A DNA stretch of 64,000 nucleotides from Thermofilaceae archaeon (lineage in GTDB: Archaea > Thermoproteota > Thermoprotei > Thermofilales > Thermofilaceae). Shown piece by piece: positions 1-64,000 of the stretch (its first letter is position 1; every line of letters begins with the position of its first letter). The DNA is taken from contig JAWCCZ010000002.1 of NCBI GenBank assembly GCA_038861545.1, positions 96,001-160,000 of the forward strand, written 5' to 3'. The notes under the pieces are model-generated. The model was not told where the DNA came from. It worked only from the letters and a program-made list of their open reading frames with translations, and did no database searches. Both the position numbers and the translations under genes were made by a program.

Positions 1-221
1 ATGAAATCACCGAAAACATCTTTTCCCACAGTCCCACAAACGGCGATTTCGCTTGGAGTAGCCCCAAGCTTCACCAGATCTATTGCAATATTCGCTGGAT
101 GCCCACCTACAGTTAGCAGTATACCCCGAGGCGCGTAAACAAGTTCGCCAGGGTTAGCAATCCTATCTAGACCAGCGACAACTATATCGGCTACCAGGAA
201 ACCACATGCCAGAACCCTCAT
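1..221 (-). CDS. PfkB/ribokinase-family carbohydrate kinase, N-terminal part (runs off window start)
   Basis: Own translation from ATG at 221: MRVLACGFLVADIVVAGLDRIANPGELVYAPRGILLTVGGHPANIAIDLVKLGA...VCGTVGKDVFG; the GG..AN.A..L.KLG and G.VG.D.FG PfkB signatures are present. Confidence 0.85.
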   Translation of the reverse strand, partial: MRVLACGFLVADIVVAGLDRIANPGELVYAPRGILLTVGGHPANIAIDLVKLGATPSEIAVCGTVGKDVFGDF

Positions 222-384
222 CAAAGGTTTACTTACTTAAAGAGGCATAAAAACCTGCTACAATATAGCGCTTCGCTTTTGCCAAGTATTCGCGAGCCCG
301 GGTTACCATAGAGTTTTCACTCACCCGGTTTAGCCTACTAAATAACCGTTTAAGGCTTATTTACCAGCTGAAGCCTAAGGTCTC

Positions 385-1443
385 GTGAAGCCGGTTAAAG
401 AGAATGGAGAACGTTGGAGTGCAGAGCAGGTTTGGGCTTGGTACGCGAAGGCCGGTCCACTTAGGGGTTGCAACTATATACCTAGAACAGCGGTGAACCA
501 GATAGAAATGTGGCAGGGCGAGACATTTAACGAAAAAGTGATAAATGAGGAACTAGGCTGGGCCGAAGCTCTTCGACTCAATACTGTTCGCGTTTTCCTA
601 CATTACCTCGTCTGGGAAGCAGACCCTGAAGTTTTCAAAGAACGGTTGAACCACTTTCTAGAGATAGCTGCCCGGCATAACATAAGACCTATGATCGTGC
701 TTTTCGATGATTGTTGGAACCAAGAGCCGAAGCTGGGACTTCAGGATCCCCCTATCCCCGGCGTTCATAATAGCCGCTGGGCTGCGAGCCCGGGGCGCCC
801 CCGGGTTCTAGATAGGAAGGCATGGCCGAGACTCGAAGAATACGTGAAAAATATTGTGGGCTCGTTTGCTAAAGATGAACGTGTGCTCGCTTGGGATCTA
901 TACAACGAACCCGGTAACGCTGGTTTAGGTGAGAAAAGCTTGCCGTTAGTCGAATCCGCTTTCAAGTGGGCGAGGGAGGTAGAGCCTTCACAGCCGTTAA
1001 CCACAGGCTTGTGGGCTGATTTTAATGATCAAATGCATAAGCGTTTCGCCGAGCTTTCAGATATAATTACGTTCCACTCTTATGATCCTCCACAGACTTT
1101 CGAGACGAAAATTCGCCTGCTATTGGGCTACAAGCGGCCTATCCTCTGCACAGAGTTTCTCCGACGCCAAGTGGGAAATACTTTCGCGGCTATCCTTCCC
1201 ATCTTAACACGCTACCACGTAGGGTGGTACTTCTGGGGGCTTGTAGCGGGGAAGACTCAAACCTACTACGATTGGAGCTGTACACAGGAGACCCCTTGCT
1301 ATGCTCCACCCCGCGTATGGCAGCATGACCTACTCTACCCGGATGGCTCACCGTACAGTTTAGACGAGGTAAATGTGTTATTTTACTGGGCACAGGTTCA
1401 GGATACTGTATTCAAGTACCAGCAGCCTAAGGATCGCCCTTAA
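385..1443 (+). CDS. GH5-like (clan GH-A) glycoside hydrolase, cytoplasmic
   Basis: NTVRVFL, WDLYNEP (acid/base), ITFHSY, ILCTEF (nucleophile) motifs; no signal peptide. Confidence 0.85.
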   Translation: MKPVKENGERWSAEQVWAWYAKAGPLRGCNYIPRTAVNQIEMWQGETFNEKVINEELGWAEALRLNTVRVFLHYLVWEADPEVFKERLNHFLEIAARHNIRPMIVLFDDCWNQEPKLGLQDPPIPGVHNSRWAASPGRPRVLDRKAWPRLEEYVKNIVGSFAKDERVLAWDLYNEPGNAGLGEKSLPLVESAFKWAREVEPSQPLTTGLWADFNDQMHKRFAELSDIITFHSYDPPQTFETKIRLLLGYKRPILCTEFLRRQVGNTFAAILPILTRYHVGWYFWGLVAGKTQTYYDWSCTQETPCYAPPRVWQHDLLYPDGSPYSLDEVNVLFYWAQVQDTVFKYQQPKDRP

Positions 1444-1615
1444 GCCATTCTACATAGCTTATTGCCTCCCTAAGCCTCTCATATCTTACTCCGGTGAACC
1501 TCTTGAAGACCATAACTAAGTATACTGACATGTCTTTCAGCTCTTCCATGGCTTCCTCCAGCCCTAAGCCGCTGTGCAGGAAAGCTCTCAGAAAACATAC
1601 TTATGCTCGACTCAT
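1429..1615 (-). pseudogene. Possible small decayed gene remnant, family unknown
   Basis: Minus frame from ATG 1615 reads MSRA*VCFLRAFLHSGLGLEEAMEELKDMSVYLVMVFKRFTGVRYERLREAISYVEWLKGDP*; protein-like, with an in-frame stop at codon 5. Confidence 0.25.
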
Positions 1616-1686
1616 GCGTTAATAACATAAACAAGTAAATTTTTATCTAAAATAAAGAGGGGGCCAACGCCATATTTAATAAAAAT

Positions 1687-2688
1687 ATGTTAAGGGATTC
1701 TTCGATGACAGGAGATAGGAGATTAGCCTACCTTGTTATAGCATTTGTTCTCGGTGCAGCTTTCGCTGGAGCAGCTATCTACACAGTTTACACCACTGAA
1801 GTTTCCCGCCTCAGCTCTCAAGTGAGCCAGCTACACGCCCTTATAGAAGAATTGAGAGAAAAAGCATATGGGCCATTCCCTGAAGAGAAGCCGATAGCCA
1901 TAATTAGTGCTTTCAAAGGAGAGCTCGAGTACCTAGTCAAAGAAATCAACGTGACAGGAAGCTTGAAGATTCTCGAAGCGAAGCCTTGGAAGTTCTACTA
2001 CGGCGAGTACAAGGGAAAGAAGGTTGTCCTCTTCTACAGCGGCGTAGGTAAAACAAACGCGGCGGCAGCGACCGAGCTCTGCATAGCTAAATTCAGGCCG
2101 AAAGCCATAATTTTCTCGGGAATAGCTGGCGGCGTACCGGAGTTCGCAGACGTAGGCGATATAACTATCTCGAGCGCTGTGCTCCACCACGACTACGGGC
2201 TCGTGATACCGATCGGAGGGGTCCCCGGCGTGGAGTACCCGGCTACAGCTGACCTCGAAAGAGGCTTTGTGCCCAACCCGGTCCCGCTACCCCAGGGCAC
2301 CAGGATTCACATGTTAAACGCGACCCCGTGGCTTATCAGCCTAGCTCTCAACGCCAGCAGGATGGTCGACTTCGGTGTCGTACCCGGGACGAACAGGGCG
2401 CCTGCAGTGAGAGTGGGGGTTATAGTCACTGGCGACCAGTTCATAGCTTCAACCCAGAAGTGTGAGTGGCTCTACAGCGCCTTTAACGCTCTAGCCACCG
2501 AGATGGAGGGGGCTGCGGTAGCCCAAGTCGCCTATATTAACGATGTTCCCTGGGTGGTAATAAGGTGTCACTCGGATAGGGCGGACGAAGTCGCACAGGA
2601 AATAATAGCTGCCTTCTGGCAGTACGCCGCCGAAAACTCCGCTAAAATAGTTCTGAAGATACTTGAGATGTGGCCCCAGGATCGGTAG
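1687..2688 (+). CDS. mtnN: 5'-methylthioadenosine/S-adenosylhomocysteine nucleosidase with N-terminal membrane anchor and coiled-coil stalk
   Basis: GVGKTNAA, SGIAGG, GDQF, EMEGAAVAQVA, IRCHSDRAD motifs; hydrophobic N-terminal segment LAYLVIAFVLGAAFAGAAIY. Confidence 0.85.
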   Translation: MLRDSSMTGDRRLAYLVIAFVLGAAFAGAAIYTVYTTEVSRLSSQVSQLHALIEELREKAYGPFPEEKPIAIISAFKGELEYLVKEINVTGSLKILEAKPWKFYYGEYKGKKVVLFYSGVGKTNAAAATELCIAKFRPKAIIFSGIAGGVPEFADVGDITISSAVLHHDYGLVIPIGGVPGVEYPATADLERGFVPNPVPLPQGTRIHMLNATPWLISLALNASRMVDFGVVPGTNRAPAVRVGVIVTGDQFIASTQKCEWLYSAFNALATEMEGAAVAQVAYINDVPWVVIRCHSDRADEVAQEIIAAFWQYAAENSAKIVLKILEMWPQDR

Positions 2689-2917
2689 TAAGGTAAATTA
2701 CTGATTTTTTTCCTGCATACCTGACACCCAGTTGAAATGTTAAGGCCCAATTCTACACTTAGGAGGTGAACACACCCCTCTACTTGCTCTAGACGGTGCT
2801 GTTTTAGGCGTTCTACCCGTTGGAGTCCCTCAACTCTCTGAGAAACCCAGTATGTAAAGACAGGCTTCGCCCCCAACTACCATTTCACAAGCACCACTCC
2901 TGCGACAGTCCGTGCAG

Positions 2918-2941
2918 AAAGTTAACTAGTTAACTTTATAA
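2918..2941 (+). promoter_or_regulatory. Perfect 20-bp palindrome overlapping the BRE/TATA box of the RHH-DUF5678 gene (putative autoregulatory operator)
   Basis: AAAGTTAACTAGTTAACTTT (2918-2937) is its own reverse complement; TTTATAA at 2935-2941; GTG start at 2964. Confidence 0.6.
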
Positions 2942-2963
2942 CATGCTAACTTGTTTATTTAGT

Positions 2964-3365
2964 GTGAAGATCATCGGAGTGCGGGGTCTGGACGAGGAGC
3001 TGTACAGGAGGGTTAAGGCAGTTGCCGCGCTTAGGGGGGTCCGGCTTAGGGATGCGTTCGAGGAGGCGCTAAAGCTCTGGCTTTCTGTGAAACCCGAAGC
3101 CCTTGCCTCGGCAGAGGAAGTGGAGAGAGAAGCTGAGTTGAATAGGAGGGCTTTCAAGAAGCATCGCGGGGAACTTATAAAGGAGTATGAGGGATCTTAC
3201 GCCGCTTTCGCTGACGGGGAGCTCCTCGGGGTTTTCCCCACCTTCGAGGAAGCGGCAGCGGCCGTGGAAGCGGCAGGCAGCAAGCAGGGGGTTATCGAGC
3301 AGCTTACAGCGGCTAAGAGTAGAAGAGCCGAGGTGGAGCTGGGTTGGAGCTTGGTGGAGCTGTAG
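2964..3365 (+). CDS. RHH-like DNA-binding domain + DUF5678-like domain protein (putative antitoxin)
   Basis: N-terminal IIGVRGLDEELYRRVKAVAALRG..L....EEAL..W (RHH-like); C-terminal ELIKEYEGSYAAFADGELLG..PTFEEA (DUF5678-like); GTG 2964 preferred over ATG 2943 because of TATA spacing. Confidence 0.7.
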   Translation: MKIIGVRGLDEELYRRVKAVAALRGVRLRDAFEEALKLWLSVKPEALASAEEVEREAELNRRAFKKHRGELIKEYEGSYAAFADGELLGVFPTFEEAAAAVEAAGSKQGVIEQLTAAKSRRAEVELGWSLVEL

Positions 3366-3760
3366 TAAGGGGCTACTACAGCAGCACTGAGAGTCCACCC
3401 TCGCCGGTAATCCCCCTTGTGGTCTGCACGCCCACTGGCAGGGGGAGAGCCGAGGTAAAGGCTAGGGTGGATACGGGCTTCTCGGGCGCACTCCTCCTTG
3501 ATTTCGAGAAATACCTGGAGCTCGGCCTGCAGCTCTACGAAAAGGCGGAGAAAGCTTCTGGCTTGGTTGCGGGCGGCTTCCGCATCGAGTTGAGAGTTTC
3601 GAGAGGAGTCGTGGAGCTCGGAGGATTGCGCTTCCCCTGTGACGTTTACACGATGGTCTTAGCCAGAAGGGGCCTTATAGGCAGGGAACTACTAAATAAG
3701 TTCAAAACGACCCTGGACGCGCCCCGAGACGCAGTCATACTCGAAGCCGGGCATCGCTGA
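3344..3760 (+). CDS. Clan AA (retropepsin-like) aspartic protease
   Basis: ARVDTGFSG catalytic motif and C-terminal LIGRELL; GAGGTG SD upstream; overlaps the upstream gene. Confidence 0.85.
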   Translation: MELGGAVVRGYYSSTESPPSPVIPLVVCTPTGRGRAEVKARVDTGFSGALLLDFEKYLELGLQLYEKAEKASGLVAGGFRIELRVSRGVVELGGLRFPCDVYTMVLARRGLIGRELLNKFKTTLDAPRDAVILEAGHR

Positions 3761-3821
3761 GGCGAGAAGCCTGTACCCAAGCGATGGGTAGCTCCCTGCC
3801 AGTAGCTCCTCTGACCCTCGG

Positions 3822-3940
3822 CTAGGAAGAGTAGGTTCAGGAACTTTTGGGTAAGGCCTAGCCTCCCAGACAGCCGGTAAACCGCACACATACCGCGTAA
3901 GCCGTTCAACACCTATGCCGAACCCGGCGCTCGGCGACAA
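3822..3940 (-). pseudogene. C-terminal remnant of an AsnRS-like / archaeal asparagine synthetase A gene
   Basis: LSPSAGFGIGVERLTRYVCGLPAVWEARPYPKVP matches class II aaRS motif 3; restoring one G gives the natural-looking end PKVPGTYSS*; no upstream coding part. Confidence 0.7.
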
Positions 3941-4353
3941 TCTCAATAATTGTGGCGACGAGCAAAGGGTTCACATGCGTCTCAAGGCTTGCTCTCGTAA
4001 CTTTCGTTGAGATTATAGCTGGAAGATGTTTAGCTGACAAACCTGTGACGATAGCTCCTCACTCATGAGAGCTTGAAGTCACAAAGCTGCTCGTATAAAG
4101 TGATGCGTAACACCTTTACACACAGCAAATAAATGCCGCAACAGTCGAGCATGACAGCAGGGTCGAAGAAGAGCCGCTAGGTTGAAAGGGGATCCTCAAG
4201 TGCTTGGGCTCGAATTTCCATGCTTCAAAATGCTAAGGTATTTGGATACGCCGCGAGAAGCCGGAGCGTTCTCCTGCAAGCGTGGGGAAACACCCTAAAA
4301 AGGTGCCTAGAAGTCTTACGTTACCCTTTAATCGCTCGGTGGAACGGGGTTGT

Positions 4354-5076
4354 ATGCGGGTATTACATTTTCTCGGTCGATCTCTCCCAGAGACTTGGGA
4401 GACGGCGGTATCGGAGCTTTGGTTCTCCGGCGAAATCGTCGAGACCGAGTATGGTGAAAAGGCGAAGGAGGCGATGGCTGTTATAGAAGTTGCAGAGCCT
4501 TTTGCTGAGCCGCGCTTCCACCTGAAGGGCATCGTAGGGAAGGTTTCTGAGTACATCGCGGAAGTCGTGGAGGGCGTTCACGATGCAATGGTAGGGCAAT
4601 ACGGTTACACTTACCACGAGCGCTTGTTCAGTTATGCATCCCCTTTAGGCCCGGTAAACCAGATAGAGCGTATAGTTGAGAAACTTAGTAAAGCGTATTA
4701 CACACGCCGAGCGATTGCTGTAACATGGCAGCCATGGAGAGACCTGGAGAGCGAGCACCCACCCTGTCTAGTTTACCTCTGGTTCCATTCTTCTAACGGC
4801 GTAAACCTTAACGTGCACGCGCATATGAGAAGCAACGACGCCTTAAAGGCAGCTTTCATGAACATGCTCGCTTTCACAGCCCTCCAACAGCGAGTTGCTG
4901 AGCGGCTCGGTATGAGGGTTGGCAAGTACATACATACAGCCAGCAGCTTCCACATTTATGAGAGGGACTGGAAACACGCTGAGCACATCGCTAGGGCTGT
5001 CAAAGAAGGGAACAGCGGCGGCTGGCACCTCACTACGCAACAGTACTTGAAGCTCTTCGAGCGCGGCAATCGCTGA
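4354..5076 (+). CDS. thyA: Thymidylate synthase, archaeal ThyA-type
   Basis: YTYHERL, TRRAIAVTW, HPPCL (catalytic Cys), MRSND, N of MNMLAF, SFHIYE; ATG 4354 more likely than GTG 4282. Confidence 0.8.
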   Translation: MRVLHFLGRSLPETWETAVSELWFSGEIVETEYGEKAKEAMAVIEVAEPFAEPRFHLKGIVGKVSEYIAEVVEGVHDAMVGQYGYTYHERLFSYASPLGPVNQIERIVEKLSKAYYTRRAIAVTWQPWRDLESEHPPCLVYLWFHSSNGVNLNVHAHMRSNDALKAAFMNMLAFTALQQRVAERLGMRVGKYIHTASSFHIYERDWKHAEHIARAVKEGNSGGWHLTTQQYLKLFERGNR

Positions 5077-5290
5077 CGTATTACCCAAGCTGATTTACCG
5101 AGAACTTCGACCTTTCTCTGAAAAGCGAGTAGATTAGAGAGTAATTGCTAAGGGCAACGTTGCAGAGCGTAGCGAGTGGACGGATATCTTGGATATTTCA
5201 ATATACGACGAGGAACGGGCTTTAAGTGGAGAAAGCTTAAGCCTAGGCAAGCGGCTACTAAGGCTCCGCCAGCAGATATAAGTATGAGCC

Positions 5291-6169
5291 GTGCTTAGTT
5301 CGAGCGTGAAAGGAGAACGTTTCCTGAACCTGTACTGTTACAATAAAGAGCTACCACTAAACCCGGAAAAGGAACTCTTGAAGGAGGAAGACAAGTATAT
5401 CGCGTACATGTTACGGTACGACAGTATTGGTACCAGGGTGCCAGCGCTCCTCGCCTTACCTAGAGGGGAGGGGCCTCATCCCTGTCTCGTCTTCCTCCAT
5501 GGTCATGGTGGGAGAAAGGAGGATGGGTTATACGTGGCTGAAGCTGTTTCGCCTAGGGGCTACGCCGTTTTCTCGATAGACGCTCCCTGCCACGGAGAGA
5601 GAGGAGATCCAAGCGAGTATTTCAACCCAGACTTAGAGAAACTGAAGGGGAACTTTATACAGACGGTGCTGGACCTAATGAGAGGCTTAGACTATATTGA
5701 AAGCCTCAAGGAGGTGGATTCCAGCAGGATAGGTTACCTTGGCGGGAGTATGGGCGGGATACTTGGAGCCCTCTTCACCAGCCTAGATACTCGAGTTAAG
5801 GCTTCAGTAATACTAGTCGGCGGTGGCGACCTACCCCTGTTGCTGTGGCTCAGCAAGCACCCAGCAGCAGAGCGAATTAGGAAAAGAATAACTAGCATGG
5901 GGCTAAGCTATGAGCAAATGGCCGAAATAACTGCTCCAGGGGATCCGCTGAACTTTATCCACCTTCACTCTCCACGGCCAATTCAGTTCCACTGTGGAAG
6001 ATACGACGAGATAGTGCCTGCAGTAACCCAGAAAAAGCTGGTTGAAGCTGCTGGGGAACCGAAAGAGGTACACTGGTATGATGCTGGGCACGCACTCCCC
6101 CTTGAAGCAGTTTCTAAGAGGGTCCTCGAATTCTTTGAGCAATACTTAAAACCTTTAAAATTGGAGTAG
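5291..6169 (+). CDS. Alpha/beta-hydrolase (esterase/thioesterase-like)
   Basis: LHGHGG, GGSMGG nucleophile elbow, GRYDEIV (Asp), AGH (His). Confidence 0.85.
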   Translation: MLSSSVKGERFLNLYCYNKELPLNPEKELLKEEDKYIAYMLRYDSIGTRVPALLALPRGEGPHPCLVFLHGHGGRKEDGLYVAEAVSPRGYAVFSIDAPCHGERGDPSEYFNPDLEKLKGNFIQTVLDLMRGLDYIESLKEVDSSRIGYLGGSMGGILGALFTSLDTRVKASVILVGGGDLPLLLWLSKHPAAERIRKRITSMGLSYEQMAEITAPGDPLNFIHLHSPRPIQFHCGRYDEIVPAVTQKKLVEAAGEPKEVHWYDAGHALPLEAVSKRVLEFFEQYLKPLKLE

Positions 6170-6435
6170 CGCACTCTTAGAGCTGACTTACAAGCTCTTA
6201 AGGGTTGGGAGGTAGTGTTAGGTTTGCCTAAAGGCAACTTCTACCCCGCAAAGAGAATATACAGGAACGCTGGGAAGTAATCGTTTCGATATATGGACCA
6301 CTTGTAGCTAAGGCGTTCTAATTTTATCGATAACTAGTTATAGGGATACGAGAAATGAAATAGAGGTCGACTTTAACGTAGGTGCTCTATAGTGTGATAA
6401 AGGATTTGTTACAAATTGTTATGCTAACCGCTGCT

Positions 6436-7434
6436 TTAAATATCTAGGTAGCTGTGCTCTCTATACCATTCTATAGTCTCGCTTAATCCGTTGCGTAAAT
6501 CATACTTCGGCTTGTAGCCTAGTTCTCTTTTCGCTTTCTCAACACTGTAAGCCCTGTCGGTAGTGACGGAGTCGACCAGCGCGGTACGGTGCATTAAGTT
6601 ACCCTCTCCGGTTGCTAGGTCGTAGAGTTCAAGGGGGGCTAAGAGCAGCTTCGCGAACGCTGGGGGCAGCCTTACGCGTGGCGGCCCTTTACGGGATATC
6701 TCGTGGAGGATCTGATAGACTTGGTTGTACGTATACCATTTGTCTTCACTTATAATGTAAACCTGGTTTACAGCCACATCCTTTTCTAAAGCAAGTACGA
6801 AGCCTTGCACTATATCTTTGACGTGAGCGAACTGTACAAGGTTTTCCCCCGAACCTATTTTGACCTTACTCGCTAAGCCCCCTTTAACGTAGCTTGTTAT
6901 GAACCAATAAGAGACGTCGTCGACATTCCTTGGCCCGTATATCCCTGAAGGCCTAATGATCGTATACTCTAGCCCGTTCCCGGCGAGACTTTCAACGGTT
7001 TTCTCTGCTCTAGCCTTCGACTTCCCGTACTCGAATTGCGGGTTTAGTGGAGCATATTCATCGCCGGGCGGGTTTTTAACGGGGCCTATGGCTTCCGTGC
7101 TACTGCAATATATGAAACGCTTAACGCCGTTGTCGAGCGCTGCGCGCGCCGTCCACTCAGTACCCTTCACGTTTACGAGTTCATAAAGCCCTTTCTTTCC
7201 GAAGAACGTGTAGTACGCCGCTAAGTGTACTACGGAATCTACACCCTTCGTCGCGGGACCGAGGGTTTCAGGCCTTGTCACATCGCCGACTACTAGCTCG
7301 ACTCCCAGTTCTCTCAGGAGTCTTGTGTCACTTGTCCTGCGTACAAGGGCTCTAACAGAGTAGCCCCTGCTAATGAGCTCCTCTGAAAGATGGCCGCCGA
7401 GGAAACCCGATGCTCCTGTAACTAGGATTTTCAA
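6436..7434 (-). CDS. Extended SDR, NAD(P)-dependent epimerase/dehydratase / 3-beta-HSD-like reductase
   Basis: TGASGFLG, HLAA, SSTEA, YGKSK, RPSGIYGP; TTG start overlaps the luxC-like stop (TTGA). Confidence 0.9.
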   Translation of the reverse strand: MKILVTGASGFLGGHLSEELISRGYSVRALVRRTSDTRLLRELGVELVVGDVTRPETLGPATKGVDSVVHLAAYYTFFGKKGLYELVNVKGTEWTARAALDNGVKRFIYCSSTEAIGPVKNPPGDEYAPLNPQFEYGKSKARAEKTVESLAGNGLEYTIIRPSGIYGPRNVDDVSYWFITSYVKGGLASKVKIGSGENLVQFAHVKDIVQGFVLALEKDVAVNQVYIISEDKWYTYNQVYQILHEISRKGPPRVRLPPAFAKLLLAPLELYDLATGEGNLMHRTALVDSVTTDRAYSVEKAKRELGYKPKYDLRNGLSETIEWYREHSYLDI

Positions 7435-8870
7435 CTTGACCTCACCCTGATGTATGCTGTGTAGGAGAGAAGCGGCGCCAGGTAGAACCCATCATAGGGT
7501 TCTACAGGGGTTCTCATGTAGCTCTCGCCTAGCGGCACAACGCGGTAAACACCAAGCAGGTGGAGTTTACCTGTAATCTCCCGAAGCGCTTCCCTGCTAA
7601 CAGCTACGGAAAGTGTTTGAACCCTATCTACGCCTATGTAAGCTGGATTCTTTGGTAAGTTCCTAGCCAACTCCATAGCCTCACCCAGCGACTCTACGAC
7701 TATAATTTCGAGGAACCTCCCCCTAGCGTGGAGTGGGATAATCGCGTTCTGCGGGAGCAAGCCGAGAGCGGATTTCCCCCTGTTGAGTACAACTGTCCAC
7801 GGGTTGCGGGGATCATTACTAGCGTAAACCTTAGCGCCCACGAGCTCTAGGCTCCTGCGTAAAACGAATAAGGGATAGGGGATGCTCTCCATGGTCAGCG
7901 GGTACTCCCTGCCCACTCTGTCGAGCGCCCCGCTAAGGGTGCCAGCGAACTCCAGGGCATCCCCATAGGAGCCGATGAAAGCCGCTTGAGTTGGGCTGCT
8001 GCAGAGCTGCTGCTCATAGAGGATCATTTCGAGCGCGAGCCTCTCTGCAACTTCTTTAGTCGCGTTTTCCGAGTCTATTACCGCGAAACCCGTCATAGGC
8101 CCGTTAACAACGAGCTTCGGGTGATGAGGGTTAAGCGACACAGCGCGGGTTATTACCGTCCTGCCAGGCTCTCCGCCCCAGTAGTTCACCACGCCTAACG
8201 GGGCTTTCTCAAGCATGCCCCGGAAGGTTTCGCTCTCGTGGGTGAAGTAGCTTACTAATAGAGCTTGTCTGATGAAGTTGTCCTCTGGTAGGTTTTCGAG
8301 CTCGCTGTAAACCTCCTTCACTGCCCTGAAGTTTGTCAGAGAGGGTCTAAGAACTGTAAAGTTGCCGATACTCAGCGAAATAGTCGCAGGTATAAGCGGT
8401 GGGATTAGAGAGTTACCTGAACCTATTACAAGAATCGGACCAGCCGGTAAGTTCCTGATGTACTCGCCTGGAACCACCTCTACAGGCTCCTCTAAGCTTT
8501 TCGAGCCGCCTATGAGCGTCGAGTCGAACAGTTTACGTATATTCTGTGGGTTAAGCACCTCCCCTGCGAGCCTCATTTCCAACTCTATCAGCGCTGAGCT
8601 GTAACCTGTAGCTTTGACTAGTTCCTCCTTCACCCAATCCAGCTTCCCAGCTTCAAGCTTCTCCCTCCATACATCTCCGAGAAGCTGTACAACTCTTAAC
8701 CTCTCCATTAAGGGTATGTTTGAGAGATTCTGCTGAAAATTCACGGCTTTGCCGAGTAAAGAGAAGATCCAGTCGTACTTAGGCTCGTAAAAGCTTAAAC
8801 CCTTGATAGCGACAGGGTTCAGATCCCCCTCCCTAACCCCCGGGTATAGGGGCGTAACTCCGCTGCTCAT
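7431..8870 (-). CDS. LuxC-like acyl-protein/acyl-CoA reductase (ALDH superfamily)
   Basis: G.ILVIGSGN, YWGG, NGP..GFAVID, YEQQLCSSP (catalytic Cys), VQTLSV, RVVPLGE...PYDG; ATG 8870 overlaps the luxE-like stop (ATGA). Confidence 0.8.
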   Translation of the reverse strand: MSSGVTPLYPGVREGDLNPVAIKGLSFYEPKYDWIFSLLGKAVNFQQNLSNIPLMERLRVVQLLGDVWREKLEAGKLDWVKEELVKATGYSSALIELEMRLAGEVLNPQNIRKLFDSTLIGGSKSLEEPVEVVPGEYIRNLPAGPILVIGSGNSLIPPLIPATISLSIGNFTVLRPSLTNFRAVKEVYSELENLPEDNFIRQALLVSYFTHESETFRGMLEKAPLGVVNYWGGEPGRTVITRAVSLNPHHPKLVVNGPMTGFAVIDSENATKEVAERLALEMILYEQQLCSSPTQAAFIGSYGDALEFAGTLSGALDRVGREYPLTMESIPYPLFVLRRSLELVGAKVYASNDPRNPWTVVLNRGKSALGLLPQNAIIPLHARGRFLEIIVVESLGEAMELARNLPKNPAYIGVDRVQTLSVAVSREALREITGKLHLLGVYRVVPLGESYMRTPVEPYDGFYLAPLLSYTAYIRVRSS

Positions 8871-10153
8871 CGCACGGCGGCACCTTTGTACATAAGCTCC
8901 TCGAGCGTGCCCCCGCACGCTCTTTGCAAGCTCCACCCCTCCTCCTCTGTCAGCCTTCTGATGTACACGAACTCCCTGCCGTAGTACCGCTCAGATGGAA
9001 CCTGTTTTACCACGTCACCCGGAATGAAGACCTCAAGCCAGGATATAGCTAAGGGGTCAAATATCGCTAAGAGGCCCTCCTTGTTGAACTCGTTCATGGG
9101 TTTGTAGGTCCGTGGGTCAAGCAGGAAAACCTCCTGTAGCGGGTGGGGGATTTTATGCATGACACCATACTTGTCGAGGAGTGCTGTAAGCGTTTCAGTC
9201 ATACCCAGCACGTCCATGAAGGGGACCGGTACCTCATTGCCAGTAGCCGCGTCTTCCGCCCTGAAAACCTTCCTCGCCTCTTTAACGATAACATCGTACT
9301 CCGGGATTTGGAAGCCCTTAGCGCCGCCACCTGTTACTACAACGCCACCTCTCCCCAAATTGATGGGCGGAGCTCCTGTGAGGAGTTTATACAGCGTTTT
9401 TTTGAGCAAGTTTAAACTTCCAAACTGTTCAGCGACGAGGTGAACGCCGGCTGGAGCCGAGAAGAAAAGTTTCGGCTCATCCCTGCTTTTAACGAACTCC
9501 AGTATCCTCTTCCTGTTAGGGACCAACCTTTTCCACGTTGGACCTCCACTGGAGTCCTGGACAAAATCCATGCCGTAAAGCAGTTTTATACCTTTGTACT
9601 GGAGTGCAAGGTCTACGAATGCTACGAAGTTTAGTTGGTTTCTCAGCTCCTCGGCTGCTAGGAAGAGGGCTAAGCCCTCCTTCGGCTTAAGAACGTTGCC
9701 GTAAACGTACTCAAAGAGGTTCGCATTAGCTACGGTCATCGCTACAAGCTCTAACGGGCTTCTGTACACTTTAACGGGATCTTTTCCGCTAGTACCGCTT
9801 GAACGGAACGTAAAACCCTCCTCGTCCCTGCCGGGTAAAAGGAACTTTGTGAGGCCTTCGCCTCTCAGCATATCTGAGGGCACGGCCAGTTTAGCTAGAT
9901 CTTCGAGCTCGGCTGCTTTAGGGTCAACGCCCTGCGTTTCGAGAAGCTTCTCATAAAACTCGCTGTTCCTGATAAAAAACTCCAATCCGCTCCTCAGGAG
10001 ATCCCTCCTAAGCTTTGAAAGGTAATCAGGCGATTTTTCGAAAAGGCCTCTATCTTGAGCCAGTTCTACTAGCTTTTTCACGTGGGGGTCGTTTAAAAAC
10101 TTGCTTTCCTGAGATCTCTGAGCTAATACCTCAAATGAGGGAAGTTTCTCCAT
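8867..10153 (-). CDS. LuxE-like acyl-protein synthetase
   Basis: FRSSGTSG loop, TGGGAKG, DVLGMTE, LLDPRT, EGLLAIFDP, C-terminal RAC (LuxE RGC acylation Cys). Confidence 0.8.
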   Translation of the reverse strand: MEKLPSFEVLAQRSQESKFLNDPHVKKLVELAQDRGLFEKSPDYLSKLRRDLLRSGLEFFIRNSEFYEKLLETQGVDPKAAELEDLAKLAVPSDMLRGEGLTKFLLPGRDEEGFTFRSSGTSGKDPVKVYRSPLELVAMTVANANLFEYVYGNVLKPKEGLALFLAAEELRNQLNFVAFVDLALQYKGIKLLYGMDFVQDSSGGPTWKRLVPNRKRILEFVKSRDEPKLFFSAPAGVHLVAEQFGSLNLLKKTLYKLLTGAPPINLGRGGVVVTGGGAKGFQIPEYDVIVKEARKVFRAEDAATGNEVPVPFMDVLGMTETLTALLDKYGVMHKIPHPLQEVFLLDPRTYKPMNEFNKEGLLAIFDPLAISWLEVFIPGDVVKQVPSERYYGREFVYIRRLTEEEGWSLQRACGGTLEELMYKGAAVR

Positions 10154-10955
10154 AATGTTCGGGCTTTACTCTTTGGTTAAATAAATTTCGTTTTTTGAGA
10201 ATCTTCTTGCTCTAAAGCGGAGGTAAAGGTCCTACTTTTTCAAGCTGAAGATAGCCATCCGCTTTTCAATGCAAGAGCTCAAGGCCAGCTACTTCAAGTT
10301 TCTATGTCGAAGCCCATGTGAAAAGTATTAGTGACGGGTAAGCACCCAATTCCCCCTGGTGAAAAACGCCGAACATGAAGATAATGCATCTCAAAGTGCG
10401 CATTGTATAGCTTAAATCAGAGACTAGATCTCGACAAATAATTAGTTTTACACCTCCTGAAATCCTCGGAGACTCCGATGAGCAGGAAAAGTAGAGCCGC
10501 TGCCGGGCAAGAGTTTGCAAGCATGAAGGCACTAGCGGTGTACCCCTGTTTTCCCTCGGTTTTACCGATCCCTAAGCCTTCGCCCATAGACCGGCTCAGC
10601 CCGAAGGACTTCAGCAATACATTCCGAGACCTTCTTGCTTGCTTTACCCCCACCCGGCAAAAATTATATTAAAACAGAGGGTAAAAGTACCTTGTGTTTC
10701 GTATCGAAAGTTTCGGATAAGTTAAGTATTTTCGGTACAATCGCTTGTATATCGTAATTTTCTTTATTTTTATAAAGGGTATTGGAGCGCTCAAGCTGAC
10801 GGCAGCCGATATCGCAAGTCCATACCGGGCTCTCAACCTTTAACTTTAACGCGAGATTATCTAGTGATAATGCACCTGTAGCATTAGAGCAATTCTATGC
10901 ATATAATATCTAGATAGTATGGCTAGATTTTTAAGCTAGCTCTTAATCTATACCT

Positions 10956-11198
10956 GTGGCTAAAATCCAAGTCAACCTGAAATTGGAGCAGAAGCTCGTA
11001 GAGGAGGTGGAGAAACTGGTTAGTGAGGGCTATTTTCCGTCAAAAACTGAGGCTTTCACTCAAGCTCTCAAGATGCTTGTCAGAAAGTACAAGGTTGATG
11101 AGATGAAAAGGAAGTTTGATAAAATAAGAGAAGGCACTGAGTCTTTGCCAAGCGTCTCGTTAGCTGTCATTGATTCCCACGAGGAAGAAGATGTTTAG
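10956..11198 (+). CDS. vapB: Ribbon-helix-helix (CopG-like) antitoxin
   Basis: IQVNLKL...VEKLVSEGYFPSKTEA..QAL RHH pattern; directly upstream of and overlapping a PIN gene. Confidence 0.8.
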   Translation: MAKIQVNLKLEQKLVEEVEKLVSEGYFPSKTEAFTQALKMLVRKYKVDEMKRKFDKIREGTESLPSVSLAVIDSHEEEDV

Positions 11199-11649
11199 TG
11201 AGTTAATTTTGGACGCCAGTGTGCTTGTGAAGTGGTTTAAGAGAGGAGAGGATTACGAGGAAGAAGCTTTACAGCTATTTGATGATGTGTTAGCCGGTAG
11301 AATAGCAGTGGCTTGCTCTGAGTGGGCTCTCCTCGAGATTTTCCGGGGCCTTCGAAAAGCTGGGTTTCCCTCAGCGAAAATAAGTGAAAGTCATGACGTG
11401 TTAAAGGAGCTTGTAGAACTGGATTATCTAGAGCTTGTTCCAGTTTCCGAGGTTTTAGACCATGCTAGAAAACTTATTATTAATTTAAACCTTTACGCTT
11501 CCGATGCTGTACACCTTGCAACCGCGTTAAAACGTGAGAGAAACCTCGTTAGCGAGGACAGGCATCTCTTACGCAGCGATGTGATTCAATATGCGCAGGA
11601 GCACAGGGTTAAGGTTTTTCGACTCATAGATATAAAGACAATGGATTGA
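11191..11649 (+). CDS. vapC: PIN-domain toxin VapC
   Basis: ILDASVLVKW, E of ALLE, YASDAVHLATA, LVSED; ATG 11191 overlaps the antitoxin stop. Confidence 0.9.
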   Translation: MFSELILDASVLVKWFKRGEDYEEEALQLFDDVLAGRIAVACSEWALLEIFRGLRKAGFPSAKISESHDVLKELVELDYLELVPVSEVLDHARKLIINLNLYASDAVHLATALKRERNLVSEDRHLLRSDVIQYAQEHRVKVFRLIDIKTMD

Positions 11650-11801
11650 AAGGCTCTAATAGTTCTTACTACAAGGTAACTGCAGATGTTTAGCCTTCTC
11701 AGCTTTTATAACCGGCTTTCCAACTCAATGTACAGTTAATGATCCCGCTTAACGCCGAGTCAAAGCTTATTTAGCAGGCCGCTAATGTTTGCCGAGTTTA
11801 T

Positions 11802-12725
11802 ATGAAGACAGCAGTTGTTAGATCCTATGGTTTGATAGCAGCCGTGGTAACTCCGATGAACGGGAAGTTTGAAATACAATACGAAGAGTTCGAGAAATAT
11901 ATTAAATGGGTCGTGTCGCAGGGAGTGGCTGGAGTGGCGGTAGGAGTTGATACAGGAGAAAGCCAGTTGCTGTACAGGGAAGAGAAACTGGAGCTAGTCC
12001 GTGCTGCGAAGAAAGCGGTAGGCAGCAGCGCGGTTATAGTAGCCGGGTTACAAGTCCACAACACCCTCGAAGCTATAAAGATGGCTGGAGACCTCAGGGG
12101 TGCTGGAGCCGACGCGCTGCTCGTATTCCCACACCCAGCGTTCATTGGAGAGCCCAACGACGATGTAATATATGAGTACCATAAAGCTGTTAACGACGCC
12201 GTCGATATTCCTCTCATTGCATTCAACTTGCAACCAGCGCTCGGCGGTGTAGAGTATAAGCCGGGTGTTCTCAGAAGACTTTCAGGGCTGGAGAACGTGG
12301 CAGCGATAAAGGAAGCATCCTTTGACGCTAGGAAGTTCCTCGACATGGTGCTGGCTGTCGAAAAGCTACCGAGGAAAATTCAAGTGCTCACGGGGAATGA
12401 CAACTTTGTTTACGAGTCGCTCGTCATGGGGGCTGAGGGTGGATTGTTGGGTTTCGGTACAATAGCTGTGAAAGAGCAGGTTGAGATGTTTAACCTGGTT
12501 GAGAAAGAGCGGTATAGAGAAGCTAGGGAGATATGGATGCAGTTGCGGCCGCTGATGGAGGTGGTTTTCGCGCCGCCTGTCCGAAACTACAGGGCTCGCT
12601 TGAAGGAGGCGTTGTGCATGATGGGGATTCTCGAAGCAGCGCATGTACGGCCACCGCTTCTCCCGGTAAGCTCCAGAGAACGTGAGGATCTGAAGCGAGT
12701 GCTCAAGGAGTTGAAAATGGTGTAG
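11802..12725 (+). CDS. DapA/NAL-family Schiff-base lyase, non-canonical
   Basis: VTP, GVDTGE, GADALLVFP, IKEAS (Schiff-base Lys), LTGND, VRPPL. Confidence 0.85.
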   Translation: MKTAVVRSYGLIAAVVTPMNGKFEIQYEEFEKYIKWVVSQGVAGVAVGVDTGESQLLYREEKLELVRAAKKAVGSSAVIVAGLQVHNTLEAIKMAGDLRGAGADALLVFPHPAFIGEPNDDVIYEYHKAVNDAVDIPLIAFNLQPALGGVEYKPGVLRRLSGLENVAAIKEASFDARKFLDMVLAVEKLPRKIQVLTGNDNFVYESLVMGAEGGLLGFGTIAVKEQVEMFNLVEKERYREAREIWMQLRPLMEVVFAPPVRNYRARLKEALCMMGILEAAHVRPPLLPVSSREREDLKRVLKELKMV

Positions 12726-12747
12726 AAAGGGTCGAGCAGGGGGTTCT

Positions 12748-13953
12748 ATGCTGTCCGCTCAGCTGGATCTTTCCGTAACTGTATTTGGCCGCACAATCCC
12801 CAATCCCCTTATCGTGGCTTCAGGCCCCAACGCTAGGAATGACAACGATATAGTAAGGTGCCTCAGCCGAGGGGCAGCCGGTGTAGTGACTAAGACGATA
12901 ACCTTCGATAGGATGCAGCAGGTGCAACCCAAACCGCGGATGCATATTCTTCTCAAGGACGCGTTCGTAAGCGGAGGCTTTTACTCCTTCTACTCAATAG
13001 ACCTCATGTCCGAGTACCCACCCGAGCAGTGGACCACGATGCTGCGGAGAGCTAGGCTAGAAGCCGAGAAGAAAAAGCTAGAAGGCCTAATTATAGCCAG
13101 TATCGCGGGGAGAAACTATGGGGAGTGGGAACAGCTTACGGAGCTGGTTGCTAGCGCCGAGGTAGATGCAATAGAGACAAACCTTTCATGCCCGCACATC
13201 GAACCGGGCAAGGTGCTTATGGGGAGGGCTGCTGCTACCGATCCGGAGTTGATCAAGGGTATCTTAAGGGTGGTGAAGGACGCGGCGAAAAGCATTCCCG
13301 TTATTGGGAAGATAACTCCTCACGGAGCCAATCCGATTATCATAGCGAAAGCCATGAAGGAGGGGGGTGCGGACGCCGTAGTTTCAACGGCAAGATACCA
13401 GGGATTAATCATAGACGTTGAAACGCTGCAACCCATTGCGTGGGGTGGCTATGGCGGCTACGGTGGGCCTTGGCAATTACCTGTAAGCCTCGCTTGGACG
13501 TCGCAGGTAGCTAGAGAGAACCTTGGAATCCCCATCATAGGCTCAGGGGGTATTTCGAGTGGAGAGGATATAGTCAGGTTCATACTCGTCGGAGCGCACG
13601 CGGTTCAAGCTTGCACGAGCATTCTCCTGCACGGTCCTTCGATTATTGGAAGATTGCTGAACGAGCTGAGGGCTTGGATGGTGAGAAAGGGTTTTACTAG
13701 CTTGAACGAGTTCAGAGGCTTAATGCTGCAGAGGATAAAGAGCTTGGAGCAACTCAACAGAGAGAAAGTATTCCGGGTCGAAGTAAGCACCAACTGCAAG
13801 GCCTGTATGAGATGCGTGGAGGCGTGCCCTTACAAGGCGTTAAAAGCCGAGGGGAAAGCTATTACAGTTGACTGGGAGTGCTGCGATAACTGTGGTCTCT
13901 GCGAGTCAATATGTCCATTCGACGCCATTAAGCTAGCTCCTAGAGGCTGGTAA
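12748..13953 (+). CDS. Dihydropyrimidine/dihydroorotate dehydrogenase-like FMN enzyme with C-terminal 2x[4Fe-4S] domain (PreA-like)
   Basis: NPLIVASGP, VTKT, ETNLSCPH, GKITP, IIGSGGI, VQACT; CKACMRCVEACP and CDNCGLCESICP. Confidence 0.85.
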   Translation: MLSAQLDLSVTVFGRTIPNPLIVASGPNARNDNDIVRCLSRGAAGVVTKTITFDRMQQVQPKPRMHILLKDAFVSGGFYSFYSIDLMSEYPPEQWTTMLRRARLEAEKKKLEGLIIASIAGRNYGEWEQLTELVASAEVDAIETNLSCPHIEPGKVLMGRAAATDPELIKGILRVVKDAAKSIPVIGKITPHGANPIIIAKAMKEGGADAVVSTARYQGLIIDVETLQPIAWGGYGGYGGPWQLPVSLAWTSQVARENLGIPIIGSGGISSGEDIVRFILVGAHAVQACTSILLHGPSIIGRLLNELRAWMVRKGFTSLNEFRGLMLQRIKSLEQLNREKVFRVEVSTNCKACMRCVEACPYKALKAEGKAITVDWECCDNCGLCESICPFDAIKLAPRGW

Positions 13954-14056
13954 GCTAGCTTAAAGCTCAATTAGGATGAATCAGGAAGAATGTAAAACCG
14001 CAGCCCTTTCCCGAACAATTGTTAAATAGGTACTAGCAGCTTCAATCTCCTTCCAG

Positions 14057-14079
14057 GTAACGTTTCCGGAAACCGTTAC
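14057..14079. repeat. Near-perfect palindrome between convergent genes
   Basis: GTAACGTTTCCGGAAACCGTTAC: perfect except for a one-base bulge. Confidence 0.4.
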
Positions 14080-14306
14080 TTTTTCCCAAACAGGCTAGAC
14101 TGGAGCTCTTCCCAACCTCAAGCACCTACGCTTCCATACTCTGAGCGCTTGCGTGAGAGATTAGTCCTAAGCGAGTTGACGACGAGCATAGTCAAAGCTT
14201 GCTGCCAGCATTTTGAGTAACTCTCACTCTCGCTACACCAATAAATTATAAAAAAAATATTATGTACACATAATATTATAATGGTTACTTTCCGCCTTTC
14301 TCGCTG

Positions 14307-15287
14307 TTACAGCCATTTTTGGTACTGGGGTCTGGATCCATGAGCTGTCTTCTGTGGCTGTGATGTTGCACCACTGTGCAGGAGCTTATAAGCTGTCAGA
14401 TGCCTTTCAATGTATTGCTGGAAGCTTTCAAAGCCAAGCTCTTTCTGCAGGTCTTCGGTTTTCACATTCTCCACCAAAGGCTCTACGATAAAGAGGGACT
14501 CATCCCCGTATGATTGAACTTTAACTTTGTCGCTGTACCTGCTTGCGATGATGTCCGGTATACTGTAGTTGAAATCGTAGTGGCATACGACGTAGTCTGT
14601 GTTAAGGTCATAATGAATTACATTCACCCAGTAGTCCGTTTGAGCTAGGATGCGTCCGCAGGGGTCTATAATTACTGACTTGTCGGTGCGAACCGATGTA
14701 ACAATATAGTATTTATTGATGCAGGCATAGGCTTGGAGAGGGAAGCCTCCATTGTATGCGGAGACCCAGAACAAGATCTTCACTCCTTTACGACCCAGCT
14801 CGAACCATCCCTCCGGGAAACAGATGTCGAAGCATATCTGGATCCCTACTCGACCTATATCGAGATCGAAGACCGGGTACTCTCTGCCCGATGTTACTCC
14901 ATTCTCGAAGACCGTGTAATCATGCGAGCTAGTTACTGGATGTACTTTGTCGTAGATGCCTACGACCTCTCCATCTCTGCCGATAATAACCGTGGAGTTC
15001 CATACTTTACCCTCCCGCTTAGTTAGCAACGGGCATATGATGTAACAGTTCCCATCGATAGCCTTCCTGGATAAAATTTTAACCGTCGGCCCGTCAAGCT
15101 CCTCTGCAACTTCTTCAGCGTGCTTGTATCTGATGCCGGCTACTGTGAAGGCCTCCGGGAGGCAAACTAAATCTGGTTTCAGCTTCAAACACTGATCGAC
15201 AAGCTTTAGCGCATATCTTCGGTTTTCCTCAATTGTGCCGAAAAACCGGGAAGCAAGGCAGGTGGTAGCTACTCGAGCCCTACCCAT
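14307..15287 (-). CDS. Carbon-nitrogen hydrolase (nitrilase superfamily)
   Basis: Glu-Lys-Cys triad: LPEAF, YDKVH, ICFDICFPE. Confidence 0.9.
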   Translation of the reverse strand: MGRARVATTCLASRFFGTIEENRRYALKLVDQCLKLKPDLVCLPEAFTVAGIRYKHAEEVAEELDGPTVKILSRKAIDGNCYIICPLLTKREGKVWNSTVIIGRDGEVVGIYDKVHPVTSSHDYTVFENGVTSGREYPVFDLDIGRVGIQICFDICFPEGWFELGRKGVKILFWVSAYNGGFPLQAYACINKYYIVTSVRTDKSVIIDPCGRILAQTDYWVNVIHYDLNTDYVVCHYDFNYSIPDIIASRYSDKVKVQSYGDESLFIVEPLVENVKTEDLQKELGFESFQQYIERHLTAYKLLHSGATSQPQKTAHGSRPQYQKWL

Positions 15288-15608
15288 TCAATGCACCATT
15301 ATTTTGATGTGATGCATGCAATTATGGATTGTGGAGTCTAAGCTCTGTAACACATTCTCTCGTATCCAATGATGTTCAAAGTGTTCTACGCTAGCAGTAG
15401 ATAAATAGCCCCTATACCAAAACCATATTGTTAGTTAAAAAGAATATTACTGAGCGCGCGAGGTTTTTATCATCGCTCAGATATTGTAAACGATTATAGG
15501 GTAGCGAGAAGAGCTGAAACTCATACATGAAAATTATGGGTACAATATATTAAACGTAGAGGAGGACAGTATATTCTAGAAAAGCTGGAGCAAACATTCA
15601 GTTTTAAG

Positions 15609-17522
15609 CTAACCTCTAGAGTTGAGGGCTTGAAATCTCCGAGTAAACCTCCTTAAAAATAACGCTGCCAAGGTTGCACTAATTCCAGCAGCCAAGCCGA
15701 GGAATATGTTCCGCGCGCTCCAATTACCTCCCTCTGCTGGCTCCGCCGGTTCGTAGTGTGGATACACCTCCAACTTAATGCTGCTCTCCTCAAGTACTGG
15801 CTTGCCTGTAGTTGACCACGACTCCATTTGAACCTTGACAGGAGTACCTGTAGCAGTAACTGATAGCTTAACGCTCTCCCCGGGTCCAATGTATGGCAAA
15901 TACACTAAATACGAAGTATTATTAAGAGAAACCTGGTAAGCGTAGAAAACGCTCGGCTCTACTATAACGTTTACTGTTGCGTTGACCACCGTTAGCCTGG
16001 TGATTACAGCTGGCTCTTCACCACTATTCTCAACAATAATAGTTGCCGTGTTACCCTCCCCTAAAAGTCGGACTCGAACTTGAAACGTCACCCCCGCTAG
16101 TGGCTGCCAACTCTTATAGCGGGCTACATACTCTTTCGTTAAATCAAGATATTGAAAGCCATGCTCTCTACTCGGCTCGATCTCTGTACCCTCATGCCAC
16201 TCATTCCATGTACAAATAATTATGATGTCAGGCTCGCTGGCGAGTGCGGCTTCCCATGTCTTCCTATAGTAGGCGCCAGCTTCCCTCGATACGTAAGCAC
16301 CAGGTTCACGAATCTTTCTATCATCATAGCCTGGGTTAACAGTAGCGATCCAAAGTTTTCTCAAGCTTTCAGCAGTACCTAGGTCAACATACGACTTGAC
16401 AAGTCTTGATTGTTTCAGATAGGTGCTTATGTGATCCTGAATCCAAATCGGGTTATAGGTGTGTAGACCGTTGAAGACAGTTAAATAAGTTATATCGAAT
16501 ATATCAGCGATATAAAGAGCCTTTATTCCCGTAGCTTTCTCTACACTCTTCAAGATATGGTTCCAGAAGTCTGGAGTTCTACTATATGCTTCGACTGCAT
16601 ATATGAAAATAACAGGCCTTCCCTCGATCTTGAGAAAGACTGGATGTTCAGCGTATTTCCTTAACACATATGAGAGTTCATCTATGATCTGCTCAGCCGT
16701 TAGCTCCCTCGCCGATTCATAATATATTGTCATATTAAAGTGCTCCTCAGCTGCAACGTCTAACATCCGAGCAAAAGCCTCGTCCTCAAACGTTCTTATA
16801 CCCCACCACGAAATAACGAAGCCGTCGATTCCCACCGCTTTTGCCATTTTTATGTGTGAGCGCACAACTCTGGGATCCCATGAATCATAAGGCCCTAAAA
16901 GCGGGTAATCAGTTGAAGATCCTATGCCGGTATATGAGATTCCTCTCCAGTGAAACCATCTACCTGATGCTCCTTGCGGAGTGCCATACCACGGGTAATA
17001 GAACGCGAGAACCAGTCTCGGTACAGCTAGCTCCCTTACCTTGGAAGCCTCAGTAAGTGTTACCCTGGGTAGATGCGAACTTCTTGGATTAAAGCCGCTG
17101 CTACCCGGGACTACACCTGTATTAGTGAACTCCCATACCGTTTTCTCCACGCCTGGGACAAGAACTCGCACAATAGTGTATCCAATGTCGCCTTTCACCA
17201 CTGTTACGTTAACTGTAGCGTCCGTGAACATAAGCCAACCCTTAACTCTCATTCGGACTAGTGTAGCATCATACTGTTTTTTGTTAATGGAGATACTGCC
17301 GCCAGTGGCTGAAACCTTAAGGTCGGGGACGGTTAATCCTTCAATAAGCGAGAAATTATAAGCTGTGAAACCGGTGATAGTTACAGTTGTCCAGTCAGAG
17401 TTTGTCTCGACTTCAACGATGAGGTAATACACAACGTACTCCTGTGCACAAGTGAAGCCACTTACAAACAGTGTAAACAGGATGGCGACTATTACCATTA
17501 AGGTTAAGGTGCCTTGCCTCAT
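15609..17522 (-). CDS. Cell-surface GH99-family glycoside hydrolase (endo-alpha-mannosidase/mannanase-like)
   Basis: Signal peptide; AFYYPWYG, YPLLGPYDS, SWWG, PGYDD, WNEWHEGTEIEP; C-terminal TM plus basic tail. Confidence 0.85.
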   Translation of the reverse strand: MRQGTLTLMVIVAILFTLFVSGFTCAQEYVVYYLIVEVETNSDWTTVTITGFTAYNFSLIEGLTVPDLKVSATGGSISINKKQYDATLVRMRVKGWLMFTDATVNVTVVKGDIGYTIVRVLVPGVEKTVWEFTNTGVVPGSSGFNPRSSHLPRVTLTEASKVRELAVPRLVLAFYYPWYGTPQGASGRWFHWRGISYTGIGSSTDYPLLGPYDSWDPRVVRSHIKMAKAVGIDGFVISWWGIRTFEDEAFARMLDVAAEEHFNMTIYYESARELTAEQIIDELSYVLRKYAEHPVFLKIEGRPVIFIYAVEAYSRTPDFWNHILKSVEKATGIKALYIADIFDITYLTVFNGLHTYNPIWIQDHISTYLKQSRLVKSYVDLGTAESLRKLWIATVNPGYDDRKIREPGAYVSREAGAYYRKTWEAALASEPDIIIICTWNEWHEGTEIEPSREHGFQYLDLTKEYVARYKSWQPLAGVTFQVRVRLLGEGNTATIIVENSGEEPAVITRLTVVNATVNVIVEPSVFYAYQVSLNNTSYLVYLPYIGPGESVKLSVTATGTPVKVQMESWSTTGKPVLEESSIKLEVYPHYEPAEPAEGGNWSARNIFLGLAAGISATLAALFLRRFTRRFQALNSRG

Positions 17523-17657
17523 CCTAAGGATATCAATAGTCTACAATAAAAAATTCTTAACGTAATGTTCCTTGATAGATGTTAAAGCCTAATGACTACT
17601 GAATAAATGTTGAGGGAAGCATCACCTGTCGATTGTAAATAAAATGCTTCACACTGC

Positions 17658-17688
17658 GTTTCTAGTAACACTCTTAATTACTAGAAAC
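17658..17688. promoter_or_regulatory. 11-bp perfect inverted repeat between the divergent GH99 and GH123-like genes
   Basis: GTTTCTAGTAA-N9-TTACTAGAAAC. Confidence 0.45.
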
Positions 17689-18257
17689 ATGGAGGTTTAA
17701 CGCTGAGCCATCGGTGAAGGAAAAGACTATTTTATTCTAAATTATTGCAGAGAAGATTAGAAAGAACAGTATCTCAAACAGAAGTTTACTGTAAGATACG
17801 AGTACCGTAACAACTTCTACAACAAATAATACCATCGCATGGAAATGCCTAAACTGATAGGGGCACTGAACAAAACTATGGAGTGAGTTCAACTGTATTT
17901 ACGCTCATGCGTAAATACCGGGTTGAGGAGAATTTTCTCCACTACAGGCATCATTCTACTAGCGTAAGTTGTTTGAGTCAAGTCGCTATGACTCTAAAGT
18001 ATATTATTGTACATGATTTCTACTATGCTGCGAACAACGACCCCGAAAATATTAGTTAGGAGCTTCTCTAAATCCAAACCTTAAGGTTTAGTTTTAATGC
18101 ATTTAGCTAAAGCACTTATATATGCGAAGTTTGAAGAAACTGTAAAAGACATAATTTGACCTTACCTTTTTCATGAACAACCTTCTCATTAGTTAAATTG
18201 GAACCTTTTATCATAATATTTTTTATTTTCATAGTATATTTTTAAGTATGAGGCACC

Positions 18258-20252
18258 TTGCACATTAATAGAAGAAAAAGCGAGCATGGGAAAATCACCT
18301 GGGTATTAGGAGCACTAGCTTTACTTCTCACATTGTTTTTCGCAGTTGTTATTTACCAGAGAAGTATGGAGAAAGTAGAGGTGGGAAACTTGGCTAAAAT
18401 AGTCGTCTTCCCCGCGGGGCCCTTGGATAGAGTGTATAAGGATACATCTCCCTTAAAGGTTGGAGAGCCACTTAAGCTGTCCGCTGTGAAGAACGAATAC
18501 GTTGGTAGCATGTTCGGCGTCTGGAGCACCCAAAATTTAAAGGGGTTGCGGCTTGAGGTAACTGACCTCAAGTCTGAGAGGGGAATAATCAACGCTAGCA
18601 ACGTGAAAGCCTTCTTTGTCGGTTTAATACCAGTCACGTCTAACTCACCTGCACCGCTAGAAGAATTGGAGAGAAGAGCTTCCAGCGAAATCCCCGATCC
18701 CATTCTCGAGGAGGCAAAGGAGATAGACCTTGAAGCAGGTGTAACTCAACCGTGTTACCTGCGTGTTTATGTTCCATCGGATGCAAAGCCGGGAGAGTAT
18801 AAAGGCTACGTGACAGTCAGGGCTGAAAGCCTTGAAACAAGGATGGAAGTAGTTTTACTCGTTCATCCTATTACACTGCCAAGCAGGAGGAGTTTATATG
18901 TGACGAACTGGTTTAGTATCTGGAATATAGCTAAGTTCTACAACGTAGAACTCTGGAGTGAAGAATTCTGGGATATCTTTGAGCGCTGGGTGAAGTTCAT
19001 GGTCGAATACCGGCAGAACGTGTTCTGGGTCCCACTCGATACGATAAAAGTCTATAAGATCGCTGACAGCTACAAGTTCGATTTCTCAGTTTTCGACCTC
19101 TACGTAGAAATTCTCCTCAAGAATGGGGCTGAACTTATTGAGATCACTCACATTGCTGGTTTTAAGCAGTGGGGCGGGCGCGAGATCGAGCTAAAGAGCT
19201 TCCAAGTGGTCTACGGGCCTGAAGACATTAGAACAGAACCCGGTGAACTCGTGCTACCTCATCTATTAACAGCTTTAGAGAAACACCTTCGCGAAAAGGG
19301 GTGGCTTAAGAGGACTGTAATTCACGTTGCAGATGAGCCAACGGAGGACGGTATCGAGGAATGGAGGAGAGTTTCAAAAATGGTTAAGGAATTCGCTCCA
19401 AGCCTTCGCAGAATTGATGCTGTTGAGACGATTGGCTTCGGCGAGGATTTAGAGATATTAGTTCCCACCCTCCACCACTACGACCAATGGATAGACAAGT
19501 ACGAGGCAGAGAGAAAGGAGGGGAGAGAGTTATGGTTCTACACTTGCCTTAACCCACAGGGCAGATACCCAAACCGTTTCATCGATTTCCCGTTAATTAA
19601 GACTCGTATCCTTCACTGGATTAACTACGCTTACGACCTAAAGGGTTTCCTTCACTGGGGCTACAACTGGTGGTACGGCGATCCATTCAAGGACCTCAAC
19701 CCACAGTTACCACCAGGCGACACTCATATTGTTTACCCCGGCAAGCAAGGGCCTCTGCCGAGCCTGCGACTTGAGGCGATGAGGGATGGATTGGAGGATT
19801 ACGAGCTTTTCAAGCTACTTGAAGAAGAGATTATGGCTTTGAAGGAAGAACTGGGTGGGAAAGCTCTTGAATTACCTTTCGAGAAAAGAGCACTTGAGCT
19901 ATGCCGAAAAGCAGTTCCATCACTCACCAGCTACGTTAAAGATCCTATTAAGTTCTTGGAGATACGCGAGGAGGTGATAAGAGAATTATTAGAGGTGAGG
20001 GAAAAACCACTGGCTCTTGTGTTAACTGAACCCCCAGAGTGGAGGCCAATCACTTGGGGACCGTTAATGATCATAGTGAAAGGCGTTTGTGAGGAAGGTG
20101 TAAAGATAGAAGTAAATGGTAAACCTGTACTAGTGCAAAAGGGGTACTTTGCTACATATACATTTCCAAACCAGAGAGGTGAGATTAGGATAAGAGTTTG
20201 GAATGAAGAGTATGAGAAAGTAATCGTGCGAAAGTTTACAATAATCGAGTGA
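18258..20252 (+). CDS. Membrane-anchored GH123-like / DUF4091 glycoside hydrolase
   Basis: N-terminal TM; IPDPIL, IHVADEP (DE pair), WFYTC, GFLHWGYN, PGD..IVYPG, SLRLEAMRDGLEDYE. Confidence 0.8.
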   Translation: MHINRRKSEHGKITWVLGALALLLTLFFAVVIYQRSMEKVEVGNLAKIVVFPAGPLDRVYKDTSPLKVGEPLKLSAVKNEYVGSMFGVWSTQNLKGLRLEVTDLKSERGIINASNVKAFFVGLIPVTSNSPAPLEELERRASSEIPDPILEEAKEIDLEAGVTQPCYLRVYVPSDAKPGEYKGYVTVRAESLETRMEVVLLVHPITLPSRRSLYVTNWFSIWNIAKFYNVELWSEEFWDIFERWVKFMVEYRQNVFWVPLDTIKVYKIADSYKFDFSVFDLYVEILLKNGAELIEITHIAGFKQWGGREIELKSFQVVYGPEDIRTEPGELVLPHLLTALEKHLREKGWLKRTVIHVADEPTEDGIEEWRRVSKMVKEFAPSLRRIDAVETIGFGEDLEILVPTLHHYDQWIDKYEAERKEGRELWFYTCLNPQGRYPNRFIDFPLIKTRILHWINYAYDLKGFLHWGYNWWYGDPFKDLNPQLPPGDTHIVYPGKQGPLPSLRLEAMRDGLEDYELFKLLEEEIMALKEELGGKALELPFEKRALELCRKAVPSLTSYVKDPIKFLEIREEVIRELLEVREKPLALVLTEPPEWRPITWGPLMIIVKGVCEEGVKIEVNGKPVLVQKGYFATYTFPNQRGEIRIRVWNEEYEKVIVRKFTIIE

Positions 20253-21417
20253 AAACTATTGGCCGAGAACTTTACCTCCTTTACTAGGTGTTGATCGTAG
20301 GTTTACAGTAGAGGCTGGGAAAAGTAGATACTCACTGTTCCTCCAAACTGTATAGTTGCTGATGTAAAACAGCGCTACCAACACAATACTTACTTAAAAT
20401 AAATGTAAAATTCTACCCTGAAAACTTAACAGTCACACACTTCTCCGGTGAAGTTACTCTCAAGCATGGTAATTATGCTTGCTCCTATCAAGTAGCTTAT
20501 AAACGCGTACGGGAAAACCGGGAAAAATGTTTTTCACTTTAACACAAGAAAGAAAAGTTGTGGGCATATAGGCTAATGTTTAACAGTAGCATAAATATTC
20601 TTGTCAGAGGGGCTTTCATTTATTTCATTTAATATAATATGATGTATTGCTACTATGCTAATCCCCTCGATATGATGTTTTACCCCCTGTTTCGAACTTC
20701 TGAAACACTTTATCTAAGCGCATGCGTTGATCATACACATATAGCTCATGTAACTGCCTACTGAAATGGTCGTGTCAAAGAGGTTTACTATCAAAGCTAT
20801 TAACTACCTAAGATTTTAGCGGATGTAGCTCTTTCCCTACATCTTTTATTTATCGACGCTTCCATAGTGTTAACCTCTTTACAGACTTTCTTTTACGCTT
20901 AATCGATTATCATATTTTAAGGCAAGACCGTGAAATGTTCAATGGGAAGAAAGTTACTGAAGGGATTGTTAGCTTAAAGAGCAGCTTTCCGCATTAAATT
21001 TGTTAACCGTTACTGGGAATGCAATGGTTCTCACGAAATCCCTATCTTTTTCATTGTAGCAGCGTATGGGGTTTTCGAAAATACCTTCAGGCTATTAGGG
21101 AGGTTGAAGGTGCTGAGAGTGCCAGAGTAAGAGTAGTACTTAATAACAACTCGTTACTAGTTGAACCTCCACACAGAGGGTGAAACTATTGAAGCCTGCG
21201 CCAGGGAAACGGGAAGTGAACGTGTTTTTCGGAGATCTTGAACAAATGATGAAAGTTTCCGAATCGAGTAAGCTACAACCCTCATCACTCTCCGTAGAGC
21301 AGTAACTATGTTGGCTGGCGTGAAGCTAAGGGCCTTTATAGCTGGACAGCTTGAATAGCAAGCTCCGCATTAGTGTACTCAAGCTTGAGAGTTTTAGGCA
21401 ACTCCATGCAAACTTTC

Positions 21418-22293
21418 CTAAATGTTAATCTTAAAGGAGCTAAGTCTCTTTACTGTTTCAGGATCATTATGTGAGAGAAATAGACTTTTCCCTGTGTCAA
21501 GTGCTTTAATTTTTTCCATGTCTTCTTGACTAAGCTCGAAATCAAATATGTTAATGTTCTCTATCATCCTTTCTCTATGTATAGTCTTCGGTATAACAAT
21601 TACCCCTCTTTGAATCAACCAGCGTAAGACTACTTGAGCAACCGTCTTATTATACTTCCTAGCTATGGACAATAGAACCTCATTCTGAAAAATATTATTT
21701 CTACCTTCAGCGAGCGGCGCCCAAGCCTCTGGTTGCACGTTATACTGTCTCATAAATTTGATAGACTCCTCCTGTTGATGGAACGGGTGTATTTCAATTT
21801 GATTCACTGTGGGAGTCACCTCATGGTGAACAATTAAATCCATTAAACGATCTGGCTGAAAATTGCTCACCCCTATCGCGCGAACTAACCCCTCGCGGTA
21901 AATTTCCTCCATAGCCCGCCAAGCACAGTGGACATCACCAAACGGTTGATGTATCAAGTATAGGTCGATGTACTCAAGGCCGAGCCTTTTAAGAGATCTC
22001 TCAAAAGCCTTTTTAGCTTTCTCGTAGCTTGTATCCTGTATCCAGAGTTTAGTAGTGATGAACAGCTCTTCTCTTTTCACAATACCTTCCTCCGTAGCTT
22101 TCTTAATCGCTCTTCCGACGGCTTCCTCGTTCATGTAAGCAGCTGCAGTGTCAAACAAGCGGTAACCAACTTTAATTGCCTCATACACGCACTGTTCACA
22201 TAAAGCTGGATCAAAAATCTGAAAAGTGCCATAACCCGCGACAGGTATTACAACGTTGTTGTTTAAAACTACATGCTGCATATCTACTCTCAC
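21418..22293 (-). CDS. Aldo/keto reductase (2,5-diketo-D-gluconate reductase-like)
   Basis: GYRLFDTAAAY, LFITTKLW, DLYLIHQP, IGVSNF, IPKT. Confidence 0.93.
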   Translation of the reverse strand: MRVDMQHVVLNNNVVIPVAGYGTFQIFDPALCEQCVYEAIKVGYRLFDTAAAYMNEEAVGRAIKKATEEGIVKREELFITTKLWIQDTSYEKAKKAFERSLKRLGLEYIDLYLIHQPFGDVHCAWRAMEEIYREGLVRAIGVSNFQPDRLMDLIVHHEVTPTVNQIEIHPFHQQEESIKFMRQYNVQPEAWAPLAEGRNNIFQNEVLLSIARKYNKTVAQVVLRWLIQRGVIVIPKTIHRERMIENINIFDFELSQEDMEKIKALDTGKSLFLSHNDPETVKRLSSFKINI

Positions 22294-22404
22294 TCATACA
22301 ATATTATAAAGGTAATTCATGCTTATACAATCTCTGAGGTGGTAAATACAAACTAAATTCAAACACAGCGTCAAAAATTTATATGTGTAAGCTGTAAAAA
22401 TGAC

Positions 22405-22905
22405 ATGACTAAGCGCGTTCTCATCGCTTACTACTCCTGGTCCGGGAATACGCGCCGGTTAGCTCAAGTAATTCATAAGTTCATCGGCGGAGCGCTTTAC
22501 GAGATTGAGCCGGTAACCCCCTATCCAAGCTCCTTCGGTGAGACTGTTGCACAAGCAAGAGAGGAGATTAGTAGAAGCTACAAGCCACCTTTAAAAACGA
22601 GATTAAATACTGTTGAGCCCTATAAGGTGATCTTTGTCGGGTCGCCTAACTGGTGTGGAACAATTGCGCCGCCTGTTGCAAGTTTCCTTAGTATGTATGA
22701 CTTTTCAGAGAGGGTGATAGCTCCCTTTTTCACACATGGGAGAGGTGGCCTGCAAAATATGCTGACCGCCGTCAAGGAGCTCTGCCCTCGCTCAACTATG
22801 CTTGAGCCATTTGCTGTCTACGGAGAAAATGTAAACTCAGCAGAAAATCGTGTCCTAGAATGGTTGAAGAGAATCAATATAGAGAAGCACCTGAACGACC
22901 TGTAA
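22405..22905 (+). CDS. Flavodoxin (Flavodoxin_4 type)
   Basis: YYSWSGNTR FMN loop, GSPNWCGT, FFTHG. Confidence 0.88.
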   Translation: MTKRVLIAYYSWSGNTRRLAQVIHKFIGGALYEIEPVTPYPSSFGETVAQAREEISRSYKPPLKTRLNTVEPYKVIFVGSPNWCGTIAPPVASFLSMYDFSERVIAPFFTHGRGGLQNMLTAVKELCPRSTMLEPFAVYGENVNSAENRVLEWLKRINIEKHLNDL

Positions 22906-22987
22906 AAAACACCTCCTGAAAGAAAGATTGTAACATCTACTACACCTGTAGCCACTTATACGTGATCCCTAAGATTCACGCTAGAGT

Positions 22988-23743
22988 TTAATTACTGAAC
23001 AATGCTTCTAGGTATTTGAGCATTCTTCTTGCACTTTCGAGAGAGTCACCGGGTGGGTGATCATGCTCAACGATGTGCCACTCGACGCCAGATTTCTCTG
23101 CAATCAGTGTTATTTTCTTGAAATCGATGATTCCCTGCCCTATTTCCGTCATTTCTTTTGTCTGCTCGTCTCTCATATCCTTAAGGTGTAAAAGCGGACA
23201 TCTACCTTTAAGTGAATCAATCACGACAACTGGATCAAAGCCAGCGTACTTTATCCAGTAAACATCTGGTTGAAAAAGCACGTAGCGCGGATCGGTTTTC
23301 TCAACTAGATGCCAGTACAAGGGTTTATCATCGATGCAGCGTTCAAATTGAATAGAATGATTATGCACCGCTAACCGTAAGCCGCGCTTAACCACTTCCA
23401 TCCCCAATTGTTCCATCTCTACCGCTAAACTTTCAAGTTCACTTTTGCTTAAAATTCTCCTAACATCGGGTTCCGTTACCAGGAATGTTAAGCCGAGTTC
23501 ATCCGCGTAGCGGATGAAGTTCTCAGGGTTTTTTCGGAAATCTTGGTATGAGACATGTGCCGAGACCGGCTGTAAACCGGTTTGCCTAAGAAAAGCTTTA
23601 AGCTCATCAGCGTTTACACTCATAAACGGATAACCTGCAAACTCGATAGCCCTGTAACCAGCTTTGGCTACCAGCTTAAGTGTGCGTTGCCATTGAACAG
23701 CGACTTGATCTCTTACCGTGTAAAGCTGTAAGGCTACTTGCAC
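22988..23743 (-). CDS. Sugar phosphate isomerase/epimerase (xylose-isomerase-like TIM barrel)
   Basis: LQLYTVRD, IEFAG, HNH, DVYW, HLKD, EIGQG, VEHD. Confidence 0.88.
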   Translation of the reverse strand: MQVALQLYTVRDQVAVQWQRTLKLVAKAGYRAIEFAGYPFMSVNADELKAFLRQTGLQPVSAHVSYQDFRKNPENFIRYADELGLTFLVTEPDVRRILSKSELESLAVEMEQLGMEVVKRGLRLAVHNHSIQFERCIDDKPLYWHLVEKTDPRYVLFQPDVYWIKYAGFDPVVVIDSLKGRCPLLHLKDMRDEQTKEMTEIGQGIIDFKKITLIAEKSGVEWHIVEHDHPPGDSLESARRMLKYLEALFSN

Positions 23744-23837
23744 AATTTAAGTTGCAAGTAGGTATATGAAAAAGGTTTCCGCGATTAGTTTTACTGGACT
23801 TCAATAAGAAAACTGGATTCATATTCCAGAACTAAAG

Positions 23838-24860
23838 TTAAACAAGTTCGACGTGTACTTTCAGCCCTGTGAGCTTGGTGAAAGCCTCGGCTTTAGCTTT
23901 AAGATAAGCTTGGTTTACACAGTTGTAGGCGTCACTGTTTAAAAGTAAGATAAGTTTCGACCCTTTCTTCTCAGAACCTATGTACACTCCTTCCCACTTG
24001 TAAGCGTTTTCGAAGGCGTCGCCTAGCCGGATCGCCGCAGCGACAAGCTGTGCAGCTTCGCCTAGCTCGCGTAAACTTTTATCGCCAAGTAAGTCTGTCT
24101 GCCTCCTGTGATGGAATATGGCCTTAGCTACAACCTCTAGGTTACAACATTCTTTTACTTCTTTTAGGTTCAGGGCGAACACGGCTCCAGTCTCATGGTG
24201 CTGCTCATCTTCGCCGAACACTCTACCTACATCATGCAGCAGCCCGGCGGCATAGGCATTTCGAAGGTCGCTAGCGTTTAATTTGAAGGTATCCTCTACG
24301 GCTTCGAGTATATCAAGGGCTACTCCTGCCACTGTTGAAGCATGGTCTCCATACGCTGTCCAGTACCTGAGCGCTCCAACCCCCTCTCTCTTTAAATGCT
24401 TGACAACTTTACTGATCCATTGAACATTGGTTAGCCTTTGAGCCCTGAAGAACCAGCGTAAAGCTAGAGTCTGGGATGGTGTCTCACCCATGAAGCCCAG
24501 TCTACGCATACGGTTGAGCACTTCCTCCTTCGATAAGTTATCCCTTAGACATATAAGCATGGCTACGGTAACCCCGCTCCTCCCTATACCCCCTCGGCAG
24601 TGCACAAGTACGCCGTCGCCCATCTTAATGCGCTCTAAAACAGGCAGTACAACATCTACGAGCACCCCCTCAAAAGCTCTGTAAGAGAAATCGGGGATCG
24701 GGTACTCTAGTTTCTCTACTCCCGAGGGGAGCTCGTAACTACATTCGCCCTCAGTTAAGTCTACAACCAGTTTCACTCCCCTACGTGCTAGCGATGAAAC
24801 GAGTCCCGTGTCTGGGCACGAGGACCAGTAAAAGTTCCCTAAATCTCTAAGCTTTGCCAT
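23838..24860 (-). CDS. Dual-specificity/Cys-based phosphatase fused to an HD-domain phosphohydrolase
   Basis: PIPDF and VHCRGGIGRS (CX5R); then H..., LLHDVG, HH, FHHR, LGD. Confidence 0.8.
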   Translation of the reverse strand: MAKLRDLGNFYWSSCPDTGLVSSLARRGVKLVVDLTEGECSYELPSGVEKLEYPIPDFSYRAFEGVLVDVVLPVLERIKMGDGVLVHCRGGIGRSGVTVAMLICLRDNLSKEEVLNRMRRLGFMGETPSQTLALRWFFRAQRLTNVQWISKVVKHLKREGVGALRYWTAYGDHASTVAGVALDILEAVEDTFKLNASDLRNAYAAGLLHDVGRVFGEDEQHHETGAVFALNLKEVKECCNLEVVAKAIFHHRRQTDLLGDKSLRELGEAAQLVAAAIRLGDAFENAYKWEGVYIGSEKKGSKLILLLNSDAYNCVNQAYLKAKAEAFTKLTGLKVHVELV

Positions 24861-24945
24861 AGTGAATTAGGGTTTTAACATGATATAAAGCTGGCTTAGC
24901 CTATAATAAGTCAATAGTGAATCTATACGTAGTTCCAGTTACAGC

Positions 24946-26307
24946 TTACTTTTTCACCATCCTGTATCTCTCGTACAGCATTGTCACCTTGTCTCCTTCT
25001 ATGAAGAACTCCGCCTCTACTCTCCTCCCGTACGAGACTGTGTAGAACAACGCATAGTCCTCTCTGACTTCTACAGGCGCTAGTGGCGTAAAGCTCTCGG
25101 TTAAAAGATCCCTGTACTCGAGTAGTAAAAAGTCTCCACGTCTCTTTACTTGGAAGCGGTAGGACCCCCGAAATGATTCATAAATACCTTGAAGCTTATC
25201 GAGCAACCTATCCCTCTTTAACAGTGGAAGTTTCTCCGGATCCTTACCCAGCAGTGTTGAAAGAGCGTACAGCCCAATCATTGAAAGAGGATATCCTGAG
25301 GCATTAGCTAGAACCACTACACCAACGCGCTCCGTTGGCACGTAGCCGATAAATGCTGTGTGAACAAGCACTGAGCCACCGTGATGCACTAGGCGTGTAT
25401 CCCAGAACCGATCTGTAACGATAAGACCATACCCATAGCTTTCATCTCCAAAAGGTCCTCCGGGAAAGCTCGCATGTCTCTCCTCCATCAGTTCTATAGA
25501 CTCACGTGAAACAAGGCTTGTTCCCTCAAGCTTCCCTCTATTCGCAAGCATCATTACGTATCTGGACATGTCAAAGCAGTTGCTTAGCAATCCACCGTCC
25601 GCTGTAGGACCGTAGGGGAACCTGCTCCTAATGTGCTTTCCGTCACGACTCAGGATGTAGGGTGCTGCTGTATCAGGGTCGCTGGATACTTCGCTCTCAC
25701 TGAAGTATGTTCGGTTCATCTTAAGTGGTTTAAGAATCCTTTCTCGAATGAAGTCTTCATAACGCATCCCGCTTACCTTGGAAATCACCATTCCCATTAA
25801 AGCGTATCCCTCGTTCAGATAAAAGAAACGAGAGCCTGGATCTGCAGCAACCCATTCCTCGTAGCCCGACATATAAGAGAGCACATCCTCAGGCGACGCT
25901 ACCGGTGTCCAAACTGCGTCGAGCCCTAGAGAACCTCTTATGAGACCTTCAGCATAAGCCAGTGCAGGAATACCGCTCGTATGAGTCAATAAATGATGTA
26001 TCGTCACTGGCTTCCCTTTCACTTTTAAATCCAGTGGAATATATTTGGAAACAGGATCTTCAAGTGAAAGCCGCCCCTCCTCCGCCAGCATCATAACTGC
26101 TAAAGCTGTGAAGGACTTCGTCACGGAGCCAATCCCGTAAATGGTCCCTGCCGTCGCTGGAAGACCTTTCTCTAGATCCCTGAAGCCGAAACCCCTCATA
26201 TATACAAGTTCTTTTCCTTTAACGAGTGTTAAACTCAAGCCGGGTATGCGGGTAGCTGATATCTTCTCCAGGGTAAATGACTCAATCTTAACTGAATCAT
26301 CAACCAT
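24946..26307 (-). CDS. Serine hydrolase, beta-lactamase/penicillin-recognizing family (Pab87-like peptidase)
   Basis: GSVTKS (SxxK), LLTHTSG, FYLN (YxN), HGG; C-terminal beta domain. Confidence 0.88.
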   Translation of the reverse strand: MVDDSVKIESFTLEKISATRIPGLSLTLVKGKELVYMRGFGFRDLEKGLPATAGTIYGIGSVTKSFTALAVMMLAEEGRLSLEDPVSKYIPLDLKVKGKPVTIHHLLTHTSGIPALAYAEGLIRGSLGLDAVWTPVASPEDVLSYMSGYEEWVAADPGSRFFYLNEGYALMGMVISKVSGMRYEDFIRERILKPLKMNRTYFSESEVSSDPDTAAPYILSRDGKHIRSRFPYGPTADGGLLSNCFDMSRYVMMLANRGKLEGTSLVSRESIELMEERHASFPGGPFGDESYGYGLIVTDRFWDTRLVHHGGSVLVHTAFIGYVPTERVGVVVLANASGYPLSMIGLYALSTLLGKDPEKLPLLKRDRLLDKLQGIYESFRGSYRFQVKRRGDFLLLEYRDLLTESFTPLAPVEVREDYALFYTVSYGRRVEAEFFIEGDKVTMLYERYRMVKK

Positions 26308-26410
26308 AAGACTGCGAGGAAGCTTACCAAGTATAAATATTTTGTATAGGAAAACGCATGGAATCGAGGTTACTTCCTAAGTTCGAGGAACAGTATTCAT
26401 CACGATTTAT

Positions 26411-26812
26411 CTATGCAATATTATTAGAAGTAAAATACCCACCTATAGTGGGTAAAGGAAAGCGGGTTGAGGACCTACCTGACTTCAGGGGAAGACTTGA
26501 AAAAGCTGAAGCAGCCCCCTCTACTACATCTATAATATAAATAGTTCCGTTCATTAAGCTAAGTATCTTGACCATTACATTGTTAAGAATTATGAGCTGA
26601 GAAAATACCAAGGATGACCGATATAGCCCAAAAAGTACAGGGTTTAATTTAGAAGCTTTGGACCAACGTGCTAACTCAAATCCAGAAAATAATAAACTAG
26701 AATGAGGATCATAACTATAAAAAGCTCGATAAGTGGAATCATAATGGATAGTTGACCAATAGCTAGGATAGATAGTAGCGTAGTCAGTATATTTATTATC
26801 CACTTCAGACAC
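26411..26812 (-). CDS. AT-rich hypothetical ORF, probably a frameshifted remnant of a membrane/secreted protein
   Basis: The in-frame upstream sequence continues as the hydrophobic KLILILSSIALFPLIKEALEDVLILV up to a TGA in TTGAAAACTT; no recognizable motif. Confidence 0.3.
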   Translation of the reverse strand: MSEVDNKYTDYATIYPSYWSTIHYDSTYRAFYSYDPHSSLLFSGFELARWSKASKLNPVLFGLYRSSLVFSQLIILNNVMVKILSLMNGTIYIIDVVEGAASAFSSLPLKSGRSSTRFPLPTIGGYFTSNNIA

Positions 26813-27168
26813 TAAAATTAAAACATCCTCTAAAGCTTCTTTAATAAGTGGAAAAAGTGCGATTGAACTTAGGATTAATATAAGTTTTCAATATAAATAC
26901 TTGAGCCATAAAATCATTTAATAATCGTAAAATTAAGAATATCGTATGCACCATAAACTTAATTTCTCTAAGATTCCTCAGCCTATACTAAGTGATGTTA
27001 AAGGGAAAGGAAATCGTAGCTTAACGACTATCAACTGGAGAAGCTAGTTTAAAGCTAAAAAATAGAGAGTTAGAGCTCTGTTAGCTGGGAATTGTATGTG
27101 CAAGGCCTCGGCGAAGTCTACGAAATCTAAGGTTTTCCCTTCGTGTTTCTAAGGAACTTATAGTAGTG

Positions 27169-27582
27169 CTACTTTACATAGTACACTTTCAGTTCAAGGT
27201 TTTCAGCTACTTTGGCTTGTCTTTCATCGCTGGTGAGGAGCTCCCCATACTTGAGGGCTTGAGCTACGTACAATGAATCGTATACTGTTAAACTATTATG
27301 TAGAGATATTTCAAGAGATGCGTCAAAATACTCACTTTCGTTCTCAATTAGGATTACACCCACTTCTACGAGTCTCTTTAATCTCTGGAGAATTTCCTTT
27401 ACAATGAAGGGTTCAATGAATCTGCGGAGACAGCAGTGCTTCCATAATGCATTAGCAGCTTCTTTCAAAGCAAGGTCAAGCGTGCGAAGGGGTCTCTGCT
27501 CTTTCAGGTACCAACTAACTTCCTCCCAGCCTTCCTCGTGTAGGAGGTATTTTATAAGAGCAGAAGCATCAATTACTATCAC
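27169..27582 (-). CDS. vapC: PIN-domain toxin VapC
   Basis: IVIDASALIKY, KEAANALWK, TVYDSLYVAQA, LLTSD. Confidence 0.92.
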   Translation of the reverse strand: MIVIDASALIKYLLHEEGWEEVSWYLKEQRPLRTLDLALKEAANALWKHCCLRRFIEPFIVKEILQRLKRLVEVGVILIENESEYFDASLEISLHNSLTVYDSLYVAQALKYGELLTSDERQAKVAENLELKVYYVK

Positions 27583-27802
27583 GATCTTCCCTCACGTAAC
27601 CGACTGCTGTCCCTCTCGGCATAGAGGGAAGCCCCATAATGGCTTCTTCAAGCTCTCTTATAGTCTTGACCTGCTCGTACTCTTGTACACGCCTCTCAAC
27701 GAACTTTCTAAGCTCCTCACTCCAGTTGATCTTACCGCGAAGCTCGTCCATTTTCCTCTTAAGTTCAAGCGGCACCCGAAATGAGACAACCGAATCCATC
27801 AC
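27569..27802 (-). CDS. vapB: RHH antitoxin VapB
   Basis: VVSFRVP.ELK.KM....INWSEELR.F, ends VREDRD; overlaps vapC. Confidence 0.88.
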   Translation of the reverse strand: MMDSVVSFRVPLELKRKMDELRGKINWSEELRKFVERRVQEYEQVKTIRELEEAIMGLPSMPRGTAVGYVREDRDSN

Positions 27803-27891
27803 ATGTAATACAATAACTAGTATTTAAGGAATTACATCTTGGCAAATATATGTATTCCATTTGGTGAGATAAAGTATTACATTATGTAAGG
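27803..27891 (-). promoter_or_regulatory. vapBC promoter with repeated ATGTAAT(A/T)C-like boxes
   Basis: ATGTAATAC 27803-11, GGAATTACAT 27828-37, ATGTATTCC 27850-58, GTATTACAT 27874-82, ATGTAAG 27884-90, around the TTAAATA TATA box. Confidence 0.5.
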
Positions 27892-28367
27892 AAAGAATTC
27901 CCAACTTAGTAACAAACATCCTATGCCGTAAAACTGGAACGCTTGGATCCTAGCCGATTAACAGGGCTGTTCTCAGAGTTTTTAGTAAAAACCTTTGCCG
28001 TCAACCCCCTCCAAGTTCAGTTAACTTTGTAACTGGTTAAAGCTAGCTGTGGGAGTGATAAGTATGCTACTATGAATCTTGCCTACTTGCCCCTTCTCCT
28101 TAAACTAGCTTCTAATAGATACTCCTTACGAGCTCTTTCCACATAGCCCTACTAGTCGAGTGGTAGAGTTTAACCTCCTAATGCTTGAAACTGCTGTTAG
28201 AACACTGTTGAATCTGTCAAGCTAACCGCTATGCCTACTTGGCGGGTATCCGTTTTAATGATTACACTCACTCGTTGCTTCAATACTACATCCTCGGACA
28301 GTAGCTTTATACATTAAGTTTTAAGATTAAAAATAGCGATAACATTTTAGATATATGAGCTCACCTG

Positions 28368-29603
28368 TTGCGCATGAAGGAAAACAATGTTGAATACTTA
28401 ATTGGGTTAAGGAAAAGACTTGAGAAAATTCTCAGCGAGAATATTATCCCGTTTTGGTATAGAACAATCGATAAGGAAAATGGAGGATATATTCTGAATC
28501 ATGATTTGACTGGTAAACTTTTAGGTAAGGGAAATAAAATGATTGTAACACAGGCGAGAACTGTCTGGTACTTCTCAATGCTATATCGTAATGGGTGGGC
28601 TGGAAAAGAAGCCCTAGAATCTGCTGAGCATGGGGTAACATTTCTTACGGAAAAAATGTGGGATAAGGAGTACGGGGGTTTCTACTGGGAAGTTAATTCA
28701 AAGGGTAATGTGGTTAGAGACTTTAAACACATGTATGGGCAAGCATTCGGCCTTTACGCTTTATCCGAATATGCGCTAGCTAGCGGAAAGAGAGAAGCGA
28801 TGGAGTTTGCAAAGGAAATATTTGAAATTATTGAGCGAGCACATGACAATATCTATGGTGGATTTCGGGAGATTTTCTCCCGTAATTGGTCGCCACCACA
28901 GCAACTGCGAAGCCCTGTAGGACCTGTAGACGCGAAGATGATGAACACACACCTACATTTGATGGAAGCTTTTACGACGTTTTACGAGTTGACAAGAGAC
29001 GAGCATGCAAAACAGAGGCTTATGGAGATGATTCTAATCATGGCTAATACAGTAGTTGACATGCATTCCGGCGCTTGTATAGACTTACACGACTTAAAGT
29101 GGAGACCATTACCCTCCGAGGGCGAGCTCAGAGTTTCATATGGACATAACCTAGAGGCACTTTGGCTGATTGCCGAAGCCTGTGAGTTCATTGGTATACC
29201 GCTCGGGTTGCTTGCAAACTACTTTGATACAGTTTATAATTACTGTATAAAGTATGGATTTGATCACGAGAAAGGTGGAGTTTATGATAGTGGACCGTTA
29301 AACCGCTCTGCAGATAGACTGGAGAAAGTTTGGTGGGTTCAAGCCGAATCGCTAGTTGCGATGGCTTACCTTTACAAAGTTACGCGTGAGGAACGGTTCC
29401 TTCGAGATCTCGAGAAACAGCTTAATTGGATAGAAAAGTACCAAGTAGATTGGGAGAAAGGGGACTGGTTTGAAGTTATTTTACCGAATGGTAGGCCTGC
29501 TGGTTTTAAAGCACACATATGGAAATCCGCGTACCATAATGGAAGAGCTATGGTGAAGACTATTCAAACTATAGATTTCCTAACCGAAGAGAAAAAACTT
29601 TAG
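28368..29603 (+). CDS. AGE-family epimerase (cellobiose 2-epimerase-like)
   Basis: QARTVW, YGQAFGLYAL, MNTHLHLMEA, SYGHNLE, WWVQAE, WKSAYHNGR. Confidence 0.9.
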   Translation: MRMKENNVEYLIGLRKRLEKILSENIIPFWYRTIDKENGGYILNHDLTGKLLGKGNKMIVTQARTVWYFSMLYRNGWAGKEALESAEHGVTFLTEKMWDKEYGGFYWEVNSKGNVVRDFKHMYGQAFGLYALSEYALASGKREAMEFAKEIFEIIERAHDNIYGGFREIFSRNWSPPQQLRSPVGPVDAKMMNTHLHLMEAFTTFYELTRDEHAKQRLMEMILIMANTVVDMHSGACIDLHDLKWRPLPSEGELRVSYGHNLEALWLIAEACEFIGIPLGLLANYFDTVYNYCIKYGFDHEKGGVYDSGPLNRSADRLEKVWWVQAESLVAMAYLYKVTREERFLRDLEKQLNWIEKYQVDWEKGDWFEVILPNGRPAGFKAHIWKSAYHNGRAMVKTIQTIDFLTEEKKL

Positions 29604-29608
29604 AATTT

Positions 29609-31678
29609 TCATTTCATAGATTTTTCTAAAATAAAAGCTTTTCCTTGAAACGGGTTTAAACTAACTTTTAGTGATAACTTCCTCCCGCTTTGGTATACAC
29701 TTAATTCCTCGCCGCTAAAGAAATCCTTAACTGTATACTCGCCCCTTAGGTCGAGTTGAACGGTTACCATAGACTCAGCTGTTTCGTTGAGATGGTTAAC
29801 CGTTAGCAGCATTAGCCGAGTTCCATCAAGCTTCTTCCAAATGCCTACCTCAATCGCTGGGTTACTGGATATCACCGGTAAATGCACGCCAGCTTCCCTG
29901 AGCACGCTTAACACTATTTCCCGGACTGTTTCGTTCCAGCGGACCACGAATGGAAACATTACAGCTAAATCGTAATATCCTGGGTAGTTAGCGTAGTCGT
30001 AGCCGAGCATAGTAGCGGCTTTCACAACACTTCCTTTACCCTTCTTGAATACAATTATTGCAGGGTCTCCATTCTCGAATTCCGCTACAACTGTGCTTCC
30101 AGCTGCATTAATATTTTCACACATTCCACTGACTCCAACTGGGATAACCCTTCCCTTCAAGCCGCTTAGCCATGAAGCAGATGTATTCACCGTATAAGCT
30201 GTATGCTCGACAGCTGAGCTGGTGACCAGTTCAGGGTATACCTGCTGGAAATCGCCGACGCCTTTTCCAGCGTAATCAAGGATTAAAGTACCGCCCTTCT
30301 CAACAAACTCGCGGATTTTACCAGATACCTCAGGCGGAAGTACGGGACAGCCGACCGCGCAAAGTACTTTGTACCCGTGTTTATCGAGAACCCCCTCTAG
30401 AACTTGTTGTTCTGAGATTACATCAACCGGTACGCTGCTACGCGCTAGTAGAGTGTAGAACAGCAGGTTGTTCATGTAGTAGAGGTCGTCCCTCTTTAGC
30501 TCCATGCTTGTCCAGGAGTAAAGTAAGGCAACTTCAGCTTTCTGCATCTCGTACCCCTCCAGCTCTCTCACTAAAGCCTTGTAGACTTTATTCGCCTCTT
30601 TCGTAGAGTGCCAAAGGTCAAGGTTCCTCCAGTCAACCCACCAGACTATACCAAGGGAGCCGTGTATGAGACATGAGTATACTTGTTCGATCATGCTGCC
30701 TGGTGGAATTCTGTACCCCATCCATGAGTTAAAGGCTTGACCGTTCGCTGTGTAAAGTTTGTCAAAACTTAATGCGGATCTAACTAGGTCCTTGATGTAC
30801 TCGTAGATATAGATCACATACCGGTGGTCAAATTCGAGCGGGTACATGTCCTCGTGTCCGACATCTATAGTTTTAGCCATTCGGAAAATATCGTTACCTG
30901 AATATATGCACTGGTAGGTGCAGGGGTAGAAGTCATTCAACTCATGCGTAGCTAGGAGCGGTATGATGCTCTTTGCGTACCTTATCAACTCATCGAGAAA
31001 GTTGGGGATTATTTCTGCGTGGTAGTCGAGCCACTCCTTCCACAAGTTGGGGTTTCTATCGTCCCTCGGAGGCTCGATTTCTCCCCAGTCCGCATAGCGG
31101 GTACCATGCTTCGCGTTGAAAAGTTTTATTGAACCATACTTCCTCCTCATAGCTTCCCTGAATTTCTCGATGCAATGCTTGCAGTAGCAGCACGGTTTTA
31201 GCGGACCTCCACCAAACTCAGGTACATCATTTCTATAGTAAGCTTCATGAACGAAGCTGAATAGCGGTAACCCGTCGATCTTGTAGAGGGCAGGGTGGTT
31301 CCCGAACTTCTCCAAGAACTCTTTCACCAACTTTTTAGCAGTCTCTATTAAAAGGGGGTGGTTAAAGCAGCCGATGTTCCAGTATCTCGGATCGTCTGAT
31401 GTTGTACCATCATAGTTAACTATTTTCACCTCTGGGTGCTCGGCAATAGATACATGTGGGTTTAACACCGGTGTTATTTTCAACCCTAGAGAAAGCGCTT
31501 TATCGAACGTGTAGCCTAGCATCTCGTTTCTGATGTCGGATATCAGCAACCAGATAGATGTAGCACCTGCTTCTTTCACAGCGCTTAGAACCTTATCTAC
31601 TTCATTTCTAGCTTCCTCCCTTGGCACGAAAACATATGCAGCTACTATAGGATCCCGGAAATAGTTTTGAGGAACCAT
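29609..31678 (-). CDS. GH42-like glycoside hydrolase with trimerization domain
   Basis: CFNHP, HE acid/base, CCYCKHC Zn site, KYGSI..FN..HG, DMYP, AEVALLYS, FVEKGGTL; the expected nucleophile Glu is not evident. Confidence 0.75.
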   Translation of the reverse strand: MVPQNYFRDPIVAAYVFVPREEARNEVDKVLSAVKEAGATSIWLLISDIRNEMLGYTFDKALSLGLKITPVLNPHVSIAEHPEVKIVNYDGTTSDDPRYWNIGCFNHPLLIETAKKLVKEFLEKFGNHPALYKIDGLPLFSFVHEAYYRNDVPEFGGGPLKPCCYCKHCIEKFREAMRRKYGSIKLFNAKHGTRYADWGEIEPPRDDRNPNLWKEWLDYHAEIIPNFLDELIRYAKSIIPLLATHELNDFYPCTYQCIYSGNDIFRMAKTIDVGHEDMYPLEFDHRYVIYIYEYIKDLVRSALSFDKLYTANGQAFNSWMGYRIPPGSMIEQVYSCLIHGSLGIVWWVDWRNLDLWHSTKEANKVYKALVRELEGYEMQKAEVALLYSWTSMELKRDDLYYMNNLLFYTLLARSSVPVDVISEQQVLEGVLDKHGYKVLCAVGCPVLPPEVSGKIREFVEKGGTLILDYAGKGVGDFQQVYPELVTSSAVEHTAYTVNTSASWLSGLKGRVIPVGVSGMCENINAAGSTVVAEFENGDPAIIVFKKGKGSVVKAATMLGYDYANYPGYYDLAVMFPFVVRWNETVREIVLSVLREAGVHLPVISSNPAIEVGIWKKLDGTRLMLLTVNHLNETAESMVTVQLDLRGEYTVKDFFSGEELSVYQSGRKLSLKVSLNPFQGKAFILEKSMK

Positions 31679-31818
31679 CTTAAAGCGCCTCTGGCCAGGG
31701 GGTATAAATGGACAGTAATATACCTGTTTATGCCTTAAAAATGGGATCCTTACTCCGCGACTGCGCTGCCGTTTAACACTAATCGACGACCCAATTATAT
31801 ATTAATATAACAATGTAA

Positions 31819-34668
31819 TTGTTAGCGATGTCGAAAATCTATGCCTGGAGCAGTGGAGAAGTTTTGAAGGTTCGCTTATTCCTTCGACTCATCGCTCAGG
31901 ATTTTGCTCAAGACGCTGTGGCTGTGGCTGAAGAAGGTATTGGGCGTACTTACTTGAAACTAAGCTTCCTTAAAGATGGTAAAGTCGTTAAAGCTGTAGA
32001 AGCTTATGTCATCCGGGACGAAGAAGGTAATATCTCCAAGATTGAGTCAGTGGGTAAGTTTATACAAAACAAAGGGGAAGATATGCCGATTACACTGGAG
32101 AAGAATAGTGAGATACTAAATTGTCACTACTATAACTCGCTTTCAGCCGTAGCTAAAAGGCTCCTAGGTGTGGAAGTTTTATCTGTTCTACCTCCGCAGA
32201 AAGCCCGTGAAGCTAACAAGATTTTTAACCAAATTTTCCATGAGTGTCCCTTAACTCTTCAACCCTATGGGTACTTCGATAAAGTTACTGGGGAGTTCGT
32301 TATAACGAGCCCCGAGACGCCTACGCCATGGATAAATTACATCGGTCAGGGGGATTACGGAGGAATAGTGTCAAACACGGGTGGAGGCTACTCCTTTGAC
32401 CGGGATCCCCGCAACCGTAGAGTGACGAGATACAGGTATAATGCGATTCCAGTTGATCAACCAGGGCATTACATATACATAAGGGATGAAAGTACAGGCG
32501 ATTTCTGGAGTCCAACGTGGCAGCCAGTGAAGAAGGAACTTGACTGGTATGAATGTAGACATGGACCCGGCTACACGAAGATCAGTAGCTTGTATAAAGG
32601 CGTTAAGGCTTCTATCCTTTACTTTGTTCCCCCGAATCCACCTTTCGGCGAATGCCCTGTTGAACTACATGTCTTGGAACTAAGGAATGAAAGTGAGAGT
32701 GTTAAAAAACTTAGACTCTGGACATACGAGGAACTCTGCTACTGGGACGCGTTTATGGATCAGACAAATCTCGACTGGGCTCAACAAATAGCCTCAAGTT
32801 ACGTGAAGGATGGTACCATTGTGATGGGGGTTCAATTCCGCCCTACTCGAACCTTCTTCGCGAGCAGTGAACCTCCTGACGGTTACGATACGGATCGAGA
32901 AATCTTCGTAGGAACATACAACGACCTCTCCAAGCCACAAGTTGTTGTAAGTGGGATATCAAGCTACAGCCTGGCTTCACGGGGGAACAATATCGTTTCG
33001 CTGAGCCACTGTGTAGAATTAAAGCCGGGGGAGGGGAAAAGGATAGTCTACATTCTCGGGATCACAGATAATCAAAGTTTGATAGCGAAAACCGTAGAGC
33101 ATTACCGTGATTATGGGAATGTGGAGAAAGCCTTCAAAGATCTAAGGGAAAATTGGGGCGAATACCTAGGCAAGCTGCGGGTTGAAACTCCGGACGAGGA
33201 GATGAACGCTATGGTGAACTACTGGAATGCGATCCAGTGTCGCGCTAACCTATACTGGTCTAGGTTTATTTCCCTCTATGACACGGGATTAGGTAGGGGG
33301 TTCGGGACACGAGATTCAGCCCAGGATACCCTTGGCACAGCGCACGCAGAGCCCGAGCGCGTAAGAAGAGTGCTGAGAATGCTCTGGGGGTTACAGTTCA
33401 AGGATGGACATACTTGGCATCTTATTTTCCCGTTAACTGGTGAAGGTGGGCCTGGACATGCTGCCGAAATGCCGTGGAGGCCGCAATGGTTCAGTGATGA
33501 TCATCTATGGCTTGTGTACGCTACCTGTAATTATATACGCGAAACAGGTGATTTCAATTTCCTCGAAGAGAGGATACCCTACCAAGATGATAAGAGGGAA
33601 GAGACTGTTTGGGAGCATATACAGAGGGCGGTGGAGTTCACGTTAAGGAAACGTGGCTCCCACGGCTTACCTCTATTGGGTTTTGCCGATTGGGATGATA
33701 CGATGAACCTGGACCATGGCTCAGAAAGCGCTGAAAGCGTCTGGACAGGTATGTTATTCTGCAGGGTAATGCTGGATCTTGCCGATCTCTGCAAGGCCCG
33801 TGGAGACCAAACGAGTGCAACGCGATTCGAGCAACTCCACAAGGAAATGGCTGAGACAATAAACAAGGTTGCTTGGGATGGCGAATGGTATGCGAGAGCT
33901 TTTGATGATAAAGGCAGGCCTGTTGGCGTTAAGGGGGAAAAGTACCATTGGATAAACCTTATCTCCCAAGCATGGGCGGCTATCGCGGATCTTGGCGATT
34001 ACGAGAAAGCTAGGAAAGCGCTGGAAAGCGCGATAGAACATTTGAACACACCCCTAGGGTTAAGGCTAATGAGGGATGCGATTAATAGCAAGAAAACCGG
34101 GGTAGAGGAGATCGATTACGAGAGCCTAGACCGCTACGGTGGGACTGCTACTTATCCGCCTGGTCTCAAGGAGAATGGGGGTATATTCAACCACGCTAAC
34201 ACGTGGGCTATAGTGGCTGCAGCTAAGCTGGGGTTAGCTGACCTCGCTTACAGGCTTTACCGTCAGATGTTGCCCCTTACTAGGAAAGACCAGGATACAT
34301 TGAAGGCCGAGCCCTACGTTTACTCTCAGAACTTAGCTGCCCCTGAACACCCGCAATATGGGTTAGCGCGAAATTCCTGGCTTACAGGAACTGCTTCCTG
34401 GATATACGTTGCCGCCACGCAATGGATCTTAGGTATTAGGCCGACGTTCAACGGTTTAAAAGTAGCACCATGCATCCCCGAAAGCTGGAACGGTTTTAAA
34501 GCTGTGCGGATTTTCCGCGGCTTAACCTATCAGATCATCGTTAAGAGGGTAGGTAAGGGAAATAAGGTTTCACTGAAAATTGACGGTAAACCGATCTCTG
34601 GCGATATTATACCTCTTCCACCTAAGGGAGTAAATGTGGTTAACGTTGAAGCAGATATCGGGGAATAA
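31819..34668 (+). CDS. GH94 glycoside phosphorylase (cellobiose/chitobiose phosphorylase-like) with an extra N-terminal domain
   Basis: YGYFD, TPTPWINY, RYRYN, RHGPGYT, GTRDSAQD, SDDHLW, ADWDD, ENGGIFNH, EPYVY, SWLTGTA; ATG 31828 is an alternative start. Confidence 0.9.
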   Translation: MLAMSKIYAWSSGEVLKVRLFLRLIAQDFAQDAVAVAEEGIGRTYLKLSFLKDGKVVKAVEAYVIRDEEGNISKIESVGKFIQNKGEDMPITLEKNSEILNCHYYNSLSAVAKRLLGVEVLSVLPPQKAREANKIFNQIFHECPLTLQPYGYFDKVTGEFVITSPETPTPWINYIGQGDYGGIVSNTGGGYSFDRDPRNRRVTRYRYNAIPVDQPGHYIYIRDESTGDFWSPTWQPVKKELDWYECRHGPGYTKISSLYKGVKASILYFVPPNPPFGECPVELHVLELRNESESVKKLRLWTYEELCYWDAFMDQTNLDWAQQIASSYVKDGTIVMGVQFRPTRTFFASSEPPDGYDTDREIFVGTYNDLSKPQVVVSGISSYSLASRGNNIVSLSHCVELKPGEGKRIVYILGITDNQSLIAKTVEHYRDYGNVEKAFKDLRENWGEYLGKLRVETPDEEMNAMVNYWNAIQCRANLYWSRFISLYDTGLGRGFGTRDSAQDTLGTAHAEPERVRRVLRMLWGLQFKDGHTWHLIFPLTGEGGPGHAAEMPWRPQWFSDDHLWLVYATCNYIRETGDFNFLEERIPYQDDKREETVWEHIQRAVEFTLRKRGSHGLPLLGFADWDDTMNLDHGSESAESVWTGMLFCRVMLDLADLCKARGDQTSATRFEQLHKEMAETINKVAWDGEWYARAFDDKGRPVGVKGEKYHWINLISQAWAAIADLGDYEKARKALESAIEHLNTPLGLRLMRDAINSKKTGVEEIDYESLDRYGGTATYPPGLKENGGIFNHANTWAIVAAAKLGLADLAYRLYRQMLPLTRKDQDTLKAEPYVYSQNLAAPEHPQYGLARNSWLTGTASWIYVAATQWILGIRPTFNGLKVAPCIPESWNGFKAVRIFRGLTYQIIVKRVGKGNKVSLKIDGKPISGDIIPLPPKGVNVVNVEADIGE

Positions 34669-34903
34669 CTACAGCTGCTTACTACGCGGTTTGGCAGGCA
34701 TCAACCATTAAACTTCCATTTATTTTACGCAGTTTAGGGGAGGCTAAACCACATAAATTTACTACACAGTTCCTACCCATTGCTATAAATAATATGAACT
34801 CAAGCTGAGGTGTGCCGGCATACTATAATTATTGTGAAGCTATGATATTACCTAGGTCAGAGCCTGCAGCGTAATTCATTTTAGTGAATAAAAGAGAAAG
34901 TGT

Positions 34904-35647
34904 ATGAGTTGTATGGAGGAGTTTGTTAGGGTGCCGAGTGCTGGTTTTGAGCTTGCTGGTGTTCTGCATTTGCCTGTTAATGTTTTTAAGCCGAAGCCTA
35001 TTCTCTTTCTACACGGTTTTACGGGTAGTAAAAGCGAAGCTGGAAGATTATACACTGATATGGCTAGATTCCTATGCATAAACGGCTACGCAGCACTAAG
35101 ATTCGACTTCCGCTGCCACGGAGACTCACCACTACCCTTCGAAGAATATAGAATCAGGTACGGGGTGGAGGACGCATTAAACGCTGCTAGTTATCTAAAA
35201 AGCTTAACTCGAGTAGATGCTACCCGTTTCGCTGTGGTCGGTCTTAGCATGGGGGCTGGCATAGCTGTCAGTTTAGCGTCGAATAGGGATGACGTAGCCG
35301 CTCTCATCCTCTTATCTGGTGGATACGGGCTTAGGGGTAGACCCCCTATTGGTATGGAAAAGGACGGATACTTTTACTTAGGAGCTTTAAGGAGAAAAGC
35401 TGAATGTGTAAGAGAGGATGCAGATTTCTCAGTTATGGAGCTGGCTGAACGGGTGAGAGCCCCCACACTTGTAATTCATTCTGTAGATGATGAAGTAGCC
35501 CCGATTAGCAGGGCAAAGGAATTTTATGAGAAGCTTACAGGAGAGAAGAAGTTTGTTGAAGTGCGTGGAGGCCACGTATTCAACGACTACCACGTTAGAA
35601 GACAAGTAGAAAGTGAAGTTCTAGCTTGGCTTAGAGAGTATTTCTAA
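34904..35647 (+). CDS. Alpha/beta-hydrolase
   Basis: LHGFTG, FDFRCHGDS, GLSMG, DDEV, GGHVF. Confidence 0.88.
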   Translation: MSCMEEFVRVPSAGFELAGVLHLPVNVFKPKPILFLHGFTGSKSEAGRLYTDMARFLCINGYAALRFDFRCHGDSPLPFEEYRIRYGVEDALNAASYLKSLTRVDATRFAVVGLSMGAGIAVSLASNRDDVAALILLSGGYGLRGRPPIGMEKDGYFYLGALRRKAECVREDADFSVMELAERVRAPTLVIHSVDDEVAPISRAKEFYEKLTGEKKFVEVRGGHVFNDYHVRRQVESEVLAWLREYF

Positions 35648-35760
35648 AGACATGAATGACCCTCTATGAATATAACAGAGTATAGCCGTTTTTATAAGAC
35701 TTTGACGAGTATAGGTTTTAATAAAGTAACTTTATATTGATCTGAGATAACGATTAATCG

Positions 35761-36558
35761 GTGGCTACGTCAAGAGCTTCACTAAAAAGGAGGTTCCTAG
35801 ATTTACTTAAAGTAGATGAGGAATTTAGGTTAGCTGTAGCCGGCCTCATCGGCCTTGAAGAGATCCTTAAGAACCTTAACGTAACTCAGCAAGAGCTCGC
35901 TAAGCTAAGAGAGGATATGGTTAAAGGGTTTGAACGACATGATCAAGAGCTTGCTAAACTGAGAGAAGATATGATTGCTGGATTCAAGCGACATGACGAA
36001 GAATTTGCAAAAGTCTGGAGTGAGCTCGCTAAGCTAAGAGAGGATATGGTTAAAGGGTTTGAACGACATGATCAAGAGCTTGCTAAACTGAGAGAAGATA
36101 TGATTGCTGGATTCAAGCGACATGACGAAGAATTAACTAAACTAAGGGAAGACATGACTAAAGGGTTCGAAATAATTGATAGACGCATTTCTTCTCTTGG
36201 AGCTAGATGGGGTATCATGAGTGAGACCTCTTTCAGGCAAGGGTTGAAAGAAGTGCTAGAGAGGAATTTTAACGTTAAAGTTGAAAGGTGGAGGGAATTC
36301 GATGATGAGGGGTATGTTTTCAAGAGACCTAGCGAAGTAGAGATCGATATAGCGGTTAGCAATGGACAGATTATACTTATCGAAATCTCATCACATGTAA
36401 GAAAATCTGATGTTTATGTATTTAAGAATAAATGTGAGTTTTTTATGAAAAAGACTGGCAAAACCCCTTCTAAGCTCATAATAATTACGCCCTACGCAGA
36501 GAATGATGCAGTAAGCGCGGCCAAAGAGCTTGGCATTGAGATTTACACTTCCACATAA
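35761..36558 (+). CDS. Coiled-coil repeat protein with C-terminal PD-(D/E)XK nuclease domain (DUF3782/DUF1626-like)
   Basis: DEEFRLAVAGLIG, ELAKLREDM repeats, LGARWG..SE..FR.G, EVEIDI...ILIEISS. Confidence 0.8.
   Translation: MATSRASLKRRFLDLLKVDEEFRLAVAGLIGLEEILKNLNVTQQELAKLREDMVKGFERHDQELAKLREDMIAGFKRHDEEFAKVWSELAKLREDMVKGFERHDQELAKLREDMIAGFKRHDEELTKLREDMTKGFEIIDRRISSLGARWGIMSETSFRQGLKEVLERNFNVKVERWREFDDEGYVFKRPSEVEIDIAVSNGQIILIEISSHVRKSDVYVFKNKCEFFMKKTGKTPSKLIIITPYAENDAVSAAKELGIEIYTST
35893..36134 (+). repeat. Intragenic tandem duplication: identical 113-bp copies, 129-bp period
   Basis: 35893-36005 is identical to 36022-36134; built from 54-bp (18-aa) subunits. Confidence 0.9.
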
Positions 36559-36715
36559 AGCCCATACCTGCTTATCTGATATAGTGAGTATATTATGCCG
36601 ACCTAGTAAAGAAAAGTTTCGGATAACTCGCCTAAAAAACTCTCGTGAGCGTGGTTGAATTCCAATAGAAAACTGGTATTCATATTTCTAAAGTAAAACT
36701 GTAAAGTAAGATACT

Positions 36716-37567
36716 CTAGTATGTTCCTAAACCGCCTGTACGTTTCATCCGATTCTCAACCTTCCTAAGCATAAACAACCCTAAAGCAAGCATAATCGCA
36801 GTTTGAGCGAGTAACAGAAGCCATTCGAATACTAATGGTATCAACGGCTCTGTTTTCAGTGCGTGATGCCTAACAAGGTCGGCAACATAAGTGAAGGGTA
36901 ACGTATACGAGATTAAACGAAGCGGGTTAGGGAGCGCCGTGACCGGGACGAAGACCCCGCAAATCCCTAGTAGTATAAATTGGATTATATTGTTTAAGGG
37001 ACCAACATTCTTGAAGCGAAGCACAAGCGATCCGTAAATTAAACCGAAACCTAGAGCGGCCACTAAACCGGTAACTAGACTGACTAGTACACCGAGGGGA
37101 TTGAAAAGTATTAACTCTACTTTGAAAATCGTTATAAAAAACGCATACATATAGAAAACGCCCATGAACATCGTCAACGTTCTAACACATAAGCCTCCCG
37201 AGAAGAGTATCGCTCTGCTAGCATTCGTAGTGAAAAGGACTTCTAGCGTTCCGGTCTGCTGCTCTCTCCGTATGGCCATTCCGAAGCTCCATATGCCCGA
37301 GCTGACTACATCCCAGAGAACCATCGCCCAGAACATCACATTCAAAACTGTGGGATCTTGCCACCGCTCTCGCGGAATGAACATTAATATTGGGACTATG
37401 AATAGGATGAGCCAAGCTGGGGTTGTAACTATATCGGCGATAACCCATGCAGGGTACCTAAAGTAGTTTCTAAACCATATTTCTACAACTCCTCTAAGCT
37501 CTGCAAGAGTTGCTTTAAAACCCAGTAAGGACTTAGTATTTGGACAGCTCGCCTTTCTTTCTTGCAT
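36716..37567 (-). CDS. ABC-2 type transporter permease
   Basis: Multiple TM segments; REQQTGTLE, GVFVPV..LP, LPFTY. Confidence 0.88.
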   Translation of the reverse strand: MQERKASCPNTKSLLGFKATLAELRGVVEIWFRNYFRYPAWVIADIVTTPAWLILFIVPILMFIPRERWQDPTVLNVMFWAMVLWDVVSSGIWSFGMAIRREQQTGTLEVLFTTNASRAILFSGGLCVRTLTMFMGVFYMYAFFITIFKVELILFNPLGVLVSLVTGLVAALGFGLIYGSLVLRFKNVGPLNNIIQFILLGICGVFVPVTALPNPLRLISYTLPFTYVADLVRHHALKTEPLIPLVFEWLLLLAQTAIMLALGLFMLRKVENRMKRTGGLGTY

Positions 37568-38381
37568 CGTCCTCCCACCTAGAGTAGAATACCTTACCCA
37601 AAGCTAAATAGCCTAGTGCCAGAACACCCATTAATGTTAACCTCTCAGCTAGAGGCAGTTGAGTATGCATCCCTGAAACGATCTTCTTTAACAGTTCAGA
37701 TGCATGGGAAGTTGGAACAACCTGAGCTACGAGTTGAACAACTCTCGGAAAAACTTCTAGAGGGTAGTAGAAGCCTGAAAGCATAGCAATAAACGAGCTT
37801 ACAATGTTTGCAACCGCCCATACCTCTTTGAAACGCACTGTCAGCGCGGCTACTACAAGCCCAAGGCCCGCTAGCGGCAGTATCCCCAGCGACACAATTA
37901 TAAAAGCCAGTAACCACTCATAAGGATTTAGAAGAGAGCCTGCAACTGCGATAACAAGGGATACGTTAACAGCGAAGACTCCAAGGAAGAGAAGGGAACT
38001 TGCAACAGCATGGAAGAACCATAGAAGTATTGTATTATTCGGGGTTAGGTAGTGAAGCTCAAAGGTGCCAATCAGCTGTTCCTCTCTGATGATCCCGGAA
38101 GTGTTCTCGATAAGGAACATACTGATCATCATAAGAGTTCCTCCAAGCGTCAAATACAATAAGGGGTTTTCCACCCCAGTGTTCATGTAGAAGTTCCTAG
38201 CTGCCGCTTCTCCACCTACTGTGTATCCTACACCTATGAAGAAGCCGCTAAGCATGTAGGGAAGCGATATAACGATCACTAGCGTGCCAATGTACCTGGA
38301 CATAATTTTCATCTCCTTTACGATTACCCCTGTCAGCGAGGTTATCACAGGATACTTAACTAGACGCTTCAAGGCGCTCAC
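37533..38381 (-). CDS. ABC-2 type transporter permease
   Basis: Multiple TM segments; EEQLIGTFE...TP, SGFYYP..VFP. Confidence 0.88.
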   Translation of the reverse strand: MSALKRLVKYPVITSLTGVIVKEMKIMSRYIGTLVIVISLPYMLSGFFIGVGYTVGGEAAARNFYMNTGVENPLLYLTLGGTLMMISMFLIENTSGIIREEQLIGTFELHYLTPNNTILLWFFHAVASSLLFLGVFAVNVSLVIAVAGSLLNPYEWLLAFIIVSLGILPLAGLGLVVAALTVRFKEVWAVANIVSSFIAMLSGFYYPLEVFPRVVQLVAQVVPTSHASELLKKIVSGMHTQLPLAERLTLMGVLALGYLALGKVFYSRWEDDARKKGELSKY

Positions 38382-39360
38382 CAGTCATAGCTACAAAGAC
38401 ATCCTCCAGCGTAGGCTCCAAGCTTTTAATACTGATAATCCTTCCCCGGCTCGACAGCAACATTTCTAATATCTCCTTTAAGATGAAATCACCGTCATAG
38501 ACGACTTTCAGCTCAGCTAAACCGGAAGCCGGATCCCGTATCCGTGCAGCCGCGCCGATAACTCCCTGCCTCTGTTTAACCGCTTTCAGTGAACTCTCAT
38601 CAAAGCCTATAAGCTCTACTTCAATCACTTTATGTTCAGAGACCTTTGATTTTAGTTCGCTTGGAGTCCCAATAGCAATAATTCTCCCTTTACTAATTAT
38701 GGCTACTCTATCGCATAGGAGTTCGGCTTCGTACATGTTGTGAGTCGTTAGAAGTATTGTTTTCCCCTCTTTCCTTAACTCCATTATTACCTCACGCACC
38801 TTCCGCGCAGCTGTTGGATCCAGACCAATAGTAGGCTCGTCGAGAAACAGCACTGGGGGATCTTGTAGCAATGCCCTAGCTACATTAAGCTTAGACTTCA
38901 TCCCAGTACTGTACTCCTCAACTAAGCGGTCAGCGTCAGCCTCTAAGTCCAGCAACTTAAGCAGGTAGTCTATACGGCTTTTAGCGTAGCCCCTTTCCAG
39001 ATGGTACAGCCTAGCAAAGTACATTAAATTCTCGCGCCCACTTAACTTCCAGTAGAAGCCTCTGTCGCTGTACAGGCTTACGCCGATGCTCTCGCGAACC
39101 TTATTAGCCTCATTTACAATATGATACCCATTAACCCAAGCTTCCCCAGAATCCGGAAGCAGCAACGTGCTCAAAATTTTAATTGTAGTCGTCTTACCTG
39201 CGCCATTAGGTCCCAGAAGCCCGAAAACTTCACTTCTCCTCACCTCGAAGGAAATACTTTTTAACGCTTCAACAACCCTTTTCTTACCCCTAAAGAGAAG
39301 CCCTCCCTCTCTCGTGTAAAAAATTTTACTGATGTCCTCAACTAGAATCGCTGAAGACAT
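38356..39360 (-). CDS. ABC exporter ATP-binding protein
   Basis: GPNGAGKTT, YSTGM, LFLDEPT, TTH; ATG 39360 has a GGTGG SD (ORF is open to 39402). Confidence 0.93.
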   Translation of the reverse strand: MSSAILVEDISKIFYTREGGLLFRGKKRVVEALKSISFEVRRSEVFGLLGPNGAGKTTTIKILSTLLLPDSGEAWVNGYHIVNEANKVRESIGVSLYSDRGFYWKLSGRENLMYFARLYHLERGYAKSRIDYLLKLLDLEADADRLVEEYSTGMKSKLNVARALLQDPPVLFLDEPTIGLDPTAARKVREVIMELRKEGKTILLTTHNMYEAELLCDRVAIISKGRIIAIGTPSELKSKVSEHKVIEVELIGFDESSLKAVKQRQGVIGAAARIRDPASGLAELKVVYDGDFILKEILEMLLSSRGRIISIKSLEPTLEDVFVAMTGERLEASS

Positions 39361-39462
39361 ACTAACCACCACTTTAGGCTGCTCCGATAACCTTAACGTC
39401 ATATTTCTTTCTTGCGCAGGAATTCTGAGAAACCCTTATATAGCATGCTAGCCGCTTCATTC

Positions 39463-40176
39463 GTGTGTCTAGAGTGGCTCTCCTCCGATGAACCACTGAT
39501 CCAACCTGGTATTTTTGCCTTCGAGGAAGCTAAAAATGCACGCCTTGGCTTGATCGTTTTTATGAAAAAGCTTACTGTAGAATGCTTAAGATAGCTTCAG
39601 CGAATGTGCTGACAAGTAAAGGGGAGAAAGGCCTTCACAGGGGTTTCTTTGTCACGAACAATGGTTTAGCTGTGTTTTTATCCTACTTTGGAGCTCCAGC
39701 TGCTGCTATGCTGGCTGAAGCATTAATTGCATCCGGGGTTAAGCGCTTGATAGCGTTCGGCGAAACGGGCTCTCTGAGTCCCGAACTTCAACCTGGCTAC
39801 GTCCTCCTCCCAACACATGCGATTAGAGAAGAGGGGACAAGTTACCATTATTTACCAGCTGATTGTGAAGCTAAAGCCTCCCGTAAACTGTTCATTAAGC
39901 TTAAAGCGTTACTCCGCGACGCTGAGATTCAGTACAAGGCTGGTGGAGTCTGGACAACAGAAGTTCTCTTCAAGCGGTGTACTTGGAGTGGAGATGGAAT
40001 GCTCAGCTCTGTTCTCAGTTGCTAAATATAGAAAAGTAAGCTCTGCGGCTCTACTTGTGGTAAGTGATACCTTATATGAGGGTGTTTGGAAACAGTATTT
40101 TGAAGACCCCGTTTTCTTAAGAACACTGGATAAGGTTTCCGAGCTACTACTTAGAAAGTGGCAAGTGCTTCTATAG
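39463..40176 (+). pseudogene. Nucleoside (uridine/purine) phosphorylase, split by two frameshifts
   Basis: Frame a: ...DEPLIQP...; frame b: FGAPAAAMLAEAL, GETGSL, AIREEGTSYHY, GGVWTT; frame c: KFSSSGVLGVEMECSAL...VVSD; the usual segment between WTT and GVEME is largely missing. Confidence 0.75.
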
Positions 40177-40231
40177 GAATAGAGCAGGATTACATAGTTA
40201 GGAAGAAAAGTAAAAAATATTACAATAAAAA

Positions 40232-43200
40232 CTAATTCTTCAGTGAAGGAGGGGGAACTTTTCGCCTTGATCTAGCTTTAACCCTTAAACCGGTTACAAT
40301 GATCAGAAGAACAGCTATAACTAGTCCAGCTAAAATTAGTAAGAGAGTTGTGTAATTAGGCTTAAACTGTGCTACAACCCTCTTATTGCTGTCCATAATA
40401 ATCTTCGATACCGAGTTTGTTGAAAGAATATCGCCGGACCACCCGGTGAACTCGTAGTAACCCCCCAGTATTCCTAGGATACCGCTCATCTCAACTTTTG
40501 TTGGCGTAACACTGAAAGTCGCGGTTTGGTTAACAAGATACCAGCCAGCCCCCTCTGTTTTACCGTAAGGAGACTCGACGTCTAAGCGAACATAAGCGCC
40601 AACCTTGAACCTACCCGATAAGCCTTCACTACTGTAAAAGCCGTCAGAGACAATCACTTTAACTACGTAGCTCTCAGAGCCCTCGTATGGTGTCGGATCC
40701 CATTTAATTGAAGATGTAGTGATATCCCCAGCAAGGGGTATCCATGTTTCTCCACCGTCAGAGCTTACAAGAACAGTGTAGTACAAGAGGTCGCCGTCGG
40801 CATCTTTCCCCTCCCATGTTATGAGGAAAGCCCCAGTAACGTTGGATACTATGTCGCCTGCTTTTGGCGATGTAACACTTACTTGTGGTCTACTGGATGA
40901 GGCGCTTCTTGCCGCTAGAACTTTCCCTGAAGGATTTCTAAGCTCAATTGAGTGTATTTCTTCACTGAAAGCCGCATAGAACATGAAACCATACATATCT
41001 GTGTACATTTCGCCGGCGAATGAGACGTTTAACCCGTACCTAGCTAGTTCTTTGCCTTTAGAGTCTAGTAAAACCACTGAGTAATTTCCGATTAAACCCG
41101 GGGTTGCTATCCTGTCCGAGACACGTGTTCTAAATGGATCAAGGCGCCCGCTCCCGTTCCTGTAAATTGTACCGCTGATGCGTATAGCTTCCGGGTCAGC
41201 GCCACTTGGGTTAAACCAGCCGGTAATCAACCGCTCATACATTCCTGCCTGGATCCACCATGGAGCACCACCACAGGCTGACATTATGTAGCAACGCCCC
41301 TTATTGATTTGCTCACCTTTATTAACCCAGTAGCCCGCAGGACACTGATTTGCCGTTGGGCATGAGTAATCGTCGTAGTACATTGGCCCTAAAACGTGGT
41401 ACATCTCATGAGAGAGGGCAGAATAGCAAGAGCCTATGTCTACGTAAGCAGCCATTGGTCGAGAAGCTCCCCATGTACATCCGCCTCCACCTATAACCCT
41501 AAATGCTATAGTGAAATCGTAGCCTGCATCATCAGCGATTTTCCCAATCCCATTATCCCCGTAAAGGAAGCTCCAAGCCGCGTTACCAGCGCATTCACAC
41601 CAACTTCTACAAGCATCATTGCAAGGTGTATTGCAATCGCATGGACAGTATGATCTCATAAAAGCTGTATACTGTGCAGAACAAGTACCGTATAAACCTC
41701 TAATCATAATCGACGGATACACATTGTAGAGTATAGCTGCCTCCGCTGTAGGGTATATTGCTTGTAAAAACTCTATTTGAGTTTTAATTGCTGGAAGCAC
41801 TACATCGCGTATATAGGTGGATCTTGAAGTATATGTGCCCATTCCCCTGCTCAGTTCTGTACTATTTTCAGCCCAAGGGAAAAAGAGAATCTTAATTTTC
41901 TTAGTTGCTACAACTTCTTGAGATGAACTGTAGACATTATTGTCCTCGTTAACCTCTCTTACAGTGTTAAGTAAATCTGCTTGAACGTTGAAAGATGCTC
42001 TTGTAACCCTTCCAGTTGAAGGTCTAGGCATAGATAACGGATAAGGGGCAGTATAGTAAAGCCCTGCTGGCCATATACCACCTACCATGTATAGTATACG
42101 GCCAGTTGCAGTGAAATTGGATAGGTTAGCTGGAACATACACGATGGAGCTGCTTACACACTTTCTAATTCTATCATCAACCGTAAACCTTTTCGGTATT
42201 ATTGCTGTAGCTGTAGCGGATTTCGTTGTAGATCCTGCGTACTCGGGGTATTCCCATGTCCATTCGGTATTAGGTAGGTAGAGTGCTACATGAATGGGTA
42301 CATTATTTGCTAAAACTGGACACCTATTACACTCTATACTAACACCAACCTTAAAGATTGTCGACTTACCTGCAACTAGTTTATTAAATCCTTCAATCAC
42401 TTGTACAGGAGTAGCGTTTATTTTCACGTCAGCTGCTATACCCTTCAACGTTACATTCAGCTTCTTTGTAACTCCTGTAAGTCCAGCAGAGAACACATAT
42501 ATTGCCCGTCTCATCTCTTTTTCTTCTAGTAAGTGAGGGTAGTAGTTCGCATCGACGTTTAAGGAGATTATAACTGTTAGGGGGTTCTCTCCAACGTAAC
42601 CGGCAGCGGGGTTTATCGATATGTCAACACCAGCGTACACAAGGTCGAAACCGGGTAGGTTTGTCGTTCTAATCTCAAACCATTTATCTCCTACACCTGA
42701 AATCCTCCTAACAGTAACTTCGTAGATGGAATTCACAAGCCGGCTTTGGCTTCGGTTAAAAACGAGTTCATCTAAAAACACGTACGCTCTGAATTCGTCT
42801 CTTAGCTCGGTTAAACATCTTAAGGTCACTTCATACTTCCAAGGGAGCTCATAAATAGTTAAAAGGTACTGCCTAGAGGTAGAAAACCCTTTTTGATCGT
42901 GCACTGTCACCGTGATAAGGCGGTTTCCGTGGCTACCAATGGGCGGTGTCCCATATAGCTCAATACGATCAGTTCGTCCATGAGATAAACGCCACGCTAT
43001 ACCTGTAACCTCAGTCTCTAAGCCTGTAACAGTCCAGGTATAAGGTTCAGTGCCGCCAGAAACTGTTATGTAAGCTAAGTAAGAGGAGTTCTCGGTAGCT
43101 GCAGCAATTGTCTGAGGCTGTAAGTTAAGTCGGACACGGACTACAGTCAACGTGTATTCCTTAAAGATGACTAACGGTTTAGGTTGACCGAGATAGGTTT

Positions 43201-43498
43201 TAGTCGCTCTCACCGTGAAGCTATACGTACCTTCCTGCGTAGGAGTCCCAGAAATCACACTTTTATAGGAGTCAAGTTTATTAAGTGTTAACCCAGGCGG
43301 AAGGTTGCCGCTCGCTATATCCCAGCTATCAATCGTGGTATACGGTTCAGTAAACAATTGAACCTCATAGTATATCCCCATGGTAGCGTTCGGAAGCTTA
43401 TCCGGTTTAATAGTTATTTGTGCTAAAACTTCGGTAAAACCAACGCAAATGATAATTAGAAGAATCAACAATTTAATTTCACTACTTTCCTTACTCAT
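40232..43498 (-). CDS. Large cell-surface protein: Ig-like repeats, Cys-rich zincin-like (HEXXH) domain, C-terminal TM anchor
   Basis: Signal peptide; GNLPPGLTL...ISGTPT..GTYSFTV (He_PIG-like); SHEMYHVLG; DADGD..YYTV..SSDGGETW; GAGWY...FTGWSGD; TM plus RSRRKVPPP. Confidence 0.75.
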   Translation of the reverse strand: MSKESSEIKLLILLIIICVGFTEVLAQITIKPDKLPNATMGIYYEVQLFTEPYTTIDSWDIASGNLPPGLTLNKLDSYKSVISGTPTQEGTYSFTVRATKTYLGQPKPLVIFKEYTLTVVRVRLNLQPQTIAAATENSSYLAYITVSGGTEPYTWTVTGLETEVTGIAWRLSHGRTDRIELYGTPPIGSHGNRLITVTVHDQKGFSTSRQYLLTIYELPWKYEVTLRCLTELRDEFRAYVFLDELVFNRSQSRLVNSIYEVTVRRISGVGDKWFEIRTTNLPGFDLVYAGVDISINPAAGYVGENPLTVIISLNVDANYYPHLLEEKEMRRAIYVFSAGLTGVTKKLNVTLKGIAADVKINATPVQVIEGFNKLVAGKSTIFKVGVSIECNRCPVLANNVPIHVALYLPNTEWTWEYPEYAGSTTKSATATAIIPKRFTVDDRIRKCVSSSIVYVPANLSNFTATGRILYMVGGIWPAGLYYTAPYPLSMPRPSTGRVTRASFNVQADLLNTVREVNEDNNVYSSSQEVVATKKIKILFFPWAENSTELSRGMGTYTSRSTYIRDVVLPAIKTQIEFLQAIYPTAEAAILYNVYPSIMIRGLYGTCSAQYTAFMRSYCPCDCNTPCNDACRSWCECAGNAAWSFLYGDNGIGKIADDAGYDFTIAFRVIGGGGCTWGASRPMAAYVDIGSCYSALSHEMYHVLGPMYYDDYSCPTANQCPAGYWVNKGEQINKGRCYIMSACGGAPWWIQAGMYERLITGWFNPSGADPEAIRISGTIYRNGSGRLDPFRTRVSDRIATPGLIGNYSVVLLDSKGKELARYGLNVSFAGEMYTDMYGFMFYAAFSEEIHSIELRNPSGKVLAARSASSSRPQVSVTSPKAGDIVSNVTGAFLITWEGKDADGDLLYYTVLVSSDGGETWIPLAGDITTSSIKWDPTPYEGSESYVVKVIVSDGFYSSEGLSGRFKVGAYVRLDVESPYGKTEGAGWYLVNQTATFSVTPTKVEMSGILGILGGYYEFTGWSGDILSTNSVSKIIMDSNKRVVAQFKPNYTTLLLILAGLVIAVLLIIVTGLRVKARSRRKVPPPSLKN

Positions 43499-43762
43499 AA
43501 TTTACTGAGTATTAGAAATATTTAAATTTTTCATTATTATAGAAAATTTAGCTACATTTTGCAAAATCTACTAATAAAATATTTCCCTAAAAATATTAAA
43601 TAGAAAAAATTATTTACCTATTTTTATTATTAGTTTATAAAACTTTTTTTTACTAGTAAATACTTAGAATTAAAATAAAACTATCAATTAGTATAGGATA
43701 GCTAAGAATTTACCAATTTAGATCCACTAATTGGTTGAATTAAAAACATTCCTGGTTGATTT

Positions 43763-44716
43763 TTACTTTAAGCGCGCACTTTTACGTGTTAAATACACGA
43801 GAACTGTGATTACAGCTGCCGCGACTACCGCGTACACAGCTAATAGGGTTTGCTGTTGACTTTGAGCCTCCTTAGCTGCCGCCTCCAGCCTGCCCGCAAT
43901 TATGTATTTGCTAATCCCTTCCGCTTTTAAGCCCCGGTTAAGCAGGTACACTACATCGAGGATACGTCGTTTCATGTTTTCAAGCTGATCCGCTTCAATA
44001 TAGGGTTGCAAGTAAATGTAAAACACAAACTTATCACCTGGTTTCATAAGTAGGCGATCACTGCCAGAGTATAATATATGCCTCACCCCGTAGGTAGTTC
44101 CGTTCCATTCCCTATCATCCGTAATGTCGAGGTAAGGCCCATTGAGAGATACATCGCTGAAGATTGTGGTTACGAGCCCCACATTAGTTCCAAATGGGAG
44201 TACCCAACCAGCCCCTTGGCTTCCTGGTCCTAAACTCGCTTCTCCGGAGATATACTCGGCTCTGAGCGTCACATCTTGGGCTCCGCCGTAAGGCATTACT
44301 GCAGTAATTTTACCACCGCTGAAGCTTTGAATAGGTAAACCTATAATCCAAGCGACATCCTCGAAGGAAGTATCAGTGCTCGCTTCAATGCAAATCTCTA
44401 CCAGTATATAGTCGTCACCTACCCATATTTGCTCGCTCCATTGAAACTCACCGTAACTGCATGTAACCAAGCCTGTGAAAGTATTCTCCCTTAATTCCCC
44501 AGGAGCCCAACTGGATTGGGCTCCACAGTCCTCATCCCATAACCATCCGGGACCCCACGTTACGATCTGCCCTACTAATCTAAGTGCGTAGTATTGCACT
44601 ACTACTGTACCACTGCTGTTAAAGAAAATTTCAGTATCGCCGTACCTGCCTTGAGGTAACCCAGCGGCACAGGCTGAAATAAGAAGTACCAGGAGGAAGT
44701 ATAAACATAGTTTCAT
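43763..44716 (-). CDS. Secreted, C-terminally anchored hypothetical protein (paralog of 48267-49205)
   Basis: Signal peptide, beta-rich body, C-terminal TM plus basic tail; shared motifs WGPGW, LRAEYISGE, DDREWNGTTY. Confidence 0.75.
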   Translation of the reverse strand: MKLCLYFLLVLLISACAAGLPQGRYGDTEIFFNSSGTVVVQYYALRLVGQIVTWGPGWLWDEDCGAQSSWAPGELRENTFTGLVTCSYGEFQWSEQIWVGDDYILVEICIEASTDTSFEDVAWIIGLPIQSFSGGKITAVMPYGGAQDVTLRAEYISGEASLGPGSQGAGWVLPFGTNVGLVTTIFSDVSLNGPYLDITDDREWNGTTYGVRHILYSGSDRLLMKPGDKFVFYIYLQPYIEADQLENMKRRILDVVYLLNRGLKAEGISKYIIAGRLEAAAKEAQSQQQTLLAVYAVVAAAVITVLVYLTRKSARLK

Positions 44717-44811
44717 AGATGTTCTATGATTTTTAATGGAAATATTTTTAATTTATTCTCCTATCCATAGCAAAGATTTTTACCATCCTAGCCAAGAAAG
44801 CGTGGCTGGGA

Positions 44812-44988
44812 ATGACAAGTAAAAGCGCTTTACTTGTAGCGTGCACCCTCATCCTAGCTTTCACGATAAGCATGTTAGCGCCAGCGCTTGTGACGCTCAT
44901 ATGGTTCTTTACAGCCTTTGTAGCCTTCATTTACCTGATTATCGAGTTCATTAAAACCTTCTCTCAAACTTCAGAAAAGAAAGGCTAA
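44812..44988 (+). CDS. Small 58-aa two-TM membrane protein (below the ORF track cut-off)
   Basis: MTSKSALLVACTLILAFTISMLAPALVTLIWFFTAFVAFIYLIIEFIKTFSQTSEKKG*. Confidence 0.55.
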   Translation: MTSKSALLVACTLILAFTISMLAPALVTLIWFFTAFVAFIYLIIEFIKTFSQTSEKKG

Positions 44989-45111
44989 AATGTAGCTAGC
45001 TTTGCACTGTGAAGAGCTGTTAGGAAACAGGGTTCTGGGGTTGTGCAGCTAGAGGGAACCGATAGACATAAAATAGTTTGATAGCTATTTTAATTAGGTG
45101 AATACAAATCC

Positions 45112-45912
45112 ATGTATAGCGACATAAGAATTGAAAACCTCAATGATTCGAATATGGATGACTTAATCTATGTTTGCTCCTCAAAAAGGCTCGAAGACCC
45201 AGTTCATCAAGAAGGTATGAGGCTTAAGAGGCTTTGGCTTAAAGAAATGCTTGATGAATATGGTTCTTGTGCGAAAATTGCCTACTATAATGGAAGACCA
45301 GTAGCCCAAATCCTGTTTTACCCAGAAGTAGCTGAGAGAGCCAAGGCTTTTACGCGTGATGGTGTATTATTTATAAACTGTATCTACAATCCCACGCCGG
45401 AAGCGCAGAGACTAGGACTTGGTAAAATGCTATTGCAAAAAGTGATCGAGGAAGCTAAAAGAGGGGAGACATGCCTAGGCAGGAAACCTTGCAAATTTAT
45501 TCTTGCTAACGCCTTCAATACAGGAGAGTACTTACCGATGCCTCATTTCTACAGGAAGTATGGTTTCCTTCCAAGCGAGGAAGGGTCTGCTCTTTATCTT
45601 CCTATTGAAGGCGAGTACGAGCCGGTTCCAAGCGCTGAGTACAAACCGCTTGAAGAAGATAAAGGTAAAGCAGTAATATTCTATAGGCCGAAATGCCAGT
45701 TCTCATACCCCTTTGCTAAAAGGATAGAGATTATCATTAGAGAGACGTTGCCCCAGGTTACGATTGAGATGATAAACGAGTGGGAGAAGCCTGAGGAATC
45801 AGTGAAGCGTGGTAATTGGTGGCTTGTTGTAAACGCCAAGCCTATTAGAACATTCTTCATGGATGCTGAGAACTTCAAAGCCGAAATAAAGCAAGCAGTA
45901 TACGGAGCGTAA
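45112..45912 (+). CDS. GNAT acetyltransferase with YoaP-like C-terminal domain
   Basis: INCIY, QRLGLGKMLL, FYRKYGF; C-terminal thioredoxin-like IFYRPKCQFS. Confidence 0.75.
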   Translation: MYSDIRIENLNDSNMDDLIYVCSSKRLEDPVHQEGMRLKRLWLKEMLDEYGSCAKIAYYNGRPVAQILFYPEVAERAKAFTRDGVLFINCIYNPTPEAQRLGLGKMLLQKVIEEAKRGETCLGRKPCKFILANAFNTGEYLPMPHFYRKYGFLPSEEGSALYLPIEGEYEPVPSAEYKPLEEDKGKAVIFYRPKCQFSYPFAKRIEIIIRETLPQVTIEMINEWEKPEESVKRGNWWLVVNAKPIRTFFMDAENFKAEIKQAVYGA

Positions 45913-46380
45913 TTCAACTTATTCGGATCAGTGAATCCTAGTGCAGGGCCGGGGAGTGAACCTAGAGGAAGTTTCCCTATAGTGGCTATAACCTAGTGGG
46001 GACTGGTTAACTTTTAGCTGCAGTAAGCTTCAAGGTATACGGTGAAAGAAGGTTATAAGTGCTACCAACATACAGGAGTTGCAACACCGGATGATTATTT
46101 GAGAAAAAATTCTTTTACTAATTTCATCCAACCGAAAAACTAACAGGGAAATAAGTTGCTTATGGTGACCGAACTCGGCTGGGGTGCACTTATATCCTAG
46201 AATATTCTACTACCTTACTACTTTACATACATACTTTCGGTTTGTTAGGCTTGAACTCGATTCGGCTAATATTCATTTAGATTAGAACCTAAGTTTATTT
46301 GCCGGCATTTTTCTTTTCATGATTCCAGTTACAGGAGAAATATACACTGACGTTTACTTGAGGAACTTGGAAACTTCTGC

Positions 46381-46563
46381 TCAATCAATAATTATCCTAT
46401 GCTCTCTAATCAGATACATCCTGTAGATGCCTTTATCCTCTAAAGCATCCTTTCTCAGTCCCATAAAGCCCAGGTATTTCCCCTCTCTAATTTCCTTTCC
46501 AAATGTTTGTAAAAACATCATACTAGGTCCAATAGATTTGAGGGGGATACATGTAATATCCAC
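46381..46563 (-). CDS. Short hypothetical ORF or gene fragment in an AT-rich islet
   Basis: 60-aa ORF co-oriented 30 bp after the 288-aa gene; no motif. Confidence 0.3.
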   Translation of the reverse strand: MDITCIPLKSIGPSMMFLQTFGKEIREGKYLGFMGLRKDALEDKGIYRMYLIREHRIIID

Positions 46564-46592
46564 TTATTAGAAGGGCATACTTGAATCCTATT

Positions 46593-47459
46593 CTAGGAGA
46601 ACAATAAAGTTATGCTCAATGCAATGATCAAAGCGATATAAAGAATGTTTAATCTGTTTGTCAAAACTTCATCATAAAAAAGCCAAACCCTGGTAGCGAC
46701 TAGCGTCCCAATACAACTTAGCAGGGTAGGGAGACCTACATTCATTGAGAGGCTCAACCCGAATGGAAGCAGGATACACGTTATCCCTAAGAGATTTAAG
46801 ATTTTAACAAATAGGCTAATACAAGGTAAAACCAGTACGGAATATAGCCAGATTCTTACGCTCTTAGGAAATTCTACTTTTATAGTTGTTTCAAATACAC
46901 ACTCTCCTTCAAATCTAATGGAAAACCCTCTGCATTTAGGTGGCTTTGCCAAGACTTCATATCTACACCTTTCCACTGAAGTTAATGGAATGGGTTGTGT
47001 AGGTGCCAGAGGCTTTACTTTCACAAGCTTCAATGAAAGATTAGGGGGCGGAGTTACGTGAAGATAATTACTGGATTTATGCATCCCTATCAAGTAATGA
47101 GGGAATTCAACAAATTTTATTAATTTTCCGCCATATTTTACTCGAGGCCTAAGAGTATGACTCATTATTATGGTCTTTTGCGTCTTTGGTTCAATAGTAT
47201 ATTTTATACACAATAAATTTTCACCGCAGCAAGGATCTCTCTGTGGTATTATTTCTAGTAGTATTCCCTTATTATCTCTAACCTCAAGGTTTACTAGATA
47301 TAGATATTTTTCACTTGCAGGATCATATGGTCTGGAAAACTTAATTATATCGATTTTATCCTCTCCGTCATTTAGGAGGGTTAACAATGATATTATTTTA
47401 CCTTCAACTGGATTTTCAAGAAAAACATTAATTATTTGGCGTACAAGTATTAAACTCAA
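46593..47459 (-). CDS. Hypothetical membrane protein (soluble beta-rich N-terminal domain, about 3 C-terminal TM helices)
   Basis: 288-aa ORF, AT-rich codon usage; starts 1 bp after the upstream stop. Confidence 0.65.
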   Translation of the reverse strand: MSLILVRQIINVFLENPVEGKIISLLTLLNDGEDKIDIIKFSRPYDPASEKYLYLVNLEVRDNKGILLEIIPQRDPCCGENLLCIKYTIEPKTQKTIIMSHTLRPRVKYGGKLIKFVEFPHYLIGMHKSSNYLHVTPPPNLSLKLVKVKPLAPTQPIPLTSVERCRYEVLAKPPKCRGFSIRFEGECVFETTIKVEFPKSVRIWLYSVLVLPCISLFVKILNLLGITCILLPFGLSLSMNVGLPTLLSCIGTLVATRVWLFYDEVLTNRLNILYIALIIALSITLLFS

Positions 47460-47460
47460 G

Positions 47461-47706
47461 CTACTTTCTAGAGGTATTGTTCTCTAAGTATTTCCTCCAG
47501 TCGGGCCATACAACGTCTCTAACCTTTGGGGGGAGGGACATTACCTGGTCGATCGTGTAGGGCACGCGTATACAGTTAGGGTGGCTTAAAATTCTTTTAG
47601 TCTCCTCAGCCACTTCCTCCTCTGTTAAAACACGTTCCCTGAAACCTGTGTTTTTCCAGCCGAAAAGCTTTTTAAAATAATCAGAGTATAATGTCATCAT
47701 TTTCAC
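47461..47706 (-). CDS. Small hypothetical protein
   Basis: 81-aa ORF with TATA-like AT-rich upstream sequence, coupled to the next gene. Confidence 0.55.
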   Translation of the reverse strand: MKMMTLYSDYFKKLFGWKNTGFRERVLTEEEVAEETKRILSHPNCIRVPYTIDQVMSLPPKVRDVVWPDWRKYLENNTSRK

Positions 47707-48266
47707 CAGTTACTTTATATACCTAAATTATATTTAAGGTTTTCTTCCTACAAGCCTGTTTTCTATGCGTTCATAAATTCATATCAAAAACGCATAACTG
47801 TAAGATTTTAGAAAGAAGTGTTTTTCATTGTGTATTTATTTAAGGATTATTCTAGGCGCTTTAATGATAAAAGGCTCTCTGCTTGCAGGCGACTTAACTA
47901 TTGCTGTTTTTGCTCAAGCCAACTCATCACTTGACCAGATATTCGCTTGTAGCACCAGAATTCCTTATCCTAAATCCCAAGCTATAGTTATGTTTTCAAC
48001 ATCTTGAAGCCTGAATGCGAAGATCTCCGAGCGCTCTTCCTTATATTATCCTCCATCTATATTAGATGGGGATTGCGATTATAGTTAAACATGTATCCCT
48101 CACTAAGAAGCTTTTCAATGAAATCTTTGTGATAATACCAAACTCTAGCTATGGTGACATGCTAGTGCTCTCCTAGAAATATATGAGCTATCACTGTACT
48201 CCTGGTCGAGTTAACTTTAACGTTGAAGCTGACCACTACTGGAAAAGGAAAAAACTTTGTGTAAAA

Positions 48267-49205
48267 TTATCTGTGGCGTCTTTTCAAGAAGAGTACTAAG
48301 GTGAATACCAGAGCTAAGGCAGCCACAACATATAGAATAAGCAGAGTCTGCCGCTCCCTTCTCATCTGCTCTATAGTGCTTTCAAGCTTACTCGCAGCTA
48401 AAAGATCTTTCAACTCTCTGGAAGAAGTGCCGCCCCCGCGTAGATAAGCTAGCCCATGCACGCGTTGAACCATAGCTTCGTAGCCCTCAGCGCTACTGTA
48501 AGGGTGTATATAAACATAGAATTTTATCGCATCACCAGCCTTAAGCACTTGGCGCCCTCCAGGATAGTAGAACCTCAGCCTGTATGTTGTCCCACCCCAC
48601 TCCCTTTCATCGGTAACGCTTAAGGGAACTTGAGCAGCAGTATCTGTGAAAACTGCCATTGTTACACCAAGGTTTTGACCGATAGGTACAATCCAGCCGA
48701 AACCATTATCATAACTGGCTAACTCCTCTTCCCCTGAAACATACTCAGCCCTTAACTTTACGTTTTGCAAAGTTCCATCGGATAGAAGAACCGTAATACT
48801 TCCACTCGCGAAATTTTCGATCGGTAAGTCGATAATCCATGCAATGTTTTCAAACGTTAAATCGGAATCCGTCGTCAACGTGAACTCATAAAGCGCGAAG
48901 TCTGAACCAAAGAGAGCCTCTTCCCTCCAAGTAAACGTACCCCAAGGTGAATTTAAACGTCCAGAGACTTCCCGATCCTTTACTGACTGCACTGGCCAGT
49001 TAATTTGAAGGCTGTAGTTGTTGTCCCACGACCAGTTAGGCCCCCAAAGTGCTACTTGACAGGTGATGTTGAGCGTTAAGTACCGTACTGTTATAGCGCC
49101 GCTGCCGCTCGTGATAATTTCTACTTCATTGAACTGAACCTTGGGCACAGCAGTAGCAGTAGATAATACTATTAGCGCTATCAACAAGGATGCACTCTCC
49201 TTCAT
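48267..49205 (-). CDS. Secreted, C-terminally anchored hypothetical protein (paralog of 43763-44716)
   Basis: Signal peptide MKESASLLIALIVLSTATA; WGPNW, LRAEYVSGE, DEREWGGTTY; C-terminal TM plus KRRHR. Confidence 0.75.
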   Translation of the reverse strand: MKESASLLIALIVLSTATAVPKVQFNEVEIITSGSGAITVRYLTLNITCQVALWGPNWSWDNNYSLQINWPVQSVKDREVSGRLNSPWGTFTWREEALFGSDFALYEFTLTTDSDLTFENIAWIIDLPIENFASGSITVLLSDGTLQNVKLRAEYVSGEEELASYDNGFGWIVPIGQNLGVTMAVFTDTAAQVPLSVTDEREWGGTTYRLRFYYPGGRQVLKAGDAIKFYVYIHPYSSAEGYEAMVQRVHGLAYLRGGGTSSRELKDLLAASKLESTIEQMRRERQTLLILYVVAALALVFTLVLFLKRRHR

Positions 49206-49305
49206 CACTAAGTTTACTTGAACCAATATTAAGTATTTTACCTCCAGATTCTGACGTTAGGTTAGAAAAAAGCTCAAGTTTAACCGTCTTAGAAAGCTTT
49301 ACAGC

Positions 49306-51540
49306 TTAAAGTATTGAAACTTGAGTAAAGTAGATTTTCCTCAGATCGGCGATTCTCTCGGTTCGCGTAACCTTAAATCCTCCCTTCAGCCTGATATCTT
49401 GCGATGACGACCCAACCATTATCTCATATTCACCTGCTTCGAGTGTGAACTGCATAGCCCTGTCATAGAACGCTAACAGCTCACTAGGCAACTTAAAAAT
49501 AACCTGTTTGCTTTCCCCTGGCTTCAGAGTTAAACGTTTAAACCCTTTCAACTCTTTAACAGGTCTGGTGACGCTGGCTACTGGATCTCTTATGTACAGC
49601 TGGACGACTTCATCACCCTCTCTGTTGCCTGTGTTAGTTAAAGTAAAGCTTACAGTTAAAGTCTCTCCAGGTTCCAGTTTTTCCGGTTCTACCTTTAAGT
49701 TGTTGTACTCAAAGCTCGTGTAGCTTAAACCGTGACCGAATGGAAAGAGAGGTTTCCAATCCTCGTCTATATACTTAGAGGTGAAGCGATCCGAGGTTGG
49801 AGGTCTCCCTGTGCGCTTATGATTATAATATATTGGAACCTGCCCCACGGTTCTAGGCCAAGTAACCGGTAACTTACCTCCAGGGTTGTAGTCGCCGAAG
49901 AGTACGTCGGCTATAGCGTCTCCAGCATGCACACCTAAGTGCCAGGCTACCACGATTGCTGGTAAATACTCAGCGGACCAAGCGATAGTTAAAGGTCTCC
50001 CGGACATGACAACCTCGATAATGGGAATACCTGAATCTTTCACTGCTTCCCAAACCGTTTTAATAAGTTCTTCCTGTACCCCTGGCAAGCTCAAGTGAGC
50101 CCTAGAACCCGCCTCTCCGCTCATGTAGGCGCTCTCGCCTACAATTAGCACTACCGCATTAGCATTCTTGGCGAGTTCTATAGCTTCTGCGAAACCTTTT
50201 CTATCTTCGGATTGCACATCACAACCCTTAGCGTACAACACTTCTGTAGCTGGAGAGACTTTCCTTTTTACTCCCTCTAAAACTGTAACTGTGTCGTTTG
50301 GATCCCCTAGAGCCCGCCAACAGCCTAGCGGTGCATCCTTATCATCAGCTAGTGGCCCTATGACAGCTATTCTCTCAATGTCTTTCCGGAGAGGGAGCAC
50401 CCCCTCATTCTTTACGAGCACTATGCACCTGCGCGCGACTTCAAGCGCAATATCGAAATGCTCTTTGCATTTGATAATCTTCCTAGCTTTCTCGGAGTCG
50501 GCATACGGGTTCTCAAAAAGCCCGAGCTGGAATTTAACTGTAAGGATTCTTCTAATAGCTTCGTCAACCGCCTCAACAGGTAACACCCCGCTCTTCACTA
50601 AATCCAGTAGGTGCCTACGGTAGAGGTCGCTTACCATGTCCATATCGACGCCAGCCGAGATAGCCAGCTTAGCTGCATCAATACCATTTGAGGCAACTCC
50701 GTGTACGATAAGCTCGCCGATAGCGTTCCAATCGCTCACTACAAAACCCTTAAACCCCCATTCACTCTTAAGCACAGTCTTTAGTGTGTACTTGTTTCCC
50801 GACGCGGGGATACCGTTGAGATCGTTGAAAGCACTCATCACAGTGGCTACTCCTGCTGCCACAGCCGATTTAAACGGCGGCATGTAAACCTCCCTTAACG
50901 TTCTCTCGGAGATATCCACGGTGTTGTAGTCCCTACCTCCCTCAGCTGCCCCATATGCAACATAATGCTTCGCGCATGCAGCGACCCTTTCCGAATGAGG
51001 AGAGAGCTTCTCGCCTTGAAAGCCCTTCACAGCCGCCCAAGCCATAACAGAGGAAAGGTAGGGATCTTCGCCAAACCCTTCTGCAATCCTCCCCCAGCGG
51101 GGATCCCTAGCAATGTCGACCATAGGTGCAAATGTCCATTTTATGCCTTCAGCAGCAGCTTCCCTAGCAGCGACTTCAGCCGCTTTCCTAACCACTTCAG
51201 GTTCCCAGCTACTAGCCATCGCGAGTGGGATGGGGAAGATAGTTTTGTAACCATGAATTACGTCTAGACCCATCAGCAATGGTATACCGAGTTTTGAACC
51301 TTTAATCGCAAGCTCTTGAACCCTATTCACGTTCTCAACGCCCGTGACATTCAGTAAGGAACCAACTAACCCTTTTCTTACCAGCTCTTCGATATCCTTT
51401 GTGAAACCACTATACTGGCAAAGCTGTCCGATCTTCTCTTCAAGTGTCATCCTCTTTAAAAGATCATTAACGCGTTCATCAATGGGTTTGCTAGGATCCC
51501 TATAGGGTTCCACAAACCCTGTCACAGGCTGCCCACCCAC
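49306..51540 (-). CDS. bglX: GH3 beta-glucosidase (BglX-like)
   Basis: DVIHG, RDPRWGR..EGFGEDP, KHY, VVSDW nucleophile, SGEA.SR, FPFGHGLSYT, Fn3-like C-terminus. Confidence 0.93.
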   Translation of the reverse strand: MGGQPVTGFVEPYRDPSKPIDERVNDLLKRMTLEEKIGQLCQYSGFTKDIEELVRKGLVGSLLNVTGVENVNRVQELAIKGSKLGIPLLMGLDVIHGYKTIFPIPLAMASSWEPEVVRKAAEVAAREAAAEGIKWTFAPMVDIARDPRWGRIAEGFGEDPYLSSVMAWAAVKGFQGEKLSPHSERVAACAKHYVAYGAAEGGRDYNTVDISERTLREVYMPPFKSAVAAGVATVMSAFNDLNGIPASGNKYTLKTVLKSEWGFKGFVVSDWNAIGELIVHGVASNGIDAAKLAISAGVDMDMVSDLYRRHLLDLVKSGVLPVEAVDEAIRRILTVKFQLGLFENPYADSEKARKIIKCKEHFDIALEVARRCIVLVKNEGVLPLRKDIERIAVIGPLADDKDAPLGCWRALGDPNDTVTVLEGVKRKVSPATEVLYAKGCDVQSEDRKGFAEAIELAKNANAVVLIVGESAYMSGEAGSRAHLSLPGVQEELIKTVWEAVKDSGIPIIEVVMSGRPLTIAWSAEYLPAIVVAWHLGVHAGDAIADVLFGDYNPGGKLPVTWPRTVGQVPIYYNHKRTGRPPTSDRFTSKYIDEDWKPLFPFGHGLSYTSFEYNNLKVEPEKLEPGETLTVSFTLTNTGNREGDEVVQLYIRDPVASVTRPVKELKGFKRLTLKPGESKQVIFKLPSELLAFYDRAMQFTLEAGEYEIMVGSSSQDIRLKGGFKVTRTERIADLRKIYFTQVSIL

Positions 51541-51571
51541 ATAGATAAAAAATAAGTAACTACTAAGCCTA

Positions 51572-52108
51572 CTACTTCAACTTGTTACCGAAACTCTCCA
51601 AGTGTACTATTTCTTTAAGCTCTCGGCGGGGCCTAGCTGTCGGCCGCTCGTCGGGATAGCCTACCGCAAAGAGACCTATAGGGAAAAGGTGATCCGGTGC
51701 ACCAATGATCTTCCTAACAGTATCAGCCACGGGCACGGTGTGAAGCCATACAGCGCCTAACCCGAGGCAGTGGAGGGCTAGCCAAAGATACATGGCTACA
51801 AGAGAGCCGTCAATCATGTAAGAGTCAGGAGCCCTTCGAGCATCGGATAGTACCACGATGGCTACTGGGGCTTCAGCGGTATACCTTGCCCACGGGTGTA
51901 TCTTCGACAACTTTTCGCGTTGCTCTTTATCGCGGACCACGACTAACTCCCAAGGTTGTCCATTCCTAGCGCTAGGTGCAGAACGAGCTACATCTATAGC
52001 TTTAAGAACCAGATCGAGGGGTACATCGTCAGGCTTAAACCGCCTAATACTCCTTCTAGTTAGGAGAGCTTCGAGGCATTCCTTGCTCTCCATGAGTGGG
52101 TTATACAA
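51572..52108 (-). CDS. Nitroreductase family protein
   Basis: RRSIRRF, APSARNGQPW, LGLGAVW, VGYP; ATG 52093 is an alternative start. Confidence 0.92.
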   Translation of the reverse strand: MYNPLMESKECLEALLTRRSIRRFKPDDVPLDLVLKAIDVARSAPSARNGQPWELVVVRDKEQREKLSKIHPWARYTAEAPVAIVVLSDARRAPDSYMIDGSLVAMYLWLALHCLGLGAVWLHTVPVADTVRKIIGAPDHLFPIGLFAVGYPDERPTARPRRELKEIVHLESFGNKLK

Positions 52109-52524
52109 CTCTAGTATTCATGCTTAACGCTCTTACTTCAGTGAACATGTAAACATTTTTAGTGTCAGCCGATAAATTATTGAACCGATGTATACTATAC
52201 TATGATTTCAAGTCCTCGGAGTTAGGACTACAAATGGTTAAAAGCCTCTCTCTCCGAAGATTCGGTAGAGGAGCATATTGATGAAAAGTCTTTCTCATAT
52301 AACATCTTTTAGGTTTAACTGGAAAGCCGATTCTTCCATTACAGTACTACGAAATTCTACAGTAAAACTAACTCTTATATTATTACAATGAATGATTATG
52401 GGGTAGTTGCAGGAATAAAATGAAAATAAAATACTTTATATGCAACTAGATCTAATGACAACGTTTGAAATTATAAAAAATCTTATATATTTCATAGATA
52501 AAAGACAAGTTCAGGGAAAACTTT

Positions 52525-53190
52525 ATGAGTCAAACAAATATTAATGAAATCACTTCTGAAAGCTGGAATTTCACGATAAAACTTTTGAGAGACGTTGGCA
52601 ACCTAATACTTTTAATCGTGTTGAATGTAATCCCGGTTGTGGACTTTATAGTCCTAGGCTATTTCAAGCGGATTGTTAGGTTCGATTTAAAGGATCCGCC
52701 GAAGCTGGATGATTTCGGCGGTCTTTTCATTGAGGGGTTCAAGCTTGTTATAGCTTCGCTAATTTACGCTTTCATACCGTTGATAATTCTAATTATAGGT
52801 TTCGCGGGCATGTTTTTCGGCGGATTCTTCGGAAGATTCGTTGGTTTAACATTTATAATCATAGGTGGCCTATTAGCCGTCGCAATATTATTCATAGGGT
52901 TACCGGCCCTCGCCATCTACATGAGGACAGACGATTTCTCTAAAGTTTTTGCTTTTGGCGAAGCATGGAATCTCATACAAGCATTCGGACTCGGAAACTA
53001 TATTATCCTGTATATCGTGCTCATAGTCTTCGGCTTAATAACCTCCGCAATCGGTAGCGTAATTCCATGGGTGGGACCCGCGATATTGGGCGTCTTTTCT
53101 GGAGCATTTTCCTTCAAAGCAATATCGCTCTTCGTTAATCGGAAATACCCTGTCAGGCTACCACCTCCACCACCGCCTCCGACTTTTTAG
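52525..53190 (+). CDS. DUF4013-like membrane protein with poly-Pro C-terminus
   Basis: IP....LGY..RI......PP.LDDFGGLFIEG; multiple TM segments; ends PPPPPPPTF. Confidence 0.75.
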   Translation: MSQTNINEITSESWNFTIKLLRDVGNLILLIVLNVIPVVDFIVLGYFKRIVRFDLKDPPKLDDFGGLFIEGFKLVIASLIYAFIPLIILIIGFAGMFFGGFFGRFVGLTFIIIGGLLAVAILFIGLPALAIYMRTDDFSKVFAFGEAWNLIQAFGLGNYIILYIVLIVFGLITSAIGSVIPWVGPAILGVFSGAFSFKAISLFVNRKYPVRLPPPPPPPTF

Positions 53191-53227
53191 TTAACTTTTA
53201 TTTACTAAACTAATCATGTACAAAGGA

Positions 53228-54217
53228 TTACAACTCAATTATTGCTTTCACTTCCTTCCTTTCCAGTGATTTCTTCAGAGCTTTTTCCGCGTTTTCAATT
53301 CCTTTGAACACGCTTGTAATAACCGGTTTTACTTTTCCAGCTTTAAGCAGCTCTACTGCTTTACTGAACTCGTTAAACCCTCCACACCTCGTGCCTATAA
53401 TCCTGAGCTCCTTTACCACAGCCTGCGTCATATCTACCGTGAAAGGCAAGCCTGGAGTTGACTTCAGGTGAATAATCCCCCTGGGCTTCGCTATCCTTAT
53501 CGCGAGGTTAAGTGCTGAGGGATCTCCGCTGCACTCAAAAATGATGTCGAAACCTAAGCCCTCTGGCGTGTTCTTAGCGGCATGAGCTGCAACGTCCTGC
53601 AATGGCACGGTATCAACTCCTAAGCCGGCTAAGTGTTTGGCTTTAGGACTATCGGGCCTCACAACAGCTATGTGGTCTACCCCCATAAGTTTAAGCACTT
53701 GGCATGTAAGCACAGCTAGGTTCCCACTTCCTATTACCGCCGACTTTATATTAGGGGTTGGTGTTACTTGCCCTACGGCGTTTAACACAGCTGCAAGGGG
53801 TTCAATCTCCGTTGCCTCTACAGGGTCTAAACCGTCAACTAGGTGTAAAGCCTCAAATGGAGCTATAAAATACTCGGCTAAACCTCCATCAAAATCTATG
53901 CCTAGCGTCCTCTTATAAGGGCAGTGTGTGTAAAGCCCTGAGCGGCAGTAGTAGCACCTCCAGCAGGGAAAGTTGATCTCCACAGTTACCAGGTTTCCCT
54001 TTAAGTTGTTAGGACCTTCCTCGACAACTCCCACTACTTCATGACCAAGAACTATAGGAGTTTTAAAGAGTGGATAGGTTCCTGTGAAGAATGCCTTATC
54101 TGTACCACAAATTCCTACTGCTATGCTCTTGATTAATGCCCATCCTCGTGGGGGCTCTGGTCGTTCAACATCCTCCACAACCAGCTTCCAAGGCGCATAT
54201 AGCCTAGCAGCTAGCAT
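53228..54217 (-). CDS. Zn-dependent medium-chain dehydrogenase (sugar-alcohol/threonine dehydrogenase-like)
   Basis: GICGTD, LGHE, CWRCYYC...C, EPLA, IGSGNL. Confidence 0.9.
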   Translation of the reverse strand: MLAARLYAPWKLVVEDVERPEPPRGWALIKSIAVGICGTDKAFFTGTYPLFKTPIVLGHEVVGVVEEGPNNLKGNLVTVEINFPCWRCYYCRSGLYTHCPYKRTLGIDFDGGLAEYFIAPFEALHLVDGLDPVEATEIEPLAAVLNAVGQVTPTPNIKSAVIGSGNLAVLTCQVLKLMGVDHIAVVRPDSPKAKHLAGLGVDTVPLQDVAAHAAKNTPEGLGFDIIFECSGDPSALNLAIRIAKPRGIIHLKSTPGLPFTVDMTQAVVKELRIIGTRCGGFNEFSKAVELLKAGKVKPVITSVFKGIENAEKALKKSLERKEVKAIIEL

Positions 54218-54333
54218 GGAAATTGATTAAGAGCCCCAGGTAAAAACTATATCTATAATGAAAAGTGTTGACTTAGCGTTTCCAGCTACCTTAAAAACTG
54301 GATTGAAAAAGATCCACCTTGTTTAAAATGAAT

Positions 54334-54786
54334 TTATTTATAGTTCAGTAACTCGATAATCGCCCCTAGCGTGGTGCAGGCGTCCACGTACGCGTAGGAT
54401 CCGCCAGTGAAATTACCCCGTTGGACTAGCTCACCTCCGCTTTCTTCTAGCTTGCTAATTCCTTTATCCATATCCCTTACTTCAAATGCAATGTGATGGA
54501 TCCCAGGACCATGCTTTTCCAAAAATTCACTCCAAGTGCTAGGGCCGCCTACTGGTTCAATCAGCTCAAGGACTATGTTCTCAAAGTTGAAGAATGCAAG
54601 CTTAGCTCTACCGCTGGAAGGTTCTCCTCTATACATCATGTGAGTCCTGTCCCATTCCTCGGTTTCTATCACTTTAGGCTTTTCAACTCCAAGCAAACGG
54701 GCCCAGTTCTCGGCAACCTGCTCAATATTCCTGACAACTACCGATACTTGGACAACTTTACCGAAGTTTTTCCCATTTTCAACCAT
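54334..54786 (-). CDS. VOC/glyoxalase-family protein (methylmalonyl-CoA epimerase-like)
   Basis: QVSVVV, LELIEP, GPGIHHIAF, IIEL. Confidence 0.85.
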   Translation of the reverse strand: MVENGKNFGKVVQVSVVVRNIEQVAENWARLLGVEKPKVIETEEWDRTHMMYRGEPSSGRAKLAFFNFENIVLELIEPVGGPSTWSEFLEKHGPGIHHIAFEVRDMDKGISKLEESGGELVQRGNFTGGSYAYVDACTTLGAIIELLNYK

Positions 54787-54865
54787 ATGGGTCGCTTGAA
54801 CTCTAAGCGTAAGAGGTATTATATGTGGCGTTTTCTATTTTAATCGAAGAAGGAAATTAAACGCC

Positions 54866-55705
54866 ATGCCAGAAACTCTAGAGAAACAAGTTAAGTTACA
54901 AACGGGTTTAGAAACGTTAATGCGAGCTTGGATCCCTGAAGTACAGCCTAAAGCGGTGGTTGTAGGTATCCATGGTTTCGCAGAACACTCAGGTAGGTAC
55001 TCTCACGTAGGATCTTTCCTTGCTGAGCATGGCTTCTCTCTCTATATGTACGACTTAAGGGGTCATGGTTTATCGAAGGGTGTTAGAGGTTACCTGGACT
55101 CATTTAACCAGTTTGTTGAAGACACGATAGCTTTTTTCGAGCTAGTATTTAAAGAGGTAAATGGTGTTAAGCTGTTTTTACTGGGCCATAGTATGGGGGG
55201 TTTAATAGCTGTACACGTGGCTGCTAAACTCAATGACGAAATCTCAGGTTTGATTACTAGCGGTGCAGCATTGGAGCTGAAAGTGAAAATGGCGACAAGT
55301 TTGCTTCTTAAACTGTTAAGTATTTTAAAACCTACGGGAAGAACTCGCCTGCCTGTAGCGGTTGATTGCTTATCAAAAGATAAAGAAGTTATTGATAAAT
55401 ATATGGTAGACCCTTTGGTTTTTAAAGATCCAACATACAGGCTTTTAGCGGAGTTTGGAAAAGGGGTCTCTGAGGTTTGGAACCTTGTAGGGAGAATCTC
55501 CGTCCCAGCCCTCATAATGCATGGTGAAGATGACTGTTTAGTACCTCCTACTGCATCTCAGAAACTATATGATAGGCTGCCATCGTCCAAGAAAATGTTA
55601 AAGATGTATAAAGGCCTTAAACATGAAATCTTTAATGAAACCGAGAAAGAGATTGTATTTAAGGACCTAGCTGAATGGTTGAATAAACACACAGTCAATA
55701 TATAG
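54866..55705 (+). CDS. Lysophospholipase / monoacylglycerol lipase-like alpha/beta-hydrolase
   Basis: HGFAEHSGRY, DLRGHGLS, GHSMGG, HGEDD, HEIFNE. Confidence 0.9.
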   Translation: MPETLEKQVKLQTGLETLMRAWIPEVQPKAVVVGIHGFAEHSGRYSHVGSFLAEHGFSLYMYDLRGHGLSKGVRGYLDSFNQFVEDTIAFFELVFKEVNGVKLFLLGHSMGGLIAVHVAAKLNDEISGLITSGAALELKVKMATSLLLKLLSILKPTGRTRLPVAVDCLSKDKEVIDKYMVDPLVFKDPTYRLLAEFGKGVSEVWNLVGRISVPALIMHGEDDCLVPPTASQKLYDRLPSSKKMLKMYKGLKHEIFNETEKEIVFKDLAEWLNKHTVNI

Positions 55706-56001
55706 ATTAACTTATGAAGGCAAGCTGCTTATCTCACATAGAATAACGGCTTACCAGATGCTCCAACTTAATTGTGATTGACTCTAAGAGTTAGGGGTAA
55801 TTAACATACCTTTTTGAGGTTGAGGCTAGTGCTTTAAGAAGAGTGTATATACTCTCCATGATCTAAAGGCTCTATAAAAATACATAGGAAAATTCGGCCT
55901 TGCCGTTGCCATTCATCAGCCTGGAAAACTGGAAACTGGCTGATTAGCTTGGCTTGAAAATTTGCCTAGTAAAAAAGTTGTAAATTTTGTATAGACAATT
56001 A

Positions 56002-56613
56002 TTAAAGCGATAGCTCTACAGTCAGTTTTATAGCCTTCACCTGAAGTTTTAGTGGGAGACTGGCTAGCAGGTTCATTTTGCGAGCAACTATGTCGGGCGT
56101 ATAGGCTACATGGATGAAACCGGCACGTTTAGGATAACCGTTTAAGTCTGCGTGACGTAAAAGAGTGTACATCGTGAAGTTACAGAGAAATGTTCCAGCC
56201 GAGTATGAAATAGTAGCAGGAATTCCCTTCTCCTTTAACTTTTCGAGAATCTTTCTCAAGGGAAGTGTAGAAAAGTAAGCCGCGGGGCCTATGGGGTCTA
56301 TCGGTTCATCTACAGGCTGCCAGCCATCATTGTCCGGTTTCGAAGCATCTTTAATGTTAACTGCCACACGTTCAAGTCTGAGGTGGCTGGCACCTCCATA
56401 TAATCCTAAAGATATAGCTATTTCAGGTCTATTCTCGTTTAGCAAACTTGTAAGCTCTGTTCCAGCCCTCTTGAATGAAACCGGTAAAATCGCCATATGA
56501 ACATCATAGCCGTGATTTATGAGTTCCTCTGCGGCCTTTTTAGCTACTATAGCTGATGGATTTACCTCTTCTCCACCAAAAGGTTCGAAGCCTGTTAATA
56601 GAATTCTTGCCAC
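56002..56613 (-). CDS. pcp: Pyroglutamyl-peptidase I
   Basis: LTGFEPFGG..VNPS, LERVAVN, PDNDG, SAGTFLCN, GFIH. Confidence 0.93.
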   Translation of the reverse strand: MARILLTGFEPFGGEEVNPSAIVAKKAAEELINHGYDVHMAILPVSFKRAGTELTSLLNENRPEIAISLGLYGGASHLRLERVAVNIKDASKPDNDGWQPVDEPIDPIGPAAYFSTLPLRKILEKLKEKGIPATISYSAGTFLCNFTMYTLLRHADLNGYPKRAGFIHVAYTPDIVARKMNLLASLPLKLQVKAIKLTVELSL

Positions 56614-56724
56614 ACAGGTTTTACTAGGCTTTGCTTTAAGTTTCTCGATAATTTGTTTTTAGTCCTGAAGTACTAGAAAAATTTAAATCTTATACAAAGA
56701 ATTTTTTCAGGCAGGAAGAATAGG

Positions 56725-57555
56725 ATGAAAGTAATTATGTATCTAATTTGCATTTCAACTTTTACTTTAGTAATGGCTATTCTCATTCTTTTATTCTCAG
56801 GTACTGAAAGAAAAGAAAACGTTGTTCTCGAGTTTAACATTACAGGTGGCATCTGGGGCAGAAACGATGGATTTAAACTCTACTCCAATGGAAGCGCAAC
56901 GTACAGGGTAAGAAAAGAGATTGTCAGAACCCTAACGCTGCCAGTACAAGTTTTGGAAGAGCTGGACAGTAGAGTTAAACAATTAAGAAGGTCATACCCT
57001 GATGGTTTAAAGCTCGAGCCGAGTGACGGTGCTGATTACTTTATTTATAGCTTAGCCGTTCACAGCGACGAGAAAATTATCTCCTACCAGTGGACCAGTT
57101 TCAATAAAGTACCCAATGAACTGTTCTATCTTACCGATTTACTACATGGTGTGAATGGTTTCCTTGCAAACCCGGAAAGCATTATTGTCTACATAAGAGC
57201 CGGCTCCTTAAACGTCAGTAAAGGTTACGTCCTGGAATTGCATGTTTTTGCTTTCAACCCGGCACAGGAGGATTTCATGTACGATTCACCGACGCCATGT
57301 CATCCCGACTTCAAAGTGCTTTTATACAGGGATAGGGACGAACCTGTTGAGCTGTTCCCCGCAGGCTATGACTCTAGTGTCCCATGCATTCAAGTAGTGC
57401 AACAGCGTAGACTGAAGGCTAATGAAACTCTGTATGCTGAGTATAGAATAACCCTTAATGAGGAAGGTACTTACATTATAGAGGCTAGCTTCCCCTACTC
57501 TGAATGGAGTCAGAGAAGGTTTACATCTAGGATAATGGTTACAGTAAAGGGTTAA
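56725..57555 (+). CDS. Membrane-anchored/secreted two-domain hypothetical protein (possible protease-inhibitor-like domains)
   Basis: N-terminal TM; ITGGIWG...GADYFIY domain; C-terminal Ig-like domain with CIQVV..RRLKANE. Confidence 0.6.
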   Translation: MKVIMYLICISTFTLVMAILILLFSGTERKENVVLEFNITGGIWGRNDGFKLYSNGSATYRVRKEIVRTLTLPVQVLEELDSRVKQLRRSYPDGLKLEPSDGADYFIYSLAVHSDEKIISYQWTSFNKVPNELFYLTDLLHGVNGFLANPESIIVYIRAGSLNVSKGYVLELHVFAFNPAQEDFMYDSPTPCHPDFKVLLYRDRDEPVELFPAGYDSSVPCIQVVQQRRLKANETLYAEYRITLNEEGTYIIEASFPYSEWSQRRFTSRIMVTVKG

Positions 57556-57611
57556 GAGGAGGCTCGCATTCACGTAAACGTTAAATTTTACCATTATAAG
57601 TTTGCTCAAGC

Positions 57612-59114
57612 TTAGGATAAGCCTTTTAGCCGTAAGAGCAAGTTAACCAAGTATGGTTCAGTAAGCGCTAAGATGGCTAGACGCAACACGTCGGATATGA
57701 TCCCTGCTTTAAACATGTTCTTCACGTCAACTTTCTTCGACCCGTAAATTATCGCCATAGGTGGTGTCGTGGAGGGTATAGCGCTCGATATAGAGCATGC
57801 TAAAGCTGTTACGATAATTGGGGAAGTGGGGTTTAACCCAGCACCTTTGGCAATTGAAGCCACTAAAGGAACAGATACCATAGCTGAAGCTGTATTCGAA
57901 GCTGGAAAAGTGACAGCGAAGCCGACCAGTGCTCCGATAACGGAGAGAGAAAAAGGGTTCAGCTCGATACCCGTGTTAATTACTATAAGAGCTAGCCACT
58001 TGGAGAAACCACTAGTGTCTAGCGCTTTACCCATTGCTATGCCTCCACCGAAAAGGAAAATTACATTCCAGTCTATTCCTGAAGCTATTTCTTCGAAAGT
58101 AAGTAGCGGGCGCTTGCGGCTTCTTAATAAGCCTAAAAGAACTATTGCTAAGGCGGCAGGGGCAGCTTCAGGTAGTAGCCTTGACGCTGACGTTGCCATC
58201 TGGCTTAAACTCGGCTCTAAGGAAGCTGCGATCGATAAGATGCCCGGAATTAGCCAGAGAAATAGTGTAACTAAGAAAACTAGGAGAACCATTTTTTCCT
58301 CTATGCCCATTTTATCGAGGACGCTAACTTCCCTTTCGATTACTTCGCTCGCCTTAGAAACTCGCTTTTCCTCTACTTTAACCACCTTAAAGACTATAAT
58401 CCAGGAAACAATTAACCCGATTACTGCTTGAGGAGTACCGATGAGGAGCCAGTCGAAGAATGTTAACTTAAAGTTTGGGGTATACTGCTCCAGTACCTGT
58501 TTCGCCACAAGGTTTGGAGGTGTACTAATCAAGAAAAGCATAGCCCCTGCTGTGGCAGCTTCGCCTAAGGAGAGCATTGTGGCTTCCGCGAAGCTAGGGG
58601 AAAGCTTCAACATTTCGATGTATGAAAGTACTATAGGATAGACTACGGAGGTTGAAGCAGTTATAGAGCCGGTTACTGTGAGCAAGAAAACCGGTAGACA
58701 TGCAATGAATAATGCTGCAAGCATCGGTTTCTCCCCCTTGTAAATCCGTGCAACCCTGAGCGCAACTCTCTTATCAAGCCCCCAAACCCGGAATGCTTTT
58801 GCTAGAGTAAAGCCACTCATGAAAACCCAGATTATAGGGTCAGCAAAGCTGCGAAGCGCCTCGCTCCATGATATATAACCTAGTAAGCTGATGAGGGTGG
58901 CGGCAAGCAAACCTGTAAGACCGAGCGGGATTAACTCGAATACCCACCAAGTCGCGATCCATATTAGAACGCCTAAAGCAATTTGAGGAGCTTTCAGGCT
59001 TACTGCACCAACTTCTTTTGCAGCTACTTCGATAAAGGGGAGGGGAGGGGTAACCAGTAGCAGTAAGAAGAATAGGGGTCCTAAAAACCATTTAGTTAAT
59101 TGCCTCTTACTCAT
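57612..59114 (-). CDS. SLC13/DASS family anion:sodium symporter
   Basis: Many TM segments; STPPN, WNVIFLFGGG, SNTAS, STTPPMAI. Confidence 0.88.
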   Translation of the reverse strand: MSKRQLTKWFLGPLFFLLLLVTPPLPFIEVAAKEVGAVSLKAPQIALGVLIWIATWWVFELIPLGLTGLLAATLISLLGYISWSEALRSFADPIIWVFMSGFTLAKAFRVWGLDKRVALRVARIYKGEKPMLAALFIACLPVFLLTVTGSITASTSVVYPIVLSYIEMLKLSPSFAEATMLSLGEAATAGAMLFLISTPPNLVAKQVLEQYTPNFKLTFFDWLLIGTPQAVIGLIVSWIIVFKVVKVEEKRVSKASEVIEREVSVLDKMGIEEKMVLLVFLVTLFLWLIPGILSIAASLEPSLSQMATSASRLLPEAAPAALAIVLLGLLRSRKRPLLTFEEIASGIDWNVIFLFGGGIAMGKALDTSGFSKWLALIVINTGIELNPFSLSVIGALVGFAVTFPASNTASAMVSVPLVASIAKGAGLNPTSPIIVTALACSISSAIPSTTPPMAIIYGSKKVDVKNMFKAGIISDVLRLAILALTEPYLVNLLLRLKGLS

Positions 59115-59231
59115 GGAAAAGAAACTAGCTTTCAGGTATTATTGCTTTGCTATATGCTTTATAAAGTTATGCCTAATCGACTCAGCATGGGAAGTATAAG
59201 CTCCTTGGAGCTCACATTGTGAAGCTACTAT

Positions 59232-59987
59232 TCAATACACTTTAACGTAGTCTATCTCCAAATATGTTCTCAAGCGGTTCTCCTGAGTTAGGTGTCTGTA
59301 AACTCTGCCCGCGTCCCGCCTATTGTAGCCGAATACAGCGTTATCGATCCAGAAATCCACTCTAGCTTTAGACTCGTAACCCACGTTGGGAAGCCGCGCT
59401 ACGGGTTTCCCATCTATGTAGAAATAAACCCATCTTTCCCCCCAGTCGATTTTATAGATATGCCATTGTGTTAGGTCGAGATCCTGTACAGCAGGTTTTA
59501 CCGAGTGAATTAGAACCCCTACTTTACCCCCGCTTAGCTTTGAAAGCATACTAACTAAGGACAAGGATCCCCTGTAGAGCTTCAAAAGGTAAAAGTGGTT
59601 TCTAACCTGTGCAAAGAAGCCTTGAAACATGTATGGTCCACGGCTTTGAAGGTGGATGAACCAGATCGGCATGCATGAGTCAAAAACCATTGTATGATTC
59701 CAGAAACCCCAGCCAGCGCTACCGTAGTGGAGAAAACTTAATCTCACTTTAGCTTCAAAAGTTTTCCTATGCCAAAGTAGCTCGTCGAAGAGCCCATCGG
59801 AAAGCTCGGCATTCGAATAGTAGAGTGCCTCTGTAGGTCCTGTCCAAAGACGGATAACACTCTTTTCATGCTCGAAACCGGCAAAGTTATCCTTCCTGTA
59901 ATCCCAGTAATTACTCATCTCTTCAAAGTCATCGTATAAACTTCCGCTTTCCTCGATTCTCTTCCTCAGTTCATCTTTAGGAGTCAT
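59232..59987 (-). CDS. GH16/concanavalin-like beta-jelly-roll protein
   Basis: FEAKVR, WGFWN, WHIYKIDW...FYIDG, LEIDYVKVY; no ExDxxE motif. Confidence 0.6.
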   Translation of the reverse strand: MTPKDELRKRIEESGSLYDDFEEMSNYWDYRKDNFAGFEHEKSVIRLWTGPTEALYYSNAELSDGLFDELLWHRKTFEAKVRLSFLHYGSAGWGFWNHTMVFDSCMPIWFIHLQSRGPYMFQGFFAQVRNHFYLLKLYRGSLSLVSMLSKLSGGKVGVLIHSVKPAVQDLDLTQWHIYKIDWGERWVYFYIDGKPVARLPNVGYESKARVDFWIDNAVFGYNRRDAGRVYRHLTQENRLRTYLEIDYVKVY

Positions 59988-60177
59988 ACATAGACATTTA
60001 TTTCATCGCCTAATAAAACATACCGGATACGGTGGGTAGGAATTAGCGTAAAAGTTTAACTATCAAAACCTGGTAGTCCTAGAGAAGCCCAAGCTAAGTC
60101 TATAGCACCGTAACAATACAATCCATTTTATAAATTTAATATATAATGTTTTATGTAGAAAAATTTCAATATTTATC

Positions 60178-61488
60178 TCATCCTGAAACTGTTACTCCTT
60201 CGATTAGTGCATCGGGTGTATATATACCGGAATACGTGTCCTTTATTCTTCGAGCTAGCTTTATGTTATATGCGAGCTGGTAAATATTGCCGCTAACAGC
60301 AACAGGTTTAATCGGTACGAGTTCTCCGTCCTTTACTATATAAGGGTTAGAGGCTACAACACTAAAGTTCCCGGAAATGGGGTTTACTGTGTGGACACTA
60401 AGCAATCCTCCTTCTATAATGATTCTTGCCCCGTTTTCTAACTCCTTCTCAGGTAGAGACCCCCCGGCCACTATCAGGTTAGAGCTTCCAACCCCTACTA
60501 TACCTCTCGCCCTCACTGCGTTACCAGTGCTATGAACTCCCATCCTGCGAGCAGTGTAGGTGTTGTGGAGGTAACCTTTTAGAACACCGTTCTCCACCAG
60601 TAGAGACTTTCTTCGCGCTACACCTTCACCGTCAAAGAGGCTTGTCGAAAGACCTCCAGGCATTGTCCCGTCGTCTAAGATTGTCATGCTACCGAGCACG
60701 TTCTGGCTTAGCTTATTGGCAAGCGGGCTGAATCCCTCGAGAATATTCATCGCGTTAAAAGCTGGAACCAGAAGCGTCGATAAAAGCTCCGCAAAAGGCT
60801 CGGCTCGAAACAGCACCGATGCCTTAAATGATTCGTTAAGCTTGGTAGCTCGTGAAGCGTCGAGAGCTTGCCTAACAGCTTTCTCAATCACTGGGTGAAG
60901 GTTTGCCGTAAAGGAGCGGGATGCCATATTTGCGCCGCCAGCCCCCTCTCCAGCTTTTAGGTAAAGTCCAGCCCAAAAGAACGTACCTCGGTCTTCGACT
61001 GCAACGTTCCTCGAACTAGCAATACAGGTTTGCCCGCAACTTACTCCTACACCCGCTCCTGAAACTTTTACCCTAGGGTCAACCTGTGCCTCATCAATAA
61101 GCTGTCTAGTTAATTCGGAAAGCCAACTAAGCTCGGCTGTAGCCACACCCTCGTCGAAACCAATCCAGCTGTGCTTAGCGGGTTCCGGATCAGGTAAACC
61201 GTTCCAGTGTGGGTCTTCCTCAGCTTTAGAAGCTAGCTCAACCGCTTTTCTAACTATATCTTCAAGAACCCTTTTATCCAACGAGCTAGCCGTGGCTATA
61301 GAAACACGCTTCCCAAGAGCTGCTCTAACCTCCACCTGAGCTGTATTTGAGGCGGAAGCTTTTAAGTGTACACCCTCGGAGCGTACGTTTCTCCTAACTG
61401 AAGTAGAAACATATACCTCGGCTTCCCCTGCCCCAAATTCTAAGGCTCTCTTAACGCTCCACTCAGCTAAGGATAACAGATCGCTCAT
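60178..61488 (-). CDS. pmbA: TldE/PmbA family protein
   Basis: FDGEG, ENGVLKGYL, STGNA, SGNFS; no HExxxH; ATGA overlap with tldD. Confidence 0.88.
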   Translation of the reverse strand: MSDLLSLAEWSVKRALEFGAGEAEVYVSTSVRRNVRSEGVHLKASASNTAQVEVRAALGKRVSIATASSLDKRVLEDIVRKAVELASKAEEDPHWNGLPDPEPAKHSWIGFDEGVATAELSWLSELTRQLIDEAQVDPRVKVSGAGVGVSCGQTCIASSRNVAVEDRGTFFWAGLYLKAGEGAGGANMASRSFTANLHPVIEKAVRQALDASRATKLNESFKASVLFRAEPFAELLSTLLVPAFNAMNILEGFSPLANKLSQNVLGSMTILDDGTMPGGLSTSLFDGEGVARRKSLLVENGVLKGYLHNTYTARRMGVHSTGNAVRARGIVGVGSSNLIVAGGSLPEKELENGARIIIEGGLLSVHTVNPISGNFSVVASNPYIVKDGELVPIKPVAVSGNIYQLAYNIKLARRIKDTYSGIYTPDALIEGVTVSG

Positions 61489-62873
61489 TTGGTCTCACCT
61501 CCTACTAAGAGTTTAGTTCTTAACGTTGGACCACCGTCTCCTACATGCACCATTTGTCCCATTTTCCCGCATCCGCCGAACGGGCTAGTAGATATTGAAA
61601 CTGTTTTCGATACAGCATTCACGTGTTTAAGCATCTCCAGAATATTCCCAGCTAGAACTACGTCTTTCACCGGCTCCTTTATCTCACCATTTTCGATTAA
61701 GTAACCGATGCTTGCATTGAACGTAAATGTGCCATCCTCCTCTACTTGACCACCTCTAGGCTTATCTAAGAGCAAGCCGAACTTCGTATCGCGTATAATC
61801 TCTTCCTCGCTCCAGTCACCGGCTTCGAAAAACGTGTTCCGCATCCGTACGATTGGTTCATGGTAAAAATCTTGGGCTCTACCGTTCCCCGTCGGCTCCA
61901 TACCTAGAAGCGCCGCCGTTTCCCTGCTATGCAGGTAACCCTTCAGCAAACCCTTTTCCACCAGGGTAACTCTCGTTGTGGGAATACCCTCATCATCAAC
62001 TGGGAAAAATATTCCTCCCCGCTCGTCAATCCCTGCATCGACTATCGTGACAGCATCGCTAGCTATTTTCTCTCCAAAACGGCCGGCCAGAGGGCTTACA
62101 CCTGTGTATATCCCCTCACCTTCAGTGAGATGCCCGAAGCTCTCGTGCGCGAAAACTCCTGTGAGATCTGGACGAGTGATCACCGTTAACTCTCCTGCAG
62201 GAGGTCTTTTAGCCTTAAGCGAATCCCTAGCCATTGATAAGGCGCGCTCCGCTATAGCCTCCGGCGCGTTTTCACCCTTGTATGCTTCTACTCCCCTAGA
62301 TGTGCCATAAGTTTCGAAACCATCGCCGATGCTTCCCCCATCCCTTAACACCGCGGATGCTGATAAGCCGGTGACAAGCCTTTCAGACGTTACTTTCACG
62401 CCTTCGCTCGTGTAAAGCTCAATGCTTCCGTAGTACGCGCCGAACCTTACAGTTACAGAGGCCGCGCCGCCGCTTCTAGCTGTATCGTGCGTCCTCTTGA
62501 CGAGATCTAGCTTCTCTTCTACACTGACCTTAGATGGATGTTTCAGTGCGCTACTTATTAAGTAGCTGCCGGACTTCACTTCACCGGAGATCTTCTTCCC
62601 ACCTTCACCGATAGCCCGGGCCGCTTTCACAGCCTCCTCGACGGCCGACGTTAACCCCTCTACGCTTAGATTATGTGTTGATGCAAAGCCAAAGTTCCCG
62701 TTTACAAGCACCCTGACACCTGCGCCCTTAAGCCTCTGATAGCTTTGAGAAACCACCCTCCCATTCACGTATACGATAAGCTCTCTGGCGGTATCCTCGA
62801 GCCTTAGCTCGGCGAAGGAAACACCCAACTTAGAGGCGACTGACAGCGCGCGGTTAGCTAAATCTTCGTGCAC
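61485..62873 (-). CDS. tldD: TldD family metalloprotease
   Basis: HESFGHLTE (HExxxH), DDEG, TGNGR, RMRNT, GCGKMGQ. Confidence 0.92.
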   Translation of the reverse strand: MHEDLANRALSVASKLGVSFAELRLEDTARELIVYVNGRVVSQSYQRLKGAGVRVLVNGNFGFASTHNLSVEGLTSAVEEAVKAARAIGEGGKKISGEVKSGSYLISSALKHPSKVSVEEKLDLVKRTHDTARSGGAASVTVRFGAYYGSIELYTSEGVKVTSERLVTGLSASAVLRDGGSIGDGFETYGTSRGVEAYKGENAPEAIAERALSMARDSLKAKRPPAGELTVITRPDLTGVFAHESFGHLTEGEGIYTGVSPLAGRFGEKIASDAVTIVDAGIDERGGIFFPVDDEGIPTTRVTLVEKGLLKGYLHSRETAALLGMEPTGNGRAQDFYHEPIVRMRNTFFEAGDWSEEEIIRDTKFGLLLDKPRGGQVEEDGTFTFNASIGYLIENGEIKEPVKDVVLAGNILEMLKHVNAVSKTVSISTSPFGGCGKMGQMVHVGDGGPTLRTKLLVGGETK

Positions 62874-62963
62874 AGCAATTCCGTAAAGCCTCTTGTAAAA
62901 GTTTTTCGCACATCTGGCTAGATCTAACTAAATCGATTTTTACCCCCCCGTCGCTGTCCTAGT

Positions 62964-63359
62964 GTGGTTCACGAGTGGGCTCTAGCAGAGGCGATCATCA
63001 AGAAGTTAGAGGAAGTAGCTAAAGGATCGCCGGTTTCAAGCGCGGTTATAGCTGTGGGTGAGCTACAGAGCGTTGATATTGAGATCTTAACCTTCGCCAT
63101 CGATGAGTTGAAAAAAGGCACTAAACTCGAAAACGTACTTGTTCAAGTTGAAAAAGAACCGGCTGAGCTCGAGTGCTCCAACTGCGAACATAGATGGGCA
63201 TTCGGCAACACCGGGCTCGGCGAGGAAGAAAAGGAGGCGATACATTATGTGCCAGAGCTTGTACACGCTTTTGTTCGATGCCCTAAGTGTGGTAGCCCTG
63301 ACTTCCGTATCGTGCAAGGCCGTGGGGTTTGGATTAAGGCTGTAGAACTGGGTGGTTAA
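62964..63359 (+). CDS. hypA: Hydrogenase nickel incorporation protein HypA
   Basis: HEWALA, GELQ, CSNC, CPKCGS...GRG. Confidence 0.93.
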   Translation: MVHEWALAEAIIKKLEEVAKGSPVSSAVIAVGELQSVDIEILTFAIDELKKGTKLENVLVQVEKEPAELECSNCEHRWAFGNTGLGEEEKEAIHYVPELVHAFVRCPKCGSPDFRIVQGRGVWIKAVELGG

Positions 63360-64000
63360 GTGGACCCGAGACCGGCAATCGTTGATGAAAGACTGAAAGG
63401 GGTTTCTAGGATTATACTAGTCTGTAGCGGGAAAGGCGGAGTAGGTAAAAGCTTAGTAGCTTCGCTTTCATCACTGCTGGCTGCTCGAGAAGGGTTGCGC
63501 GTAGGCCTGCTGGACATAGACTTCTACGGGCCATCTTGCCACGCAATACTCGGTGCCAGTAGCGCGAAAACGGTAGAGGATAAAGGGTTAATCCCTCCAA
63601 CAGTAGCCGGCGTAAAGCTAATGTCTATAAACTTTTTCGCTGAAGAACAGCCGCTGCCATTGAGAGGAGAAGAAATCACAGATGTCCTGCTCGAGTTACT
63701 CGCGGTAACTATCTGGGATAGCTTAGATTTACTATTCATCGATTCGCCCCCCGGAACAGGCGAGGAAATACTCGATACAGTTAAAATCGTGAAAAGGGCT
63801 GAGGCGCTGACCGTCACCACCCCCTCAAGGCTGTCCCTGTCAACCGTGTCGAGGCTAGTTAAACTACTCCGCGAGCTTCGAATACCGGTTCTAGGTTTGA
63901 TAGAGAATTTAGGGCGAGGAGAAGACACTGTTCGCCGAAGAGCAGAAGAATGGGGGGTGATGTACTTGGGATGGCTGCCGTACTATCCTGACCTAGAGGT
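63360..64000 (+). CDS. mrp: Mrp/NBP35-family P-loop ATPase (runs off window end)
   Basis: GTG directly after the hypA stop: MDPRPAIVDERLKGVSRIILVCSGKGGVGKS, LLDIDFYGPS, IDSPPGTG, IENL. Confidence 0.9.
   Translation, partial: MDPRPAIVDERLKGVSRIILVCSGKGGVGKSLVASLSSLLAAREGLRVGLLDIDFYGPSCHAILGASSAKTVEDKGLIPPTVAGVKLMSINFFAEEQPLPLRGEEITDVLLELLAVTIWDSLDLLFIDSPPGTGEEILDTVKIVKRAEALTVTTPSRLSLSTVSRLVKLLRELRIPVLGLIENLGRGEDTVRRRAEEWGVMYLGWLPYYPDLE

Follow-up and report, generated by a model that had tools for sequence, protein, structure and literature searches.

An archaeal operon of LuxE-like, LuxC-family, and extended SDR genes as a candidate CoA- and ACP-independent module for carboxylic acid reduction

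Three overlapping minus-strand genes of a hot-spring Thermofilaceae archaeon (genome size, 1.63 Mb; completeness, 92%) encode a LuxE-like protein, a LuxC-family reductase, and an extended SDR. The operon is probably a self-contained module that, independently of CoA and ACP, would use ATP and NADPH to reduce an acid to an aldehyde and then to an alcohol. This reading is based on homology, conservation of catalytic residues and of gene order, a natural gene fusion, and a predicted protein complex. A literature search found no paper describing an archaeal LuxE-LuxC-SDR cassette.

Organization of the operon

The window, which is the whole stretch of 64,000 nucleotides analyzed, contains the operon at the following positions.

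10177..10188, minus strand: TATA-like A/T-rich box AAATTTATTTAA, read from the sequence; putative archaeal operon promoter
8867..10153, minus strand: gene 1, predicted LuxE-like acyl-adenylate/acyl-protein synthetase (ORF and translation, 428 amino acids)
7431..8870, minus strand: gene 2, predicted LuxC-family acyl-thioester reductase (479 amino acids from the ATG at 8870-8868)
6436..7434, minus strand: gene 3, extended SDR of the 3beta-HSD/HpnA-like group (332 amino acids, TTG start)

The ATGA and TTGA overlaps described in a previous sequence-only reading were both read in the raw sequence: in gcgATGAgc, the TGA stop codon of the luxE-like gene (8869-8867) overlaps the luxC ATG (8870-8868), and in caagTTGAaaa, the luxC stop codon (7433-7431) overlaps the TTG of the SDR gene (7434-7432). 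The motifs named in that reading, SSGTSG and the RAC Cys in gene 1, Q..CSSP in gene 2, and YxxxK in gene 3, were all found as well. The luxC-like ORF as listed (7431-8936, minus strand) extends upstream to a GTG at 8936. The center of the putative promoter box lies about 30 nt upstream of the luxE-like ATG, and the leader would therefore be very short or absent. The operon had been described as containing no luxAB, ACP, or luxD, and the absence extends to the whole 1.63-Mb, 92%-complete genome, where searches yielded no match to Bac_luciferase, LuxD (Acyl_transf_2), or PP-binding (ACP) and no luxAB, luxD, or luxG of the kind found in luminous bacteria. The luxC-like gene was present as a single copy in the genome.

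Conservation of the cassette in archaea

The three ORFs were confirmed to be genuine genes rather than chance ORFs: close homologues number in the hundreds for each, and their order (LuxE-like, LuxC, SDR; E-C-S) recurs in the majority of 80 archaeal loci, LuxC being present in 68 of these and the SDR in 61. The loci span Thermofilaceae, Desulfurococcaceae, Methanomethylicia, Brockarchaeota, Methanomassiliicoccales, Odinarchaeia, and Archaeoglobales, and the E-C-S order was also found in Methanosuratincola, Methanomassiliicoccales, and Thermosphaera. Conservation of the neighborhood, on which the proposal of a three-gene system depended, was thus borne out in several archaeal phyla. Mean column identities across phyla were 67%, 54%, and 66% for genes 1, 2, and 3, respectively. 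Across the 80 loci, no fourth conserved gene was found, nor were consistently linked sugar-nucleotide, glycosyltransferase, or cofactor genes, a linked lipid-handling gene, or linked pyrophosphate-handling or alcohol-uptake genes.

The distribution was patchy. The cassette occurred in 39 of the 401 Thermoproteota and 5 of the 301 Thermoplasmatota that were sampled and in 5 of 12 other Thermofilaceae genomes, and it was commonest in Methanomethylicia and a Brockarchaeota-like family. Its flanks differed between loci, even inside one family. We regard it as an accessory unit that moves horizontally and not as part of core metabolism; all of its hosts are strict anaerobes. Divergent LuxE-like relatives, including that of Pseudonocardia, were also followed by LuxC. 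The SDR is missing from these divergent E-C pairs, which means that the product could be the aldehyde itself; in one of them, a Zn-ADH adjoins LuxC instead.

Gene 1 is closer to LuxE than to PaaK

The residues of genes 1 and 2 that are central to the proposed function are encoded as follows.

9785..9802, minus strand: P-loop S118-S-G-T-S-G123 of gene 1 (ANL motif A3, ATP binding), aligning to LuxE FTSSGTSG
9317..9319, minus strand: codon of invariant K279 of gene 1 in the TGGGxK loop, aligning to LuxE 234-GGGWK-238 (Lys238)
8954..8959, minus strand: codons of invariant R399-R400 of gene 1 (YIRRL), aligning to LuxE VRRLN (R354/R355)
8915..8917, minus strand: TGC codon of invariant Cys413 of gene 1 in the QRACGG tail; proposed acyl-carrying cysteine
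8001..8003, minus strand: codon of Cys290 of gene 2 (YEQQLCSSP; coordinates computed from the ATG at 8870), aligning to LuxC YDQQACFS (catalytic Cys296)

The gene 1 protein belongs to a distinct, compact archaeal family. It gave no match in Pfam, where the LuxE model PF04443 was not passed, and it also failed the NCBIfam LuxE model NF052244; the name luxE therefore denotes a mode of working, not Pfam membership. Of the two Pfam assignments expected from the sequence, that of gene 2 to PF05893 (1.6e-33) stood, whereas that of gene 1 to PF04443 did not. LuxE (7xc6_E) was nevertheless the best solved sequence relative of gene 1 (5e-4 with the single sequence), and in the profile search of the PDB, it ranked first, over two collinear stretches (9.2e-5 vs 0.079 for PaaK). 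A search of 1.84 billion representative proteins returned 74 matches, among which PaaK was absent and the distant full-length ones were genuine PF04443 proteins. By language-model features, PF04443 was present in 27 of the 30 ESM Atlas clusters that lay nearest. Many family members are labeled "phenylacetate-CoA ligase" in the JGI annotation.

The best solved folds for gene 1 in Foldseek and VIA-align were PaaK-type CoA ligases with 13–16% identity, namely PaaK1/PaaK2, BT_0428, and 2-hydroxyisobutyryl-CoA ligase (Foldseek E-value, 1e-12; VIA Z, 26). The PaaK family (2Y27/2Y4O, 4R1M, and 6HE0) shares with gene 1 the large N-terminal domain (VIA Z, 25–26; rmsd, 3.0 Å over 313–323 residues), the P-loop, and A5/A7/A8-type motifs. 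However, the PaaK C-terminal subdomain, with its catalytic Lys and CoA site, has no counterpart in gene 1: the entire gene 1 model aligned with PaaK1 solely in the N-terminal domain of the latter (residues 7–330), beyond which the gene 1 protein continues for about 24 residues, which indicates that the C-terminal subdomain of ANL enzymes and CoA ligases is absent. LuxE likewise has no such subdomain (PMC9157457). The predicted fold gave TM-scores of 0.72 and 0.79 to LuxE-family models and 0.66 to PaaK. Sequence profile, language-model features, and predicted fold thus place gene 1 nearer to LuxE than to PaaK/F390-type CoA ligases, in agreement with the assignment originally made from motifs.

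The P-loop lies within the motif RSSGTSGK (residues 117–124), and S118, S119, G120, and T121 were invariant in 20 gene 1 family sequences. In LuxE, the K238A mutant is inactive, R355 belongs to the active site, and R354 is salt-bridged to LuxC (PMC9157457). Cys413 is located at the start of a tail modeled with low confidence (from residue 414, the pLDDT is below 50), and the spacer between the Arg pair and this Cys is 13 residues, compared to 9 in LuxE (R355 to Cys364). The C-terminal Cys was kept in a Theionarchaea subfamily and in the linker of a natural LuxE-like/LuxC fusion. Examples of invariant charged residues outside the known ANL motifs are E148, E169, R171, and D314.

Gene 2 is a LuxC-family reductase probably coupled to gene 1

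Gene 2 matched PF05893 with 116.7 bits over profile positions 5–393 of 401, and the only PDB match of its family profile was LuxC (7xc6_A; 5e-18). These results place gene 2, as had been claimed, in the LuxC family rather than among ordinary ALDHs. Its score with the lux equivalog model was 46 bits, against a cut-off of 750. Y285, Q287, Q288, L289, C290, S292, and P293 were invariant in 19 family sequences, and mapping of the residues of the LuxC hydrophobic cleft onto gene 2 gave mixed results.

Coupling of the two proteins is supported by the gene overlaps, by the shared order of the genes in archaea and in the divergent relatives, by the natural fusion, a protein of 884 amino acids in which the Cys tail forms the linker, and by the model of the complex. 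Structure prediction, which had been suggested as a check, gave an ipSAE of 0.69, compared to 0.00 for the best control, and thereby passed a mark that 58 of 80 solved complexes attained, compared to 2 of 110 mismatched pairs; since 7XC6 is already solved, this pass may reflect likeness to it. The runs shared at least 39% of contacts, with a partner pLDDT of at least 80. The predicted contact uses region 328–347 of gene 2, which by an approximate mapping appears to lie near the site where LuxC D335 pairs with LuxE R354 in 7XC6.

Gene 3 is a proposed NADPH-dependent aldehyde reductase

Gene 3 matched the Pfam models Epimerase (3.4e-42) and 3Beta_HSD (9e-33). The top NCBIfam models were HpnA (2.9e-50), SdmB, and OleD, all below their cut-offs (171 bits vs 368 for HpnA); archaea are not known to make hopanoids. 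The GxxGxxG motif and the Ser-Tyr-Lys set are intact, with GASGFLGG and Y136-G-K-S-K140 as motifs, and G7xxG10xxG13, S111, Y136, K140, and R32 were invariant or nearly so. In SDRs, an Arg after strand beta-2 marks NADP(H) preference, and gene 3 has an invariant Arg at this place. The best PDB match, over the full length, was 3wj7 (3.3e-47), which we take to be Gox2253; this enzyme reportedly prefers C7–C10 aliphatic aldehydes. It is called an aldehyde reductase in a preprint. Gox2253-type and HpnA-like SDRs (3WJ7; TIGR03466) resemble gene 3 over the full length and share with it GxxGxxG, Ser-Tyr-Lys, and the NADPH-type LVRxTSD. We propose from these similarities that gene 3 is an NADPH-dependent aldehyde reductase. 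The kin of gene 3, including HpnA, SdmB, OleD, and LegB, comprise ketoreductases, decarboxylating dehydrogenases, and sugar-nucleotide enzymes, and because the family is so mixed in activity, the action on an aldehyde is a guess from context.

Proposed mechanism and comparison with known systems

The archaeal pair, although only distantly related, follows the same two-enzyme logic as LuxC-LuxE, the fatty acid reductase by which luminous bacteria such as Photobacterium phosphoreum make an aldehyde (7XC6; Tian et al. 2022, PMC9157457). LuxE and gene 1 are both ANL-type adenylating enzymes without the C-terminal subdomain that carry a Cys on a short flexible C-terminal tail, LuxC and gene 2 are both ALDH-fold reductases with a lone catalytic Cys, and the two genes adjoin in both systems. 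The P-loop, K238, R354/R355, and Cys364 of LuxE and Cys296 of LuxC have invariant archaeal counterparts (the P-loop, K279, R399/R400, C413, and C290, respectively). On the other hand, the gene 1 protein is 55 residues longer than LuxE, the archaeal order is E-C instead of C...E, the SDR lies inside the archaeal operon, and the operon resides in anaerobic archaea, whose lipids are isoprenoid, instead of in luminous bacteria. CAR and FAR carry out the same net chemistry, the ATP-/NADPH-driven conversion of acid to aldehyde or alcohol. However, CAR relies on a phosphopantetheine arm together with a thioester-reductase domain, and acyl-CoA or acyl-ACP is required by FAR, whereas here the proposed carrier is a protein Cys and no PP-binding domain was found in the genome.

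The course of the reaction that we infer, including its individual chemical steps, its direction, and the action of the SDR on the aldehyde, is as follows. The LuxE-like enzyme would adenylate a free carboxylic acid with ATP by using the P-loop, K279, and R400, and the acyl group would be moved onto its own Cys413 on the flexible C-terminal tail. This tail would swing into the bound LuxC-type partner and pass the acyl group to Cys290, where NADPH would cleave the thioester with release of the aldehyde. The NADPH-type SDR would then convert the aldehyde to a primary alcohol. The earlier proposal of a CoA/ACP-independent acid-to-aldehyde reductase, with the SDR giving the alcohol, stands as the best reading of the evidence on gene 1, gene 2, and conservation of the trio.

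Substrate and alternative explanations

The nearest SDR relatives act on aliphatic aldehydes or lipids, and we therefore lean weakly, at somewhat less than even confidence, toward an aliphatic acid of medium or long chain length, whether fatty, branched, or isoprenoid, as the substrate. The same core could instead act on a small polar hydroxy-, keto-, dicarboxylic, or amino acid, with the SDR perhaps working on a keto or hydroxy group and the product being a hydroxy-aldehyde or diol for a glycan, cofactor, or solute. We regard this as less likely. LuxC/E-like RfbN, with its proposed role in the tetronate (2,4-dihydroxybutyrate) substituent of Vibrio cholerae O1, provides a precedent; column identities of 67%, 54%, and 66% are more typical of one defined small substrate; and the invariant E148, E169, R171, and D314, the action of OleD and SdmB on beta-keto/beta-hydroxy acids, the soluble appearance of the three proteins, and the lack of linked lipid-handling genes point the same way. 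However, the solved protein closest to the SDR is described as an aldehyde reductase and reportedly acts on C7–C10 aliphatic aldehydes, and sugar-nucleotide, glycosyltransferase, and cofactor genes were not consistently linked. The trio is also present in the isolate Methanosuratincola petrocarbonis LWZ-6, whose reported lipids are only ordinary archaeol, GDGT, and GMGT (PMC12244365); since an archaeal-lipid library was used in that analysis, this is weak evidence against a structural-lipid product.

A route via free acyl-CoA, in which gene 1 encodes an ordinary acyl-CoA ligase of the PaaK type, gene 2 encodes a reductase of acyl-CoA, and no acyl group is transferred in protein-bound form, would agree with the solved-fold matches (1e-12; Z, 26), with the JGI label, and with the ability of LuxC to accept acyl-CoA as well (PMC9157457). 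We regard it as improbable: gene 1 is missing the C-terminal subdomain that bears the catalytic Lys and positions CoA, the LuxE-specific replacement Lys (GGGxK loop) and the C-terminal Cys are invariant, the profile, language-model, and predicted-model comparisons are all nearer to LuxE, and the natural fusion joins the LuxE-like protein to LuxC. Operation in the oxidative direction, from alcohol through aldehyde (SDR) and acyl-Cys (LuxC) to the LuxE-like enzyme, where acyl-AMP and PPi would yield ATP and aldehyde oxidation would thus conserve energy at the substrate level, is more improbable still. By textbook redox potentials, ATP cleavage to AMP and PPi and the NADPH-dependent reduction of acid to aldehyde are near balance, AMP-forming ligases run backwards in some syntrophs, and the hosts are all strict anaerobes. 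Nevertheless, the NADP(H)-type Arg of the SDR is typical of reductive enzymes, no genes for pyrophosphate handling or alcohol uptake were found linked to the cassette, the hosts include methyl-reducing methanogens without obvious alcohol catabolism, and the cleft of LuxC has been proposed to keep the aldehyde sequestered and so prevent the back reaction (PMC9157457).

For the reductive module that we favor, the use in Thermofilum lipid salvage that had been suggested is weakened, because only 5 of the 12 other Thermofilaceae genomes have the cassette and it is commonest in Methanomethylicia and the Brockarchaeota-like family. Its role in these archaea may be to convert an exogenous or toxic organic acid to a neutral alcohol or to make a specialized alcohol.

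Organization of the operon and its surroundings

Three consecutive genes on the minus strand, preceded by a short A/T-rich box, constitute the operon as follows.

10188–10177, minus strand: A/T-rich box AAATTTATTTAA, read from the sequence, about 30 nt upstream of the gene 1 ATG
8867–10153, minus strand: gene 1, LuxE-like protein, 428 amino acid residues, from the ORF listing
7431–8870, minus strand: gene 2, LuxC-family protein, 479 amino acid residues from the ATG at 8870
6436–7434, minus strand: gene 3, extended SDR, 332 amino acid residues, TTG start

The ATGA and TTGA overlaps by which the sequence-only reading had joined these genes were confirmed in the raw sequence, and every motif quoted in it was found in the three translations. 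Positions 8870–8867 read 'gcgATGAgc', and the start of gene 2 was assigned to the ATG at 8870 because the stop codon of gene 1 overlaps it; a longer GTG-started ORF (7431–8936) was rejected as an artefact of the ORF listing. Positions 7434–7431 read 'caagTTGAaaa', where the TTG that opens gene 3 shares bases with the stop codon of gene 2, and the protein translated from this TTG begins with MKILVTGASGFLGG, in agreement with the homologue consensus MKVLVTGASGFLGG. The A/T-rich box is a putative archaeal TATA box, from which the operon would be transcribed with almost no leader. The host is a hot-spring member of Thermofilaceae; its genome is 1.63 Mb in size and 92% complete, the trio-bearing stretch was present only in hot-spring metagenome DNA runs of two studies, and the closest named homologues come from Thermofilaceae.

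In a low-GC stretch (0.43) a short way upstream of the operon, and opposite to it in strand, a ribbon-helix-helix (CopG) gene (10956–11198, plus strand) overlaps a PIN-domain gene (11170–11649, plus strand), and this pair (10956–11649) looks like a VapBC-type toxin-antitoxin. A DHDPS-family gene (11802–12725, plus strand) is followed by a dihydroorotate-dehydrogenase-like gene (12748–13953, plus strand), whose PreA/dihydropyrimidine-dehydrogenase-like product has a pair of 4Fe-4S ferredoxin motifs at its C-terminus. An alpha/beta-hydrolase gene (5291–6169, plus strand; DLH/AXE1/esterase-like) faces the SDR gene in convergent orientation; LuxD and OleB are likewise alpha/beta hydrolases, and this gene was not conserved beside the cassette in the other loci. 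The thymidylate-synthase-like ORF at 4282–5076 matched only part of its Pfam model. Glycoside hydrolases around the region (GH5 cellulase-like, GH99/GH71-like, and GH123; 385–1443, 15609–17522, and 18258–20252) fit a polysaccharide-degrading heterotroph.

Relationship of gene 1 to LuxE and CoA ligases

The Pfam LuxE model, PF04443, did not match the gene 1 protein even at E ≤ 10, no other Pfam model matched it, and the NCBIfam LuxE model NF052244, whose cut-off is 550 bits, scored it at 17.5, and only within residues 46–125. A few close homologues of gene 1 carry a precomputed PF04443 match. The family is compact, with 67% mean column identity across phyla, and its profile found only 74 proteins among 1.84 billion representative proteins. 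The distant full-length members of this set are PF04443 LuxE proteins (P0169, P0178, and P0182, at 1e-40 to 1e-62), and PaaK was absent from it. When PDB sequences were searched with the same profile, LuxE ranked first (9.2e-5, in two collinear stretches) and PaaK second (0.079). Among the language-model neighbours, 27 of the 30 nearest Atlas clusters carried PF04443.

The AlphaFold model of gene 1 had a mean pLDDT of 84.5, and PaaK-type ligases fitted it best among solved structures. Residues 25–405 of the model aligned only to residues 7–330 of PaaK1, a PaaK-type adenylate-forming CoA ligase, and to residues 4–361 of 2-hydroxyisobutyryl-CoA ligase (HCL); beyond the equivalent of PaaK1 residue ~330, gene 1 has only about 24 more residues, which form a helix and a disordered tail. 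Because the alignment covers the N-terminal domain of these enzymes only, the C-terminal subdomain required by CoA ligases is missing in gene 1. This subdomain carries the catalytic Lys (K422 in PaaK1) that serves both adenylation and CoA thioesterification in PaaK-type acyl-CoA ligases, so gene 1 lacks a defining part of that group. LuxE is set apart by an ANL N-terminal domain lacking the C-terminal ANL subdomain (PMC9157457), and the absence of this subdomain from gene 1 is exactly this distinguishing feature. In comparisons with predicted models, TM scores were 0.72 and 0.79 for LuxE-family clusters, 0.73 for a Bacteroidota LuxE-LuxC fusion, and 0.66 for PaaK. The LuxE chain of the solved complex (7xc6_E) was absent among the fold matches, which says nothing either way, this structure being fragmentary according to the paper.

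In LuxE, K238 of the GGGWK loop and R354/R355 are important by mutagenesis, and Cys364 carries the acyl group on a flexible tail (PMC9157457). The gene 1 residues aligned with the former, K279 (TGGGxK loop) and R399/R400 (VRRL), are invariant in the family, as is the SSGTSG P-loop. Cys413 (QRACGG), located 13 residues past the Arg pair, is the invariant counterpart of Cys364; its equivalent is kept in divergent subfamilies, and from residue 414 onwards the model predicts a disordered tail (pLDDT < 50).

Gene 1 is nearer to LuxE than to other ANL families by profile, Atlas neighbours, and predicted-model TM. It is probably not a PaaK/F390-type CoA ligase, the assignment that would have refuted the sequence-only reading, in view of the LuxE-nearer profile and the missing C-terminal subdomain. 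Based on the profile, language-model, fold, missing-subdomain, and invariant-residue results together, we read gene 1 as a putative sister family of LuxE that would be LuxE-like in its working and lies outside PF04443 as currently modelled. The expectation that gene 1 and gene 2 would match the LuxE (PF04443) and LuxC (PF05893) profiles, respectively, failed for gene 1 and held for gene 2.

Gene 2 as a LuxC-family reductase

PF05893 matched gene 2 at 1.6e-33 over profile positions 5–393 of 401, with 116.7 bits against a cut-off of 21, a low mark that also fires in several control genomes. When a profile of 19 gene 2 orthologues was compared with all PDB sequences, the LuxC chain 7xc6_A was the sole match (5e-18), and no ordinary aldehyde dehydrogenase was matched. 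Cys290 aligns with the catalytic Cys of LuxC, which stands in a YDQQxC context, and lies within an invariant YxQQLCSSP motif. These sequence comparisons indicate that gene 2 is a LuxC-family reductase, not an ordinary aldehyde dehydrogenase. Orthology to the LuxC of lux operons was rejected, as gene 2 scored 46.1 bits against the cut-off of 750 of the corresponding equivalog model, NF052251.

Gene 3 and its aldehyde-reductase kinship

Gene 3 matched the Pfam models Epimerase and 3Beta_HSD. Its best NCBIfam models were HpnA, SdmB, and OleD, all under their cut-offs; the score for the HpnA equivalog TIGR03466 was 171 bits against a cut-off of 367.65, by which gene 3 was rejected as an HpnA equivalog. 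The GxxGxxG motif is intact, with nearly invariant G7, G10, and G13, and the catalytic set S111, Y136, and K140 is invariant in the family. Arg32, which follows strand beta-2, is also invariant; an Arg at this place in SDRs marks a preference for NADP(H). By far the nearest solved relative was 3wj7 (3.3e-47, full length, with an 'LVRxTSD' segment in common), which we take to be Gox2253 of Gluconobacter oxydans (Yin et al. 2014). Gox2253 has been called an aldehyde reductase in a preprint. The operon context and this nearest relative suggest that gene 3 would reduce the aldehyde made by LuxC.

Coupling of the LuxE-like protein with LuxC

We collected 80 archaeal loci with the family alignment and defined their neighbours by ORF clustering. 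LuxC was present in 68 of them and the SDR in 61, in the order LuxE-like, LuxC, SDR in most; the three-gene neighbourhood, whose conservation the sequence-only reading had proposed to check, is conserved across archaea. Many loci without LuxC or the SDR stop within or shortly past the LuxE-like gene. The same trio was obtained by independent gene calls in Methanosuratincola, Methanomassiliicoccales, and Thermosphaera. No conserved fourth gene was found in the 80 loci, and the flanks vary by lineage: GrpB, MenA-like UbiA, and radical SAM genes in Methanomassiliicoccales, pyruvate carboxylase in Methanomethylophilaceae, a ComB-like gene in a Brockarchaeota-like group, and thioredoxin, glutaredoxin, and FTR in Methanomethylicia. 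Being lineage-specific, these genes are no evidence on function.

A LuxC gene also follows the LuxE-like gene in a Theionarchaea subfamily, in two metagenomic relatives, and in an actinobacterial relative, in which the LuxC gene is uncalled in the annotation. One divergent pair has a convergent Zn-alcohol dehydrogenase instead of the SDR. A natural protein of 884 residues fuses the LuxE-like and LuxC domains, with the RRL...PGCG cysteine segment as the linker. The predicted complex of the two window proteins reached an ipSAE of 0.69 (best control, 0.00), passing a mark that 58 of 80 solved complexes but just 2 of 110 mismatched pairs attain; at least 39% of contacts recurred between runs, and the partner pLDDT was at least 80. 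The complex proposed in the sequence-only reading passed in this prediction, and the pass may mirror likeness to the solved LuxC-LuxE complex rather than constitute independent evidence.

Some loci showed other arrangements. On two Theionarchaea-like metagenome contigs (L092:2652–10648 and L090:2668–10655), a second LuxE-like/LuxC subfamily occurs in a different conserved operon, in the order carbamoyltransferase (Carbam_trans_N/C), one or two family-less proteins, radical SAM, radical SAM/SPASM, LuxE-like, and LuxC, the last two being fused in L090. This operon has no SDR and a divergent TrmB regulator upstream, and it resembles an uncharacterised cluster for the biosynthesis of a small molecule or cofactor. 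On the metagenome contig of P0140 (ENA ERZ27249652), the neighbours of a divergent LuxE-like/LuxC pair are sulfotransferase, sulfatase, and convergent Zn-alcohol dehydrogenase genes, which hints at an alcohol-sulfate product in this lineage. In the Methanomassiliicoccales locus L025 (13779–14735) and its equivalents in 15 Methanomassiliicoccales loci, a UbiA prenyltransferase gene is the next one downstream of the trio, in the same orientation; it matched MenA-type 1,4-dihydroxy-2-naphthoate prenyltransferases best, though weakly. This lineage-specific synteny also includes a small radical SAM gene, convergent with UbiA and located behind it, and a GrpB gene upstream.

Distribution of the cassette

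With the window protein as the query, 39 of the 401 Thermoproteota genomes sampled yielded the cassette; it is concentrated in two families (16/32 and 11/17 genomes) that, going by the loci, correspond to Methanomethylicia and a Brockarchaeota-like group, and was also found in 5 of 301 sampled Thermoplasmatota. Within the family to which the window belongs, it was found in 5 of 12 further genomes, and it was not found in the sole other sampled genome of the genus (91% complete). Strains with the cassette (G083, G091, and G214) and strains without a match to this query (G153, G238, and G256) occur within the same Thermofilaceae genus. In a second Thermofilaceae genus, the DNA-level match was limited to the trio (window 6442–10105, 72% identity), with the flanks unmatched. 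A FastTree gene tree placed Odinarchaeia and Archaeoglobales among Thermoproteota lineages. From the patchy counts, the trio-only DNA match, and the gene-tree placement, the trio behaves as an accessory three-gene cassette moving between anaerobic archaea. The window contained no integrase and no terminal or convincing flanking repeats, and no tRNA within 25 kb; one 20-nt repeat pair with 80% identity (6432/10898) is probably due to chance. 'TAG stops inside' matches of several genomes were rejected as pyrrolysine sites, being normal stop codons overrun by the alignments.

Proposed mechanism and substrate

The best-supported reading is that the operon would work by the fatty-acid-reductase mechanism of Lux systems, with neither luciferase nor LuxD, CoA, or ACP taking part. 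Gene 1 would adenylate an acid and park the acyl group on Cys413, from which it would be passed to Cys290 of LuxC; NADPH would reduce the bound acyl group to the aldehyde, and the SDR would reduce the aldehyde further to the alcohol. The chemistry of every one of these steps is proposed from homology. Luciferase (PF00296) and LuxD (PF02273) had no match in the 92%-complete genome or in the 80 loci, and an ACP partner was not found in this genome, so the lack of luxAB, luxD, and ACP noted for the operon extends genome-wide at this completeness. The bacterial lux system (luxCDABE) has LuxAB and LuxD, and in this respect the archaeal cassette does not belong to it.

Relatives of the gene 3 SDR act on aliphatic aldehydes or lipids, which tilts the substrate weakly towards a hydrophobic acid. 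A small polar acid is also in play, favoured by the very high conservation of the trio proteins and by several invariant charged residues. When the hydrophobic L-shaped cleft of LuxC was mapped to gene 2 (paper numbering being chain numbering plus 11), three of the five helix positions were L/L/I and two were E/K, and an invariant Pro stood in the place of S166 of LuxC; with about 20% identity, the alignment is not reliable enough to tell a polar from an apolar substrate. The cassette might be a CoA- and ACP-free route by which anaerobic archaea make long-chain alcohols from fatty or isoprenoid acids, whether imported or of their own making, and these alcohols would become part of the membrane or alter it, in the form of free alcohols, wax-like lipids, or non-canonical ether lipids; we consider this improbable. 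The isolate M. petrocarbonis LWZ-6 carries the trio (L016), and only ordinary isoprenoid ether lipids have been reported for it (PMC12244365). The suggestion that the operon may serve lipid salvage in Thermofilum is weakened by its patchy distribution within Thermofilaceae (5 of 12 other genomes).

Significance

A full-text literature search turned up no description of an archaeal LuxE/LuxC system, and database names of the proteins are hypothetical, 'phenylacetate-CoA ligase', or 'LuxE domain-containing'. To our knowledge, acid-to-aldehyde reduction through a protein-bound thioester has been worked out so far only for bacterial light production. What appears to be new here is, for gene 1, the residue-by-residue test of LuxE features, the finding that the C-terminal subdomain is missing, and the isolated position of its family in sequence space; further, the natural fusion, the kinship of the SDR with aldehyde reductases, and the within-family behaviour of the cassette.

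The putative LuxE sister family is paired with LuxC, its main clade adds an aldehyde-type reductase, and it occurs as a three-gene cassette in at least six archaeal lineages, including methyl-reducing methanogens and an Asgard class. The question of its substrate is directly testable, because the module needs no further genes and cultured strains (Thermofilum pendens and Methanosuratincola petrocarbonis) carry it. Knowing the substrate would close a gap in archaeal metabolism and could help to tell whether fatty acids or alcohols are handled by archaea, and a thermostable, cofactor-simple carboxylic acid reductase would become available for biocatalysis. If long-chain alcohols made in this way did reach the membrane, fatty-acid-derived archaeal lipids would be a real, horizontally spreading trait bearing on the 'lipid divide'.
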